Of a stretch of 64,000 bases of DNA, positions 1 through 64,000 are shown piece by piece. The translations under genes were made by a program, and so were the position numbers. Location of the stretch: positions 2,848,001 through 2,912,000 of the forward strand of contig CBDBEV010000001.1 in assembly GCA_965204535.1 (NCBI GenBank). The letters run 5' to 3'. Every line of letters starts with the position of its first letter. The first letter of the stretch is position 1. The notes under the pieces are model-generated. The model had not been told where the DNA came from. It did no database searches and was given only the letters and a program-made list of their open reading frames with translations. Source of the DNA: a bacterium (GTDB taxonomy: Bacteria > UBA8248).

Positions 1-585
1 GGCGAAATCGAAGCCCTCGCGCACCATCCTGGTGCCCCTCATTTTCACCAGCTTTTTCCCGATGCGGCCAACGTCTTCCCAGGTGCGCGGGTAATCCTTG
101 TCCGGGTCCAGGCCTACTTCCCGGAAGTGGTTCTTGTTGATGTAGAGGCTGAATACCGAAGAGATGGGAGGGACGGCGTAGAGCTTCCCCTTGTGGATAT
201 AGCCGTCCAGAGCCCCCGGCAGGTAGGCCTTCTTCATGTCCTCGAGGTCCTTGAAGCCGAGCCACTCGGGGCGAATGGGCGAGAGTACGTTCTTTGTGGT
301 GAAGCCGGGCAGAAGGGTGTCGATGACCGTAAACATGTCGGCCGCCGAGCGCGTGGAAAGCGCGGCCGTGAGTTTCTGGAAGTAGGGGGTCATCGCGAAG
401 AAATCATACTGCACGGGAGACTTGGGGTTCATCTTGTTCCACTCCGCCACCAACTGTTTGGAGTAGTTGTTGTGCGGCGGGTTGCTGTGTTCCCACCAGG
501 TGATCCTTTGCTGGGCAAAAGCTGGATTCCAGAGAAGCGCTGTTACCATACCGACCAGTAGCTGAGTCATGAGAAACCTTTGCAT
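1..585 (-). CDS. ABC transporter extracellular solute-binding protein (sugar-type family), truncated at window edge
   Basis: Not in ORF track; manual translation from ATG at 585 (AGGAGG RBS upstream): signal peptide MQRFLMTQLLVGMVTALLWNPAFA then ITWWEH...GKLYAVP...LYINKNHFREVGLDP...PRTWEDV, typical SBP motifs. Confidence 0.85.
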   Translation of the reverse strand, partial: MQRFLMTQLLVGMVTALLWNPAFAQQRITWWEHSNPPHNNYSKQLVAEWNKMNPKSPVQYDFFAMTPYFQKLTAALSTRSAADMFTVIDTLLPGFTTKNVLSPIRPEWLGFKDLEDMKKAYLPGALDGYIHKGKLYAVPPISSVFSLYINKNHFREVGLDPDKDYPRTWEDVGRIGKKLVKMRGTRMVREGFDFA

Positions 586-1303
586 GGTTTTGCCTCCTTT
601 CCGGTCCGCCTGTTTTAGCCAGCGGTTCTATTGAGAATTCCGGGCGCACCCCGAGCATGGAGTGTACCGGGATCGAATGGGTACTACAGGAACACGTCGC
701 GCCATTGCACGCCACTTGATTATTTCATTTTGGAACTTGAATGGAAGCATATTAGCATCTGGCCGTTCCAAATCAAAATTCCTTTGATGAGGTACCGGGT
801 TTTCCTTCGCCATGCGCTGGTCCGGCGCGACGCTTGCGCCGATATGGATGATGGCGGAGCGCGTCCACTTGCGCCCTTGGTCATCAGGGCGACTGTCAGG
901 ATATGGAAGACCGCGCAGACGGTGTGCGCGGGCGAAGTTCAGGAAGAGGGGAGGTGCGTTTTAGCTGTGGGGGCGTAATTCAGTTCGCGTTGCCGTCACC
1001 GGAGCCGCCACCGAAACAGACCGCCGTCAGCGTAAGTAAGAGGAGGATCAGCATGAAGCGTTTCATGCGGACCTTCATAAAACATGCGCCAAGAGGTGTC
1101 AAAGAAAACATGCGCCGGGAGATGCCAACGCTTCGAGCCGCGCGCTCCCCGCCGGGCGAGGCCAAATCCCGGCGGTTGACGCCTCGTATCCTTGAGTTTT
1201 TGCGGGCGAAAGCCAAAAATGTTACTAATGTATTCAATCTGACAATTTGCTCGTTCTGATTTGCGAGAACATCTTTTCCATTGGTAGGTAAGGATTTCAT
1301 TCT

Positions 1304-2272
1304 ATGAATCATGCAGGAGGTTTTCATTTCGGCTATCTGCTGCCCACGCGCGGCGTCGTCGTGGCGGCGGCGGGCGAGGCGCCGGAAACAGACCCCATTT
1401 TTTCTTTGGCGAAAAAGGCCGAGAATCTTGGTCTCGATTCCGTCTGGCTCGGCGACAGCGTGCTGGCCAAGCCGCGCATGGAGAGCTTCACCACCTGGGC
1501 GGCGGTTCTCGCCTCCACCGAGCGCGTTCAGGTGGGCACGGCGGTGATGCTCGCGGCGCTCAGACACCCGGTGATGCTCGCCCAGTCGATGAGCACGCTC
1601 GACTGCATGTTCCCCGGTCGCGTTCTGCCCGGCCTGGGCGTGGGGCGCACCGACCTCAAGTTCGAGTTCGAGACCATCGGCGTTCCCATCAACGAGCGCG
1701 CGCGCCGGTTTTCCGAGACAGTCGAAATACTCAAGCTCCTCATGCGGGAATCCCGGGCAAATTATGCGGGCAAACATTTCGCCTTCGAGGGCGTGGCGCT
1801 CGAGCCGAGGCCCAAAACCCCCGGCGGCCCCCCGGTCTGGCTATCGAGCAACCTGGTGGATTCAGGCCTTAAGCGCGTGGCGCGCTTCGCCGACGGCTGG
1901 ATAACGAACTCGATCACGGCGGACCTCTACCGGCAGTGCTGGGAGAAGATTCTCTCGTATTCCGACGAGTTTGGCCGCACCGAAGAAATCGAAAAAATTC
2001 CCCAGTGCCTCTACGTCACGATGAACATCAATCCCGACGGCGCGAAGGCGGAAGCCCAGTGCGGAGAATTTCTCTCCAAGTACTACCACAAGACCTTCGA
2101 TGAGGTGCGGGAGCAACTCCTCGTCATCGCCGGGGACGGCGACCGCGTGGAGGAGCAGCTCAGGGAATACGCGGCGGAAGGAGCGCGCGTCTTCGTCGTT
2201 CGCTTCGCGGGCGGCGTCCAGGAAGAACAACTCGAGAATTTCGTCTCAGAACTCCTGCCGAGGTTCGAGTAG
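1304..2272 (+). CDS. LLM class flavin-dependent oxidoreductase
   Basis: AENLGLDSVWLGDS, TERVQVGTAV, GRVLPGLGVG, ARFADGW luciferase-like motifs. Confidence 0.9.
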   Translation: MNHAGGFHFGYLLPTRGVVVAAAGEAPETDPIFSLAKKAENLGLDSVWLGDSVLAKPRMESFTTWAAVLASTERVQVGTAVMLAALRHPVMLAQSMSTLDCMFPGRVLPGLGVGRTDLKFEFETIGVPINERARRFSETVEILKLLMRESRANYAGKHFAFEGVALEPRPKTPGGPPVWLSSNLVDSGLKRVARFADGWITNSITADLYRQCWEKILSYSDEFGRTEEIEKIPQCLYVTMNINPDGAKAEAQCGEFLSKYYHKTFDEVREQLLVIAGDGDRVEEQLREYAAEGARVFVVRFAGGVQEEQLENFVSELLPRFE

Positions 2273-3457
2273 ATGGTCATCGAGAACGGCACGGGCGCTT
2301 CCATAGAAGAGATCAAGGGGAGAATTTCGGATGCGCGCGGCCTCATGGGCGAGGCGGAACTCGACGTCCTCCTCGTCATCGGGCGTTCTTTTTATGACCG
2401 CATGGGGAGCCTGACCTACCTCACCAACCATTTCCCGCCGTTTCCGCCGGGCGCGTTCAGCGATACCGTGCGCGGCATGGGCCACGGCGTGCTCGTCCTG
2501 CCGATTGAGGAGGAGCCGCTTCTCTTCGTGGATCACAGAAACTATCGCGCAGAGATGGTGCACGTCGAGAACGTCCGGGTGGAGGCGAACATCTCCGCCG
2601 GCCTGGTGGGTCAACTGGAGCGACTGGGAGCCGGAAGCGCGCGGGTGGGTATCGCCGGTGAGGACATCATGCCGGCCACGATGTACATCGACTTGACCAC
2701 GGCACTCCCCGAGGCGCAATTCTCGAACGCGAACGCCCTGGTGGAGCAACTCCGCGCCAGGAAGAGCGAAACCGAGGTCGCTTACCTGAAGCGCGCGGCG
2801 GAGATCGTCGAGGCGGGCTATGCCGCCATTTTCGATGCGGTTCGCCCCGGCGTGAGCGAGAGCGATCTGTGCGCCGAGGGCCATGCGGCGGGGATGCGCG
2901 CGGGGGCCGATTTCGTGCGCTACGTCCGCGTCCACAGCGGCCCGTGGGCAAGCTGGGGTTCGCGCTGGCCGCAGGCGACGCAGAGGAAGCTGGAGGCGGG
3001 CGACCTGATCCGCTTCGACTACGTGGGCGCGGTGGAAGGCTACGGGTTCGACGTCAACCGCACTGCCGTGGTCCCCGGCAAGAAACTCGAAAAAAACGTG
3101 GAGGAGATGCTGGAGTTGACGGTCGCGACCTCGGAGGCGTCGATGGACGCGGTTCGCGCGGGTGCCAGGGCTTCGGACGTTCATGCGGCGGCGAGCCGGT
3201 TCCTGGACGAGAACGCGAACGGAGCGGGGCAGTATCTCTTCCCGATGGCGGGGCACGGCATTGGACTAGAGACTGTGGAGGCGCCCATCATCCGGCCGGA
3301 TAACGAGATGGTGCTGGAACGCAACATGGTGCTCTGCGTGGAGCCGCAGTTCGTGCTGCCCGAGGTGGGGGGTACGAACATCGAGCAGATGGTGCTCGTG
3401 ACGGATGATGGATGCGAACTCCTCACGACGACCACCACGCGCCCGTGGGCGGAATAA
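2273..3457 (+). CDS. M24 family (Xaa-Pro peptidase-like) hydrolase
   Basis: Creatinase-like N-domain, RARKSETE, metal ligands D..D..HGIGL..VEP..IEQ. Confidence 0.85.
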   Translation: MVIENGTGASIEEIKGRISDARGLMGEAELDVLLVIGRSFYDRMGSLTYLTNHFPPFPPGAFSDTVRGMGHGVLVLPIEEEPLLFVDHRNYRAEMVHVENVRVEANISAGLVGQLERLGAGSARVGIAGEDIMPATMYIDLTTALPEAQFSNANALVEQLRARKSETEVAYLKRAAEIVEAGYAAIFDAVRPGVSESDLCAEGHAAGMRAGADFVRYVRVHSGPWASWGSRWPQATQRKLEAGDLIRFDYVGAVEGYGFDVNRTAVVPGKKLEKNVEEMLELTVATSEASMDAVRAGARASDVHAAASRFLDENANGAGQYLFPMAGHGIGLETVEAPIIRPDNEMVLERNMVLCVEPQFVLPEVGGTNIEQMVLVTDDGCELLTTTTTRPWAE

Positions 3458-3608
3458 CATGGGCGCTGCATGTCCGGGAATGATACTGCCGGATAAGCGA
3501 GAATGAGTTTCGATACGCTCGTAATATGCTTGTAATTTTCATGTGAGACGCTTTTTGTGCATCCGACGTTATTTCGTGGAATGGCGTTATAAAAGGGACG
3601 GAATTTCC

Positions 3609-5480
3609 ATGAAGCGATTCCTGAATCCGGTCGCGCTGCTGGCCATCGTCTGGTCGGTCATCCAGTTGTATTGGGCTTTTTTCGGGATGCTTCACGTCTT
3701 TACCTCCAGGCCGCTTCACCTGAGCTTCGCGCTGGGCATCGTCTTTCTCACCAAACCGTTTCGCAAGGAAGGCCGCGTCGGCCCCGTCGATTACGTTTTG
3801 ACCGTCATCGCCATGTGTATCGCGGTGCTCTATCTGTGGGAGTGGAACTTCCTGAACGAGCGCATCCGCGACGTGGACGAAGTGCCCACGCGCTATGTCT
3901 ACTTAGGCCTTGCATACATCCTCCTGACCGTCGAGGCGTCGCGTCGCTATCTCGGCTGGGGCGTCACCTCGGTCGCCGTCGTGGCGCTGGCCTATAATTT
4001 TCTCGGCCACCTGATCCCGGGCGCACTCGGGCATCGCTTCATCCTGCTGACCGAGTTCATCGAGTTCCAGATCCTGGGCGTCGAGGGCCTGCTGGGCGTT
4101 CCGCTGGGCGTGAGCGCGGAGGTGGTGTTTTATTTCGTGCTCTTCTCGGCGGCGCTCGAAGTCTCGGGCGGCGGGCGCATGTTCATCGATCTGGCCATCC
4201 GGCTCACCGGCTCGTTCCGGGGCGGTCCGGCCAAGGCGGCGATCGTGAGCAGCAGCCTCATGGGCACCATCAGCGGGAGCGCGACGGCGAACGTCGTGGG
4301 AACCGGCATCTTCACCATCCCGCTGATGAAGCGCCTGGGCTTCGCTCCCCATTACGCGGGCGCGGTGGAGGCGGTGGCTTCCACGGGCGGGCAGCTCATG
4401 CCGCCCATCATGGGGGCCGGGGCCTTCATCCTGGCCGACATGACGGGCACCCCGTATTTGAGGGTGGCGGGCGCGGCGGCCATTCCGGCCATCATCTACT
4501 ACGTCTCGCTGTTCTTCATGGTCGACCTCGAGGCGAAGAAGCTGAACCTGAAGGGTCTGAGCAAAGAGGAGATGCCGGAACTCAAGAGCATCCTCCTGGA
4601 GCGCGGTCTCCTGCTCTTTCCGATCATCCTGCTCCTGGGCTACATGATCGCCGGTTTCACTTTGATGTGGTCGGCCACCTCGGCGGCCATCGGCGTGGTG
4701 GTGCTCAGTTGGGTGCGCAGTGGGACCCGCATGGGGTTCGAGAAGATAATCGAAGCGCTCGAGAAGGCCGGGCGGATGACGGTCCCCGTCGCGGTTCCCT
4801 GCGCCATCGCCGGCGTCGTGGTCGGCGTGGTGGACGATACGGGCATCGGCCTCAAGTTCTCGGGCCTCATCGTCAACATCTCGGGCGGAATGATCCTGCC
4901 CGCGCTGGGGCTGACGCTCATCGGCTGCGTCATCATGGGTATGGGCATGCCGACTGCCGCCGCCTACATCATGGCGGGAACGCTTCTGGGTCCGGCGCTT
5001 TTCAAGCTCGGCCTCCCCGTTCTGGCGGCGCACATGTTCATCTACTATTTCGCCATTCTCTCGATGCTGACGCCGCCGGTGGCGCTTTCGGCCTACGTCG
5101 CCTCGGGCGTGGCCGAGTCGGATTTGACCGCCACGGGCTGGAAGGCGTTTCAGCTCTCTTTGGCGGGATTTCTTATTCCCTTCGCGTTCGTATATAATCC
5201 GTCCATGCTGTTTATCGGTCCGCTCGGTGAGACGCTCTGGGTAACGATCACCTGCATCATCGGTGTGGCGGCCCTAGCGGCGGCGATCACCGGGCACGTA
5301 TCGCTCCCCCTGGCGGGCTGGGAGCGGGCTGTTTTCTTCATCTGTTGTCTGGGGCTGATCGTTCCCGAGAAGATGACGGACGTCATCGGCTCCGTTTTGC
5401 TGGTCATCGTTTTCTGGCGCCATATGACGCGCGCCAGGAAAAGCGCCCTCGCCGTGGATTCGGCGGGTCCTGTGTCTTAG
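3609..5480 (+). CDS. TRAP transporter fused 4TM/12TM permease (TAXI type)
   Basis: GGPAKAAIVSSSLMGTISGSATANVVGTG, ASTGGQLMPPIMGAGAF, GMGMPTAAAY, LTPPVAL; start chosen at ATG 3609. Confidence 0.92.
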   Translation: MKRFLNPVALLAIVWSVIQLYWAFFGMLHVFTSRPLHLSFALGIVFLTKPFRKEGRVGPVDYVLTVIAMCIAVLYLWEWNFLNERIRDVDEVPTRYVYLGLAYILLTVEASRRYLGWGVTSVAVVALAYNFLGHLIPGALGHRFILLTEFIEFQILGVEGLLGVPLGVSAEVVFYFVLFSAALEVSGGGRMFIDLAIRLTGSFRGGPAKAAIVSSSLMGTISGSATANVVGTGIFTIPLMKRLGFAPHYAGAVEAVASTGGQLMPPIMGAGAFILADMTGTPYLRVAGAAAIPAIIYYVSLFFMVDLEAKKLNLKGLSKEEMPELKSILLERGLLLFPIILLLGYMIAGFTLMWSATSAAIGVVVLSWVRSGTRMGFEKIIEALEKAGRMTVPVAVPCAIAGVVVGVVDDTGIGLKFSGLIVNISGGMILPALGLTLIGCVIMGMGMPTAAAYIMAGTLLGPALFKLGLPVLAAHMFIYYFAILSMLTPPVALSAYVASGVAESDLTATGWKAFQLSLAGFLIPFAFVYNPSMLFIGPLGETLWVTITCIIGVAALAAAITGHVSLPLAGWERAVFFICCLGLIVPEKMTDVIGSVLLVIVFWRHMTRARKSALAVDSAGPVS

Positions 5481-5540
5481 CGAAAAACGCATCATAGACG
5501 GAAGCATATTCGTGTTATTTCCAACAGAGGAGTTTTCGAC

Positions 5541-6515
5541 ATGAAGCGCAAATCCTGGAAAATGGTTCTTGTTCTCGCGGTGGTCATCGGCGCCTTCGTG
5601 GCCGTTCAGGCCGAGGCGGCCCGCCTCACGATGGGAAGCTGGAAAAAGGGCAGCGGCTGGCACGTGTACTCGGCCACCATGGCGAACATCGTGAACAACG
5701 CGAAAGTGGGCGTTCAGATAGACGCCCTCTCCAAAGGCGGCGGCGTGGGGAACCCCAAGCTCGTCGGCACCGGCAAGTTCAGTATGGGGCTCACCTTCAG
5801 CGTGGCGGCGGCCTGGGCGTATCAGGGCAAGGTGGCCTACAAAAAGCCCTACAAGAACCTGCGCGGGCTGGTTGGCGGCCTGGACCAGTACTTCCTGGGC
5901 ATCGTTACCACGAACCCCAAGGTGAACGGCATTCTCGACCTCAAGAAAGTGCCCGTGAACTACGTGACGGTTCCGCGCGGCGGGCTGGGCCAGTGGGCCA
6001 CGCGCGCCATGCTCGGAGCGCACGGCATCACCTATGAGGGCATCAAGAAGATGGGTGGTTCGGTGACGCACACCGGCTTCGGCGCCATCAAGAGCCGGAT
6101 GAAGGACGGCCAGGCCGACATGCTGAGCCACACCGTGAACGCGGGCCACCCGGCGCTCACCTCGATAGCGATCCAGAAGAAGCTGAAGTTCTTGGGTATC
6201 GCCGATGAGTTCCGCAACAAGCTTCTGGGAATCGGCTTCCTGAAAGCCACCATGCCGGCCAAGACGTTCCCGGGACAGGACAAGCCCAAGAACACGTTCG
6301 GCTTCACCACCGCGGTCCTCGCCTCCACCGCCCTGAGCAACAAGGATGCGTACAATATCGTGAAGTCCCTGCTCGACAACGTGAAGGACCTGCGGGCGGG
6401 ACACAAGGGCCTCAGGAACTTCGACCCGGCCAAGACGGGTTGCAAGGAAGCGCAGATGGGCATTCCGTTCCACGACGGCGCGGCCCGCTATTGCAAGGAG
6501 AAGGGCTGGAATTAG
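5541..6515 (+). CDS. TAXI family TRAP solute-binding protein
   Basis: Signal peptide, GGGVGN, C-terminal IPFHDGAARY motif; adjacent to fused permease. Confidence 0.88.
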   Translation: MKRKSWKMVLVLAVVIGAFVAVQAEAARLTMGSWKKGSGWHVYSATMANIVNNAKVGVQIDALSKGGGVGNPKLVGTGKFSMGLTFSVAAAWAYQGKVAYKKPYKNLRGLVGGLDQYFLGIVTTNPKVNGILDLKKVPVNYVTVPRGGLGQWATRAMLGAHGITYEGIKKMGGSVTHTGFGAIKSRMKDGQADMLSHTVNAGHPALTSIAIQKKLKFLGIADEFRNKLLGIGFLKATMPAKTFPGQDKPKNTFGFTTAVLASTALSNKDAYNIVKSLLDNVKDLRAGHKGLRNFDPAKTGCKEAQMGIPFHDGAARYCKEKGWN

Positions 6516-6675
6516 TTGATGGTTCAAGCGGCGGGGAGGTGCGCCGCCGCCAGAAAAAGCAGGAACGAGAACCGCTATCGGTTCATGAATCGAGGTTCGA
6601 CTCCCGCCGTTCGTCCGGGGATGGGCGGCGGGAGCTTCCATTTCAAAAACCGTTTGCTTCAACAAGGGGAAAGCC

Positions 6676-7470
6676 ATGCCGTACCGCTTTGTCGATCTCT
6701 CGCTCACCGTCGACCCGGAGGACACCTACGTTCAGTTTCCGCGCGATGAGATTTACGACAAGCCGGCGCCAGGCACGACCATCACCCCCATCGCGACGCT
6801 GGACGTGGACCACATCTGCAACTTCGGCTTCACCACCACCACGCAGAGCTACACGCACTACGACGCGCCCTATCACTTTTTCCACGACGGGCTGAAGAAC
6901 GACGAGTTGCCGCTCGATCACGTATGCGGCGACGCCTGCGTGCTCAAGGTGCCGGGCAAGGGCAATTCCGAGTCCGTGACGGCCGAGGACCTGGAAGCCA
7001 CGGGCGTCGAAGTGCGCCCCGGCGACATCGCCATCGTCAGCACGGAGTGGACCGACCGCATGTGGGGCTCGCGCGATTTCTGGGAGCACATGGTCTATCT
7101 CTCGACCGACGCGGCCGACTGGCTCATCGACAAGGGCATCAAGGCGCTCGTCCAGGATTTCATGACGTGCGACTCGCCGCTCCATCCCCCCGAGGAGCGC
7201 AAGTGGCCGGCGCCGAACTGGAGCCCCAACCACATCAAGTTCCTGGAGCGCGGGATATGCCTCATCGAGTGGTGCACGAACATGGGCGCCATCCGCAAAG
7301 AGCGCGTCCTGCTGGTGACGGGCGCGGTGAAGCTCAAGGACACCGAGGGCGCGCCCGCGCGCGTCATCGCGGTCGAGTTCTGGGACGAGGAGCCGCCCCG
7401 CGACGGCGCTCCTCCCCCCCTGCCGCCCCTCGAGAATCCCTATACGGATCGCGGCTCCTGGGCCGAATAA
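6676..7470 (+). CDS. Cyclase family metal-dependent hydrolase
   Basis: VDLSL, QSYTHYDAPYH (variant of HxGTHxDxPxH), EGAPARVIA. Confidence 0.85.
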   Translation: MPYRFVDLSLTVDPEDTYVQFPRDEIYDKPAPGTTITPIATLDVDHICNFGFTTTTQSYTHYDAPYHFFHDGLKNDELPLDHVCGDACVLKVPGKGNSESVTAEDLEATGVEVRPGDIAIVSTEWTDRMWGSRDFWEHMVYLSTDAADWLIDKGIKALVQDFMTCDSPLHPPEERKWPAPNWSPNHIKFLERGICLIEWCTNMGAIRKERVLLVTGAVKLKDTEGAPARVIAVEFWDEEPPRDGAPPPLPPLENPYTDRGSWAE

Positions 7471-7480
7471 GGCGCGCGAT

Positions 7481-8863
7481 ATGGTGGATCAAAGCCTGCG
7501 CGGCTTCCTGGAGATGGTGGAGCGAGACCACCCCGAAGAACTCGTGCGCATCGCAGAACCCGTCGGGAGGGAGGACATCACGCCCACGGTGTTCGAGTTC
7601 GAGCGCGCGGGCAGATACCCCGTCATCATCTTCGAGCGCGTGGAGGGCTTCGAGGGTTCGGTCGTCACCAACATCGCGGGCAACCGGAACCTCCTGGCGG
7701 CGTGTCTCGACGTGGCGCCGGGCGATCTGCCGACGGCCTACAAGGACCGCTGCCAGAATTACCTGCCCGTGGAGGTGGTCGAGGACGCCCCCTGGCGCGA
7801 AGTCGTCATCGAAGAAGACGAGGTGGATCTCAACAAGCTGCCCATCCCCTTCCATTTTCCCGTGGATGCGGCCCCCTACATCACGGCGGGCCAGATCGTG
7901 GCGCGAGACCCCGAGACGGGCGTGGACACGACGGGCTTCCATCGACTGCAGCTCAAGGGAAAGAACAGGTTGGGCGTCTCCCTGCATTCGCGTCGGCGGA
8001 TGTACCATTTTCACAAAAAGGCCGAAGACGCCGGCGAGCCCCTGCCGGCGGCGGTCGTCATCGGGGTTCACCCCGTCCACTACATGGGTTCGATGGCCTA
8101 TCACTACCCGCCGGGAGTGCGGAAGTACGAGATCATCGGCGCCCTGTTCGGCGAGTCGTATCGCGTCGCCCGGTGCGGCACGGCGGACCTGGAAGCGCCC
8201 GAGGGGGCGGAGATCGTGCTCGAAGGAGAGATTCTGAACGAGGTGCGCGAGGAGGAGGGCCCCTTCGGCGAGTTCACCGGCTATGCGTCCTACCGCAGCA
8301 CGCAGAACGTGTTCGTCGTCAAGCGCGTGCAGATGAGGGGCGACGCCATGCTCCACAGCGTGGCCTCGGGCATGTCGGCCGATCACATTCTCATCTCATG
8401 CGTGAGCCGCGAGGCCGAGATCCTGAACACGCTCAGGCGCAACCTGCCGGGCGTCACCGCCGTGCACGTGCCCTCGAACACGGCGGGCGCGCTTCTGGCC
8501 ATCGTCCAGATGAAAAAGACGGCAGAGGGCCAGCCGCAACAGGCCATCATGGCGGCGCTCGGAACCGAGTTTTACTGCAAGTGCGTGGTCGTGGTCGATG
8601 AGGACGTGGACATCTTCAATCTCTCCGACGTTGCCTGGGCGGTCATCACGAGGACGCGCGCGGATAAGGACATCAACTTCATCCACGGGGCGATGGGCGC
8701 CATCCTGGACCCGACTTCGGACCCCGAGACGCACACCCTCACGAAGGTGGGGGTCGACGCCACCAAACCCGCCGGGCGCGACTTTGCGGAACGGCTGCAT
8801 ATTCCAGACGAGCAGCGCGAGCGCGTGCGCGGGATTCTCGCGAGCGCGGGCATCCACCTTTAG
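7481..8863 (+). CDS. UbiD family (prenyl-FMN) decarboxylase
   Basis: EGPFGEFTGY, VVVVDEDVD, LDP...KVGVDATKP motifs. Confidence 0.92.
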   Translation: MVDQSLRGFLEMVERDHPEELVRIAEPVGREDITPTVFEFERAGRYPVIIFERVEGFEGSVVTNIAGNRNLLAACLDVAPGDLPTAYKDRCQNYLPVEVVEDAPWREVVIEEDEVDLNKLPIPFHFPVDAAPYITAGQIVARDPETGVDTTGFHRLQLKGKNRLGVSLHSRRRMYHFHKKAEDAGEPLPAAVVIGVHPVHYMGSMAYHYPPGVRKYEIIGALFGESYRVARCGTADLEAPEGAEIVLEGEILNEVREEEGPFGEFTGYASYRSTQNVFVVKRVQMRGDAMLHSVASGMSADHILISCVSREAEILNTLRRNLPGVTAVHVPSNTAGALLAIVQMKKTAEGQPQQAIMAALGTEFYCKCVVVVDEDVDIFNLSDVAWAVITRTRADKDINFIHGAMGAILDPTSDPETHTLTKVGVDATKPAGRDFAERLHIPDEQRERVRGILASAGIHL

Positions 8864-8871
8864 GCCTTGAT

Positions 8872-9834
8872 GTGGCGGATAGAAAAGTAAAACTGGGCGT
8901 GCTTCTCCCCACGCGCGGGGTGCTGCTCTGGAACACAGGTGTCCCGGAGGTGGGATCCGTCATCGACCTGGCCGTGCGTGCGGAGGAACTCGGCTACGAT
9001 TCCGTGTTCGTGGGGGATTCCGTTCTCGCCAAACCGAGACTCGAGGCGCTCAGCGTGCTCTCCGCCGTGGCGGTGAGAACCGAGCGCGTGAAGCTCGGCA
9101 CCGCCGTCTTTCTGCCCTGCCTCAGAGACCCCGTATTCCTCGCCTATCAGGTCGCGACGCTCGACGTCATCTCGGGCGGGCGCGTGATTCTCGGCGTCGG
9201 CATCGGTCCGCCGAAGCCCCAGGAGTGCGTGCATGAGTTCGAGACCTTGGGCGTGCCGTTCAGAAAGCGCATGTTCTACATGCAGGAGCACATGACGCTC
9301 ATGCGCAGGCTCTGGACGGAGGAGGACGTGACCTTTGAGGGCAGGTATTACCAGGTGGAAAACGTCACCTTGGCGCACAAGCCCATCCAGAAGACCGTGC
9401 CCATGTGGGTAGCCTCAGCCACAGTGGACACCGCGTGGCAGAGGGTGGCCAGATTTGGGGACGGCTGGTTCCCCAACCGCGTGACGCCCGAGGAGTTCCG
9501 CGACACCTGGGGGAAAATCGTCCGCTTGGCCTCTGAGAACGGGCGCGACCCCGGCACGCCCGCGTGGTACATGACCACCTGCATCGACGACGACAAGGAA
9601 TCCGCCATGAAAAACGGCGAGGAATTTTTGCTCGATTACTACTACACCCCGTTCTGGGGCGATTCCATCGAGAAATGGGGCACGTACGGCCCCGCGGAAG
9701 ACCTGATAGAGCGCATCAACGCCTTCATCGAGGCAGGGGCTGCGCATATCTCCCTGCGCTTCACCCACCGGGATCAGATGGGCCAGTTGGAGCGATTCAC
9801 AGAGGAGGTGCTCCCGCACCTGAATCTGGAGTAA
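8872..9834 (+). CDS. LLM class flavin-dependent oxidoreductase
   Basis: AEELGYDSVFVGDSVLAKPR, ATLDVISGGRVILGVG; paralog of 1304..2272. Confidence 0.9.
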   Translation: MADRKVKLGVLLPTRGVLLWNTGVPEVGSVIDLAVRAEELGYDSVFVGDSVLAKPRLEALSVLSAVAVRTERVKLGTAVFLPCLRDPVFLAYQVATLDVISGGRVILGVGIGPPKPQECVHEFETLGVPFRKRMFYMQEHMTLMRRLWTEEDVTFEGRYYQVENVTLAHKPIQKTVPMWVASATVDTAWQRVARFGDGWFPNRVTPEEFRDTWGKIVRLASENGRDPGTPAWYMTTCIDDDKESAMKNGEEFLLDYYYTPFWGDSIEKWGTYGPAEDLIERINAFIEAGAAHISLRFTHRDQMGQLERFTEEVLPHLNLE

Positions 9835-9996
9835 GAAGGTTTTTCGCCGATCTTTGTCGTCTATCCTGCTCCGGAAAAAATTCAGGGGCAGTCAATTCCG
9901 GGTGAACACAAGGGTTTGCCAATACATGAGAGGGTAATGGCAACCCCCTTGAAAGCGAAATCCCATAACATCACCCCCCCCTACCCCCCCCTTAAC

Positions 9997-11508
9997 GGGG
10001 CTGTTGAAAAACCCCTGGTTTTGTGATCGTATGGATGTATCCCCCCTCGCCCGAGATGGGAGATTCCCCGATGTTGGACCGCAAGAGGCGCGGGCAGATG
10101 GAATTGTTCGTGGCCGGTTCGCTGGAGCAGTTGATTCCCGAAGATTACATATTGTTCCGGGTGAACCGCGTACTGGATTTGAGTTGGCTTCGCGAGGAGG
10201 TGGCGGAGTGCTATTGCGCGGACAACGGTCGACCGGGGATCGACCCGGAAGTGGTGGTGCGGTTGATGCTGGCGGGTCTTCTGCTGGGCCACGTTCACGA
10301 CCGGCATCTGCTTCGCGAGGCGCAGGTGAACCTGGCGATCCGGTGGTTCATCGGTTACGAGCTGCACGAGGAGTTGCCGGATCATTCGAGCCTGACGCGG
10401 ATTCGCCAGCGGTGGGGGGAGGCGCGGTTCAAGGAGATATTGCGCCGCACGGTTCAGGCGTGCCTGGAGGCGCAGGTGGCGAAGGGGGAAGTGGTTCACA
10501 TGGACGCGTCTTTGATACGTGCGGACGTGAGTTGGGAGAGTCTGGCGGCGCGCCACGCGGAGAAGGTGGTGCGGGAGAACGACTCGGCGGATGAGGCGGG
10601 GAAGAAGGGCGGGGGTTCGGGGCCTGTGAGCCGAACGGACCCCGACGCGCGCCTGGCGCGCAAGAGCGCTCGGGCGGGGTTCGAGCCGAGCTACAAGCAC
10701 CACGCGGTGGTGGACGACGAGCGTGGCGTTGTCCTCGACGTAGAGGTGACGGCGGGGACGTTGAACGAGCGGGAGATGATGGAGCCGCAGTTGGATGCGG
10801 TTTGCGAGCTCACGGGTCGCGCGCCCGCGGTGGTGACGGCGGATAGTGGTTATGCGTATTCGAAGGTGTATGCGGGATTGGAGCGGCGTGGCGTCGCCGC
10901 GGTGATACCGGCGAAGAAGGAGCCTTCCCAGAGCCGTGTTCCGCTGCAGTTGTTCCGCTACGACGAGCGGCGCAAGGTGGTGAAGTGTCCGGGCGGCAAG
11001 ACGCTGCGCCCCCGGAAGGAAACGGAGCGGGGGCGCTACTATGGTTCGAGGACGCGCGATTGCGCGGGCTGCGCGCTGAGGTCGGATTGTCTTCCCAAGT
11101 CGCACACGAGCAGGACGGTGCTGATTCCGCATGAATATCCGGCGCTGTTGCGCGCGCGCCGCCGCCACGCGCGCCGGGGGGAGGAGGAGGGCCGGCTGTG
11201 GCGCCGCCACATGGGGCGCTCGGAGGGCTACCACGGCGAAGCGAAGAGTCGGCACGGACTGGGGCGGGCGGTGCGCCGGGGCCTTGCGAACATGAGGATC
11301 CAGGCCTACCTGACGGCGACTGCGGTGAACCTCAAGCGGCTGGCCGCCGCTTTTGCGGCGGGTATATTCGCTCTGTGGAGGGCCTGGGCCGCCCGGAGAC
11401 GCCGAATGCGCGCATATCGCGGCCTCACGCGCCGATTGGGCTTCCTCTCCGCCGCCGCGTGAGCCGCCATTCAGCCCGCTCCCGAAACAGGGTTTTTCAA
11501 CAGGCCCC
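9997..11508 (+). mobile_element. IS1182-family insertion sequence
   Basis: Terminal inverted repeats GGGGCTGTTGAAAAACCCCTG (9997) and CAGGGTTTTTCAACAGGCCCC (ends 11508); 5-bp direct repeat TTAAC at 9992-9996 and 11509-11513; single transposase gene inside. Confidence 0.9.
10071..11462 (+). CDS. IS1182-family DDE transposase
   Basis: GRPGIDP...RWFIG...LPDHSSLTRIRQR, MDAS, RTDPDAR, ADSGY, CxxC, RRGL..MRIQAYLTATAVNLKRL; start may be 10023-10098. Confidence 0.9.
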   Translation: MLDRKRRGQMELFVAGSLEQLIPEDYILFRVNRVLDLSWLREEVAECYCADNGRPGIDPEVVVRLMLAGLLLGHVHDRHLLREAQVNLAIRWFIGYELHEELPDHSSLTRIRQRWGEARFKEILRRTVQACLEAQVAKGEVVHMDASLIRADVSWESLAARHAEKVVRENDSADEAGKKGGGSGPVSRTDPDARLARKSARAGFEPSYKHHAVVDDERGVVLDVEVTAGTLNEREMMEPQLDAVCELTGRAPAVVTADSGYAYSKVYAGLERRGVAAVIPAKKEPSQSRVPLQLFRYDERRKVVKCPGGKTLRPRKETERGRYYGSRTRDCAGCALRSDCLPKSHTSRTVLIPHEYPALLRARRRHARRGEEEGRLWRRHMGRSEGYHGEAKSRHGLGRAVRRGLANMRIQAYLTATAVNLKRLAAAFAAGIFALWRAWAARRRRMRAYRGLTRRLGFLSAAA

Positions 11509-11694
11509 TTAACAGGGGGGTATAAAAAGGCAACACCCGCCGCCGATGGAGGAGCTTTTGTTTTTTCTTACCCCCCTGTTAAGGGGGGGGTAGGGGGGGG
11601 TGGTTTCGAAGAGGGAGGTCGGGGGTTCGCGCGAAAGCGGCCTTCCCGCTAAAGGTAATGTCCCCCAACGAGGACTTTTTCAACAGCCCCTTTG

Positions 11695-11886
11695 CGGGTT
11701 GTTGAAAAGGCCTGTTTCGAGACTGGGCGGATACTTGGGTCCACCCCCGAGCGTCGTTTTGGTCGTAAGCCTGATGTAGGGGCCGCATATATGCGGCCCA
11801 TGACGGGCGGCGAAAAAAGGCCGGGACGCATATATGCGTCCCCTACAGACCAAACCTGACCGAAGGGGGCTTTTTCAACAATCCCC
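11695..11886. mobile_element. MITE with IS1182-type ends carrying a REP doublet
   Basis: Ends CGGGTTGTTGAAAAGG and TTTTTCAACAATCCCC; 5-bp direct repeat CTTTG at 11690-11694 and 11887-11891. Confidence 0.75.
11776..11846. repeat. GTAG-family REP inverted doublet
   Basis: GTAGGGGCCGCATATATGCGGCCC (11776-11799) and GGGACGCATATATGCGTCCCCTAC (11823-11846). Confidence 0.8.
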
Positions 11887-12048
11887 CTTTGAGGGAGGGG
11901 GAGTCATTTCATAAGCGTATGTCGATTGCGAATTCTGTTTTTGGGGGATTTTTCAAAGCTCCCGGAAGAGGGGGGTGTTCTGCGCCCAGGCGGACTCTAG
12001 GCGTGAGCCGGTCCGCGCCAGAAATGGGAAGCCGGATTCGAGAAGGGC

Positions 12049-12678
12049 CTAGAGCGGCCTCAAAACCGCGCGGGCGGGCGCGCCGTCGCGCCCCGGGAAC
12101 AGGGCGGGCAGGGCGATGAGTTCGTAATCCCCCTCGGGCGCATCGCTCAGGTTCAGCCCTTCGAGCAGCACGACGCCCAGCGGCATCAGCAGCGAGTGGA
12201 CGGGCACGTTGGGGTCGGGCGCGTCCACGCCGAGATAGTCCACGCCCAGCAGTTCCATCCCGTGGTCGTAGAGAAGCTGCCCGGCTTCTGCCGTCATGTG
12301 GCAGTAGTCGGGGCTGTAGGGTTTCGTCCACCACTGATCTTCCGAGTTCCGCGTCTTGATCAAGAAGCGCGTGGCGCCTTCGAGGTTCTTGGTCGCCAGT
12401 TCTTCCGCCGTGATGCACTCGTGGTTTTCGACCGCTATCACCCGGGCGGGACCCATGAGAGTCTCGAGGTTCAGCGTCTCGATGCCGCCCGCATCGTGCA
12501 GGTAGTGCATGGGCGCGTCGAGATGCGTGCCGGCGTGCACGCCGAATGTGACTTCGGTGAGGCAGACGTCGTCGCCTGCGTCAAAGGATTTGTGAAAGCG
12601 CATCGAAAGCCCGGGATTTCCGGGGTAGATGGGCATTTCGCCTTCCACTACGGGGACGGATATGTCGATGATGGCCAT
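12049..12678 (-). CDS. Cyclase family protein (kynurenine formamidase-like)
   Basis: Canonical HAGTHLDAPMH, GVDYLG, LLEGLNL, DGAPARAVL. Confidence 0.88.
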   Translation of the reverse strand: MAIIDISVPVVEGEMPIYPGNPGLSMRFHKSFDAGDDVCLTEVTFGVHAGTHLDAPMHYLHDAGGIETLNLETLMGPARVIAVENHECITAEELATKNLEGATRFLIKTRNSEDQWWTKPYSPDYCHMTAEAGQLLYDHGMELLGVDYLGVDAPDPNVPVHSLLMPLGVVLLEGLNLSDAPEGDYELIALPALFPGRDGAPARAVLRPL

Positions 12679-12913
12679 GGCTCTCCTCCGGCGGGATGGG
12701 GTGGGACAGGCGGGAGCAGATTACCAGAAAGCGGCGGCAGGTGTCCAAACGGGGGATTTCGAGAGGAGAGGACAAAGGGGAGGGTAACGAACGGAAAACG
12801 AGGTCCTTTTGAATCGTATAAAGATAGTTGATTGTGTGTGGTAATCTTATACGTGCGAAGCAGACGTATCCTGGAGAAATTCTTGACGAAGCGAAAACGG
12901 GAAGGAAGACGCG

Positions 12914-13102
12914 ATGGGCACCCATCCTGTGAAAAACCGGCGCAAGGATAAACAGGCGAGCGAAACGGAAGAAACCGCCGAGGATGCGATTGATTTCGAG
13001 ATAGCGGCGAAACGATGGCGCGATCTCAAGGAAGGCCGCGACTCGCTCGTTACGGATGAAGGACGGGTGGTCGTATCTTGGTTCTTCCCTACATCGCCGT
13101 AG
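12914..13102 (+). CDS. Small hypothetical protein, possible antitoxin remnant
   Basis: RBS-like GGAAGGAAG upstream; EDAIDFEIAAKRWRDLKEGRDSLV resembles the acidic C-terminal helix of small antitoxins (by eye). Confidence 0.3.
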   Translation: MGTHPVKNRRKDKQASETEETAEDAIDFEIAAKRWRDLKEGRDSLVTDEGRVVVSWFFPTSP

Positions 13103-13358
13103 GTCTTGGCGGCGGCCATTCATCAGGGGCCAGGAGTTTGCCGAATCCATAGTCCATGGATTTCTCGATTCTATCGAATCCATCATCCATCTTTTTATCG
13201 ATGGTCTCGAATCGGTCGTCGACGTTTTTGAGATTCTGATTCATTTCATATCGCATCTCATTCATTGATTCCTGGGCGCCTGCAATCGTTTCCCGCATTT
13301 CATCAAGCGATTCCTGAATGCCGGCGAAGGCTTGCCTCGTTTCATCGTCCATGGACAT
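13089..13358 (-). CDS. Small coiled-coil hypothetical protein
   Basis: MSMDDETRQAF...FETIDKKMDDGFDRIEKSMDYGFGKL with periodic hydrophobic residues; AGGGG upstream. Confidence 0.55.
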   Translation of the reverse strand: MSMDDETRQAFAGIQESLDEMRETIAGAQESMNEMRYEMNQNLKNVDDRFETIDKKMDDGFDRIEKSMDYGFGKLLAPDEWPPPRPTAM

Positions 13359-13565
13359 TCCCCTGATAAGTGTATCAGCGGCGGGCGTGATAGCCAGACG
13401 CCTGCCATGGTCGCTCTGCACTTGGGCGGTGAAGATATATTCCACTGGCAATCAGGGTGATGTCAAATGGTATCGCCGTATGTTCGCCTCTATTGCCCAT
13501 TTTTTTTCGGAAGACGAACCGGACGGCGATCACTCAAGCGCAGTCCAAGGGCGCTCGGTAAACCC

Positions 13566-14666
13566 CTACTCGTGCACGACCACGCTGCGGGCCACCTCGC
13601 CGTTCAGGAGCGCATCGTACGCCTCGTTGATCTGCTCGATGGGCCACTCCTTGGTGAGCAGGTCGTCGAGGTTGAGCTTTCCGGCCATGTAGAGGTCGAT
13701 GAGCCGGGGCACGAAGATGCGCGGGTTGGAGGAGCCGTAGAGGGAGCCGATGAGGCGCTTTTCCTCCGTCACCAGGGAGACGGGGGGTATCGAGACCCTC
13801 GATTTCACGTCCGCGATGCCCACGATGACCGCCGTGCCGCCCGTGCGCACGCTCTCGAACGCGGTGGACATCACTTCGGGCACGCCGATGAGTTCGAAGG
13901 CGTAGTGCGCGCCCTTGCCGTCGGTGAGCGCGCGGATGGCCTCCACCGCGTCCTCATCGGAGGAGTTCACCGTGTGCGTCGCGCCGAATTTTTTCGCCAT
14001 ATCGAGCTTGTTCTGCATCAGGTCGACCGCGATGATGGGCTCCGCCCCGATCAAGGCCGCCCCCTGCACCGCGTTCAGCCCCACGCCGCCCGCACCGAAC
14101 ACGGCCACGCTCTCGCCCGGACGCACCTGCGCGCCGTTTACCACCGCGCCCACGCCCGTGATGACGGCGCAGCTCACCACCGCCGCTTTTTCGAGCGACA
14201 TGTCTTCCCGAATCTTCATGACCGATTTCTCGGACATCACCGAATGGGAACTGAACGTGGAGACGCCCAGGAAGTGGTGCACCCTCTCGCCGTTGATGGA
14301 AAAGCGCGTCGTTCCGTCCGAGAGCGTGCCGTCGGCGCGCATGCGGATGCCCTCGCCGCAGATGGCGGGCCGGCCCGCGAGGCAGAGTTCGCACGCGCCG
14401 CAGCTGTAGCGCCAGACGGTGACCACGTGGTCGCCCGGCTTCACCGACGTCACGCCGGGTCCCACCTCTTCCACGACGCCAGCACCCTCGTGGCCCATGA
14501 TGATGGGCGTGGGGACCGGGAACAGGCCCACCATGGCGTGGTGGTCGCTGTGGCAGACGCCGCCCGCGCGGTAGTGCACGAGCACCTCGCCTTCTTTGGG
14601 CGGTTCCACCTCGATGGGTTCGATGGTCATCGGTTTGCCGACTTCGTGGAAGATGGCTGCTTTCAT
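13566..14666 (-). CDS. Zn-dependent alcohol dehydrogenase (class III-like)
   Basis: GVCHSD, GHEGAG, CGACELC...C, GAGGVG. Confidence 0.92.
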
Positions 14667-14827
14667 GGGGTGCTCCTCGGTCGATGGGGATGCGCGAGGC
14701 TCATTGAACCCGGCGATATCGAGTGGGTTTTCGTATTTTTACCCGAAAAAGGCGCGAATTGCACACGCCGGGTTCCCTTCGGGCGTTGCAAGTCGGGGCG
14801 CATCCGTATATGCTCTTTGGAGGAAGT

Positions 14828-14914
14828 CCCTGCTAGGGGTGTATGTACTGAGAGCCTGGAATCGCGGGCAACCCTTGGAACCTGCACTGGGTAATTCCAG
14901 CGAAGGGAAGCGGG
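14828..14914 (+). ncRNA. TPP riboswitch aptamer
   Basis: CTAGGGGTG...CTGAGA...ACCCTTGGAACCTG-CACTGGGTAATTCCAGCGAAGGGAAGC consensus directly upstream of thiS-thiG-thiE. Confidence 0.92.
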
Positions 14915-14935
14915 CCGAAGAATCCGGGTGTTTCT

Positions 14936-14967
14936 GGCCGCTCCCGAATCGCGGGGCGGCTTTTTTG
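14936..14967 (+). terminator. Intrinsic terminator, riboswitch expression platform
   Basis: GCCGCTCC-loop-GGGGCGGC hairpin followed by TTTTTT between aptamer and thiS. Confidence 0.8.
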
Positions 14968-14994
14968 ATGGGAAGTTTCCGGGGAGATCAATTC

Positions 14995-15195
14995 TTGCGT
15001 GTCCGCGTGAACGGAGAGGACAGGGAACTGGAAGAGGGTGTGAGCGTCGCCGCTCTTCTCGATTCGATGTCGCTCGAAGTGAACGGCATCGCCGTGGCGC
15101 TCAACATGGAGATCGTCCGCCGGGGCGAATACGGGGACACGCATTTATCCGATGGGGATGAGGTCGAGATCGTCCGCGCCGTGGGCGGGGGCTGA
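14995..15195 (+). CDS. thiS: Sulfur carrier protein ThiS
   Basis: TTG start after GGGGAG; 66 aa VRVNGE...IAVALNMEIV...EIVRAVGGG C-terminal GG. Confidence 0.93.
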   Translation: MRVRVNGEDRELEEGVSVAALLDSMSLEVNGIAVALNMEIVRRGEYGDTHLSDGDEVEIVRAVGGG

Positions 15196-15246
15196 GCATA
15201 CGTGAAAACGGGCGCGGCCACCGAGCCTGCGCCGGGAGGGGGTGTG

Positions 15247-16020
15247 ATGAGCACGTACGAGATTGGGGGCAGGACGTTCACTTCCCGCCTTTTGGTGGGT
15301 TCCGGCAAATATCCGAGTTTCGCCGTGATGCGCGATTCGCTCGAAGCGAGCGGGACGGAAATCGTCACCGTCGCGGTGCGCCGCGTGGACCTGGAAGACG
15401 ATTCGTCCGAGGGCTTCTGGGCGCATTTCGATAAGGACAGGTATACGATGCTGCCCAACACGGCGGGCTGTTACGACGTGAAGAGCGCGGTGACGACGGC
15501 GCGGCTCGCGCGCGAGGCCACGGGCTCGGACTTCGTGAAGGTCGAGGTCATCGGCGATGAGGACACGCTCTTCCCGGACAACGAGGGCCTGCTGGAGGCG
15601 TGCCGGATCCTGCTGGATGACGGCTTCATCGTGCTGCCCTACTGCATCGACGATCCCGTCATCTGCAAGAAGCTGGAGCAACTGGGTTGCCACGCCGTCA
15701 TGCCGCTGGCAGCACCCATCGGCTCGGGCCTGGGGATACGGAATCCCTATAACCTCAGGATCATCCTGGAGCAGGTGTCGGTTCCCGTCATCGTGGACGC
15801 GGGCGTGGGCACGGCTTCTGACGCCGCGGTGGCGATGGAGCTCGGCGCCGCCGCCGTCCTGATGCAGACGGCCATCGCGGGGGCCGACGATCCGGTGAAG
15901 ATGGCGCGCGCCATGAACCTCGCCGTCGAGGCGGGCAGGCTCGCGCACGAGGCCGGGCGCATCCCCATGAAGCTCTACGCCACAGCGTCGAGTCCGCTGG
16001 CCGGCGTCATCGGCTCTTAG
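15247..16020 (+). CDS. thiG: Thiazole synthase
   Basis: [36 protein letters not shown]. Confidence 0.96.
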
Positions 16021-16039
16021 GGCTGATACCGGCGAGATT

Positions 16040-16666
16040 TTGGAATCATCATCGCTCGACCCGCTCTACCTCATCACGGACAGGAACGCTCCCCCATCGG
16101 GCGATCTCCCGGGCGCGCTGGAGGCGGCCCTAAGAGGCGGGGTGCGCTTCGTCCAATACCGGGAAAAGGATCTGCCCTATACGGAAAGGTTTAGCCTGGG
16201 GCGGGAGGTCGCCGCCCTCACGAATGAACACGGCACGCGCCTGATCGTGAACGGCGACCCGGAACTCGCAGCCGCCCTGGGCGCGGACGGCGTACACCTC
16301 GGTAAGGGCACGTTAAGCGTTTCGGCGGTGCGCGCGGGCGGGTATCGAGGCCTGATCGGCTATTCCGCCCATTCAGGAGAAGAAGCGGCGGGCGCGTTCG
16401 CCGAGGGCGCGGATTTCGCCACGCTCAGCCCCGTATTCCCCACCAACAGCAAATTCTCATCCGGCCCCCTCATGGGGATTGATAAATTTGAGCGTGAAGT
16501 TACTCTCGCGGGCGGCCCCGTCTACGCCCTGGGCGGCGTGGGGGCGGAGAACGCGGCAACGTGTCTCGCAAGAGGCGCGCGCGGCGTCGCCCTCATCGGC
16601 GCGATTCTTGCGGCGGACGACCCCGCCAGTGCGGCGCGGGAGGTGCGCGCGGCGCTTGCGAATTGA
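16040..16666 (+). CDS. thiE: Thiamine phosphate synthase
   Basis: LYLITD, VQYREK, ADGVHLG, SAH, SPVFPT.SK, YALGGV. Confidence 0.88.
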   Translation: MESSSLDPLYLITDRNAPPSGDLPGALEAALRGGVRFVQYREKDLPYTERFSLGREVAALTNEHGTRLIVNGDPELAAALGADGVHLGKGTLSVSAVRAGGYRGLIGYSAHSGEEAAGAFAEGADFATLSPVFPTNSKFSSGPLMGIDKFEREVTLAGGPVYALGGVGAENAATCLARGARGVALIGAILAADDPASAAREVRAALAN

Positions 16667-16842
16667 TTCGTCCTGCCCGTATCCGCGCACACCTACTTGA
16701 GAAATCCGCGCGAATATCCAACAATAGCGGAAAATCGCCAAGGATATAAAATTTCTTGGTTGTTGTTTTTGGACTATTTATTCTTGTCCTCTATTTTTAG
16801 GGGTAGACCCGGAAATAGTGCTTGGAAAGAAATGAAAATGCA

Positions 16843-17646
16843 ATGATTTTGTATGAACAGATCGAATTGCTACGCATCCATATTTCCGAACTGGAACAAG
16901 TTGAATATATCGGCACCCCTTTATTGGGCGGTGGGACAATGGACGCTTACACATTCAAGAAATATGTTTTGGTAGCAAGAGACATTCTGGCTTTCCTGAG
17001 TTTTGCGGATCCAGATGGGTCTATATTTCCGGAAATCAAGAGAGAAATTCGCTCCATTGAAGAAGATAAAGATATTTCATTGAAGCGCCTCCTAGGGATG
17101 ATTGTTCACTTGAGCTACCTAGACCTCAATAATGACACTCCCCCAGAAACTTGCATCCTAGACGTAATAAACGACAGGGGGGAAAGGCATCGTGTTAAGT
17201 TGGGTGATTTTACATCAGCCTTAAATACACTTCTCTTGAAACCTCATCAGGTAGGTATTGCAGTGTGTTGCTTTACAGATAGGCACATCAAAAAAATGGA
17301 GTCGTGCGGGAAGGATAAAATCCCAGAGATGTTCTTGAAACATTGGAATACGGCTACCTCCTGCAATTTCGATTGGTTACTCGCCAAATTTTGCAAAGAT
17401 TTTTCATTGGAACAAGCAATCTTGAAGGAAATTTTTCAGTTTTCCATGATTGCAGAAACCCCGGATTGCGTTGATCCCAGAAGCTACATTTTTCATATGA
17501 ATCCTACGAGATTAGACCTAGGGAAAATGAGCACCTCGCTTACTTGGAGCGACAGAAAAGAGAGAAAGATAAAAATAGAGTCGGTTGGTGTTCGAAAGTT
17601 GATTTCTGTTATTCGAGGACACTTGGAATTGTATAATGTGGCTTAA
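16843..17646 (+). CDS. Hypothetical protein (AT-rich insertion)
   Basis: Single long ORF in visibly low-GC DNA; no recognised motif; start may be 16822. Confidence 0.6.
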   Translation: MILYEQIELLRIHISELEQVEYIGTPLLGGGTMDAYTFKKYVLVARDILAFLSFADPDGSIFPEIKREIRSIEEDKDISLKRLLGMIVHLSYLDLNNDTPPETCILDVINDRGERHRVKLGDFTSALNTLLLKPHQVGIAVCCFTDRHIKKMESCGKDKIPEMFLKHWNTATSCNFDWLLAKFCKDFSLEQAILKEIFQFSMIAETPDCVDPRSYIFHMNPTRLDLGKMSTSLTWSDRKERKIKIESVGVRKLISVIRGHLELYNVA

Positions 17647-17700
17647 ATTCAAACTGAGCCACTACCAAATTTTCACATGACCGAGCCGGGAGGTACTCTC

Positions 17701-19656
<1,956 letters not shown>

Positions 19657-19690
19657 GGGACGTCGGGCAAATAGGTCGGAAGTTTTATTG

Positions 19691-19719
19691 GTAGGGGACG
19701 CATATTATGCGTCCCTTAC
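19691..19719. repeat. Single GTAG-family REP
   Basis: GTAGGGGACGCATATTATGCGTCCCTTAC, same family as 11776 and 43694. Confidence 0.75.
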
Positions 19720-19768
19720 TTGTATTGAGGTAGACACGATTACATTTTTTGAGGAGGTATCTTGAAGA

Positions 19769-20929
19769 ATGAGCTTAGAAGAAGTCTTGAAAAAGGCGGT
19801 CGAGCGCGTCCACGGAAGTGATTTGAAAGACGAAGAGGACAGCAAGCAGATTATAGAATCGATTTTGAGCAAATTAGGTTGGGATATTCATCATAAGAAT
19901 GATGTGGAGAAGGAGTACGTCACGAAACGCAATACAGAAAAGAGGGGTAAGGATTCCAGCGTAGATTACGCGCTAAAAAGTAGTTACCAAGCCCCGGAAG
20001 TTTTTATCGAAGCCAAAAAAATTGGCAAAGCCGATGACAAGGCAGAGGAACAATTATTTGAATATGCCGCGAATGAAAAAGTTCTGTTCCTCGTTTTGAC
20101 AGATGGACAGACTTGGACATTTTACGCAGGCGACAAAATAGGCAGGCGAGATGATAAGCCTGTTGATAGGCTGATCTGTCGAGTGAAATTGGACAGCAAT
20201 GAACAGGAGCAAATCAAGGAATATGCCTCTAGTCTAAGTGCATATTTACGCAAGGATCGTATCGTTACTAAAAAAACTGCTGAAAATAAGGCAAAAAAGC
20301 AATACGACAATAACATGAATCTCAAAAGGGCATGTGAGGCTATTCCGGTCGCTTGGCAACAGCTTGCGGAAACTTCGAATACAACCCTTTGTAATTTGCT
20401 TGCTAAAGGAGTAAAGAACCAATGTGGAACCAAGCCGAAACTTGAGGATATAGAGGCGTTCTTGAAGGGCCTTCGTCCCGGTTCCGCACCAACGACCCCT
20501 CATCGTCGGGCGAGTCAGTCAGCTACTACCTTGCCATTCCAGTCGTCGAAATCAGCCTCCATCCCATCACAATCAGCGGTCGGCAAGAAATCCAAACTCG
20601 TTGGTTTTTCCCTTGACAAAGAATCTTTTAATACCAGTTCTGCGAAAGAAACGCTGGCTGAAATACTAAAAAAGTTGCAAGACCGTGATCCCGGCTTCAT
20701 GGACCGCCTTGCGAAGGAAACAGTAGGAAGGAAACGGAGGTTAGTGGCGAGAGACCGCAATGACCTTTATGACGACCCCAAGTTCGTAAAGCAATCATCA
20801 CTGGATTTGCAGAATGGATGGTGGCTAGGGCACCATCTCAGCACAGCGCAAGTCCAACGATACATAAAAACCGCCTGCGAAGTCGCGGGCGTGAAATACG
20901 GAACCCAGTTGACTCTGATTGAGCGCTAA
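19769..20929 (+). CDS. HsdR_N-like PD-(D/E)XK nuclease with C-terminal putative DNA-binding domain
   Basis: ILSKLGW...VEKEY...VDYAL...FIEAKK...QLFEYA...LTDGQTW; low-GC; GAGGAGG RBS. Confidence 0.78.
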   Translation: MSLEEVLKKAVERVHGSDLKDEEDSKQIIESILSKLGWDIHHKNDVEKEYVTKRNTEKRGKDSSVDYALKSSYQAPEVFIEAKKIGKADDKAEEQLFEYAANEKVLFLVLTDGQTWTFYAGDKIGRRDDKPVDRLICRVKLDSNEQEQIKEYASSLSAYLRKDRIVTKKTAENKAKKQYDNNMNLKRACEAIPVAWQQLAETSNTTLCNLLAKGVKNQCGTKPKLEDIEAFLKGLRPGSAPTTPHRRASQSATTLPFQSSKSASIPSQSAVGKKSKLVGFSLDKESFNTSSAKETLAEILKKLQDRDPGFMDRLAKETVGRKRRLVARDRNDLYDDPKFVKQSSLDLQNGWWLGHHLSTAQVQRYIKTACEVAGVKYGTQLTLIER

Positions 20930-20974
20930 CTCCCAAGTATCCTGAAAAGCATTGGAAACAATTAAGAATGTTTT

Positions 20975-21005
20975 ATACGCGGCTTCGCCGCTACTCAGGG
21001 TGAGG
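20975..21005. repeat. REP-like element, second family
   Basis: ATACGCGGCTTCGCCGCTACTCAGGGTGAGG, homologous to arms at ~48012-48050 and ~48429-48465. Confidence 0.6.
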
Positions 21006-21178
21006 CGGAGTGCCGGGCCGCGTGGTTTTCGAGGGGAGACGCTCTCCCGTCCACCGGGAGAGGGTTCCTCCGGGATTCCCGGCGATTTGGCGGCGCGCGC
21101 GGGGACATGGTATCGTGGCTGTGCGCGAGGACTTCAAAGACCCATCTGAATCTTCATTCTGAGAGATGGGGGCGAGAG

Positions 21179-21448
21179 ATGACGGATTACCAGTTCTACA
21201 TGTTGTTGGCCACGGCCGCCGGTCCCTTGGTGGCGCTCGGCGTCGGCGGCGCGCAATGCCTGCTGATCTTCAGCGGACTCCGGCAGATGCGGGCGGCCTC
21301 GCGCGCGCGGGAACAGCTGCACGCAGAAACCATGGCGGCCATGGAATCGCGGCACGAGGAAACCATGGCGGCTTTGGAGAAGCAGCATGCCGAAAACATG
21401 GCTGTGCTGAAAGAACTCATCCGCCGCACCGGAAACGGGGCCGAATGA
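21179..21448 (+). CDS. Small membrane-anchored coiled-coil protein, copy 1
   Basis: Hydrophobic N-terminus followed by H-x-E-T/N-M-A-A repeats; duplicated downstream. Confidence 0.7.
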   Translation: MTDYQFYMLLATAAGPLVALGVGGAQCLLIFSGLRQMRAASRAREQLHAETMAAMESRHEETMAALEKQHAENMAVLKELIRRTGNGAE

Positions 21449-21520
21449 GCGTGGTTCATGGCGGGCCGCGAGGACTTCAAAGACCCATCTGATTCTTCAT
21501 TCGGAGAGATGGGGCGAGAG

Positions 21521-21811
21521 ATGACGGATTACCAGTTCTACATGTTGCTGGCCACGGCCGCCGGTCCCGTCGTGGAACTCGCCGTCGGCGGCGCGCAATG
21601 CCTGCTGATCTTCAGCGGACTCCGGCAGATGCGGGAGGACTCGCGCGAGTACGAGAAGTTACGCGAAGCGAGAATGGCGGGCATGGAATCACGGCGCGCC
21701 GAAACGATGGCGGCTCACGCGGAAACGATGGCGGCTATAGAAAGGCAACATGCCGAAAACATGGCTGCGCTGAAAGAACTCATCCGCCGCACCGGAAACG
21801 GGATCGAGTAA
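21521..21811 (+). CDS. Small membrane-anchored coiled-coil protein, copy 2
   Basis: Tandem paralog of 21179..21448 with conserved upstream leader. Confidence 0.7.
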   Translation: MTDYQFYMLLATAAGPVVELAVGGAQCLLIFSGLRQMREDSREYEKLREARMAGMESRRAETMAAHAETMAAIERQHAENMAALKELIRRTGNGIE

Positions 21812-21861
21812 TCGATCCGCAAGGGGAAGTGATTTCGAAGCGTATTACCTCACACGTCTCC

Positions 21862-23577
21862 TCACCCCGCCTTGCCGAGCATCTCTCTCGCGTGCTCTCG
21901 GGCGGCGTCGGTGATTTCGAGGCCCGTTCCCATGCGGGCGATCTCCTCCACGCGCTCATCGTCATCCAGAACCTCTACGCGCGTCTGCGTGCGCTCCCCG
22001 GCGACGTGTTTTTCCACCCGGAAATGGCGATCACCCAGGCTCGCGACCTGCGGCAGGTGGGTGACGACGAGCACCTGATGGCTCGCCGATACCCCTTTCA
22101 GTTTTCTGCCCACGACCTCGGCCACCGCCCCGCCGATCCCTGCATCCACCTCGTCGAAGATGAGGGTGGGGATCAAGTCGGCGCGCCTTAAGACGGATTC
22201 CAGGGCCAGCATCAGCCGCGATAGTTCACCGCCCGAGGCGACGCGGCTTAAAGAGCGCGGCGGCTCGCCGGGGTTGGGTGAGAAGTGAAACTGCGCGCGG
22301 TCGACGCCGTCGGCGCGAACGGCCACGGGGCGTCCTTCCACGTGGATGAAGCCCTCGGGGTCTTCCTGATGCGTGATGAGCGTCTGGAATTTCGCGCCCG
22401 TGAGGCCCAGTTCACCCAACGCCTCTTCCATGCGGGCATCGAGGCTTTCTGCGGCGCCTGCTCTTTTCTCGGAAAGAGCGAGGGCGGCTTTTGCGAGTTC
22501 GGCCCTGATCGAGTCGCGCTCCTCCACGAGGCGCGCCTCGGTCCCCTCCTCATCCGAAATTGCGGCGAGGCTGCTCCGGCACTCCTCGAGATACGCGAGG
22601 CATTCCGCCTCGTCGCTCCCGTATTTCCTGATCATCTCTCTTATCAGCGCGCGTCTGGCTTCCAGGGCTTCGAGGCGTTCGGGGTCGTGCTCGATTCCAT
22701 CTGTGTAATCGCGGAGCGAATCGGCAAGGTTCTCAAGCTGCGCTTGTGCGGATGCGGCTTCCTCCGCAAGGGAAGCCAGTGAATTATCGAGTTCACTCAT
22801 GCCTTCGAGTTCGCGCAGGATTTCTCCCGTTTTTTCGACGACCGACCCTTCCGCCTCATGGAGCCGCTCATAAAGCGACGCCGCGCCTTCTATCAGGCGG
22901 CCCGCGTTCCTGAGCCTCGGCAGTTCGGTCTCAATCTCCGAGAGTTCACCTGCGCGCAGGGCTGCTTTTTCCAGTTCCTCCACCTGGAAGCGCAGGAGGT
23001 CCGCCCTCTGGGCGCGTTCGCGCACGCCTTCGCGGTGCGCGTTCAGTTTTTCCTCTGCAGTTTTCAGTTCGCGCACCATCTCGCCCAGGGCGGCTCTTTC
23101 TCCGCTAGTGTCCGCAAAGTCGTCCAGCAGCCCCAGGTGGGATACGGGGCGCAGGAGGCTTTGGTGCGCGTGCTGGCCGTGGATGTTCACGAGGCGCTCG
23201 CCCACCCGGGAGAGCAGCGAGGCCGTGCCGAGGACACCGTTTAAGTAGATACGGCTTCTTCCCGCCTCCGCCACCCGGCGCCGCACGATGAGTTCACCGC
23301 CATCTTCCATTTCCACGCCCGCTTCTTCGAGCAGGGAGCGGGCCGAAATACCGCCTGCGGTATCGGGTATCTCGAAGAGCGATTCGACGACGGCCTCTTT
23401 TGCGCCCCCCCGAACGAGGTCGCCCCCTGCGCGGGCGCCCAGGGTGAGGTTCAGGGCGTCGAAGATGATGGATTTCCCGGCGCCCGTCTCGCCCGTCAGG
23501 ACGTTCAGGCCAGAGCCGAAGGCGATTTCCAGGTCGTCGATGATGGCGAAATTCGTGATCTTGAGGAGGCGGAGCAT
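21862..23577 (-). CDS. recN: DNA repair protein RecN
   Basis: NFAIID, LTGETGAGKS, ASGGELSR, LIFDEVDAG, VTHLPQVA. Confidence 0.96.
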   Translation of the reverse strand: MLRLLKITNFAIIDDLEIAFGSGLNVLTGETGAGKSIIFDALNLTLGARAGGDLVRGGAKEAVVESLFEIPDTAGGISARSLLEEAGVEMEDGGELIVRRRVAEAGRSRIYLNGVLGTASLLSRVGERLVNIHGQHAHQSLLRPVSHLGLLDDFADTSGERAALGEMVRELKTAEEKLNAHREGVRERAQRADLLRFQVEELEKAALRAGELSEIETELPRLRNAGRLIEGAASLYERLHEAEGSVVEKTGEILRELEGMSELDNSLASLAEEAASAQAQLENLADSLRDYTDGIEHDPERLEALEARRALIREMIRKYGSDEAECLAYLEECRSSLAAISDEEGTEARLVEERDSIRAELAKAALALSEKRAGAAESLDARMEEALGELGLTGAKFQTLITHQEDPEGFIHVEGRPVAVRADGVDRAQFHFSPNPGEPPRSLSRVASGGELSRLMLALESVLRRADLIPTLIFDEVDAGIGGAVAEVVGRKLKGVSASHQVLVVTHLPQVASLGDRHFRVEKHVAGERTQTRVEVLDDDERVEEIARMGTGLEITDAAREHAREMLGKAG

Positions 23578-23582
23578 GGGAG

Positions 23583-24488
23583 TTACATCTTCCGCCCGCC
23601 GCGCGGGTGGGTCTCCCACAAGAGCTTTTCTCTCAAGGTCTGAAAAAAATCCGCACCCCTGGGCCGGATGATCCGCACGGGGGTGCGGCTTTTCCGGATT
23701 TTCACCGAATCGCCCGCTTCGAGTTCGCAACCCGGGAAGCCGTCGAGCGTGAGGAGAACCTCTCGTCCTTCCGCTTCGGTATCCGGGAAGATCGTGATTT
23801 CAAGCTCCGTCTCGGCGGGAACGACGATGGGCCGGTTGCTGAGCGTGTGCGGGCATATCGGGTTGATGAGCATCACGTTCAGATCGGGCAGCACGAGCGG
23901 CCCGCCCGCGGAGAGGGAGTAGGCCGTGGAGCCCGTGGGTGTGGCGACGATGAGGCCGTCCGCGCGGAAATAGCCCAGATGCCTGCCTTCCATCTGAACC
24001 TCGTATTCGACCATGCGCGCCAGAGGCCCGGTGGTGAGCACGATATCGTTCAGCGTATCGGACAGCGCAGGCGCCGCGCCCCCGTTGATTTGAACCTCCG
24101 CGCCGAGGCGCATGCGCGATTCGATGGAAAATTCTTTTTTTATCAGTATCCGCTCGAGCGCCGGGTAGAGTTCGGCCTGGGGGATGTCCGCCAGAAAGCC
24201 CAGGTGCCCGGTGTTGATGCCCAAAAGGAGCGGGGATTCCGCCCCGATGTTGTGCGCGGTGCGCAGCATGGAGCCGTCGCCGCCGAAGACGATGACCAGG
24301 TCGGCGCGCTTGACGACCTCCTCGCGCGCGGCGCCCGTTTCCTCTCCCGCCATCCGGGCCGTGTCCAGATCGAGATGGACCTCGAAGCCTCTCTCCTTCA
24401 GCCAGGCGGTAAGGCCGGTGAAATCGAGCGGGCTTTTTTGCGCCTCCGCCCATGCGGTCAGTGCGATGCGCTCAATGTTCGTCGCCAC
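23583..24488 (-). CDS. nadK: NAD kinase
   Basis: GGDGSML, GINTGHLGFL, LND, ADGLIVATPTGSTAYSLSAGGP; classic nadK-recN pairing. Confidence 0.95.
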   Translation of the reverse strand: MATNIERIALTAWAEAQKSPLDFTGLTAWLKERGFEVHLDLDTARMAGEETGAAREEVVKRADLVIVFGGDGSMLRTAHNIGAESPLLLGINTGHLGFLADIPQAELYPALERILIKKEFSIESRMRLGAEVQINGGAAPALSDTLNDIVLTTGPLARMVEYEVQMEGRHLGYFRADGLIVATPTGSTAYSLSAGGPLVLPDLNVMLINPICPHTLSNRPIVVPAETELEITIFPDTEAEGREVLLTLDGFPGCELEAGDSVKIRKSRTPVRIIRPRGADFFQTLREKLLWETHPRGGRKM

Positions 24489-24627
24489 GTGATGAATCTC
24501 CCGAATCAGCCTCGGTGGCAAGGTATCCCAGGGTCTGCGCCCCGGCAACCGCATGCCGAAAACGAGCACGGCGGAACTAATACCCTTAGTCTAACTATTT
24601 ATATGATGAATCTTCGTTGGACAATGA

Positions 24628-25497
24628 TTAGTTTCGCGGTGCTATATGCTTGGGCGGCGTTTTGCCGTTTATCCAGTCGACGATAGCGGCCACGGTTTCA
24701 CGTTCCACCCCAAAGAAGCCATGCTGACTTCTGGCTTGGCACGGTCGGCTTTTGGGTTCACGTCCTCCGCTCACTGTAACAAAATGCTTGCGCGGATTGT
24801 CGGGCAGTTCATAGAAAATTCCTTGAGCGGCGTCGTCGTAAGACGTTGCTCGGCATCCATCGTCGATGTGATGAACAACCAGCGTCGGTCGTTTGATCCG
24901 GCTTGCATCATGGACGACTTCGTTCATGCTCGCAGTCAATATATAGCCTTTGACGTTTGGATGCTCCATGACGGTTGCTAGGTATCCTACGGAAAGCGTG
25001 CCCCTGCTGGTTCCTGCCAGATAGACGCCGCACGACTTTTCCTTTTTCGTGAGAAAATCCACTGCCGCGCGTATATCCTCGTGATGTTCTTTCGAAGTAC
25101 GGTAGGAATCGCTCAACATTTTCTTGTCCGATGGAAAGTCAAGCAGAACGGTAATGAGCCCCTCTCTGGCGAAAAGCGGCGAACTTCTGATGAGAAAGTT
25201 TCCTCCCAGCCTCAAGCGCCCGCCCTTACGTTTCGTAATCCGCGCCGTTTTTCCGCCGATGAACAACATCACCGCCAAACATCCCGTCTTTTCTCTTTTG
25301 GCAACCAGAAACCTTTGCTTGACTCCCGGGCGAGTGGGTATCTTGATGGCTTCCCACAGCAGCGTAGCGTCGGGGTCCCTGAAATCGGCATGGGGAATGA
25401 CGTGTAGGTACTTACGCTCAATCATGTCCGCATGTCCGAATGGAACACCAAAAAAGATGAACAGAAATACCGCCGTAATAATTCGTTTGAAGTGCAT
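24628..25497 (-). CDS. Secreted alpha/beta hydrolase
   Basis: Signal peptide; GTSRG nucleophile elbow; VHHIDDGC and HGFFG; lower GC. Confidence 0.75.
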   Translation of the reverse strand: MHFKRIITAVFLFIFFGVPFGHADMIERKYLHVIPHADFRDPDATLLWEAIKIPTRPGVKQRFLVAKREKTGCLAVMLFIGGKTARITKRKGGRLRLGGNFLIRSSPLFAREGLITVLLDFPSDKKMLSDSYRTSKEHHEDIRAAVDFLTKKEKSCGVYLAGTSRGTLSVGYLATVMEHPNVKGYILTASMNEVVHDASRIKRPTLVVHHIDDGCRATSYDDAAQGIFYELPDNPRKHFVTVSGGREPKSRPCQARSQHGFFGVERETVAAIVDWINGKTPPKHIAPRN

Positions 25498-25614
25498 TTC
25501 AGACCTTTCTCTGTTTCGATGTTTTGTCAAATGTTATCTACCTGGGGAAGCGGAAATATGCGTGATTATATATTTCCCAGAAGCCATTGCTTGATACAAA
25601 CACATCCCCGCCGT

Positions 25615-26532
25615 TCACCCGCGCGCCTGCAACGCGGCGTCTTTTCTTCGCTGGGGCAGACGCCGCCAGTAGCGGCAGGCATCCTGCAGGGGGCAGCCCG
25701 CGCAGAGTTTGATGTCTCTTTTGCTCGGACAATGCTTCAAGATGCCCATCCGCGAGATGGCGAAATCGTAGCGCACCGGGTCGTCGGGGTCGATGCGCTT
25801 CAGGTTTCTCGTGATCTCGAGCGCCATCTTGAGGTCGGGCGTTTTCCTGTCGGTGAGGCCCAGCAGGCGCCCGATGCGTGCGATGTGGGTGTCGAGCGGT
25901 ATGATGAGCTGATGGGTTTTCGGCGTCTTCCAGAGGCCCAGGTCCAGGCCGTCGTCGGGCCGCACCATCCACCTGAGAAACAGGTGGAGACGCTTGCACG
26001 CGCTGCCGCTCGCGGGATCGGGCAGGAGATAGTGAATGCCGCGCTCGATTTTCGCGTCCGCGGGCGCCGCCGGGAGGGAGCGGAACAGGCGCTCCCTGAA
26101 TCTTTTGAGCGCCCCCTGGAGCGTCTCCTCCTCGGCGCAATAGCCTTTGAGGAAAAGCGCTTCGAGCGATCCCTCGTTCCTGAGCGCGGCCCCGATCGCC
26201 TGGGCGAAAACGCCGATGGCCTCGGGACCCACCCAGCGGTGGTAGAGACCTTCGAAGAGGCGGGCGCTCTCCTCGGGAAGATGGCTGCGCAGCGCGTCGG
26301 CGGGCCGGGGGCCGAGGCGCTCCATGATGCGCTTTACGCTCATCCGTATCGCGGCGGCGTTGCCGAAGGCCAGGGATGCGCTCAGAAACGCCGCGACCTC
26401 GCGATCCCGCGCGCCCCGGTAGGCGTGCGCAAGGCCGAGCGGGTCGGTGGCCAGATAGCCGTCGTGATAGGCGTGGGCGAGCGCGTCCAGCTTCTCCTTG
26501 AGAAGCGGCACGTCTCCCGCCCTGAGAGGCAC
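25615..26532 (-). CDS. TIGR02757/DUF2400 family protein
   Basis: SACKRLHLFLRWMVR, DLGLW, PLDTH, DPVRYDFA; C-terminal Cys cluster. Confidence 0.88.
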   Translation of the reverse strand: MPLRAGDVPLLKEKLDALAHAYHDGYLATDPLGLAHAYRGARDREVAAFLSASLAFGNAAAIRMSVKRIMERLGPRPADALRSHLPEESARLFEGLYHRWVGPEAIGVFAQAIGAALRNEGSLEALFLKGYCAEEETLQGALKRFRERLFRSLPAAPADAKIERGIHYLLPDPASGSACKRLHLFLRWMVRPDDGLDLGLWKTPKTHQLIIPLDTHIARIGRLLGLTDRKTPDLKMALEITRNLKRIDPDDPVRYDFAISRMGILKHCPSKRDIKLCAGCPLQDACRYWRRLPQRRKDAALQARG

Positions 26533-26981
26533 TAGAACGCGCCCTTGGAATCCAGCAGCAGGGTGACGGGGCCGTCGTTCACGAGTTCGACTTCCATCAT
26601 CGCGCCGAAGCGGCCCGTCGCGACGCGAACCCCGAGATTTTCGACCCGCGCGACGAATCGCTCATACAGAGGCTCCGCCTGCTCGGGCGGGGCCGCGGCG
26701 ATGAAGGCGGGACGCCTTCCCTTTCGGCAATCGCCGTGCAGGGTGAACTGGCTGACGACGAGCATCGCTCCGTCCGCGTCGAGAAGCGAGAGGTTCATTT
26801 TCTGCGCCTCATCGGGGAATATCCTCAAGTTGGTGGTTTTATCGGCGAGGAAATCGACGTCTTTTTCAGTATCCTCGCGTCCGACCCCCAGGAAAACGAG
26901 GAGTCCGCCCCGGATTTCTCCAACGATCTCGGAATCCACACGGACACAGGCCTTGCTCACGCGCTGAACGACGGCTCTCAT
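26532..26981 (-). CDS. dtd: D-aminoacyl-tRNA deacylase
   Basis: [24 protein letters not shown]. Confidence 0.97.
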
Positions 26982-27258
26982 ATTCGTTTGTCCCGCGGGG
27001 TCATTTTATTATCTCCGGGCCAGCGCTATCCCTGTTCCACCGTATGCCGGCGATGGGTCCAGAATATACGGCGAGTCTCTTGAAATTCAACGCCTTGAAA
27101 CATCGCCCCGCCCGCGCGGCGTTTTCAAGTTCCCTTTGTCGTTTTCCTTGGTTGAAATGCGGGGAGCAATGTGCGAGAAATCATTTGCGAATTTTTCGCA
27201 CCATTCATTCACATATAGCGAATGCGGCATCATATCCTAGCCACAATCGGGGCGGCCA

Positions 27259-27861
27259 TTGTCCAGCGCGGAAAAATTGTCCAGAAAAAAAGTGTTCACC
27301 ACGTTCGAAGTCGCGGAAATTTGCGACGTCACGCCGGTCACGATTCAAAACTGGATAGACAAGGGCTGGCTGCTCGCATACCGAACGCCGGGAGGCCATA
27401 GAAGGGTGAGGAAAGAGGCGCTTCTCTCTTTCCTGGAATCACGCGACATGCCCCATCCCTTTCGGGAAAAGGGGGGTGTTCCCCGGGTGCTCATCGTGAA
27501 TGGCGATCAGGGCCTTGCCGACTCTCTCAAAGAAGCGCTCTCGTTGGATGAGCCGGGCTATGAAATTCAGGTGGCGCACGACGGGTTCCGGGCCGGTGTC
27601 CTCTATTCCAGTTCGCATCCGGATGTGGTGATACTCGATCTGAATCATTCCAGCGTGGATGGTTACGAGGTGTGCCGCCAGATAAAACAGAGCGAGGCCG
27701 GCGGCGAAACGTGCGTCGTGGCGCTCGGCGGCGTCGATGGGGACGAACGCAGGCGCATTCTCGATATGGGCGCGGCGCATTGCCTCCCCAAGCCGGTGGA
27801 CTCCGTGGGTCTCAGGAATCTGGTGAAAGAGGCCGTCCTGAATCGCTGGAGGTCCCCTTAG
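27259..27861 (+). CDS. Response regulator with N-terminal excisionase/MerR-like HTH
   Basis: FTTFEVAEIC.V...TIQNWIDKG...RTPGGHRR plus receiver domain VVILDL...KP. Confidence 0.88.
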   Translation: MSSAEKLSRKKVFTTFEVAEICDVTPVTIQNWIDKGWLLAYRTPGGHRRVRKEALLSFLESRDMPHPFREKGGVPRVLIVNGDQGLADSLKEALSLDEPGYEIQVAHDGFRAGVLYSSSHPDVVILDLNHSSVDGYEVCRQIKQSEAGGETCVVALGGVDGDERRRILDMGAAHCLPKPVDSVGLRNLVKEAVLNRWRSP

Positions 27862-27953
27862 GCGCGTTCGGCATCGGGAGCCAAATCGGCGCAGCCCCGT
27901 GATTTTCATGGCGTGGGCTTGTGGTAACGCCCGTGTCGGGCTGAAATGTGTTG

Positions 27954-28841
27954 CTAGTTCTCCTCGGGCGCATCCTCATCGGCGCCCCGGTTTCTCAGAA
28001 AACGCTCCAGTTCCCTGGCCAGCTCATCTCCCGAGGGAAGCTCGCCCGGCTGGGTTTCTTCATCGAAGCCGTCGTCTCTGAGTTTTAGCTGTTCCACGTA
28101 GTCTCTCACCGATTTGTTCTTGTCGAGCGCCTCGTCGACTTTCTCTTCGAATTCATGCGCGCCCGCCTCGAGCTCGGAGAGATTGAGGGGGTAGGAGAGA
28201 AACTCGCTGAGCCGCTCCACGAGGGCGAGCGCCGCCTTCGGGTTGGGCGTCACGTTCACGTAGTGGGGCACGTTCGCCCATACGCTGACGGCGGGGAGGT
28301 TTTCGTCGCGGAACAGGTTGTTCAGCACGCCGACGATTCCGGTGGGTCCCTCATAGCGCGAGGGTTTGAGGCCCAGTTGAGAGGCGAGATCGGGGTTCGT
28401 GGAGGTGCCGGTAATCCGGACCCTGCTTCGGTGGTAGACGTCGGCGAGCAGGGCGCCCACCGTCACGGCCATCCGCACCCGGCATTCGCGCACCATGGAC
28501 AATATGATTTTCGAAAAGCGCTCCCATTGCAGATGAGGCTCCACGCCCAGGAACACCACCACATCGTGTTCGAGGTTCGGCGTCTCGCATGCGTAGAACG
28601 TGTTCGAGGGCCAGGTGATTTTCCGGCGGCTGTCCTCATCGAGGCTGACGTGGGGCCGCATGTCCTGAAAATTGTAGAACGGGTCGGAATCGATCCGGGC
28701 GAATTCCGACCCCCCCATTTTCTCGGTGATGAAACTGGCGGCGGTCGTGGCGGCGCTGCTGGCGTCGTTCCAGCCCGCGAAAGCCATGAGTAAAGCGGGG
28801 TCTCTGAGCTTCGGCGTTTCCTTGATGTCGAGATGTTCCAT
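27954..28841 (-). CDS. PAC2 family (proteasome assembly chaperone-like) protein
   Basis: AFAGWNDAS, YNFQDMRP, GVEP, GALLADV, YEGPTGIVG, WANVPHY, PNPKA. Confidence 0.88.
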   Translation of the reverse strand: MEHLDIKETPKLRDPALLMAFAGWNDASSAATTAASFITEKMGGSEFARIDSDPFYNFQDMRPHVSLDEDSRRKITWPSNTFYACETPNLEHDVVVFLGVEPHLQWERFSKIILSMVRECRVRMAVTVGALLADVYHRSRVRITGTSTNPDLASQLGLKPSRYEGPTGIVGVLNNLFRDENLPAVSVWANVPHYVNVTPNPKAALALVERLSEFLSYPLNLSELEAGAHEFEEKVDEALDKNKSVRDYVEQLKLRDDGFDEETQPGELPSGDELARELERFLRNRGADEDAPEEN

Positions 28842-29118
28842 TTGTTTGTCCCCCCAGTCCGCCTTATGAATCCAAGAACAAAGACTTTATCGGTTCAAGG
28901 AGAAAAGAAAGAAAACCATTGTATGAGGTCTCGGGAGGGGATTCAATCCTTTATTTCGGGGATTCTCGTGCGGCGTTTGATGGAGGCGCGCCGGTGGGAT
29001 ATAAATTTTCAGCCCGTGAGCCTGCGGCGTTTTCCGGCGGGGGGAGGCGATCTTCCTTCTTCCGGGGCGGAGATGTAGAGGAGCGGGCCGAATGCGGGTG
29101 GAACGTGAGGGATCGGTT

Positions 29119-29901
29119 ATGAACGCCCCTGAATCGTCGGATATGAAGGATAAGGTCGTCCTGGTGACCGGCGGCTCGCGCGGCATCGGCGCGGCCATTG
29201 CGAGGCGATTCGCGCGCGAGGGCGCGCATCTGGCCTTGAACCACAGGGACGGGAAGGGGAGGTCCGTCCAGATGGCGGACGAACTTTGCCGCGAGTTTGA
29301 GGCCGCCGGAGGACGGGCGGTCGCCATCCCTGCGGACATTTCGAAAAAAGACGCCGTAAAGGCCATGTTCGCGCAGGTGGAAGAGGAGTTCGGGCGACTC
29401 GACGTGCTCGTCCTGAACGCGGCGCGCGCGCCCTTCAAGCCGTGGGAGAAGCTCCTGGAGCGCGACCTCAAGCTCTTGGTGGAGACGAATTTTCTGGGCA
29501 ACGTCTTCTGCCTGCAGGGGGCGCTTCCGTTGCTCTCGCGCCGGGGCGGGACCGTCGTGTTCATATCGAGTCTGGGGGGCCGCTTTTATCACCCCGAATA
29601 CCCCCTGGGGCCCATGAAGGCGGCCATGGAGGCGGCGGTCACGCATTGGGCGGAAAGTTTCGAGGAGAGAGGCGTATCGGTCAACGCCGTCTGCGCGGGG
29701 CTGGTGAAGACCGATTCGTTCAAGACGCTGCGCATGGTTCAGCCGGAGCTGGAAGAGCTGCCCGAGCGTTATTTCGTGACGCCGGAAGAAGTGGCGGAAT
29801 CGGTCTATTTTCTCGCGGGCGCCGGCGCGGCTTCCATACGCGGGCAGACCCTCGTGGTCGACAGGGGACTCAGCAACCGCCTGAACCGCCCCCCGGGGTG
29901 A
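29119..29901 (+). CDS. SDR, FabL-like enoyl-ACP reductase
   Basis: TGGSRGIG, LNAA, ISSLG..Y...Y.....KAAME, similar to B. subtilis FabL pattern; first gene of FAS-like cluster. Confidence 0.7.
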   Translation: MNAPESSDMKDKVVLVTGGSRGIGAAIARRFAREGAHLALNHRDGKGRSVQMADELCREFEAAGGRAVAIPADISKKDAVKAMFAQVEEEFGRLDVLVLNAARAPFKPWEKLLERDLKLLVETNFLGNVFCLQGALPLLSRRGGTVVFISSLGGRFYHPEYPLGPMKAAMEAAVTHWAESFEERGVSVNAVCAGLVKTDSFKTLRMVQPELEELPERYFVTPEEVAESVYFLAGAGAASIRGQTLVVDRGLSNRLNRPPG

Positions 29902-30036
29902 TGGAGCGGGGGAGATTCCTCGGAGAAGGTTGATTTTCGTTCCCCTCCTTGGTTGTATACGCTTGGATGCGTGGGGGAGGTTTGCATGCGTCCCTACACG
30001 AGGACGGGCCGCGCTTGATCGTTACAGAGGACTGCT

Positions 30037-30600
30037 ATGTCGCAAAACCTGGTATCAGACGATACGATTTTGGAAGAGGTGAAAAAGGCGATCGCCCACA
30101 CCACGGGAATCGACGAGGAAACCATCGAGCCGGACAGCTCCCTGGTGGACGACCTGGGCGTCTTGTCGCTCGATTTTCTGGACGTGAACTTTCGCCTCGA
30201 GCAGGTGTTCGGCATCAAGATGGCGCGCAATTTCGTTCTGGAACACGTGGAGGAGATGTTCGGCGAAGGCGTGGCCATCAACGAGGAGAGCGAGGTGACG
30301 GAAACAGGTGTCGAGGTCTTGAAGCTGCGCTTGAACGAAGCCGCTGCGGATCTCGAGCCCGGCATCCCCGTGGATGAGCTGCCGGCCCTCGTTACGCCGA
30401 AGACGCTGGCGGGCGCGGTGCGCGACGTACTGAACTGCCTGCCCGAGAAGAGCCCGGCGGGGGCGGACTGGAAGGCCGAGGATGGAACGCGCATCGTATG
30501 CGCGCAGACGAACGAACCCGCCGCTTTGCCCGGCGGCGATGAAGTGGTCCAGAACTGGCTGAACCGGGTGCAGGAAGAAAGGGGCCTCTTCTCCTCCTGA
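30037..30600 (+). CDS. Atypical long acyl carrier protein
   Basis: SSLVDDLGVLSLDFLDVNFRLEQVFGIK ACP core; 187 aa with insertion and C-terminal extension. Confidence 0.82.
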   Translation: MSQNLVSDDTILEEVKKAIAHTTGIDEETIEPDSSLVDDLGVLSLDFLDVNFRLEQVFGIKMARNFVLEHVEEMFGEGVAINEESEVTETGVEVLKLRLNEAAADLEPGIPVDELPALVTPKTLAGAVRDVLNCLPEKSPAGADWKAEDGTRIVCAQTNEPAALPGGDEVVQNWLNRVQEERGLFSS

Positions 30601-30644
30601 GGCCGCAGGCTTCATTCAAGCCGTTTTACCGGGAGAACATGTGA

Positions 30645-31955
30645 ATGGCCGGTAACGACAGGCGGGTCGTGATCACCGGATACGGGGCGATGACGCCCCT
30701 GGGCAAGGACGTCGCCTCCACGTTCGACGCCGCTCGTGAGGGACGCTCGGGAATCGACGTGGTCCGCCGCTTCGACCCCGAAAAGCTACCCTGCCGCATT
30801 GCCGGCGAGGTGGACGACGAGTGGATAGCCTCGCAGGAGAACGGTGCTGCGCGCAGGCTCGATAAATTCTCCACCCGGGGCGTGCGGATGATGCGCGTGG
30901 CCGTATCCCAGGCGGCGCAGACGGCGCGCTTGGGCGAAGTTCCCGAGAGAAAGCGAGTCGGCGTCGCGCTCGGCTCCCACGGCGATCACCCCCATGTCGA
31001 AGAGTTGCTCCGCATCTTCCCCTACTGGAAGCCGGAAGGCAGCGATCCCTTACAGGGCGGGTGGGACATCGAAGGCCTCAAAAGCCGCGGCGCCTATGAT
31101 CTGATGACGTTTTTCAGAAGAAAGTCCGACGTGGCGACTTCGGTCGTCGCCTTGGATTTCGACTGCCGGGGTCCCATGGTCTCCATCTGCTCGGCTTGTG
31201 CGGCGGGGGCGCAGGCGATCGGCGAGTCGGTGCGCCTCATCCGCGACGCGAAGGCGGACGTTATGGTGGCGGGCGGCTGCGAGGCGCCCATCACATACGT
31301 GGGGTTTCTCGGGTTCGTCCTGCTCACCGCGCTGGTGGAGAGATACGAAACCCCGCAGAGCGCGTCCCGTCCCTTCGACAGGAGGCGGAACGGCTTCGTG
31401 ATGTCCGAAGGCGCGGGCGCGATGATACTCGAGAGCTACGAACACGCGCGTGCACGGGGCGCCGAGGTCCTCGGCGAAGTGCTCGGCTACGGCGATTCAT
31501 CGGATGCGTTTCGCATCACCGACATGCACCCTAAGGGTCTCGGCGCGGTGTTCGCCATGAAAAAGGCGATCGAGGATGCGCGAATCACGCCCGATCAAGT
31601 CGAATACGTCAACGCGCACGGCACCTCGACGCCCAAGAACGATTCCACCGAAACCAGGGCCATCAAGGAGGTGTTCGGCGCCCACGCGGAGAAGATGCCC
31701 GTCAGTTCCAACAAGTCCATGATCGGCCACACCATCGGCGCGGCGGGAGCCGTCGAAGCGATTCTGGCCGTGGAGGGGATGCGCCGCTCGGAGATTCTGC
31801 CGACCATCAACTACCAGAACCGCGATCCGAAGTGCGACCTCGACTACGTGCCCAACGAGACGAGGACGCAGGCCCATCGCGTGGCTCTCTCCAACAGCTT
31901 CGGTTTCGGCGGGCAGAACGCCTGCCTTTGCCTGGGTGGTCCCGAGATCGCGTGA
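30645..31955 (+). CDS. Beta-ketoacyl-ACP synthase (FabF-like), catalytic triad intact
   Basis: SACAAG, NAHGTST, KSMIGH, NSFGFGG. Confidence 0.92.
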   Translation: MAGNDRRVVITGYGAMTPLGKDVASTFDAAREGRSGIDVVRRFDPEKLPCRIAGEVDDEWIASQENGAARRLDKFSTRGVRMMRVAVSQAAQTARLGEVPERKRVGVALGSHGDHPHVEELLRIFPYWKPEGSDPLQGGWDIEGLKSRGAYDLMTFFRRKSDVATSVVALDFDCRGPMVSICSACAAGAQAIGESVRLIRDAKADVMVAGGCEAPITYVGFLGFVLLTALVERYETPQSASRPFDRRRNGFVMSEGAGAMILESYEHARARGAEVLGEVLGYGDSSDAFRITDMHPKGLGAVFAMKKAIEDARITPDQVEYVNAHGTSTPKNDSTETRAIKEVFGAHAEKMPVSSNKSMIGHTIGAAGAVEAILAVEGMRRSEILPTINYQNRDPKCDLDYVPNETRTQAHRVALSNSFGFGGQNACLCLGGPEIA

Positions 31956-33142
31956 ATTTTCCGTCCATTCCGATCACCGGCGTCGGCCTCGTAACGGCGG
32001 CGGGTCGAGGCGCCCAACCCGCCTGGGAGGCCCTTTGCGCGGGCCGCTCCCTCCTTGCTCCGGATGCTGATCCCGAACTCGCTGGCTTCCCCCCCATCGA
32101 AACAGCGCAGTGCGCGCGAATCGACCCCGAATCGGTCGGCGCGTATCGACGTGCGGCGAGAATCATGGGCCACCATACCCACATGCTCCTGGCGGCGGTT
32201 CAAGATGTGATGGCCGACGCCCCTGCCGACCCGGAGATGACGGAGGAAGATATCGCCTTTTTCGCTGGCATGGACTCTGTCGATCCGGATAAAGACGATT
32301 TGGTAGGCGCAGTGAGGGAATCGGAAGATCTGGTGGATTTGGGGCATTTCTTCAGCGAGGGGATGGACGCCATCCCCCCGCTTTGGCCGCTCGGCATGTT
32401 GAACGCGATAGCTTTCAGCCAGGCGGCGATTCAGCACAGGTGGCGGGGCGAGAACGCCGTTTTCAGCACGGGCCCGGAGGCGACGGCGCGCGCCCTCTGC
32501 GAGGCGGCGGACTCGGTCGGATCAGGCAAGTCGAGGCTCGCTCTGTGCGCCGGCGTAAGCGGGGTGGTTTCCGCAAGAATGCTGGCCCGCGCGAAGCGGC
32601 GGGGCGCGTGGCCCGCTGCGGGCGGACTCGGAGAGGGCGCGGGCGTGATTCGCTTCGAGAAGACCGAAGTTGCCCATTCGTCCAAAATTCTTGGCTGGTT
32701 CAAGGGCCAATCTTCTGTGCGCGCGTTAAAAAAAAGAGGCGGCCTCGTCCGGGCAATTCAAGAGTCGGCCCAGGGCGCGCTCGCGTGTGCCGGTCTCAAG
32801 CCCGAGGGAGTGGACCTTCTCGTGATTCATGGGGAGGGGGAATCTCGGGCGGATGGCGCCGAGGCGGAAGCGGTTTCCGCCGTTTTCGGCGGCCACAAGC
32901 CTTGGGGGCTTGCGACGAAGGGCGTATTCGGCCACCTTTGGGGGGGAAGCCCGGCGCTGGACCTGATTATGGCGATGAAAGCCCTGGCCGAAGGCGCGGC
33001 GCCCCCATCTCCCGCATCGGAGAAGGAATTATTCCGGGATGCGGCAGATGGCTCCAGGCGGGATGAGCTCCGAAACGCGCTGGTGCTTCTCCAGGGCTTC
33101 GACGGCGTATGCTCGGGGCTGGTGGTGGGAAAAGGCGCTTGA
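31952..33142 (+). CDS. Ketosynthase-like protein lacking catalytic Cys (CLF-like)
   Basis: ITGVGLVT, LGEGAG, KGVFGH; STGPEA at the SAC position; GTGA overlap with upstream stop. Confidence 0.78.
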   Translation: MNFPSIPITGVGLVTAAGRGAQPAWEALCAGRSLLAPDADPELAGFPPIETAQCARIDPESVGAYRRAARIMGHHTHMLLAAVQDVMADAPADPEMTEEDIAFFAGMDSVDPDKDDLVGAVRESEDLVDLGHFFSEGMDAIPPLWPLGMLNAIAFSQAAIQHRWRGENAVFSTGPEATARALCEAADSVGSGKSRLALCAGVSGVVSARMLARAKRRGAWPAAGGLGEGAGVIRFEKTEVAHSSKILGWFKGQSSVRALKKRGGLVRAIQESAQGALACAGLKPEGVDLLVIHGEGESRADGAEAEAVSAVFGGHKPWGLATKGVFGHLWGGSPALDLIMAMKALAEGAAPPSPASEKELFRDAADGSRRDELRNALVLLQGFDGVCSGLVVGKGA

Positions 33143-33157
33143 CGGGAGAACGGGAAA

Positions 33158-33610
33158 TTGCGGTTTCTCTTTTTCGATCAGATCAAGGAGATGGTGCGCG
33201 GCGAGCGGATCGTGGGCGTCAAGACGTTTCCGCTCTCAGAAGCATATTTGAACGCCCATTTCCGGCGCGCGCCCCGGGTGCCCGGCTCGATCCTCATCGA
33301 GGCGATGGCGCAGATCACGGGGTGGCTCGTAATCTACACCTATGATTTCAAGACCTCGTGCGTCATCTCGCTCATCGACGACGTGGAGGTGGCGAACGAC
33401 CTGCGACCGGGCGTTACCGTGGAGATTCATGGCGAGATAATCGACACGAACGAACGGGCGAGCCTGTGCCGCGCGCGTATCGAAAAAGACGGTGTCGCTG
33501 TGGCCAAAGCCGAGCGGTTCGTGTATCCCCACTTTCCCAATGACGATCCAGAAAGCCTCAAGGAGCGCTTTAGAAGCTACGGCTGGCTGGCGTTCGAGGA
33601 GACGGCATGA
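33158..33610 (+). CDS. FabZ/FabA-like dehydratase
   Basis: RFLFFDQI, HFRRAPRVPGSILIEAMAQ. Confidence 0.85.
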   Translation: MRFLFFDQIKEMVRGERIVGVKTFPLSEAYLNAHFRRAPRVPGSILIEAMAQITGWLVIYTYDFKTSCVISLIDDVEVANDLRPGVTVEIHGEIIDTNERASLCRARIEKDGVAVAKAERFVYPHFPNDDPESLKERFRSYGWLAFEETA

Positions 33611-34872
33611 GCGCGCAGGTATTCATCACCGGCCTCGGCATGGTGACCTCTTTGGGCGCCGACGTGGAGACTTGCTGGCGGCGGGCGCTGGCCGGTGAAT
33701 CGGGCCTCGCGCCGATCACGTCTTTCGACGCGAAAGCGCTGCCCGTCGCCGGAGCGGGCGAGGTTTCTGAGGAGACGCTCCGCGCCATCCGGGAGAGGCT
33801 TCCCGAGGAATATGCGGGCGAGGGGGAGCGCAGGGTGTTGTTCGCGCTCGACGCCGCGCAGAACGCGATGACGGACGCCGGGATGCGCCCCGGCGATTAT
33901 GCCCCCGAGCGCGCGGGCGTGGTGATGGGGACCGGGCTGAGCAGCTACCGGCTGGAGGATTTCGCCGCCTGGGCGGACCCTGAAAACGGCTTCGACGCCG
34001 TCCGCTTCGCTGAAGAGCTTGAGATGACGCAAGTCTCCGGCTACTTCAACAACCCGCCCGAGCGGGCGACCTCCCTGATGGCGGAGTGGTTCGAACTCGC
34101 CGGTCCCACCGGCACGATCACCTCCGCCTGCGCGGCGGCGGGTCAGGCGATTGGCCTCGGGATGCGCATGATCCGAAGGGGCGAGGCGGACGTGGTTCTT
34201 TGCGGCGGGGCCGATTCGATGATCCATCCCGTCGGGATGGCCATATTCCTCCTGCTGGGCGCGGCGTCCAAATCGAAAGACCCCATCTGCCGTCCTTTCG
34301 ACAGAAGACGCTCCGGCCTCGCCGTGGGCGAAGGGTCGGGCGTGGTGGTTCTGGAGTCGCAAGACCATGCGCGCGCGCGGGGCGCTGCGCCCTACGCCGT
34401 TCTATCGGGCTACGGCGCGAGCATGGACGCGCACCAGGTGACGGCCCCGCACCCGGCGGGCCGGGGCGCCGTTCGGTCGATGAGCGAGGCGATGGAAGAT
34501 GCGGGCCTGGCTCCTGATGATGTCGCCTACGTCAACGCGCACGGCACGGGCACGAAACTGAACGATCCGGTCGAGACCAGGGCGATTCGCGAGGTGTTCG
34601 GCGCGCGGGCGGATGCGCTGGCGGTGAGTTCGTCCAAATCCATGATCGGGCATCTCATCGCCGCCTGCGGCGCGCCCGAGTTCATCTTCACGGCCTTGAG
34701 CGTCGCGCGCGATATCGTGCATCCTACGACGTGCCTTGAGAACCCGGACCCGAAGTGCGATCTCGACTACGTGGCCGGGGGGGCGAGGGAGATGCCCGTG
34801 CCCGCCGCCATCACGAATTCCTTTGGTTTCGGCGGGCAAAACGCCACCTTGCTCGTGAGAAAGGCGGCCTAG
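33607..34872 (+). CDS. Beta-ketoacyl-ACP synthase (FabF-like), catalytic triad intact
   Basis: SACAAA, NAHGTGT, KSMIGH, NSFGFGG. Confidence 0.92.
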   Translation: MSAQVFITGLGMVTSLGADVETCWRRALAGESGLAPITSFDAKALPVAGAGEVSEETLRAIRERLPEEYAGEGERRVLFALDAAQNAMTDAGMRPGDYAPERAGVVMGTGLSSYRLEDFAAWADPENGFDAVRFAEELEMTQVSGYFNNPPERATSLMAEWFELAGPTGTITSACAAAGQAIGLGMRMIRRGEADVVLCGGADSMIHPVGMAIFLLLGAASKSKDPICRPFDRRRSGLAVGEGSGVVVLESQDHARARGAAPYAVLSGYGASMDAHQVTAPHPAGRGAVRSMSEAMEDAGLAPDDVAYVNAHGTGTKLNDPVETRAIREVFGARADALAVSSSKSMIGHLIAACGAPEFIFTALSVARDIVHPTTCLENPDPKCDLDYVAGGAREMPVPAAITNSFGFGGQNATLLVRKAA

Positions 34873-34889
34873 ATGAGAGGTGATACGGA

Positions 34890-35642
34890 ATGAAAATCGA
34901 TTTGAGCGGAAAAATCGCGCTGGTGACCGGAGGCGGGCGGGGCATCGGGCGCGCCTGCTGCACGGCCCTGGCCGAGGCGGGGGCTTCGGTGGCGGTCAAC
35001 TACAGCCGCTCGGCGGAGGCCGCCGAGGAGGTAAAGGGGGAGATCGAAGCGGCCGGCGGGCAGGCGAATACCTACCAGGCCGACGTCTCCTCTTTCGAGG
35101 ACGTATCGGCGATGTTCGAGCAGGTAAAAGAGGATTTCGGCACGCTCGATATTCTCGTCAACAACGCGGGCGTGATACAGGACGGCTTGCTGCTCACCAT
35201 GAAGCCCGCAGGCTGGCGCAAGGTGCTCGGCGTGAGCCTGGACGGCGCTTACCACTGCACGAAGGCGGCCGGCGAGATCATGCTCCGGAAGCGCTCCGGC
35301 AAGGTGATCAGCATCTCCTCCGTCATGGGGGTTTCGGGCGGGGCCGGGCAGACGAACTACGCCTCCGCCAAGGCGGGCATCATCGCCTTCATGCGCGCCT
35401 GCGCGGCGGAGATGGGAAAGCGGGGAATCCAGTTCAACACCATATTGCCGGGCATGATCGTCACCGACATGAGCGAGCGCGTGCGCGAGAAGGGCGGCGA
35501 CGTGATTATGGGGCGCATACCGGCGGGCCGCTTCGGCGAACCGGAGGACGTGGCCAGGCTCGTGGTGTTCCTGGCGTCCGCGGAATCGGATTACATCAAC
35601 GGACAGGCGATAGCCGTGGACGGCGGTCTGCTCACGGGCTGA
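34890..35642 (+). CDS. fabG: 3-oxoacyl-ACP reductase (FabG-like)
   Basis: TGGGRGIG, NNAG, GQTNYASAKAG, PGMIVTDM. Confidence 0.85.
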   Translation: MKIDLSGKIALVTGGGRGIGRACCTALAEAGASVAVNYSRSAEAAEEVKGEIEAAGGQANTYQADVSSFEDVSAMFEQVKEDFGTLDILVNNAGVIQDGLLLTMKPAGWRKVLGVSLDGAYHCTKAAGEIMLRKRSGKVISISSVMGVSGGAGQTNYASAKAGIIAFMRACAAEMGKRGIQFNTILPGMIVTDMSERVREKGGDVIMGRIPAGRFGEPEDVARLVVFLASAESDYINGQAIAVDGGLLTG

Positions 35643-35660
35643 GCGCGGGGGATATTCGGG

Positions 35661-36077
35661 ATGCAGCTGTACCAGGGGGTGGATTTGGTGGAGGTCGCGC
35701 GCTTGAAGGAGGCCTATGAGCGCCACGAGGCGTTCGGCGAGGACGTGTTCACCGAAGCCGAGCGGGCGTATTGCCTGAAGCGCCGGAACCCCTATCCCCA
35801 CTTCGCGGCCCGCTTCGCGGCGAAAGAAGCCTGCCTCAAGGCATTCGGCCTCGGCATTTCCGAGCCGGGCGGGCTGGGCGGCAGGGGGCGTTTGCGCGAG
35901 ATCGAGGTGGAATCGATGGCTTCGGGCAAACCCACGCTCAAACTGAGCGGCTCGATGGAGCGCATGAGCGCGCGAAAGAAGATCACGCAGTCCACCATTT
36001 CGATGAGCCATACGCTCGATCTGGCGGTGGCCCAGGTGATCCTCCTGGGCGAGGACGCGCCGGAAGAAGCTGATTAA
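35661..36077 (+). CDS. acpS: Holo-ACP synthase
   Basis: GVDLVE, FTEAE, AARFAAKEA, GKP, ISMSH. Confidence 0.92.
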   Translation: MQLYQGVDLVEVARLKEAYERHEAFGEDVFTEAERAYCLKRRNPYPHFAARFAAKEACLKAFGLGISEPGGLGGRGRLREIEVESMASGKPTLKLSGSMERMSARKKITQSTISMSHTLDLAVAQVILLGEDAPEEAD

Positions 36078-36089
36078 GGAGTCCTTGGT

Positions 36090-36551
36090 TTGAGATATAT
36101 GCTCGTGGACAGGGTGACGGCGTGGGAGGCGGGGGTCTCCATCCAGGGGGTGAAGAACGTCACGATGAGCGAGGATTTTCTGGAGTTCCATTTCCCGCGG
36201 TTTCCCGTCATGCCGGGCGCGCTGATATTCGAGGCGCTGGTGCAGCTGGCAGGCTGGCTCGAAGCGGCGGAATCCGATTTCACCCGGTGGATTCTTTTGG
36301 AAAAGGTTCGAAGCGTCAGGTACTATGGATTCGCCTTTCCGGGGGATCAGGTCCTCCTGAACGTGGAGGCGCGGGGAGAGGAAGAAGGTCTCAAGAACTT
36401 CAGGGGCGTTGCCACCGTGGAGGGCGAGCGTCGGGTGGTCGCCGATTTTGGCGGAAAGGCGGCGCCGCTCGCGGATTATGAGGATCCCGAGGAGCAGCGC
36501 CATCATTTTCGTGTTCTCGGACGCGAGATTCGGTTGAGCCAGGCGGGATGA
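36090..36551 (+). CDS. FabZ-like dehydratase
   Basis: LVDRV, KNVTMSE, HFPRFPVMPGALIFEALVQ, PGDQ. Confidence 0.88.
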   Translation: MRYMLVDRVTAWEAGVSIQGVKNVTMSEDFLEFHFPRFPVMPGALIFEALVQLAGWLEAAESDFTRWILLEKVRSVRYYGFAFPGDQVLLNVEARGEEEGLKNFRGVATVEGERRVVADFGGKAAPLADYEDPEEQRHHFRVLGREIRLSQAG

Positions 36552-36554
36552 GCG

Positions 36555-37853
36555 ATGCGAGGCGAGGAAGTCTGGATTACGGGCGTGGGTTTGCTGACTT
36601 CCATAGGCGAGAATGCCGGGGAAAACTGGGAGTCGCTTTGCGCCGGAAAATGCGGGGTCGCCTGTCATCCAAGCGAGGATAACGGCTCTCTTCCGGATAA
36701 TTTCGCCTACCATGGCGCAATCCCCGGCCATGAAGACCCGCCCGAGGTGCCGCCCAAACTCGCGAGCCAGCGCAAATTCCTGAACAGAAGCTCCATCCTG
36801 GGGCTTTACGCCGCCGCCGAGGCGGTGGCCTGCTCTGGTCTCGACATGGGAGAGGTGGCGCCCGAGAGAAAGTCCCTCTACGTCGGTTCGGGCGATTTCA
36901 CCAGGGTGGGCTATGTGGATTTCTATGCCGCGCTCAAACAAACGGCCGGCGAGGCGTGGGACGCGCCCGAACCCGCCTCCCTCAACGAGGCGTCGCTCCA
37001 CAGGGTAAGCCCTTTTTTCCTGCTCGAGGGATTGCCCAACAATCTTTTCAGCTATCTCTCGGGCATCTACGAATTCATGGGGCCGAACGGCAGTTTTTCC
37101 AGCCTTTCATCCTGCGGCGCGCAGGCGCTCGAGAATTGCGACCGCGTGCTTCGCTTCGGCGAGGCCGACGTCGGCCTCGTCGTGGGCTGCGGGAGTTGGG
37201 CGCACCCCATGGTGCTCCTGGAACTCGACGGGCTGGGCATTCTCTCCCGGGCGAAAGAGGGGGCCGAGTCGTTCCGGCCCTTCGACAGGAGGCGCGATGG
37301 ATTCTTCCCCGGAGAGGGCGCCGCCGCCCTGGTGCTCGAGAGCGCCGAATCCGCCTGTGCGCGGGGCGCGAAGCCCCTGGGCCGCGTTCTGGGGACGGCG
37401 AACTGCCAGGAATACTCCTCTGAGCGCTATATTCCCGTTCCCACCGGCGCGGTGCGCCATTCGGTGGAATCGGCGGTGGCCGAGGCGGGCGTCACGAGCG
37501 ATGATCTGGCCTTCATCCTTCCCCACGGGAGTGCGACGCCCCAGGGAGACGCGGGCGAATTGTCCGCCTTGCTGGAATACGGCGATAAGGTCAAGGGCCC
37601 GATTCCGCTCGCCGGCTGGAAGCCCTATACGGGACACATGGGCTCCGCCAGCGATTTGGCCGAGATCGTGCTGGGACTCTCTGCCCTCAATGAGGGCCGC
37701 CTTCCCCCCACGCCGGGCCTTGAGCAAAAAGACGATGCCTTCGAGGCCCTCCACATCCCCACCGAAGAATGCGCCGTCTCGGGGGCCGCGTTCCTGTCCC
37801 TGAGTCACGGCATCGGCGGGCAATCCTCCGCAACCATCGTCGCCGCGCAGTGA
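36555..37853 (+). CDS. Ketosynthase-like protein, catalytic Cys replaced by Ser
   Basis: SFSSLSSCGAQAL aligns with SICSACAAGAQAI; RPFDRRRDG, PHGSAT, KPYTGH retained. Confidence 0.82.
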   Translation: MRGEEVWITGVGLLTSIGENAGENWESLCAGKCGVACHPSEDNGSLPDNFAYHGAIPGHEDPPEVPPKLASQRKFLNRSSILGLYAAAEAVACSGLDMGEVAPERKSLYVGSGDFTRVGYVDFYAALKQTAGEAWDAPEPASLNEASLHRVSPFFLLEGLPNNLFSYLSGIYEFMGPNGSFSSLSSCGAQALENCDRVLRFGEADVGLVVGCGSWAHPMVLLELDGLGILSRAKEGAESFRPFDRRRDGFFPGEGAAALVLESAESACARGAKPLGRVLGTANCQEYSSERYIPVPTGAVRHSVESAVAEAGVTSDDLAFILPHGSATPQGDAGELSALLEYGDKVKGPIPLAGWKPYTGHMGSASDLAEIVLGLSALNEGRLPPTPGLEQKDDAFEALHIPTEECAVSGAAFLSLSHGIGGQSSATIVAAQ

Positions 37854-38836
37854 ACAAATCCGCAGAATCCACCAAGAGAAAACGCAGCAAAGACAAGGGC
37901 GCGTTTCACCAATGGGTGGAATACGCCCTGCTCGTTTCGTTTCTGTGGTTGATCCGCCTGCTGCCCTATGGTGTCTGCCGCGCGGTTTCCGTTTTGATAG
38001 GGGAGGCGATTTTCCGCTTCGCCCCCAGGAGAAGGCGCATCGCGCGCGCCAACCTGCGCATCGCGTTCCCCGAACTCAATGAAGCGCAGCGCTCCGTTCT
38101 GGCGAGGCGCAGTTGCCGTTCGTTTATTCTCACCTGCCTGGAGGGAGCGAAGTTTCTGACCCGCTTCGATTTGCGACGCGCCGAGAAAACGGTGCGCGAG
38201 ATCGTGGACGAGGCGGAGGAGACAATAGATAAGGTGCGCGTGATTCACGAAGATGCGGGCGGCTGCGTGTTCGTCGTGCCGCATCTGGGGAACTGGGAAT
38301 TCCTCGCCCATGCCGGCGCGCTGGCGGGAATTCCGCTCACCATCCCGGTGCGTCCCCTGGACAATCGAAAGCTCGAAGCCTCGCTGTATGCAATGCGCGC
38401 ATCCTCCGGACAGGAGATTCTTTCGAAGAAAAACGCCTTCTTTCACCTGCGCGAGGCGCTGCGCAAGGGCCGTTCGGTGGCGATTCTGGCGGATCAGAAC
38501 GCGGGTGGCGAGGGAATCGACGCGCCGTTTTTCGGCAAGCCCGCCAGGACGACGCTCGCTCCCGCAGCCCTCGCGGTTCTCTACAACCGGCCCATTGTCC
38601 TGATCTCGTGTCTCAGAAAAGGCGGTGGCCGGCGCTATGAGGTCTTGCTCAGCGAGCCGATAGCGCCCGATATGAACGCGCAAAGCGCCAAAAAAGAAAT
38701 CGAGAGGCTCACGATGGCGGTGAACGAGGAGACGGAAAATTTTATTCGAAAAGGGCCGGAGCAGTACTTATGGATCCATGACAGGTGGAAACTCACCAAA
38801 AGCCAGGGACCGTCCCGGTGGGCCGATTCAAGTTGA
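37850..38836 (+). CDS. Lipid A/lysophospholipid acyltransferase (LpxL/HtrB family)
   Basis: ARANLRIAFP, HLGNWE, RPLDN, LADQ, FFG, PEQYLWIHDRWK; GTGA-coupled to upstream gene. Confidence 0.9.
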   Translation: MNKSAESTKRKRSKDKGAFHQWVEYALLVSFLWLIRLLPYGVCRAVSVLIGEAIFRFAPRRRRIARANLRIAFPELNEAQRSVLARRSCRSFILTCLEGAKFLTRFDLRRAEKTVREIVDEAEETIDKVRVIHEDAGGCVFVVPHLGNWEFLAHAGALAGIPLTIPVRPLDNRKLEASLYAMRASSGQEILSKKNAFFHLREALRKGRSVAILADQNAGGEGIDAPFFGKPARTTLAPAALAVLYNRPIVLISCLRKGGGRRYEVLLSEPIAPDMNAQSAKKEIERLTMAVNEETENFIRKGPEQYLWIHDRWKLTKSQGPSRWADSS

Positions 38837-39235
38837 AGCTTCAGGGGAGGATACGGTTTCTTTCAGATGCTTGAAGAAGGGAACCCCCAGTTTTTCGAGT
38901 TTCGCCTCGAGCTTTTCCGTGCAGTCGCAATCGCCGCAGACGGGATAGCCTTCGCAATCTTCAGGTTTGCGGGCGAAGCGCACGTCGATCTCCTCGAAAT
39001 ACGCCTCCCAGTAGGGTAGTTCCTCATACAGCTCATAACCCGGCCCGAACGCCTCGCGGCAGTAGCAGACCTCGAGCCAGCGAACCTGGCCTTTCTCGGT
39101 GAGCCTCGCCTCTTTCATGCACTTGAGAAACGTCCGGTGCGCGATGGAGCCTCGCCCGAGTTCGCCCGATTCGATGGCTTCGAGCAGGGCGGCGCTCTTG
39201 CCCTCGATGACTTTTCCGCGCACGAGATAACGCAT
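38828..39235 (-). CDS. Cys-rich hypothetical protein
   Basis: GGAGG RBS; EVCYC and CEGYPVCGDCDC motifs. Confidence 0.75.
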   Translation of the reverse strand: MRYLVRGKVIEGKSAALLEAIESGELGRGSIAHRTFLKCMKEARLTEKGQVRWLEVCYCREAFGPGYELYEELPYWEAYFEEIDVRFARKPEDCEGYPVCGDCDCTEKLEAKLEKLGVPFFKHLKETVSSPEAST

Positions 39236-39377
39236 GGAACCTCCACGCTTTTTTCATGAACCCTTCATTCGATTGTAACATACACGATATGATTCATGTA
39301 TAGATTGCCGGATGCTTCGGAGCATCGACGGCGTAAGGCGGCAGGGCGAGGAGCCCATGAACCCTGGGATAGGCGGG

Positions 39378-40838
39378 ATGACGGACAAACCAATCGAAAT
39401 CACCATGGTGGCGAGCGAGATGTTCCCCTTCGCCAAATCGGGCGGGCTGGGCGACGTCATCGGTGCGCTGCCTTCGGCCCTGGCGAGGTTGGGCCACAAG
39501 GTCTGCGTCTACCTGCCCGCGTACCGTGCTGCTCTCAATGAATATGACCCCGGTTCTCCCGCGCAGGTCGCAGACGTCTTCGCCGAGGCGCGCTGCGAGG
39601 TGTTCTCGCTCGAACACGAGGGGGTTTCGGTCAGACTCGTCGCCGCGGATGATCTGTTCGATCGGGATGGATTCTACGGAGACGCGCGCGGAGCGTTTCC
39701 CGACAACGCGGAGCGCTTCGCCCGTTTCGCCAGAGGCGCGCTCTCCCACATGGAGAGCGAAAAAGCGTATCCGTTCATCATCCACTGCCATGACTGGCAA
39801 AGCGCCCTGATCCCGCCCTTGCTGCAGTATCGCCGCGCTGACGAAACGAAATGGCGCGGGGTCTCCAGTGTTTTCACGGTTCACAACCTGGCGTACCAGG
39901 GCCGCTTCCACCGGGATGATTTCGCGCACACTTGTCTGCCCGATGAAATGATGGGCATGGAGGGGCTTGAGTTTCACGGCGACATCAACTTCATGAAGGG
40001 CGGCATCCTGTTCAGCGGAGCGGTCTCCACCGTGAGCGAGCGTTATGCGCAGGAGATGCTGACGGAAGAGCAGGGAGAAGGGCTCGAAGGAGTGGTCGCT
40101 CTCAGAAGGGATTCTTTGTTCGGCATCATGAACGGCATCGACGATGTGGTCTGGAATCCCGAAAGCGACCCCCACGTTCCGGCGCCGTTCTCGATCGCGC
40201 GCCCGGAGGGCAAGGCGAAGTGCAAGGCGGCGCTTCAGGAGGAATTGAGGCTGGACGCAGGCGCGGAGGGGCCTTTGTGCGTCGTCGTCTCGCGGCTGGC
40301 GCATCAGAAGGGAATCGACCTGATCCTCGAAACGATGGATGAATGGATGAAGCTGGGCGTAAGCCTGGCCGTTCTGGGAACCGGCGAGGAGGCGTTGGAA
40401 GGTGGCCTCGCCGAAGCCGCTTCGACCCATCCGGGCCGGGTGGCCTTCGTGCCCGCCTATGACGAGGCGCTCTCCCACCGCATGTACGCAGGCGGCGACG
40501 TCCTGCTCATGCCCTCACGCTATGAGCCTTCGGGCCTGAACCAGCTGTACGCCATGCGCTACGGCGCCCTTCCTTACGTGCGGCGGGTCGGCGGACTTGC
40601 GGACTCGGTGATTTCATCCCCAACCCCCGAAGCGGACTCGGACACCGGCTTCCATTTCGACGCGTTCGCCCCGGCCGATTTCCTCACCGGGATGGAGAGG
40701 ATTTGCCGGGTGTTTTTGGATCAGGGCCTTTGGCGTATGATGATGCGCAACGCGATGGAGAAGGACTCCGGTTGGGACGGCGTCGCGCCCCGCTACGTCG
40801 GTTTGTACGAAAAGGCGATGCGCCCGCAGCCGCGTTGA
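39378..40838 (+). CDS. glgA: Glycogen synthase
   Basis: KSGGLGDV, HCHDWQ, TVHNLAYQG, SRLAHQKG, MPSRYEPSGL; start may be 39357. Confidence 0.95.
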   Translation: MTDKPIEITMVASEMFPFAKSGGLGDVIGALPSALARLGHKVCVYLPAYRAALNEYDPGSPAQVADVFAEARCEVFSLEHEGVSVRLVAADDLFDRDGFYGDARGAFPDNAERFARFARGALSHMESEKAYPFIIHCHDWQSALIPPLLQYRRADETKWRGVSSVFTVHNLAYQGRFHRDDFAHTCLPDEMMGMEGLEFHGDINFMKGGILFSGAVSTVSERYAQEMLTEEQGEGLEGVVALRRDSLFGIMNGIDDVVWNPESDPHVPAPFSIARPEGKAKCKAALQEELRLDAGAEGPLCVVVSRLAHQKGIDLILETMDEWMKLGVSLAVLGTGEEALEGGLAEAASTHPGRVAFVPAYDEALSHRMYAGGDVLLMPSRYEPSGLNQLYAMRYGALPYVRRVGGLADSVISSPTPEADSDTGFHFDAFAPADFLTGMERICRVFLDQGLWRMMMRNAMEKDSGWDGVAPRYVGLYEKAMRPQPR

Positions 40839-40864
40839 GACGAATCGAACAGAGGAGCCGGATA

Positions 40865-42094
40865 TTGGATTCGCGCGATCCCAGAGTCATATCTTTCGTC
40901 ATGGCGGGCGGCGCCGGAAACAGGCTCCACCCCCTCACGGTCGCGCGCGGCAAGCCGGCCGTGCCGTTCGGTTCGAAATACCGCATCATCGACTTCGTGC
41001 TGAGCAACCTGGTGAACTCGGGCTATCAGTCCATCTACGTGCTGGTGCAGTACCTGGCGCAATCGCTGATCGAGCATTTGAGGCGCTCGTGGAACATCAG
41101 CGGAACGCTCGGCAAGAATTTCGTGACGGCCGTTCCGCCCCAGCAGCGCGCAGGCGAGTTCTGGTTCAAGGGCACGGCCGATTCCATCCATCAGAACAGA
41201 AACCTGGTGACCGACAATGCGCCCGACATCGTGCTGGTGTTCGGGGCGGACCACATCTACCGCATGGACGTGAGCCAGATGGTTCGCTTTCACCTCGAAA
41301 GCGGGGCGGACGCGACGATATCGGCCCTGCCCGCGCCGGTCGAAGACGCCCGGGAATTCGGCGTGCTGGCCGTGGACGAGGAGGGACGGGTGGAGCGTTT
41401 TGACGAAAAGCCCTCCCGCCCCCGCCCCATGCCGGGCGACCCCTCGCGCGCGCTGTGCTCGATGGGAAATTACGTGTTTTCCTCCCAGGTGCTGATGGAT
41501 GCGCTCATCAGCGATGCGGCGCGTGAGGGGGAGCACGACTTCGGGCGAACGATCATCCCCGCTCTTCTCGGCGAGCGTAAAAAACTCTACGCCTACGATT
41601 TCATGAAAAACGAGATTCCGGGGGTTCGGCCCACCGAGGAAAGAGGCTACTGGCGCGACGTGGGCACCATCAAGAGCTACTGGGAGACGCAGATGGACCT
41701 TTTGGGGGAGACGCCGCTCCTTGACTTGAGCAACCCCGACTGGCCGATTCACACCAGCGCCTATCCGGGGCCGGGCAGCCGCATCGTGTCCACGCAGGTG
41801 GAAGACGCCTTGATCGGAGAGGGGTGCCAGATTGTGGGGGCGCGGATCGAGCGCTCCGTCATCGGCCGCGGCGTGGTAATCGAAAAAGGGGCGGAGATCG
41901 TCGATTCCATCGTCATGGACCACACCCACATCGGGGCGGGGGCGCATCTGCAAAAAGCGATTGTCGACAGGTTCAACCAGATAGAAGCGGGCGCTTCGGT
42001 GGCGATTGAAAGGGCCGATTCCTTCCCTGGCGCCGTCTCCGACCCTTCCGGCATCATCGTCCTGCCGCGCGGGTTCACCCGGCCCGTCATTTGA
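40865..42094 (+). CDS. glgC: Glucose-1-phosphate adenylyltransferase
   Basis: AGGAGNRL, KPAVPFG, GTAD, DHIYRMD, SMGNY, YWRDVGT; TTG start after GAGGAG. Confidence 0.95.
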   Translation: MDSRDPRVISFVMAGGAGNRLHPLTVARGKPAVPFGSKYRIIDFVLSNLVNSGYQSIYVLVQYLAQSLIEHLRRSWNISGTLGKNFVTAVPPQQRAGEFWFKGTADSIHQNRNLVTDNAPDIVLVFGADHIYRMDVSQMVRFHLESGADATISALPAPVEDAREFGVLAVDEEGRVERFDEKPSRPRPMPGDPSRALCSMGNYVFSSQVLMDALISDAAREGEHDFGRTIIPALLGERKKLYAYDFMKNEIPGVRPTEERGYWRDVGTIKSYWETQMDLLGETPLLDLSNPDWPIHTSAYPGPGSRIVSTQVEDALIGEGCQIVGARIERSVIGRGVVIEKGAEIVDSIVMDHTHIGAGAHLQKAIVDRFNQIEAGASVAIERADSFPGAVSDPSGIIVLPRGFTRPVI

Positions 42095-42099
42095 AATCC

Positions 42100-43593
42100 A
42101 TGGATATATCGGAAATCAGAATCCGCGCCGAGGCTTTTCTCGGCGAATCGCGAAAAGAGTGGTACGAGGTCGGCGCCGGTCTCAAGGAAGAAGTGCGACT
42201 GAGCGAGATTTTCGCCGAATACGCCGATCTTTTCACGCGCGAGAACGTCGAGGCGTTCGCTTCCCTCGCCGGACCGGAGGAAGATGCGGCCGAAGCCCTG
42301 AAATTGGCCGAGTTGCGCGGGTTTCTGACCCTGGGCCACATACGCGACGCGACGAGGGAGTTGAGCGAGCAGGCGCTTCTCTTCGAAACCAAAACCACCG
42401 TGAAAACGTCCGAGGGCGAATCCATCCCCTACCGGCAAAGCGCCGTCGCGCTCCTGAACGAATCGGAGCGTGAGAAGCGGCGTTTTCTGGAAAACGCCCG
42501 CTGTGATGCCCTGGCGGAGAAGAACGAATTTTTACGGCAAATTCATCGCACGACCCATGAAATGGCCGATGATTTGGGGTTCGAGGGCTATCTGGGCATG
42601 ATGGCGGCGCTCAAACGCTACCCGCTTGAGCCTGTTCGTGAGGAGATGGCGCGGTTTTTAGGGCGCACCGAAGCGCTTTACGCCGAGGCGATGGGAGAGG
42701 AACTGAGCCAGGCGGGGGTTCCTCCGGCGTCCGCGCAGCGACACGATGCGCAGTACTGTTTTCGGGGTGCGGAGTATGACGCTCTTTTCCCGGCGGAGAA
42801 GATCGAAACTTCTGCGCGGGAGATTTGCGCGTCGATGGGCCTCGATCTCTCGGCGGCGGGCAGGGTGCGCCTCGACATCGAGGACCGCCCCTTGAAGAGC
42901 CCCCGCGCGTTTTGCGCTTCCCTGCGCGTGCCGGATGAAGTCTATCTCGTCATCAGGCCCCGGGGCGGTTATGACGATTACCGCGCGTTCTGGCACGAAC
43001 TCGGCCACGCGCTTCATTTCGCGGGCGTGGCGGCGGACGCGCCTTTCGAGTGGAAGCGCCTGGGGGACAACTCCGTGACGGAGGGGTTCGCCATGCTCTT
43101 CGATCATCTGCTCTTCGAACCGCTCTGGCTGGAAGACGCCCTGGGCGGGGAGGCGTCGGACTACGCGGCGTTTCTGGCGCATCACGCGCTTTTCGAACTC
43201 TACATGCTCAGGCGCTACGCGGCGAAAATCGACTATGAACTCACGCTTCACCAGGGCGCAGGTCTGGAAGGCAAGGACGCCGCTTACCGGGAGAAGCTGA
43301 GCGCGGCGACGGGGGTGGAATACCCTGGCGTCTCCTATCTCGACGACGTGGACCCGTTTTTCTACTGCGCGAATTATCTGAGGGCGTGGATGCTACAGGC
43401 GCAGATGTCGGAAATTCTCAAGACGAAGTTCGGCAAGCGGTGGTGGGCCAACCAAAAGAGCGGCGGTTTCCTGGCGGAAATCTGGCGCGACGGCCAGCGC
43501 CACGACGGCGACTCCCTCTCCCGCCACTTGGGCTACGAGAAACTCACCACCGAACCGCTCGAGGCGCAGATCAGGAATCTCATGCCGCGCTAG
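42100..43593 (+). CDS. Zincin metallopeptidase-like protein (M3/M32-related)
   Basis: HELGHALH, downstream TEGFA, KSPRAFC. Confidence 0.65.
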   Translation: MDISEIRIRAEAFLGESRKEWYEVGAGLKEEVRLSEIFAEYADLFTRENVEAFASLAGPEEDAAEALKLAELRGFLTLGHIRDATRELSEQALLFETKTTVKTSEGESIPYRQSAVALLNESEREKRRFLENARCDALAEKNEFLRQIHRTTHEMADDLGFEGYLGMMAALKRYPLEPVREEMARFLGRTEALYAEAMGEELSQAGVPPASAQRHDAQYCFRGAEYDALFPAEKIETSAREICASMGLDLSAAGRVRLDIEDRPLKSPRAFCASLRVPDEVYLVIRPRGGYDDYRAFWHELGHALHFAGVAADAPFEWKRLGDNSVTEGFAMLFDHLLFEPLWLEDALGGEASDYAAFLAHHALFELYMLRRYAAKIDYELTLHQGAGLEGKDAAYREKLSAATGVEYPGVSYLDDVDPFFYCANYLRAWMLQAQMSEILKTKFGKRWWANQKSGGFLAEIWRDGQRHDGDSLSRHLGYEKLTTEPLEAQIRNLMPR

Positions 43594-43615
43594 CGGGAAT
43601 GCGAACTACCCCTAC

Positions 43616-43799
43616 GGAGGCTGTTGAGAAGGCCCGCCTCGCTTGGAATTCATCCCCTGAGGATTTGGCGCGACCGTGGAGGGGGCGGTTTTTGTAGGGG
43701 ACGCATATATGCGTCCCTGCGTTTTCGACGTCGAAACACGGGCCGCATACTATGCGGCCCCTACAATTTGCCGGCATTGCAGGGTTTTTCAACAACTCC
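43616..43799. mobile_element. MITE with IS1182-type ends carrying a REP doublet
   Basis: GGAGGCTGTTGAGAA ... CAGGGTTTTTCAACAACTCC; CTAC direct repeat on both sides; REP arms at 43694-43717 and 43740-43764. Confidence 0.75.
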
Positions 43800-43833
43800 C
43801 TACAGGAGCGATCGCGCTTCATCCGCCCGGGCC

Positions 43834-44892
43834 TTAAAGCGTGACGGGCTGGCCCTCCTTGCACGAACGGTCCGCCGCCATGGTGAGGGCGAGCACCTCT
43901 CTCGCGTGCGCGCCCGTGGCGAGTCCCACCCCGCCGATTCCCAGGATGTGGCGCACGAAGGCGTCGGTTTCCTCCTTCATGGGGCCGAAGAACTCGCCCA
44001 TCACGAAGTCCCCCGGCATGGCGGAACCCAGGAAGGCGACGTTCACCTGGTGTTCGGGCGTGTAGGGGCAGGGAATCGGGTCCTCGGGCGCGAGGATGAC
44101 GTCCCGGTGGGCGTCGTCCACGTTCAGCGAGCCTTTCGTGCCTTGGAGGTCGATCTCCATCGTCGCCGTATAGGCGGGCCAGTGGTGGGGCGGGAGCCAG
44201 CTCGTGCCCAGCGTGGCCACGCTCCCGTCGTCGAAGGTGACGATCATCCACTGGAAATCGTCGCGGTTGTATTTCTTGAACACGAAGCTCGCCGCGCGGG
44301 CGTAGACCTCGACGGGCTTTTTCCCCTCCATGTACCATAGGATGAGGTCGACCATGTAGGTGAGGGTGTTGATGGAGGGCGTGGTGTTGGGCGAGCGCCT
44401 CGCCACCGCCTCGCCCACCGCGCGGGTGACGTAGATCTTGCCGAGCGCCATCACGATGTCGCCGAGTTGTCCGGCGAAGGCCGCCTGCTTGGCGAGCAGA
44501 AAGCGCCTCCTGTAGCGCTGGGTGTAGCCCACGAAAATCTCGGCGCCCGACTCATCGGCCTTCGCCAGAATGTCGTCCGCCTCGTCCAGGTCCAAGACGA
44601 AGGGTTTTTCGATGAGCACGGGTTTTCCGAGTTTGGCCGCCAGGGCGGCGGGGCCGTGGTGGTACTCCTCGTCCGAGGAGACGATGACGGCGCCCACGCG
44701 CTCGTCCCGAATCGCCACCTCGTATTTTTCCGTCGCCACGTCGGCCCGCACCGACTCCGCGAGGCGGTCGAGCTTCTCGGGCACGATGTCGCACACGGCG
44801 AGGTAGTCCACCTGGGGGATTTGCGCGCAAGAATGCGCCCTGAGCGTTCCGATGCCGCCCGCGCCGATGACGGCTACTCCTGTCGTTTTCAC
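43834..44892 (-). CDS. Gfo/Idh/MocA family oxidoreductase
   Basis: VAVIGAGGIG, LIEKP, VGYTQRY; GTG start after GAGGAG. Confidence 0.9.
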   Translation of the reverse strand: MKTTGVAVIGAGGIGTLRAHSCAQIPQVDYLAVCDIVPEKLDRLAESVRADVATEKYEVAIRDERVGAVIVSSDEEYHHGPAALAAKLGKPVLIEKPFVLDLDEADDILAKADESGAEIFVGYTQRYRRRFLLAKQAAFAGQLGDIVMALGKIYVTRAVGEAVARRSPNTTPSINTLTYMVDLILWYMEGKKPVEVYARAASFVFKKYNRDDFQWMIVTFDDGSVATLGTSWLPPHHWPAYTATMEIDLQGTKGSLNVDDAHRDVILAPEDPIPCPYTPEHQVNVAFLGSAMPGDFVMGEFFGPMKEETDAFVRHILGIGGVGLATGAHAREVLALTMAADRSCKEGQPVTL

Positions 44893-44988
44893 AATCGTCT
44901 CCTCACTTGAATTTGCATCCGGTTCATTCTGGGGGAATAATCCCCTCTGTCCAATATCAAGGTTCCCGTCATATATCTGGAGAATTCC

Positions 44989-45966
44989 ATGCGCATCGAT
45001 GTTCAGACCCATCATGTACCACAAGCCTACGTCAAAGCGCTCGCCGCCCGCTCCGATTTTCCGCACTACGAGAAGGCGGAGGATTTCTGGTGGGCGTGGG
45101 CGAGCCCGGATGAAAAGCTCCCGATGCGTTCTCCCGCGCTGGACATCTCCATCAAGCTCGCCGAAATGGATGAGCAGGAAATCGATATTGCCCTAATCAG
45201 CATGAACATTCCAGGCCCGGACCTCGCCAGAAGCCCCGGGGACGCGGACGAGCTCGCGCGAATCGGGAACGACGGGCTGGCCGAGGCGGCGGCGCTTCAC
45301 CCGGGGCGGTTTCGCGGCTTGGCCTCACTCGGCTTCGGGGATATGGACGCGACCTGCCGCGAGCTGCAGCGCTGCGTGGACGATCTTGGTTTCGTGGGCC
45401 TGCAGGTGTTCTCCTACATCGGCGGCAGGCGCTACATCGACGACGCGGCCTATGAGCCCTTGTGGGGGCTATTGGCCGAGCGCGGCGTTCCGCTCGTGCT
45501 GCATCCGGGGCCTTCTCCCTCCGGGCCGCAGTACAAGGATCACTGGCTGGGGCCGATGATCGGCTTCATGTTCGATGAGTGCCTGGCGGCGCTGCGGCTC
45601 ATCCTGAGCGGCGTGCTGGAGCGCCACCCGAACCTCAAGGTGCTCCTGCCGCACGGGGGCGCGTCGCTCCCGCTGTTCATCGGGCGGGTGGACAACCTGA
45701 GTTCGCGCTACCGTGAGGATCAGGACCTCATCACACGCGACCCGAGCGAATACTTCGCGCGCTTCCACACGGACACGGTGGTTCACTCCCAGACGGCGCT
45801 CGAATTTTCTCTCAAGGAGATGGGCGCATCGCGCATGATGTTCGCGAGCGACGCCCCCTGGGTGCCCGTGAAGCGCCACGCCGACATGATGGACGCGCTG
45901 GATATTTCTGCGGAAGACGCGGAACGAATCTGGAGCGGCACGGCGAAAGCGTTTTTCGGTTTGTAG
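44989..45966 (+). CDS. Amidohydrolase 2 family (ACMSD-like) protein
   Basis: IDVQTH, VLHP, HGG, MFASDAP. Confidence 0.88.
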   Translation: MRIDVQTHHVPQAYVKALAARSDFPHYEKAEDFWWAWASPDEKLPMRSPALDISIKLAEMDEQEIDIALISMNIPGPDLARSPGDADELARIGNDGLAEAAALHPGRFRGLASLGFGDMDATCRELQRCVDDLGFVGLQVFSYIGGRRYIDDAAYEPLWGLLAERGVPLVLHPGPSPSGPQYKDHWLGPMIGFMFDECLAALRLILSGVLERHPNLKVLLPHGGASLPLFIGRVDNLSSRYREDQDLITRDPSEYFARFHTDTVVHSQTALEFSLKEMGASRMMFASDAPWVPVKRHADMMDALDISAEDAERIWSGTAKAFFGL

Positions 45967-45976
45967 AGCGCTGGTT

Positions 45977-46432
45977 TTATGTGTCGCTTCTGAGCAGCAT
46001 GCGCTTAACATCGTATTCGAGCACCACCTCGCCGTTCTGGTTGCGCACCCTCTGGTGTGTTGCGACGACGCCGCGATCGGGCCTGCTTTTGGAGGGGCGC
46101 ACGTCGGTCGTCTCGACTTCCACCGTGAGCGTATCGCCCACGTAGACAGGCGCGCGCGCCACGAGGCCGTCCACGCCCAAAAGCGCTATCGCGTAATCGT
46201 GCAAAACGCCCGTCTGGACGATGAGGGTATCCGCGATGCCGCAGGTGAAAAGAGCCGGGGCCATGCGCCTTTCGTGGCCTTTCCCCCTCAAGAACTCCAT
46301 GTCGAGGAACAGGCTTTCCGTATAGCCCACGAGGTTGACGTAGTTCACCACGTCGGTCTCGGTGATGGTCCTGCCCCGGGTGGTGAATTTGCTCCCGACT
46401 TCCCATTTTTCGAACGCGACGCCTTCGCTCAT
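45977..46432 (-). CDS. MaoC family dehydratase
   Basis: GRTITETD, PVYVGDTL, SKSRPDRGVV, NQNGEVV. Confidence 0.88.
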   Translation of the reverse strand: MSEGVAFEKWEVGSKFTTRGRTITETDVVNYVNLVGYTESLFLDMEFLRGKGHERRMAPALFTCGIADTLIVQTGVLHDYAIALLGVDGLVARAPVYVGDTLTVEVETTDVRPSKSRPDRGVVATHQRVRNQNGEVVLEYDVKRMLLRSDT

Positions 46433-46585
46433 GAAACCTGAAACCTCCCGAATAGTTGTGTGATTCCGCGGGAGGCGATTCTACAGGCGGGCGCGTAAAT
46501 CTTCAAAGTTCGCGCGCTCGATAGTGCCTCACTTATAAAATAGGAACATCGCAAAGGCGGGATATGAAACTGGCGGGTTCCGGTC

Positions 46586-46813
46586 TCAGCCTCCGGTGCG
46601 CTCGATGAGCACTTTCTGCCCTTCGATGAGCGCCTTGAGCGCAGACATGTTCTCTTCTCTGCTAGTCCTGATCTCTTCCATATTCTCCATGTGCCGCCGA
46701 ATGCTTTCCTGTTCCCTGCGTTCGGTCCCTTTTCTCATGGAGTGAATGCCGTAGAAAATCAGCCCAAGACCGATGTACTGCCCGAAGATGCTGAACATTT
46801 CATAGGAAGTCAT
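46586..46813 (-). CDS. Small membrane-anchored coiled-coil protein (distant paralog of 21179/21521)
   Basis: AAAGGAGA RBS; GLIFYGIHSMR...RHMENM...ENMSALKALI...LIERTGG. Confidence 0.65.
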   Translation of the reverse strand: MTSYEMFSIFGQYIGLGLIFYGIHSMRKGTERREQESIRRHMENMEEIRTSREENMSALKALIEGQKVLIERTGG

Positions 46814-47198
46814 GGTATCTCCTTTCCATAGGCGTCTTCTATTCTCCGTTAAATTTTCAAGAAGCGTCAAGGCCTCTCTTGAATATATCTGATTGATAGA
46901 ACCATTTTGCCATTGCATCATTCTCCCGCCAAATATCTGCATGTGGTCCCGTAAGTCGGGTCTCCCGCTGAATACAAAACCGCTCCTGCGGGAATAAGCA
47001 GGACCTCACATCAACGTGCGGATGTTTGGCGACCGACCCGGCTTCGCTGAGAGGCGCTTTGTGATGAAACAGGGTAATCATTAAAATATCAATAAGTTAG
47101 GTGAGATGGAACCCGGCGGCGTCGAATAGTATAATAAGCAGGTCGCTGGTTCACGTCTTTTCCCGGCAAACGGGTAAAGCTACAGGGGAGACGGACAG

Positions 47199-47939
47199 AT
47201 GAAGCGCTATGGGGTCATCATTGCATTGAGTGCTTTGGCGGTTGTTTTTCTGATCAATTCTGCGGCGGCGGATGACCGTCGAGGCAGGCGCCACGGAATC
47301 AAGCGGCACCATAAATACAAATCGCACCGGCACCACAGAGCGCATCAGCATCGCAAATGGCATCGCCATCATCGCCGTCCCCGCGTCATCGTTCGCCATA
47401 ATTTCTGGTACGGCTATCCTGCCTGGTATGGCTATCCGGTCTGGACCGGCCCGCGCGTCATTTATCGCCCCTACCCGCGTGAGCGCTACGTCTATCATTC
47501 GACGGGCGATGATTGCGCGGTCTATTACACGAACAACGACAACGAGGTTCTCGGCTCGGTCATCGGCGCGATCGGCGGCGGCGTCATCGGGCATCAACTC
47601 GGCAAGGGAAGCGGTCACGGACTGGCCACCTTCGCGGGCGTGCTTCTCGGCAGCGTGGTGGGCGGGCAGATCGGGCGCGACCTGGACGAGGCCGAGCGGC
47701 TCAGGCTCGCGAGCGCCACGCAGTACGCGCTCGAGAACCAGCGCTCCGGCACGCGCACCGTTTGGGACAACCCCGACAGGCGGGTCTGCGGCGTCGTCGT
47801 TCCCAGGCCGGCCTTCAAGAACGAACTCGACCAGTACTGCCGGGAGTTCCAGCAGACGATCGTCGTAGACGGCAAAAAGCAAAACGCCTACGGCACCGCC
47901 TGCAGGCAGCCCGATGGACAGTGGAAGATCGCCAACTAG
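47199..47939 (+). CDS. Secreted His/Arg-rich glycine-zipper protein with 17-kDa-antigen-like C-terminus
   Basis: Signal peptide; GSVIGAIGGGVIGHQLGKG; YCREFQQTI...AYGTACRQPDGQWKI. Confidence 0.85.
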   Translation: MKRYGVIIALSALAVVFLINSAAADDRRGRRHGIKRHHKYKSHRHHRAHQHRKWHRHHRRPRVIVRHNFWYGYPAWYGYPVWTGPRVIYRPYPRERYVYHSTGDDCAVYYTNNDNEVLGSVIGAIGGGVIGHQLGKGSGHGLATFAGVLLGSVVGGQIGRDLDEAERLRLASATQYALENQRSGTRTVWDNPDRRVCGVVVPRPAFKNELDQYCREFQQTIVVDGKKQNAYGTACRQPDGQWKIAN

Positions 47940-48100
47940 CCCGCTGACGCTTAAGTGGGTTGTTGAATAACCCCTGGATGCGACCCCTGCACAAACCGCC
48001 AACGCCTCTTTCCTCACCCTGAGTAGCCGCCGGAGGCGGCGTATCAAAGGGTGAGAGGAGTTGAACGCCTCGCGCCGGGCGGAGCAATCGCTTCCGCATT

Positions 48101-48411
48101 GGGGCTGTTGAAAAACCCTGGAACACTGGATTTGTCGTATATAACTGACCGACGAGAGAGAAAAATCACTCCCCCCTTGAGGGTCGGGCTTCCCGAGGGG
48201 AAAGCCCGACAGAAGCCGAGCGTTTTTTGCGAAGGCTGATGCGGTGGGGGGTGAAATGCGTTTTATCGCCATTGCGAATTATACCCCCCACCGAATCGCT
48301 TGCGGGCTTACGCCCTTAGCTCTTCGTCTGGCTTTCCCCTCGGGAAGCCCGACCCCCTCAAGGGGGGAGTGAAATCTAGCGCGCTCCTTCTGTGGGTTTT
48401 TCAACAGCCCC
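48101..48411. mobile_element. Inner MITE (311 bp) with perfect IS1182-type TIRs
   Basis: 18-bp perfect TIR GGGGCTGTTGAAAAACCC identical to IS left end; 5-bp direct repeat GCATT at 48096-48100 and 48412-48416. Confidence 0.88.
48166..48372. repeat. Long imperfect inverted repeat inside the inner MITE
   Basis: TCACTCCCCCCTTGAGGG-TCGGGCTTCCCGAGGGGAAAGCC ... GGCTTTCCCCTCGGGAAGCCCGACCCCCTCAAGGGGGGAGTGA. Confidence 0.85.
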
Positions 48412-48526
48412 GCATTAGGCGCGATTGACCTTCGATACGCGACTTCGCCGCTACTCAAGATGAGGCGACGGGGAGACCCTGCGCACCGAATCACGAAATC
48501 AGGGCTTATTCAAGAAATCCCTAAGC

Positions 48527-49567
48527 CTAGTCCATCACGATGACCGCGCGGCCCGTGACGGCCGCGACTTCCAGCCGTTCGTGCACTTTTTCCACCTCTT
48601 CGGCGTTGAACGAGTAGGTCTCCGTCACCACGGGCCAGACGTCGCCCCGCGCCACCAGATCGAGCGATTCCTTGAGTTCCTGTTTCGAACAGTATCGGCT
48701 GCCCAAGAGTTCGAGTTCTTTCGTCACCATATCGCGCGCCGCGGCCTGGAACGGCTGCCCCGTGCCGCCCAGCGTCACCAGGCGCCCGCCGATTCCCAGG
48801 GATTGAACGCCCGCTTCCATCGTGGCGGCGGAGGAGACGAAGTCGACCACCACGTCTACGCCCTCCCCGTTCGTCAAGTCCATGAGCGCGCCAGCCACGT
48901 CTCCCTGGGATGCGTCGACGACCTCGTCCGCGCCCACGTCGCGGCACTTGCCCAGCTTGTTCGCCGCGGCGTCCACGGCGATGACCCTCGCGTGCGCCCA
49001 CTTCGCCATCATCACCATGTGGATGCCCACGCCGCCGCCCGCGCCGATGACGGCCACGTTCTCGAGCGGCGCGATGCGCGCGCGCTTCGTTACTTTATAC
49101 GGGGTGGCTATCGCGTCGCAGATAACGGAGACCTCCGCCGCGTTATTCTCGTAATCCAGCCCGGCGGGGATTTTGATGAAATTCCGTGCGGGCAGCTTGA
49201 TGTATTCGGCATAGGCGCCCTGCACCTGGCGGCCGATGTAGCCCGTGAAGTTCTCGCACAGCGTTTCGCGGTTGATAAGGCACCACTTGCACCTCCCGCA
49301 CGTGACGTAGAAATGGGCGGTCACCGCGTCGCCCTCCTGGAGGCCCTCCACGCCTTCGCCCAGGGCGGTGATGACGGCGGTGATCTCATGGCCGATGATG
49401 AGGGGATAGGTCACATCGGGCACCCGGCCCATGCGGGCGTGGTGGATGGTCAGCCCCGCGCCGCATGCCAGTACCTTCGCGACCGCCTCCCCCGGCCCCG
49501 CCACGGGGTCCGGATATTCTTCCTCGACAAAGGGTTCTCCAGGTCCTCTCAGCACCATCGCCTTCAA
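48527..49567 (-). CDS. Zn-binding alcohol dehydrogenase (MDR family)
   Basis: IGHE, CGRCKWC...C, GAGGGVG; usual CxxD catalytic site appears as CGAGLTIHH. Confidence 0.88.
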   Translation of the reverse strand: MKAMVLRGPGEPFVEEEYPDPVAGPGEAVAKVLACGAGLTIHHARMGRVPDVTYPLIIGHEITAVITALGEGVEGLQEGDAVTAHFYVTCGRCKWCLINRETLCENFTGYIGRQVQGAYAEYIKLPARNFIKIPAGLDYENNAAEVSVICDAIATPYKVTKRARIAPLENVAVIGAGGGVGIHMVMMAKWAHARVIAVDAAANKLGKCRDVGADEVVDASQGDVAGALMDLTNGEGVDVVVDFVSSAATMEAGVQSLGIGGRLVTLGGTGQPFQAAARDMVTKELELLGSRYCSKQELKESLDLVARGDVWPVVTETYSFNAEEVEKVHERLEVAAVTGRAVIVMD

Positions 49568-49696
49568 TGGGCGTCCTCCTCAAATAAATGAATGGGATTT
49601 CAGTCACGCGATTACAACACACGGGAGAGCGCCTAGGCAACGAGGAGCGGATGGCGTACCCTCACGGGGCGGCGTCCGAAGGGAAAGCGAGAGAAG

Positions 49697-50080
49697 ATGA
49701 ACGAACCCCCCGTAAGTGAAGAGAGAGTGTTCGACGCGCAGCGCGCGGCCAGGACCACGCTGCTGGTCGGCGCGTTGCTCATCGTCTTCACCGCGTCTGC
49801 GATGTATATGGACCAGCCGGGCAGGGTGGGCTACGGCTGGGCGACGCTGGGGGCGGGAGCGGCCCTGGGCCTGTTCGGGCTGGCGACACTGCGGGGGTTC
49901 GCGTGGTGTAGTTATCTCTCGGTCCTTGTTCTGGGCGTGTTCGATTTCATCTGGATGGTGCGGGTGCTCGAGGGTTTCGACGTCGGCCTCGCCATCTGGA
50001 TAGCGATATGCTTTTTCGCCATCCGCGAGATATGGCCGGGCATCGACGAGAAATTTCCGTGGGTGAAGCGCAATCCCTGA
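49697..50080 (+). CDS. Hypothetical membrane protein
   Basis: About four hydrophobic segments in 127 aa. Confidence 0.65.
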   Translation: MNEPPVSEERVFDAQRAARTTLLVGALLIVFTASAMYMDQPGRVGYGWATLGAGAALGLFGLATLRGFAWCSYLSVLVLGVFDFIWMVRVLEGFDVGLAIWIAICFFAIREIWPGIDEKFPWVKRNP

Positions 50081-50106
50081 GGGCGCGTCCGCGAGGCTAC
50101 AACGTA

Positions 50107-51213
50107 TTACATTCTTTCCATCACGTATCGAACGCACTCGAAATGACGCGGTGCATTGCTAGGCGCGAATTCAGGCGCGTTCAGGGCCCATAGCGGCACG
50201 ATGCTCTCATGCAGCGAGCCGTGGCTTCTGAGCCTGACCTCGCGCTCGGCTTCTTCCATCACGCCGAATACGGTCTCTGAATCAGCCAGCACCATGACCT
50301 CGCCCACCCGCCCGGGCATCAACTGGAAGCGCGCGGCGGCCTCTTGACGCGTGAGCGCATCGTCGATGCCGGGGTGCGCTTTCAGAATGGCGATGGCCTC
50401 GGCAAGTGAATCCTCGTTTTCCAGGTGGACATAGGCGGCGCCGCCCTGGTTGCCGTGGTGGACGACGTAGCGGTCCTTGATGATGGGCACGGCTTCCGCG
50501 CCGACGCCCTCAGCTCTCACAATGACGCCCGGATCGAGCGCCCGCGTCTTATCAAGCATGCCGTGGTCGGCGGTGATGAAGATCGCCCCGTCCTTGTGAA
50601 TACGCAACCAGCTATCGACGAGTTTTCCGACTTCCGCATCAAGCGCGGCGTGGTGCGCCTGCGCCTCTTCGCTTTCAGGGCCGTATTTGTGCTGCATGTA
50701 GTCCGTCGTGGTGACGTAGAGAAGGTCCGGTTTTTCCTCTTCCAGCACTGTGCGCGCCGCCCGCAGGAGCCAGAGGTTCACGGCCCCGCTGTATATCTCC
50801 TCTTTAGGCCCTGCTATTCGGGTGAGCCACTCCGGCGGGTCTTCCGCGGTGACGACCGTCTCCGCTCCTTTGCCTATCATGTCGCAGAGCTTTTGTTTGG
50901 ACGCCAGGACGGCGGTCTTACGTCCCGCCGCGCTGCCCGTCTCCATGAGGGTGGGCGCAAGAACGAAATCCCCCGATTCCATATAGACTTCCTCGCCCGT
51001 CTCTGCGTTCAGGAAGTAGTTGGCCGTAATGCCGTGCGCGGCGGGGGGCGCGCCGCAGATCATCGAGACGTTGTTCACGTTGGTGACAGAGGGCATCTGG
51101 CACGAGACGGTGTAGCGTGCCCCCTCGCTCTCGATTCTGTCGAGATTCGGCGTGTGGGAGGCTTCGAAATAGGCGGGGTCGCCCCCGTCGATCAGGATGA
51201 TGAGAGCGCGCAT
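50107..51213 (-). CDS. phnA: Phosphonoacetate hydrolase-like alkaline phosphatase family protein
   Basis: IDGGDP, MPSVTNVNN, TTDYMQHKY, TADHGM, YVVHHG, RSHG. Confidence 0.75.
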   Translation of the reverse strand: MRALIILIDGGDPAYFEASHTPNLDRIESEGARYTVSCQMPSVTNVNNVSMICGAPPAAHGITANYFLNAETGEEVYMESGDFVLAPTLMETGSAAGRKTAVLASKQKLCDMIGKGAETVVTAEDPPEWLTRIAGPKEEIYSGAVNLWLLRAARTVLEEEKPDLLYVTTTDYMQHKYGPESEEAQAHHAALDAEVGKLVDSWLRIHKDGAIFITADHGMLDKTRALDPGVIVRAEGVGAEAVPIIKDRYVVHHGNQGGAAYVHLENEDSLAEAIAILKAHPGIDDALTRQEAAARFQLMPGRVGEVMVLADSETVFGVMEEAEREVRLRSHGSLHESIVPLWALNAPEFAPSNAPRHFECVRYVMERM

Positions 51214-51235
51214 GCGGAACCGGGAGCCTGCCGAA

Positions 51236-52516
51236 TCAGCCGAGACGCCTTAAAGCCTTGGCGCCGATGTCTTTTCGGAAATAAACGTCTTCCCAGTAAA
51301 TCAGGTCGCACGCCTCATAGGCGCGCGCGATGGCGGTGCGGATGTCCATCCCGCGCGCGGTGACGCCCAGCACACGGCCGCCTGCGGTCACGACTTCTCC
51401 TTCGTCGTTCAGGCTCGTTCCGGCGTGAAAGACGTGGACGCCGGGCAGGGCGTCGGCGTCTTCGATTCCCTGTATCGCGTCGCCGCTCCGGTAGGCGTCC
51501 GGGTAGCCGCCCGCCGCCATGACGACGCAAACGGCGGCGTCGTTCGAGTAGCGGATGGTCGTCTCGTGCAGCTTGCCCTCCACGCACGCCATGAGGACGG
51601 GCAGCAAGTCCCCCTCCATGCGGGTGAGCAGGGGCTGGCATTCGGGGTCGCCGAAGCGGCAGTTGAATTCCAGCACCTTCAAATCATCGCCCTGCACCAT
51701 GAGGCCGGCATAAAGAACGCCCCGATAGGGGGTGCCCCGCCTCGCCATGGCGCGGATGGCGGGCTTGACCACGGTTTCGAGCGTGCGTTCCTCCAACGCG
51801 CCCGAGAGCACGGGCGCAGGCGAATACGCACCCATGCCGCCCGTGTTGGGGCCGGTGTCGCCCTCGCCGATAGCCTTGTGATCCTGCGCCGAAGCCATCG
51901 GGAGCGCGGTTTCTCCGTCTGCGAAGGCGAGAAAACTCGCCTCCTCGCCCTCCAGGAATTCCTCGACCACGCACTTGGCGCCCGCATCGCCGAACGCTCT
52001 TTCCTCCATGATTTGCGCGATGGCCGCATGCGCGCTCGATGAGTCTGCGCAAAGGAGCACGCCCTTGCCGGCGGCGAGACCGTCCGCCTTCACCGCCCAT
52101 GCGCCGCCGCGCTCTGATACGAAATCTCTGGCTGCGCCTGCATCCTCGAAGACGCCGTAGGCGGCGGTGGGGATTCCCGCCTCGTCCATCAGGGCTTTGG
52201 AGAACGCCTTGCTCGCCTCGATGCGGGCGGCCTCGGCGGATGGACCGAACGCGGGGATTCCGAGCGCTTCGAGTTCATCCACCAGCCCCAGGGCGAGGGG
52301 GGCTTCGGGGCCGACGACGACCAGGCCCGGAGATTCTTCTTTCGCCAGCGAGAGAAGACCAGCGATGTCCTCCGCGCCGACGGGTACATTCCGCCCGACC
52401 CGGGCGGTGCCCGCGTTACCGGGCGCGCAGACTATCGTCTCCACGTCCGGGCTTTGGCTGAGCTTCCAGGCCAGGGCGTGCTCGCGACCGCCCCCGCCGA
52501 CAATGATGACCTTCAT
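51236..52516 (-). CDS. purD: Phosphoribosylamine--glycine ligase
   Basis: GGGGREHAL, KADGLAAGKGV, QDHK, GPNTGGMGAY, EFNCRFGDPE. Confidence 0.97.
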   Translation of the reverse strand: MKVIIVGGGGREHALAWKLSQSPDVETIVCAPGNAGTARVGRNVPVGAEDIAGLLSLAKEESPGLVVVGPEAPLALGLVDELEALGIPAFGPSAEAARIEASKAFSKALMDEAGIPTAAYGVFEDAGAARDFVSERGGAWAVKADGLAAGKGVLLCADSSSAHAAIAQIMEERAFGDAGAKCVVEEFLEGEEASFLAFADGETALPMASAQDHKAIGEGDTGPNTGGMGAYSPAPVLSGALEERTLETVVKPAIRAMARRGTPYRGVLYAGLMVQGDDLKVLEFNCRFGDPECQPLLTRMEGDLLPVLMACVEGKLHETTIRYSNDAAVCVVMAAGGYPDAYRSGDAIQGIEDADALPGVHVFHAGTSLNDEGEVVTAGGRVLGVTARGMDIRTAIARAYEACDLIYWEDVYFRKDIGAKALRRLG

Positions 52517-52592
52517 CGGATGTTCCCGTGAGAAAATAGTGATGCCCACAACCTAAGGCGGCGCAAAAAAGGTGTCAAACGATCTGGACGCA

Positions 52593-53363
52593 TCAGCCCA
52601 TGTCGCCCAGGGCGTGCTGCGCGATGGTGAGGAGCGAGATGGGCGCGGTGTCTGCGCGCAGGATTCTGGGTCCCAGGGACACCGGCAGGAAGCCGCTCTC
52701 CATCGCCTGTTCCGCCTCCTCGTCCGTGAGGTCGCCCTCTGGGCCAGTCAGGATGGCGATGCGAAGGGGCGCGGTGGTTTTGCCTCCAGTCTCGCGTGAT
52801 AAAGCCTCTTTGACCGGAAGCGCATTTTCTCCCAGGAATCCTAAGATTTTGAGGTCGAAATCCTCCGTCGCAGCGAGAAACCCTCCCAGCCCTCCGAGCG
52901 GATGCGCAGCAGGCGGGGGCACGCGGTCGCACTGCTTGGCGGCTTCGAGGACGATGCGCCGCCAACGCCTGTGGCGCTCTGCGCTTCTCTTCTCCTGAAT
53001 CCTGACTTCACAGCGTTCGAGCGCGAGAGGATGGAAGGCATCGGCGCCCAGCTCACACCCTTTCTGGAGTACCCATTCGAAACGCTCCCCTTTGAGCAGG
53101 GGCAGCCCCAAGGCGACCGACAGGGGAGAGGGTGGTCTTTCGGGCAGGCGCTCGATGATTCTGGCGGTGCTCTCCCTAGCGGATATTGCCGTCAGTTCCA
53201 CCTTGTATTCACGGCCATCCTCGGTCGCGACACGGCAAATCGCGCCCGTCCCCATCTTGAGCACGCGGCGTATGTGCGCGGATTCCTCCGCCCCCAGGAT
53301 GACCTGCTCATCCTGAATCGCCTCTGGAGCGATGTAGAAAAGCCGCAGCCCGTCGCGCGTCAT
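52593..53363 (-). CDS. rsmE: 16S rRNA m3U1498 methyltransferase
   Basis: HIRRVL, QKGCELG, EAAKQC, GPEG, LGPRILRADTA. Confidence 0.93.
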   Translation of the reverse strand: MTRDGLRLFYIAPEAIQDEQVILGAEESAHIRRVLKMGTGAICRVATEDGREYKVELTAISARESTARIIERLPERPPSPLSVALGLPLLKGERFEWVLQKGCELGADAFHPLALERCEVRIQEKRSAERHRRWRRIVLEAAKQCDRVPPPAAHPLGGLGGFLAATEDFDLKILGFLGENALPVKEALSRETGGKTTAPLRIAILTGPEGDLTDEEAEQAMESGFLPVSLGPRILRADTAPISLLTIAQHALGDMG

Positions 53364-54238
53364 GGTTTTATTGCCTCGATGCTCGCCCATTCCTCGATCC
53401 GGTTCGTATTCTCGACCCTGAAACCGGCTTCTTCGTAGATGCGGGCGAGCGTCTCCGCCCCCTCAAAACCGATTCCCGAGAGCACGGCCCGGCCCCCCGT
53501 GGCGAGCGTCCCGTGAATGAGCGGCGCGAGTTCTCTCAAAGCGTCAAGAAAAATGTTCGCCGCAATGAAATCCACCCGGCCCCACCATTCTCCAAGCGCC
53601 CCGGGCGTGAGCGTCGTGCCCAGCGCCGTCATGTGGTCTCCCACGCCGTTTCGCTCCGCAAGTGCAATGGTTTCCTCCACGGCTTTGGGGTCGAGGTCGA
53701 ACCCCGTTACGTGGTTTGCGCCATAGAGAAGGGCGGCGACGCCCAGGATGCCGGAACCGCAGCCTAAGTCCACCATACGCTCGGGAGGTTTTCGTGCGAA
53801 TTGGCGCTCAATTGCGAGGAGAGCCAGACGTGTGGAAGGGTGTCTGCCGGTGCCGAAGGCGAGGCCGGGTTCCAGTATCAACTCGACGCGCCCTTCGGGT
53901 ATTTCGTTTTCATCCCAGGGCGGCTTCACCCAGAGTTTCTCGCCGTACGCTTCGCCCTTGAAATGGCCGCGCGACCGGGCAACCCAGTCCTGATCCTCGA
54001 TGTTTTTTAACGTGATGGCGCTTTTCCCGACGCCCATGTCGGCGAGAAGCGCTTCTATCGCGCGGAGTTTTTGGGTCGCGCCGTCTTCCAAAGCGATGTG
54101 CGTGATGAGCACGGACGCGCCCCCCAAGCCATTTCGCTCCTCCACGGCGGAAGCGCCCGCCTCCAGTATCCGGGCGGAGGCGTCCTCGGCCAGGGTTTCA
54201 GAAACCTCGATGATGAGTTCGAGCCATTTTTTCTTCAC
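53360..54238 (-). CDS. prmA: Ribosomal protein L11 methyltransferase
   Basis: PGLAFGTGRHPST, DLGCGSGIL, ANI, LSGI. Confidence 0.93.
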   Translation of the reverse strand: MKKKWLELIIEVSETLAEDASARILEAGASAVEERNGLGGASVLITHIALEDGATQKLRAIEALLADMGVGKSAITLKNIEDQDWVARSRGHFKGEAYGEKLWVKPPWDENEIPEGRVELILEPGLAFGTGRHPSTRLALLAIERQFARKPPERMVDLGCGSGILGVAALLYGANHVTGFDLDPKAVEETIALAERNGVGDHMTALGTTLTPGALGEWWGRVDFIAANIFLDALRELAPLIHGTLATGGRAVLSGIGFEGAETLARIYEEAGFRVENTNRIEEWASIEAIKP

Positions 54239-54251
54239 AGGCTCTCGCGAT

Positions 54252-55337
54252 TTACTCCGGCAGGCGGACGACGGCCGAGCCCGCCGTCGCCAGCTCGCCC
54301 TCCTGGTTCGTTCCGGTGATCTCCACCTTCACGGTGCGCTCGGCCTCGTTTTTCTCGACCACCTCTCCCTTATGCCAGATGGTGTCGCCGTAGATCATGG
54401 GGCGGCGCACCTGGACGTAGAGGTTCTTCAGGAACGCGTCGTCCCCCATCCAGTTCGTGATGAAGGGGCTCACCCAGGCGAAGCGCATGACGCCGTTGTC
54501 GAAAGGTCCCGGCATCCCGCGCCCCGAGGCGAGGTTGAAGTCCTCGTGCTGCTGGGAGTTTTTCACCTGGATCCCGATCTGGGGGATCAGGACGGCGTTG
54601 TGCGGCGCTTTTTTGAGGTCGAGATAGCCGCGCCTGCCCGCCTTGTAGGAGGGGCCGTTGCCCGCGTTCCAGGCCACCATGTCGCCGATGGTGAGGGGGC
54701 CGCGGAGCATGGGCGGGAGCTCATCGCCGACCGATACGTCCCCAAAGCGGCGCTTCTCACCCCCTCGTCTTTCTTCGGCCTGGTAGGCGTTTTCGATTTC
54801 TTGGAATTCCGCCTCGTCGTACTTCTTGACGGGCCGCTCGTAGAGGAGCGTATTTCCTTCCTGCAGAGTCCTGATCATCGTGCCGATACCCCTGGCGACG
54901 ACCTCATCCGCCTCGTTCCAGTAGGTGCACTCCGAGATGATGAAGATGAGCTGTCGGCCCGCCTTGTTCGTCTTAACGAACGAATCCTTCTGGATGGATT
55001 CGGCGCGCAGCCTGGCTCCCTGGGAGACGGGTTTTTCCCACTCGAATTCCACGCCCCCGATGAGGGAGGAGAGGGGCACTTCCATGGGCGCACCGTGGAG
55101 GATCGGGTAGAGGACCGACACCAGAAACGCGGGCGGCGCCATGATGTCCTTGTGAGATGTGCCGGATGCGTATCCGGCGTCCAGCCAGAGCGGGTTGTCG
55201 TCGTCGATGCCGTAGGCGAAATGGCGGATGGCGTCGGCGCTCGCCTCGTTGTTCCACGCCTCGCGCTCGCGCACGGGCTTGCCGTTCAGTGCTTGTGTCT
55301 TCTCGATGAACTCATCGATATGTGCTTGATTCGACAA
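54252..55337 (-). CDS. Double hotdog-fold (MaoC-like) dehydratase
   Basis: IRHFAYGIDDDNPLW, APPAF, second domain VGDELP...QHED...NQEGE. Confidence 0.8.
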   Translation of the reverse strand: MSNQAHIDEFIEKTQALNGKPVREREAWNNEASADAIRHFAYGIDDDNPLWLDAGYASGTSHKDIMAPPAFLVSVLYPILHGAPMEVPLSSLIGGVEFEWEKPVSQGARLRAESIQKDSFVKTNKAGRQLIFIISECTYWNEADEVVARGIGTMIRTLQEGNTLLYERPVKKYDEAEFQEIENAYQAEERRGGEKRRFGDVSVGDELPPMLRGPLTIGDMVAWNAGNGPSYKAGRRGYLDLKKAPHNAVLIPQIGIQVKNSQQHEDFNLASGRGMPGPFDNGVMRFAWVSPFITNWMGDDAFLKNLYVQVRRPMIYGDTIWHKGEVVEKNEAERTVKVEITGTNQEGELATAGSAVVRLPE

Positions 55338-55453
55338 TGTAGGATGCTCCTGTGTCTTTTGTACGAGGGTATACTGAATTGTGCGGTGAAATTCGATTTC
55401 TGGATGAGTTATGTAGCAGGAAATTCAGGGCGCAACAAGGCGGCCCGGGTCCC

Positions 55454-56539
55454 TCATTCGAGAAGGCCTCTCATCTTCTCCAGAAACGACCGGGTTCTCG
55501 GGTGCGTAGACGGCGAGGAGATTTTCTGGAACTCATCGAGAATTTCACGCTGGCGCTCGTTGAGCTTGGTGGGCGTTTCGATGATTACGCGAATGAGCAG
55601 GTCGCCCGTGTTGCGTCCGCCCGCCGGCGAGAGCCCCGCTCCCTTCAGGCGAAATACCCGGCCCGACTGGGTTCCCGCGGGAATCCTGATCGTCCGCGCG
55701 TCCTGGAGCGTGGGGGCAAGGGCTTCGTGGCCGAGGGCGGCCTGGGATATGCTCACCGGCAGGTCGAAGAGGATGTCGTTGCCCTCCCTTCGGAAAAGAG
55801 GGTGCGGCTTCGCACGCACCGTGACGATGAGGTCTCCCGCATCGCCCGATCGCGCCTCCTCATCGCCCTTGCCCTTGATCTTGATTTGAGCGCCCTCTCT
55901 GGTCGCGGCGGGAATCGTCACTCTCAGGTTCTCCCGCCTGCTAACGCGACCCTCTCCTCCACAGTCCCGGCATGCAAGACCTGTGTGAGCACCGTTTCCA
56001 TCACAAGCCGAGCAGGGAACCCACAACTCCGCGAGTCCCTGCCTGTAGCGAACCTCGCCCGCGCCCTTACACGCCGGACAGGCGCCCATCCGCGCGCCCG
56101 CCTCAAAGCCGCGGCCCTCGCATGAGGCGCAGCGGACGCGGCGGGAAGCGGGAATCTCTTTTTCGGAGTCCCGCTTCAGTTCCTCGAGTGTCACCTCGAC
56201 CTGGGCGTGCAAGTCCCGGGACTTGGGTTTTTTCTCATCCGCCGGCTCACGCGCGTTCTTGAAGATATGGGAGAAAATGTCCTCCCATTTTTCCTCGTAT
56301 TCGCCTCTTTGGCGCGCCGATTTCCGTCCCCGAGGCGTCCCGCCAAGGCCCGGGCGTTTCGGGTTTTGGAGGGTTTCGTGAGCGATGACGATCTGCTTGA
56401 AGCGCCTTTCGGCTTCCGCGTCGCCCGGGTTTCTGTCCGGATGGAATTCCAGGGCCAGCTTCTTGTAGGCGCTTTTAAGTCGGGACCCCGAGGGGTTTTT
56501 CTCCAGGCCCAGGATTTTCAGAGCGTCGGCGATCTTCAA
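55454..56539 (-). CDS. dnaJ: DnaJ chaperone
   Basis: HPD J-domain, four CxxCxGxG repeats, C-terminal GDL motifs; G/F region reduced. Confidence 0.9.
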   Translation of the reverse strand: MKIADALKILGLEKNPSGSRLKSAYKKLALEFHPDRNPGDAEAERRFKQIVIAHETLQNPKRPGLGGTPRGRKSARQRGEYEEKWEDIFSHIFKNAREPADEKKPKSRDLHAQVEVTLEELKRDSEKEIPASRRVRCASCEGRGFEAGARMGACPACKGAGEVRYRQGLAELWVPCSACDGNGAHTGLACRDCGGEGRVSRRENLRVTIPAATREGAQIKIKGKGDEEARSGDAGDLIVTVRAKPHPLFRREGNDILFDLPVSISQAALGHEALAPTLQDARTIRIPAGTQSGRVFRLKGAGLSPAGGRNTGDLLIRVIIETPTKLNERQREILDEFQKISSPSTHPRTRSFLEKMRGLLE

Positions 56540-56587
56540 GGAATCATGACCTCCGCCGGGGGGAGCCGGAAGGAAAGCGCGGTTCGT

Positions 56588-57640
56588 CTATCGCTCGCCC
56601 GAGGAGAGGAATTTCGACACCGAATCCGCCGTCCATTCCACCAGCGAGACGGCGCGATCGTAGCGCATGCGCTTGGGGCCGATGATGCCGATGCTGCCGA
56701 GCGGCCGGTCGTCCATATAGTAGCGCTGGGCGACGACGCTGCAGTCCTTCATCTCATCGAAATCGTTCTCCGAACCGATGAGAATGGTGATGTCCGAGGA
56801 TTCCAGGCACTTGTCCAGCAGGCGCACCAGCTTTTCCCGCTCCTCGAACGTGCGGTAGAGCGTCTGGAGCTTTTCGGCGTTGGTGGCGAAATCAGGCTGC
56901 GAGAACACGCGCGAGGCCCCCTCGACGAAAATGGATTCCTGCGCCGCTTCGCTTTCCGAGAGCGCCTCTTTGCTGAGTTTGAGGGCCTGCCGGTAGAGGG
57001 CGTCGAGGCCTTCGCGCGCATGGGCCATTTTCTGGATGATTTTCTCGCGCACCTCTCTTAAGGCGAGGCCGCCGAACTCCTCGTTCAGCATGTTCGATAT
57101 CCTGTTCAACTCGTCCTGGCTCATGGGGGTCTCGGTCGGGATGACGCGGTTTTGCACCACCCCGCTCATGGAGACGATGACGGCCAGGGTCTTTTCCTCC
57201 GACATCTTCACGAAGTTGATGTGCTTGAAGTGGAGCTGTTCCCCTGCGGGCAGGAGCACGAGCCCCGCCGTGTTCGTGAGTTCCGAGAGCACGCGCGTCG
57301 CCTGCGCGAGCACCTGTTCGATCTGGGCGGCCTGCGCGGAAGCGCCCAGGCGCATGGATTCCTGCTCCTCGCTCGTGAGGGTGTGAGAATCCATCAGATC
57401 GTCGACGAAGACGCGGTAGCCCAGGTCGGTGGGGAGCCTGCCCGAGGAGACGTGGGGCTTGGTCAGGAATCCCGCATCGGCCAGGTCGCTCATGATGTTC
57501 CGGATGGTGGCGGGGCTCAAGGCGATGTCCGCGTGTTTCGAGAGCGTGCGGCTCCCCACCGGTTCGCCCGTGTCCACGAAAGTGTTGATGATGGCGCGCA
57601 GGATTTCCCGGTTTCTCTGGGCAAGTTCCAGGGCGTCCAT
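56588..57640 (-). CDS. hrcA: Heat-inducible transcription repressor HrcA
   Basis: EPVGSRTL, SPATIRNIM, PHVSSGRLPT, GIIGPKRMRY. Confidence 0.96.
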   Translation of the reverse strand: MDALELAQRNREILRAIINTFVDTGEPVGSRTLSKHADIALSPATIRNIMSDLADAGFLTKPHVSSGRLPTDLGYRVFVDDLMDSHTLTSEEQESMRLGASAQAAQIEQVLAQATRVLSELTNTAGLVLLPAGEQLHFKHINFVKMSEEKTLAVIVSMSGVVQNRVIPTETPMSQDELNRISNMLNEEFGGLALREVREKIIQKMAHAREGLDALYRQALKLSKEALSESEAAQESIFVEGASRVFSQPDFATNAEKLQTLYRTFEEREKLVRLLDKCLESSDITILIGSENDFDEMKDCSVVAQRYYMDDRPLGSIGIIGPKRMRYDRAVSLVEWTADSVSKFLSSGER

Positions 57641-57684
57641 TTCGCGAGTCTCCCGCTGAGGCGTCTTTCGCGCTGAATTTTGGT

Positions 57685-57711
57685 GTGGCACTCCGGCGCA
57701 TGGAGTGCTAA
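57685..57711 (-). promoter_or_regulatory. CIRCE operator
   Basis: Minus strand TTAGCACTC-N9-GAGTGCCAC versus consensus TTAGCACTC-N9-GAGTGCTAA, upstream of hrcA. Confidence 0.93.
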
Positions 57712-57718
57712 TTTGTGC

Positions 57719-57747
57719 AAGATATGGGGCGATTTTCCCCGTGTCAA
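57719..57747 (-). promoter_or_regulatory. Sigma70-type promoter of hrcA
   Basis: Minus strand TTGACA-N17-TATCTT immediately upstream of CIRCE. Confidence 0.8.
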
Positions 57748-57851
57748 GGGCGCGGCGCCGGGGCGGGGAAAGGATTTCCCGAATTAGAAACCCGTACCCT
57801 GAGACCCGGCGCCGGGGCTGAGCGAAAGAGGCCGCTTTTCGAGGGAAGCCG

Positions 57852-60080
57852 ATGCCGAACGCATGGACGAGAGCCTTTCGAGTCATACGGAGGCGATGGT
57901 TCGGGCGGCGGACGCCGCCGCGCGACGAGACGATCCATGAAACCGGGGATTCGGCGCGTTCACGCATCGCCCGCTCACGCCGGGCGAACCGGAAGTTCCA
58001 GTACTGCACGATAGGCGCGACGTTCGTGTTGATAGTGATATTGAGTTTTCTTTCCTATCGCATCTACGTGGATACCAAGATCGAGATAGAGGAAAGATCC
58101 AATCGCCGGCAGCTTCTTCTCGTGGAGCAGGCCGGCGATCGTATCGCCTCCTTCCTGGAGGCGCTCACGGCCTCTTTGCGCTACAGCGCGGGGTTTCTGC
58201 GCACCATCGAGCCCGATCATCCCGGACGTATGGCGGTGATGATGGGGCTGTATGAAAGGCTGGGCGGAGGGTTTCAGGTAAATGAACTGGGCTACCTGCA
58301 GGGAGCGGGTCAGCAGATCGCCGCGATTCCCGAGGGATTACTCGAAAAACTCGCGAACTGCTCCTTGTCGCAGGGCGCCTGCATCATCGTGATTCGCGAT
58401 GAAGCCCAAAGGGTTTCCTCCCTGTTCGCGGCTGTCCCCGTGGCGTTAATCGGGGATGAGACCGAAGGATCCGAGGCGCAGAGAAAACGCGACTGGCTCT
58501 ACGCGCGAATTGCCATGCCGAATCTGGTGCGTTCCTTCATCGAACCCGTTCAATCGGGCGGTCGCGAGCGGGCGTGGCTCGTGGACGGCGAAGGCAGAAT
58601 CATCCTCCCTCCGGGCATCCCCCGGCTGGAGGGCGTTCATTTGTCCACCCTCGCGCGTGAGCTGCGGGATGAGAGGCTCGAAAAACTCGTTGGTCGGATG
58701 AAGAAAGAAGTGAAAGGGTTTGACTGGCACCTCGACTTGAGACCCGGGAACGAAGAAAAACGCATGCGTTACCTGACGGCATTCAGCAACTTCCCGGTAG
58801 GGGGCGAGAAATGGACTTTCGCCCTCACGGCGCCGTCCACCGAGTTCGTCGGGTTAATCGGACGACTTTTCCGAAAAGGCTGGCTGTTGACGGGTTTCGG
58901 GTTCATCGCCCTGGTTCTGGCGGCTCTTTTGATACTCGACCGTGAGCGCAGGCGCATACGGGCCGAGGACAGAATCATCTGGTCCCAGCAGGTGTTCGAG
59001 AGCAACAGGCGGCTTCAGGCGCTGTTCGACGGCATCACGGACGCCATCGGCATTCTGGACAAGGATTTCCGCATACGGATGCTCAATCGCTCGATGGGGA
59101 GGCTCTTCGGGCGCGATACGTCCGATTTGCTGGATCAGAAATGGGAGATATCGCCGCTCACCCCGGTGCCGGAGTCATTCGTCGAGCGCGCCATCGTGGT
59201 CGACACGTTCGCGACCGGCGAGCCGGGTTTTTTCGAAAAGTCGATTTCATGGGAAGATGGACGCCGGATGGCTATGGAATACTATACCTACCCGATTCTC
59301 GACGCCTCGGGAGCGACGTTGCAGGTGATTTTGTATTTGAAGGACGTGACGGAGCGCAAGGCGCTCGAAAAAGAGGTTCTCCAAAGCGAGAGGCTCTCGA
59401 TCGTCGGCAAGATGAGCGAGCAGGTGGCGCATTCCATACGCAACCCTCTCTCGGCCATCAACCTGAGCGCGGAATTGCTCGGCGATGAGTTGTCGCAATT
59501 CAAGGGGGCGGACACCTCCGAGGCGTGGGCGCTGCTCAAATCCGTGAGGGCGGAGGTGGCTATCCTCAGCCAGGTGACGGCCGATTATCTCAAATTCGTG
59601 CGCATGCCCAGTCTGGAGAGAACGCCTATCAACTGCAACGAAATGATTGAGGATTTGCTGGACCTGCACGCGGAAGTGGCGGCGAGCAGAAAAATCCAGG
59701 TCGAAAAGGAACTCGAAAGGGACATCCCCGAGGTCGTCCTGGATGAAACGCAAATGCGCGTCGCGATTCAGAACCTCATCTTGAACGGTTTCGACGCAAT
59801 GCCCGACGGCGGTCGCCTCCTGGTGAAAACGGAACTCGAAAACCGGCATCTCGCCATCCGCATATCGGACAGCGGGGAAGGCATCAGCCGCGAGGATCAG
59901 GCCTCGTTGTTCACGCCGTTTTTCACGACGAAGGCGAACGGAACCGGCCTCGGCCTCGTGTTGAGCCGGCAAATCATCACCGAGCACGACGGCGGCATCC
60001 ACTTCGAGAGCAGGGAGGGGGCGGGCGCCACCTTCATCGTCGAACTCCCGCTCCCGGTTGCGCAGGAGGCGAAGGCATGA
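57852..60080 (+). CDS. Membrane sensor histidine kinase (periplasmic domain, PAS)
   Basis: Two TM segments; AHSIRNPL H-box, NGFDAM, DSGEG, FFTTK, GTGLGL; start uncertain. Confidence 0.92.
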   Translation: MPNAWTRAFRVIRRRWFGRRTPPRDETIHETGDSARSRIARSRRANRKFQYCTIGATFVLIVILSFLSYRIYVDTKIEIEERSNRRQLLLVEQAGDRIASFLEALTASLRYSAGFLRTIEPDHPGRMAVMMGLYERLGGGFQVNELGYLQGAGQQIAAIPEGLLEKLANCSLSQGACIIVIRDEAQRVSSLFAAVPVALIGDETEGSEAQRKRDWLYARIAMPNLVRSFIEPVQSGGRERAWLVDGEGRIILPPGIPRLEGVHLSTLARELRDERLEKLVGRMKKEVKGFDWHLDLRPGNEEKRMRYLTAFSNFPVGGEKWTFALTAPSTEFVGLIGRLFRKGWLLTGFGFIALVLAALLILDRERRRIRAEDRIIWSQQVFESNRRLQALFDGITDAIGILDKDFRIRMLNRSMGRLFGRDTSDLLDQKWEISPLTPVPESFVERAIVVDTFATGEPGFFEKSISWEDGRRMAMEYYTYPILDASGATLQVILYLKDVTERKALEKEVLQSERLSIVGKMSEQVAHSIRNPLSAINLSAELLGDELSQFKGADTSEAWALLKSVRAEVAILSQVTADYLKFVRMPSLERTPINCNEMIEDLLDLHAEVAASRKIQVEKELERDIPEVVLDETQMRVAIQNLILNGFDAMPDGGRLLVKTELENRHLAIRISDSGEGISREDQASLFTPFFTTKANGTGLGLVLSRQIITEHDGGIHFESREGAGATFIVELPLPVAQEAKA

Positions 60081-61456
60081 GCGACCACGCCGGGGCGCGC
60101 GTGCTGGTGGTGGACGACAAGCGCGGCAGCCGCGAGGCCCTCCAGAAGATGATCACCAAAGAGGGGTTCGACGTCGCCATGGCGCACGACGCGGAAACCG
60201 CCGCAGAGATGTTCGGCGCGGAACCCGCCAATCTGGTGATCACCGATCTCAGAATGCCCGGAATGGACGGCATCGGCCTGCTCAAGGAGGTGAAGCGTCT
60301 CAGCCCGGATACGGAAGTGATCCTGATCTCCGGCGCCGGGAGCATCGAGTCGGCCGTCGAGGCGATGCGTGAGGGGGCGTATGATTTTCTCACAAAGCCC
60401 CTGGAGCGCGTGGTTGTCCTCAAGGCGATAGACAAGGCGCTCGAAAAACAGGCCCTCCTGCGCGAGAACGCGGATTTGCGGGCGCAACTCCAGAGCCTGA
60501 GAGACACCTCGGGCATGATGGGGGACCACTCCTCGATTCGCCGGGTGAAGGACATGGTTCGCCAGGTCGCGCCCACCTCCGCCACGGTGCTTATACTGGG
60601 CGAAAGCGGCACGGGCAAGGAACTGGTGGCGAACGCCCTGCACGAGGGAAGCGAGCGGGCGGGCAAGGCGATGGTGAAGGTGAACTGCGCGGCACTTCCC
60701 GAGACGCTCCTCGAGAGCGAGTTGTTCGGCTACGAGCGCGGGGCGTTCACGGGCGCGGCGGGCCGGAAGGAGGGGCGCTTCAAGATCGCGCACGAAGGCA
60801 CGCTGTTTCTCGATGAAATCGGGGATATGCCCCTCGTTTTGCAGCCGAAGATTCTTCGGGTTTTACAGGAAGGGGAATTCGAGCGCGTCGGTGGGACGGA
60901 GACTTTGAAGGTGGACGCGCGTATCGTGGCCTCCACCAACGCGGACTTGCAAACCGCCGTGGCCGACAAGAGGTTTCGCGAGGATCTCTATTATCGCCTG
61001 AACGTGATCACCATCCACATGCCGGCCCTGAGGGACAGGCGCAGCGATATTCCGCTGCTCGCCGAGCATTTCCTCCAGCGCTTCGCCGCGAAGAACAACC
61101 GGCCCGTCCTCGCGTTTTCGCGCGAGGCGCTCGATGCGATGTCGAACTACCATTGGCCGGGAAATGTGCGTGAACTCGAAAACATGGTGGAGCGCGCCGT
61201 GGTGCTGAGCCGCGGAGAGATTCTCTCGGTGGATGATTTGCCCGCGCAAATCGCCCGGGGCGAGCCCACGAATGGGGAGCAGTCCGTGGCGTCGGACTCG
61301 CCACTCATCAATCTCGAGGTCGGCACCCCGCTCGCGGAAGTCGAGCGGCGGGTCATTCTGGAGACTCTCCGGTATACGGGCGGCGACAAGAGCGCCGCCG
61401 CACGCCTCCTGGGAATCGCCACGCGCACCATATACCGGAAGCTGGACGGGAACTGA
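60077..61456 (+). CDS. Sigma54-dependent response regulator (NtrC/AtoC family)
   Basis: Receiver, GESGTGKE, GAFTGA, LDEIG, WPGNVREL, C-terminal HTH. Confidence 0.95.
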   Translation: MSDHAGARVLVVDDKRGSREALQKMITKEGFDVAMAHDAETAAEMFGAEPANLVITDLRMPGMDGIGLLKEVKRLSPDTEVILISGAGSIESAVEAMREGAYDFLTKPLERVVVLKAIDKALEKQALLRENADLRAQLQSLRDTSGMMGDHSSIRRVKDMVRQVAPTSATVLILGESGTGKELVANALHEGSERAGKAMVKVNCAALPETLLESELFGYERGAFTGAAGRKEGRFKIAHEGTLFLDEIGDMPLVLQPKILRVLQEGEFERVGGTETLKVDARIVASTNADLQTAVADKRFREDLYYRLNVITIHMPALRDRRSDIPLLAEHFLQRFAAKNNRPVLAFSREALDAMSNYHWPGNVRELENMVERAVVLSRGEILSVDDLPAQIARGEPTNGEQSVASDSPLINLEVGTPLAEVERRVILETLRYTGGDKSAAARLLGIATRTIYRKLDGN

Positions 61457-61529
61457 TCGCTCGCATGCCGCCCGCCCCATGAGCGGGTTGTGGTAAGGTG
61501 TGGCGCGGGAATTTTCCGGGAGTTTGCCG

Positions 61530-62183
61530 ATGCGGGGTCGTTTCATCACATTCGAGGGTGTGGAGGGTTGCGGCAAGTCGACCCAGATGGCGCGCCTGCG
61601 GGATTGGATGAAAGAAGTGGGCCTGCCTGTTCGCGCCACGCGCGAACCCGGCGGCACGAAGGTCGGCGAGGGGATTCGCGAGTTATTGCTCGCTCCACGC
61701 GATGAGGGCTTGGATGCCGCCACGGAGCTCCTGCTCTACGAGGCGGCGCGGGCGCAGCACGTGAGCGAGGTGATTCGGCCGGCCCTGGAGGCGGGCGTCC
61801 ACGTTCTTTGCGACCGGTTCTTCGACTCCACGACGGCGTACCAGGCGTTCGGACGGGGGCTGGACGAGGAGATGGTGCGGGAGCTCAACCGGATGGCGAG
61901 CGGGGGGATTATCCCCGACCTCACGCTGTTGTTCTCCGTATCGATTGAGGAAGGTCTCGGTCGCGCGCGCGGCGGAAGCGCGGGCGACCGGCTCGAGGGC
62001 GAAAGTCTGGCGTTTCACCGCAGGGTGCAGGCGGGCTTCGACGCGCTGGCGAAGCGCGAGCCCGGGCGGTTCCGCACCCTGGGCGAGGGCGCGATTGAGC
62101 AGGTGCACGAAGAGGTGGTGCGCATCGTAAAGGAAAGATTCGAATGGGCTGGGAATCCATCCGCGGCCAGGACGCAGCCCTAG
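61530..62183 (+). CDS. tmk: Thymidylate kinase
   Basis: FITFEGVEGCGKSTQ, TREPGGT, CDRFFDSTTAYQ. Confidence 0.96.
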   Translation: MRGRFITFEGVEGCGKSTQMARLRDWMKEVGLPVRATREPGGTKVGEGIRELLLAPRDEGLDAATELLLYEAARAQHVSEVIRPALEAGVHVLCDRFFDSTTAYQAFGRGLDEEMVRELNRMASGGIIPDLTLLFSVSIEEGLGRARGGSAGDRLEGESLAFHRRVQAGFDALAKREPGRFRTLGEGAIEQVHEEVVRIVKERFEWAGNPSAARTQP

Positions 62184-63169
62184 ACCTGCTGCGAAGGGAC
62201 TTATCCTCCGGCCAGGCGGCGGGCGCTTATCTGTTTTACGGCCCCGACGGGGTCGGCAAGGCGAGCGCTGCGCGCCTGTTCGCCCAGGCCCTCCAATGCA
62301 CGGGCGATGCGCCGCCGTGCGGAAGCTGTGCGGCGTGCGAGAAGGTGCGCGCGAACGTACACCCCGACGTCGTCTCCATCGGCCCCGTCGCGGGGTCTCG
62401 CTCCATCAAGGCGGAGTCGGTCCGAGAGGAAGTGATCTGGCGCGCCCACCAGCGTCCCAACGAGGGGATGCGGCAGGTCTTCATCATCGAAGACGCCCAT
62501 CTGCTGACGCGAGTGAGCCAGAACGTCCTGCTCAAGACGCTGGAGGAGCCTGGCGCAGACACGGTATTGATACTGGTGACGCCGAACCTCCACACCCTGC
62601 TGCCGACGATCGTCTCGCGTTGCCGGAGGCTCAGGTTCCAGGCTCTGGCGCGGGCGGATATGGCCGCCATTCTGGAGGAGTGCCTCGGTGACGACGACGC
62701 CGACGTGGACAAACTCGTCTCCCTCAGCATGGGAAGACTGGGCGTCGCGGTGTCTTCCGACGTCGAGGCCCTCTCCGAGCGCAGGGAGGAGGCGATGAGG
62801 TTCCTGGAGGAGTTGAGCGCGCCGGCGGGCCGGGCGGACGAGGTGACCCTCATCACGCTCGCCTCCGAGCGGGCGGGCAGCGGGGCAACTGGCAGAAATG
62901 AAACAATTCTCTTTTTGGAAATGCTTCGGGGGCTGCTTCGCGATATACTCATCACCCAGGAAGCGCCCGAGGCGATAGATTTGTGGCACACGGACATTCG
63001 GGCGGCGTTGGCCGCCATGGGAGAGCGCTGGGGGAGCGCAGGCTTGACCCGTGCCCTCGAGAGGGTGGGAGAGGCCATGCGCGACGTGGACGGCGGGAAC
63101 ACCAACCCGTCCCTGACGCTCGAGACTTTGGTATATTCCCTGCGGGAGACGGTCCCCGCCGGGGTTTGA
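62144..63169 (+). CDS. holB: DNA polymerase III delta' subunit
   Basis: GPDGVGK, CGSCAAC, HPD, LLKTLEEP, LPTIVSRC; follows tmk. Confidence 0.92.
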   Translation: MGWESIRGQDAALDLLRRDLSSGQAAGAYLFYGPDGVGKASAARLFAQALQCTGDAPPCGSCAACEKVRANVHPDVVSIGPVAGSRSIKAESVREEVIWRAHQRPNEGMRQVFIIEDAHLLTRVSQNVLLKTLEEPGADTVLILVTPNLHTLLPTIVSRCRRLRFQALARADMAAILEECLGDDDADVDKLVSLSMGRLGVAVSSDVEALSERREEAMRFLEELSAPAGRADEVTLITLASERAGSGATGRNETILFLEMLRGLLRDILITQEAPEAIDLWHTDIRAALAAMGERWGSAGLTRALERVGEAMRDVDGGNTNPSLTLETLVYSLRETVPAGV

Positions 63170-63178
63170 GGTGAACGA

Positions 63179-64000
63179 ATGAGTGAAACAACCAATGGCG
63201 GCGCGGCCCTCGAGGCGCCGCCCGAGCCGCGCAAGATCGGCGTGGTCGGGGTCAAGACGCGCTTCGGCGCACGGCCGCTTCATCACACCTACGGGGAACT
63301 CAGGCTTCGGGTCGGCATGAAGGTGATGGTCAAGACCAGGGACGGGGATACGGAGTTCGGCGAGATATCCGAAAACCCCCGGGTCATGGATTCGCGCTAT
63401 TTTCCCGATCCGCTGCCCGAGGTGTTGCGGTTGGCCACCGAAGATGACGATAAAAAGGTGGCCCGCAACGAGGCGAATGAGAAGAGCGCCTATGATTTTT
63501 GCCGCATGAAGATATCCGAGCTCAAACTCCCCATGCGCCTCATCGAGGTTCGCTACATTCACTCGAACAAGAAGGCGACGTTTTATTTCTCCTCCGACGG
63601 CCGCGTGGATTTCCGCAAGCTGGTGCGGGTGCTCGCCGAGCGCCTCTCGGTTCGCGTGGAGATGCGCCAGATCGGAGTGCGCGACGAGGCGGGCATGAAG
63701 GGCGGCTGCGGGGATTGCGGGCGCACCTATTGCTGCAGTTCCTTTCTCAAGTCGTTCGACCCCATTTCGGTCCGCATGGCGAAGGATCAGAACCTGAGCT
63801 TGAACCCCGTAAAACTCTCCGGCGGCTGCGGGCGGCTCAAGTGCTGCCTGCGCTTCGAACATTCCCACTACGTGTCGGTGAAGAAGCGATTACCCGCCTG
63901 CAAGAAGAAAGTCGGCGGCTGCGACTGCGGCGCGACCGTCGTGCGCCAGGACCTGCTCAAGGAAGAGGTGACTCTCGCTCTCGAGACGGGAGACTTCATG
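63179..64000 (+). CDS. ricT: PSP1/RicT (YaaT) family protein, truncated at window edge
   Basis: Not in ORF track; manual translation gives GRVDFRKLV, EMRQIGVRDEA, CGRTYCC, MAKDQNLSLNP, CGRLKCCL. Confidence 0.9.
   Translation, partial: MSETTNGGAALEAPPEPRKIGVVGVKTRFGARPLHHTYGELRLRVGMKVMVKTRDGDTEFGEISENPRVMDSRYFPDPLPEVLRLATEDDDKKVARNEANEKSAYDFCRMKISELKLPMRLIEVRYIHSNKKATFYFSSDGRVDFRKLVRVLAERLSVRVEMRQIGVRDEAGMKGGCGDCGRTYCCSSFLKSFDPISVRMAKDQNLSLNPVKLSGGCGRLKCCLRFEHSHYVSVKKRLPACKKKVGGCDCGATVVRQDLLKEEVTLALETGDFM

Follow-up and report, generated by a model that had tools for sequence, protein, structure and literature searches.

The window, a stretch of 64,000 nucleotides from contig CBDBEV010000001.1, was found to carry eleven ORFs on the + strand between positions 29119 and 38836, and their assignment by Pfam and NCBIfam bears out the gene order and families of the original prediction. 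The families represented are an SDR, a PP-binding ACP, four ketoacyl-synthase (KS) folds, two FabA/FabZ-like dehydratases, a FabG-like SDR, an ACPS, and a Lip_A_acyltrans protein; neither FabD nor FabH is encoded in the cluster, as had been predicted. The features are as follows:

29119..29901, +, g1: SDR, best match FabL (NF005975, 184.6 bits, cut-off 328)
30037..30600, +, g2: enlarged ACP, 187 aa (PF00550)
30645..31955, +, g3: ketosynthase with intact Cys185-His325-His362 (orthologue conservation)
31952..33142, +, g4: Cys-less CLF-like KS fold (orthologue alignment, relaxed His)
33158..33610, +, g5: FabZ-like dehydratase, His34 and Glu48 (PF07977)
33607..34872, +, g6: second ketosynthase with intact Cys175-His312-His349 (orthologue conservation)
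34890..35642, +, g7: FabG (TIGR01830, 281 bits)
35661..36077, +, g8: AcpS-type PPTase (PF01648)
36090..36551, +, g9: second FabZ-like dehydratase, His34 and Glu48 (orthologue conservation)
36555..37853, +, g10: KS fold with Ser185-His324-His361 (orthologue conservation)
37850..38836, +, g11: LpxL-family acyltransferase, His145 and Glu150 (PF03279)

Three of the junctions overlap by 4 bp (31952-31955, 33607-33610, and 37850-37853), in keeping with the partial overlap originally described, with the starts at 31952 (g4) and 37850 (g11) being chosen starts; the remaining intergenic gaps are 3-44 bp, except for the 135 bp between g1 and g2. Neighboring gene pairs were adjacent in 41 of 42 to 50 of 50 of the loci holding both genes, and the gene order is conserved far beyond chance. 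One public contig matched 29162-39300 with 0 differences; it may stem from the source sample and hence is not independent. A scan for promoters and terminators gave counts in line with chance (1 vs 1.5 and 12 vs 10.3), and no expression was shown by the RNA data, in which a single run contained 0.06 of the words and yielded short contig pieces of 90-95%.

Active sites, predicted pairing and the enlarged ACP

Among the orthologues, the catalytic triads of both ketosynthases were found to be invariant (g3: Cys 71/71, each His 69/69; g6: Cys 51/51, each His 50/50), as were the His and Glu residues of the dehydratases g5 (58/58 each) and g9 (60/60 each). The Cys position of g4 is occupied by Pro, Ala, Ser, or Gly, and its two His residues are kept in 43/49 and 40/48 orthologues. 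The Ser, His, and His of g10, a gene that adjoins g9 in 56 of 58 loci, were each retained in 57/57 orthologues, and from its sequence g10 is likely a malonyl-ACP decarboxylase that serves in priming. Cys-to-Ser ketosynthase decarboxylases of the PksF type belong to beta-branching cassettes; g10 shares their Ser-His-His site but scores 129 bits on NF005490 (cut-off 445), below its FabF score (182), and the cluster has neither an HMG-CoA synthase nor an enoyl-CoA hydratase gene nearby.

The predicted g3-g10 complex reached an ipSAE of 0.94 (best control 0.00), with at least 89% of contacts in agreement between runs and a partner pLDDT of at least 88, a score that may reflect resemblance to KS dimers of solved structure and does not distinguish g3-g10 from g6-g10. 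In the benchmark the mark was reached by 51 of 78 solved pairs and 2 of 108 mismatched pairs. On this modeling, g10 is predicted to be the partner of g3. KS-CLF genes are usually adjacent (PMC9006962), an arrangement by which gene order would instead pair g3 with g4.

The core of g2 is AcpXL-like (43% to S. meliloti AcpXL over 76 aa), with Ser44 and an insertion of about 45 aa after helix II, while its C-terminal domain has lost three of four Cys in the host's lineage. The four-Cys motif was detected in 74/116 homologues and 55/70 full-length homologues, and in 0 of the 34 closest; the domain is probably a zinc ribbon in the homologues that carry the motif, and decayed in g2. The best PDB matches of g2 in both sequence and fold were to RPA2022, a specialised ACP of R. 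palustris, and a Foldseek search at E ≤ 0.001 returned no match for the g2 model (AF2, pLDDT 92.1) and none for its extension. In the open-access literature searched, there was no paper on a zinc-ribbon ACP or on the eleven-gene cluster, nor a characterised pathway matching it gene for gene; the enlarged ACP family is called only 'unusual' in one paper (PMC12490732).

Distribution and relation to core fatty acid synthesis

The ACP was detected in 35 of 41 genomes of the host's bacterial family, and orthologous clusters were also found in records of Nitrospirota, Syntrophobacteraceae, NC10, and Acidobacteriota, with no cultured isolate among the 56 named loci. An atlas search with the ACP returned unnamed ACP clusters only, and a plasmid search gave nothing with the ACP query and only KS matches of ~30% with g10. 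Among 49 loci, g4 and g6 were both present in 42, both absent in 7, and never found singly; the seven co-losses represent at most three lineages, in one of which (genome G029) the g4-g5-g6-g7 block was moved, not gone. The g6 orthologue was not found in genome G016, and genome G031 is too fragmentary for g6 to be counted as absent. The g7 and/or g8 genes were absent from the cluster in 11 of 49 loci, and four g11 orthologues (L212-L215) stand apart from the other cluster genes within flanks of ~1.5 kb. In four relatives (4/4 deletion genomes examined), fabG-acpS-lpxL is retained in place without the other eight genes, and near-complete relatives live without this eight-gene module. The g1 gene was lost together with the module and was not found at E ≤ 1e-35 in genomes G070, G079, and G082.

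Canonical fab genes were identified outside the cluster, in a plsX-fabH-fabD-acpP-fabF operon (fabH, fabD, canonical acpP, and fabF together at G000:C1:380342-385295) and in an lpxD-fabZ-lpxA operon. Thus, the eleven genes are not the only FAS genes of the genome and the cluster is a second system. Its description as a self-contained accessory cluster did not hold: in the host's family, FabG, AcpS, and LpxL act as housekeeping genes in shared use, and FabD is needed from the core operon. Of the 41 TIGR01830 matches in the genome, the g7 product scores highest. A fabG gene is missing from the core fab operon in 3/3 family genomes and present there in 3/3 outgroup genomes, and g7 is likely also the housekeeping ketoreductase of the family. 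Matches to PF01648 were found at two places, the second lying in a reading frame of 292 aa next to a large PKS locus, which leaves g8 as the only PPTase of AcpS size. Overall, fabG, acpS, and lpxL of the cluster appear to double as ordinary housekeeping copies, and in the host's family its fabG and lpxL appear to have taken the place of the ancestral genes, a takeover by which the three-gene remnant would be locked in.

The FabL-like reductase adjoins the ACP in 68 of 70 loci, and its Tyr161 and Lys167 are invariant (69/69 each); g1 is the likely enoyl-ACP reductase of the module. FabI was detected in 0/51 genomes (E. coli query, no positive control), FabK in 0/4 family genomes at 1e-20, and FabV in 0/5 genomes with no control matched either; a separate FabK search gave nothing over the cut-off. 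These searches yielded no enoyl reductase for the deletion genomes. With these nulls g1 could serve the core cycle, as g7 and g8 probably do, and the cluster might be read as the main FAS II of the organism. We regard this as highly improbable, since canonical fabH, fabD, acpP, fabF, and fabZ exist elsewhere and the deletion genomes refute it for the module as a whole.

The proposed lipid A link and comparison with known systems

The g11 product is the only PF03279 protein in the host genome, which has a full lipid A pathway, and exactly one such protein was found in 39 of 41 family genomes. Its His and Glu are conserved in 53/53 orthologues, and g10 and g11 were adjacent in 49/49 loci holding both, across several phyla and even in genomes that carry the cluster in two separate pieces. 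In a quick-method LpxL tree of 42 chosen rows, in which LpxXL sits on a long branch, g11 formed its own clade (support 100) of cluster-associated or remnant copies only, plus one protein of unknown context, and it stands where the ancestral lpxL clade of the phylum is absent. An LpxL branch of 1.15 in genus g8, which would point to faster evolution, was set aside, as those rows were compositionally biased. When 74 loci were scanned, (i) two Nitrospirota genomes had g11 followed by lpxB-kdtA-lpxK; (ii) two genomes had the lpxD-fabZ-lpxA operon followed by the cluster start; and (iii) 70 of the 74 had no lpxA/B/D/K or kdtA beside g2 or g11 within the stretch available. Beyond these four, two more loci had a partial lpxB ~2 kb downstream. 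LpxC was detected in 33 of 37 ACP-carrying draft genomes and not found in the other 4.

The acceptor had been predicted to be lipid A or another membrane lipid, and the sole PF03279 copy together with the full pathway make lipid A the most likely. Other members of PF03279 are acyltransferases for phosphatidylinositol mannoside and for lysophospholipid, as well as an enzyme from an aryl-polyene-type cluster (31% to g11), and a match to the family in the monoderm control Corynebacterium indicates that it has other acceptors. That g11 acylates a glycolipid or lysophospholipid with the same chain is nonetheless improbable, given its single copy at the place of the absent ancestral clade and its position beside lpxB-kdtA-lpxK in two genomes.

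The rhizobial VLCFA lipid A cluster, compared here through S. meliloti locus L092, is given as acpXL-fabZXL-fabF2XL-fabF1XL-(adhA2XL)-lpxXL in PMC5613085 and PMC11901934. Common to both systems are a specialised ACP near the start, an active KS with a Cys-less KS, a dedicated dehydratase, an LpxL-family enzyme in last place, and persistence of the acyltransferase without the ACP; the layout of ACP, dehydratase, and two KS folds, closed by a lipid A acyltransferase, is found here with five extra genes. By contrast, the present cluster has eleven genes, two KS pairs, two dehydratases, its own FabG and AcpS, an SDR-type reductase instead of a zinc-binding dehydrogenase, an ACP twice as long, and a Ser-His-His KS where FabF2XL has Glu at the Ser position; g11 is 27% identical to LpxXL and falls in another clade. 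No component reached its family cut-off: g2 scored 50.8 bits on the AcpXL model NF005079 (cut-off 83; S. meliloti AcpXL 189.5), g3 and g6 scored 341.8 and 266.6 bits on NF005076 (FabF1XL, cut-off 629), g10 scored 71.8 bits on NF005084 (FabF2XL, cut-off 320; g4 no match at 1e-10), and g11 scored 135.8 bits on NF005120 (LpxXL, cut-off 273). The AcpXL and LpxXL models, the identity of which was confirmed with the S. meliloti proteins, were still the best NCBIfam matches of g2 and g11. A quick KS tree (67 rows from 24 chosen loci; matches <330 aa or with stops dropped) resolved four clades with support 100 and no grouping with the S. meliloti KS proteins, both on long branches, and does not settle the order of the clades or the place of the rhizobial rows. 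The rhizobial analogy therefore stands as a functional likeness, which fails at the family cut-offs and finds no grouping in the KS and LpxL trees; with all components below the cut-offs, chain length cannot be borrowed from rhizobia, whose lipid A carries a C26-C30 (omega-1)-hydroxy fatty acid.

In Pseudomonas koreensis, koreenceine is made by a non-canonical type II PKS (kecA-K, PMC6498172; PP_2777-2784 in PMC12490732). By profile comparison g2 is homologous to the ACPs of koreenceine-like clusters, which belong to the same enlarged four-Cys family (match 100%, E 5.6e-42, 182 columns), and FabG, a second SDR, and two proposed KS/CLF heterodimers, their pairing inferred, are likewise shared. 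The KecF aminotransferase-reductase and KecIJK export genes are absent from the cluster and its flanks, which has two dehydratases, AcpS, and LpxL instead; the loci compared (L132-L138) were called kec-like by gene order and Pfam, not by alignment to the P. koreensis record.

Aryl polyene clusters carry a starter ligase and MMPL/LolA export and perform no enoyl reduction. The proposed analogy with them fails on gene content: KS/CLF, two dehydratases, FabG, and a PF03279-like acyltransferase are shared with the ApeO/ApeC type (locus L093), but starter ligase, MMPL, LolA, glycosyltransferase, and methyltransferase are missing here and a chain-saturating reductase is present. Anammox cluster I (amxACP, amxFabZ, amxFabF2/amxFabFmut; 10.64898/2026.05.19.726425, PMC10139942) was rejected on gene content and scores. 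It shares a FabF-like heterodimer in which one triad is defective and which can start chains by malonyl decarboxylation, but neither of the His residues kept by g10 survives in the defective amx subunit, the phytoene-dehydrogenase-like and B12 radical SAM genes have no counterpart here, and the suggested comparison with anammox KSs revealed no special sequence closeness. Polyene systems do contain two dehydratases and pairs in which a KS is joined by a Cys-less KS (10.64898/2026.05.19.726425; Skermanella cluster). Against an aryl-polyene, ladderane-type, or other polyene pathway, no AMP ligase, MMPL, LolA, methyltransferase, phytoene-dehydrogenase-like, or radical SAM gene was found in or conserved around the cluster, the FabL-like reductase keeps its place beside the ACP, and the g6 score of 313 bits against ordinary FabF exceeds that of 277 bits against 9s5h; we consider such a pathway very unlikely indeed.

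Finally, the eight-gene module might supply some other destination with a specialised acyl chain or a small molecule, with fabG-acpS-lpxL as housekeeping passengers and g11 using ordinary acyl-AcpP. The clean deletion of the module while the three genes stay, and the homologous ACPs that drive koreenceine-like clusters with two KS/CLF pairs and no LpxL, would fit this explanation. We find it unlikely, as no further gene for a release enzyme, ligase, transaminase, or exporter accompanies the cluster, g11 never parts from g10 where both are present whereas g7 and/or g8 may be absent, and the g11 clade is made up of cluster-associated or remnant copies apart from the one context-unknown protein. 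Survival of g11 without the module also fits the absence of a functional link.

Proposed route and its implications

Based on gene content, active-site residues, synteny, the sole copy of g11, and the retention of fabG-acpS-lpxL, we consider it probable that a second type II assembly line uses two KS heterodimers to assemble, on the enlarged ACP, a dedicated and probably long acyl chain for transfer to lipid A. Retention of lpxL without the special ACP mirrors rhizobial acpXL mutants, in which LpxXL transfers C16:0/C18:0 instead (PMC5613085). In this scheme, (i) AcpS (g8) would activate Ser44 of g2; (ii) FabD from the core operon would load malonyl; (iii) the g3-g10 heterodimer would start the chain and then elongate it, with g10 decarboxylating malonyl-ACP in place of FabH; (iv) the g6-g4 KS/CLF pair would provide a second, dispensable elongation stage; (v) g7, g5/g9, and g1 would reduce each round; and (vi) g11 would put the chain on Kdo2-lipid IVA as a secondary acyl group. 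For the start, we lean slightly toward decarboxylation by g10 over a primer drawn from ordinary acyl-ACP. The logic of the cluster is already known from other systems.

A bolder extension, which we hold to be doubtful, is that the cluster represents an independently evolved lipid A decoration in at least four phyla, in which a two-stage polyketide-style line with a Ser-His-His starter and a zinc-ribbon ACP common to koreenceine synthases makes an acyl chain of new chemistry, exceeding every described lipid A substituent in length or functionalisation, and places it on the outer membrane of uncultured marine, sediment, and probable symbiotic bacteria. Most work on very-long-chain lipid A concerns alphaproteobacteria and Legionella, in which it makes the membrane stiffer and helps the bacteria to live within hosts (PMC5613085). 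If true, the very-long-chain strategy would have arisen more than once, here through a non-orthologous system in several uncultured phyla, and a lineage-specific lipid biomarker would be predicted. The cluster also gives the enlarged ACP family a likely function, offers a compact model for two KS heterodimers sharing one ACP, and may exemplify how an acquired cluster fixes itself via takeover of fabG and lpxL, with the natural deletion lineages providing a ready comparison for the carriers.

Layout of the cluster and its enlarged carrier protein

Eleven co-directional ORFs, designated g1 to g11, were found to be closely packed, with 4-bp overlaps at three gene junctions and a GC content equal to that of the flanking DNA (0.61 to 0.66). 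The ORF coordinates together with the Pfam and NCBIfam assignments confirmed the gene order and families of the original prediction, including the lack of FabD and FabH within the eleven genes.

Features of the cluster (g1 to g11; 29119 to 38836, forward strand; Pfam and NCBIfam assignments) and of the adjoining DNA
g1: SDR, best match FabL, below cut-off
g2: ACP
g3, g4, g6 and g10: KS folds
g5 and g9: FabZ-like dehydratases
g7: FabG
g8: AcpS
g11: lipid A acyltransferase family (lpxL)
38828 to 39235, reverse strand: 135-aa Cys-containing protein, tail-to-tail with lpxL and present in family members, including those deleted for the ACP-bearing module; no Pfam or NCBIfam match
39312 to 42094, forward strand: glycogen synthase-like and ADP-glucose pyrophosphorylase-like ORFs directly downstream, as read from translations

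The structure model of g2 (pLDDT 92.1, pTM 0.88) displayed an ACP core with an insertion after helix II and an additional C-terminal domain. The best match of the core by both sequence (E 3e-10) and fold (E 1e-3) was a specialised ACP of R. palustris, and across 76 aa the core shared 43% identity with S. meliloti AcpXL. A CxxC...CxxC pattern was detected in the C-terminal domain of 74 of 116 and 55 of 70 full-length homologues in two homologue sets and in 0 of the 34 closest homologues; this four-Cys domain may bind zinc. The ACP family has 531 representatives at E ≤ 1e-10 and also includes forms of about 130 aa that are devoid of the C-terminal domain. One distant clade, which matched the g2-family profile at E 5.6e-42, is encoded in clusters ordered ACP-KS-CLF-KS-CLF-aminotransferase-FabG-SDR-membrane protein. 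The same order is given for the koreenceine cluster in PMC6498172, where two KS/CLF heterodimers are proposed, and the ACP of a koreenceine-like cluster of P. putida is termed unusual in predicted structure in PMC12490732. While the ACP family and a two-pair KS/CLF design are common to both systems, the release and export genes of koreenceine are absent from the eleven genes. More distant enlarged ACPs were observed inside other KS/CLF clusters (loci L114, L115, L120 to L122, and L084) with no LpxL within the stretches examined; thus, the ACP family serves several pathways.

Active sites and proposed pairing of the KS proteins

Active-site residues were set against the FabF of the same genome and then followed across orthologues, which were defined by identity cut-offs and come from related loci that overlap, such that the following counts are not independent: (i) Cys-His-His was retained in g3 (71/71, 69/69, and 69/69) and g6 (51/51, 50/50, and 50/50); (ii) g10 had Ser-His-His (57/57 at each position); (iii) in g4 the Cys was replaced by Pro, Ala, Ser, or Gly, and conservation of the two His was relaxed (43/49 and 40/48); (iv) the dehydratase His and Glu were invariant in g5 (58/58) and g9 (60/60); and (v) His145 and Glu150 of g11 were retained in 53/53. 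This pattern points to g3 and g6 as KSs able to condense, g4 as a likely chain-length-factor type, and g10 as under catalytic constraint yet incapable of the usual condensation. KS proteins with a Cys-to-Ser change decarboxylate malonyl-ACP. Malonyl decarboxylation is likewise stated for a Cys-to-Gln change in PMC9006962.

The g4 and g6 genes were both present in 42 loci, both missing from 7, and never found one without the other; in genome G029 they had moved together as a block, and four Syntrophobacteraceae drafts carried g3, g10, and a single other KS. These findings suggest that the KS pairs are g6-g4 and g3-g10, rather than the pair of adjacent genes g3-g4. The predicted g3-g10 complex (contact agreement at least 89%, partner pLDDT at least 88) scored 0.94, and none of three controls exceeded 0.00. 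The score mark was reached by 51 of 78 solved pairs and 2 of 108 mismatched pairs; since solved structures are rich in KS dimers, this score would reflect likeness to known KS dimers and not partner choice.

Distribution and history

The ACP search identified 56 loci: 32 of them, at 67 to 98% identity, carry a Nitrospinota label or no name, and the remaining 24, at 44 to 55%, are assigned to Nitrospirota, Syntrophobacteraceae, NC10, delta proteobacteria, Acidobacteriota, and one Chloroflexota, the last a doubtful label because that genome carries LpxC. Within the phylum of the window, 35 of the 41 same-family genomes carry the ACP, compared with none of 9 from other families; elsewhere it occurred in 14 of 301 genomes sampled from the phylum of G014 and, by a broader profile, 21 of 401 from that of G031. 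All of g4 to g8 were present in 33 of the 49 loci spanning g3 to g9, and no conserved tailoring gene was found inside or beside the cluster among the loci listed. The cluster is real and conserved in several phyla, and no description of it was found in the searchable literature.

Canonical fab genes were located elsewhere in the genome as a plsX-fabH-fabD-acpP-fabF operon, and it is very improbable that the cluster is the main FAS of the organism. This core operon has no fabG, and g7 is the top FabG match among the 41 SDRs of the genome. PF01648 had two matches, g8 and one by a large PKS; the latter locus (C2:2404921-2419140), which resembles a type I PKS, combines a 3482-aa frame containing ACP and KS domains with a pair of free ACPs and this second PPTase. 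The only PF03279 match was g11. Of the six family genomes without the ACP, four were examined (G070, G079, G080, and G082), with G048 (67% complete) and G081 left out, and in each of the four, fabG-acpS-lpxL was still in place at the corresponding locus, where G070 also kept a 55-aa remnant of g9. The original claim of a self-contained cluster does not hold, given the core operon without fabG, the sole PF03279 protein, and this retention.

The fab operons of G070 and G079 likewise had no fabG, which was present there in three outgroup genomes. No g1 was found elsewhere in the three deletion genomes tested (G070, G079, and G082), and searches of g1-less genomes and the phylum for FabI, FabK, and FabV, two run without positive control, were empty; g1-less genomes may use an unrecognised reductase or fatty-acid uptake. 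The lpxL of outgroup families was 30 to 32% identical to g11, adjoined lipid A genes in 5 of 8 loci examined, and formed a separate clade for 7 of the 8 (support 98), while g11 joined the cluster copies of Nitrospirota, Syntrophobacteraceae, NC10, and Acidobacteriota (support 100). Most simply, the family would have acquired the cluster, whose fabG and lpxL would then have displaced older copies.

Proposed route to lipid A

The genome encodes lpxD, lpxA, lpxB, kdtA, lpxK, and lpxC. Its only LpxC is encoded as the C-terminal portion of a 729-codon frame (C1:1362812-1365001, outside the window) that also has a receiver domain, a sigma54-type AAA region, and a Fis HTH; such frames of about 710 to 755 aa recur in most of 51 phylum genomes. 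A Gfo/Idh/MocA oxidoreductase (C1:415924-416895) lies 3′ of lpxA, and at a separate site (C1:1081459-1082547) there is a protein that matches the L032 lipid A operon aminotransferase at 43%; we take these to be GnnA/GnnB-like, a possible sign of a diamino-sugar backbone in the lipid A.

The g10 gene adjoined g11 in 49 of 49 loci with both. Lipid A genes neighbored 4 of 74 loci scanned, two of the four from one genome (G024): g11 preceded lpxB-kdtA-lpxK in G024 and G021, and lpxD-fabZ-lpxA preceded the cluster start in L032 and L042. Most loci, however, had no such neighbors, four g11 orthologues were located apart from the other cluster genes, and none was found in G025. A product destined elsewhere than lipid A is rather unlikely. 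The protein family of g11 has other acceptors, and another lipid as its acceptor is less likely still. A polyene or ladderane-type pathway is hardly probable: the marker genes of aryl polyene clusters are absent from the eleven genes, as are those given for anammox cluster I in 10.64898/2026.05.19.726425, PMC10139942, and PMC2649909.

Inferring all of the chemistry, we consider it probable that the cluster is a dedicated assembly line on g2 that delivers its product to lipid A via g11. AcpS (g8) would activate g2, FabD of the core operon would load malonyl, g3-g10 would start and extend the chain, g6-g4 would add a second stage, g7, g5/g9, and g1 would carry out reduction, and g11 would add the chain to lipid A. 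A long chain is suggested by a carrier that is enlarged and AcpXL-like and by elongation that would run in two stages. The likeness to rhizobial acpXL-lpxXL that had been proposed stands for the similar working of the VLCFA system, as outlined in PMC5613085 and PMC11901934, and not for membership, which is ruled out as g2, g3/g6, g10, and g11 fall far below family cut-offs passed by the S. meliloti proteins. The cluster is best regarded as a counterpart of acpXL-lpxXL that is not orthologous to it and carries extra machinery.
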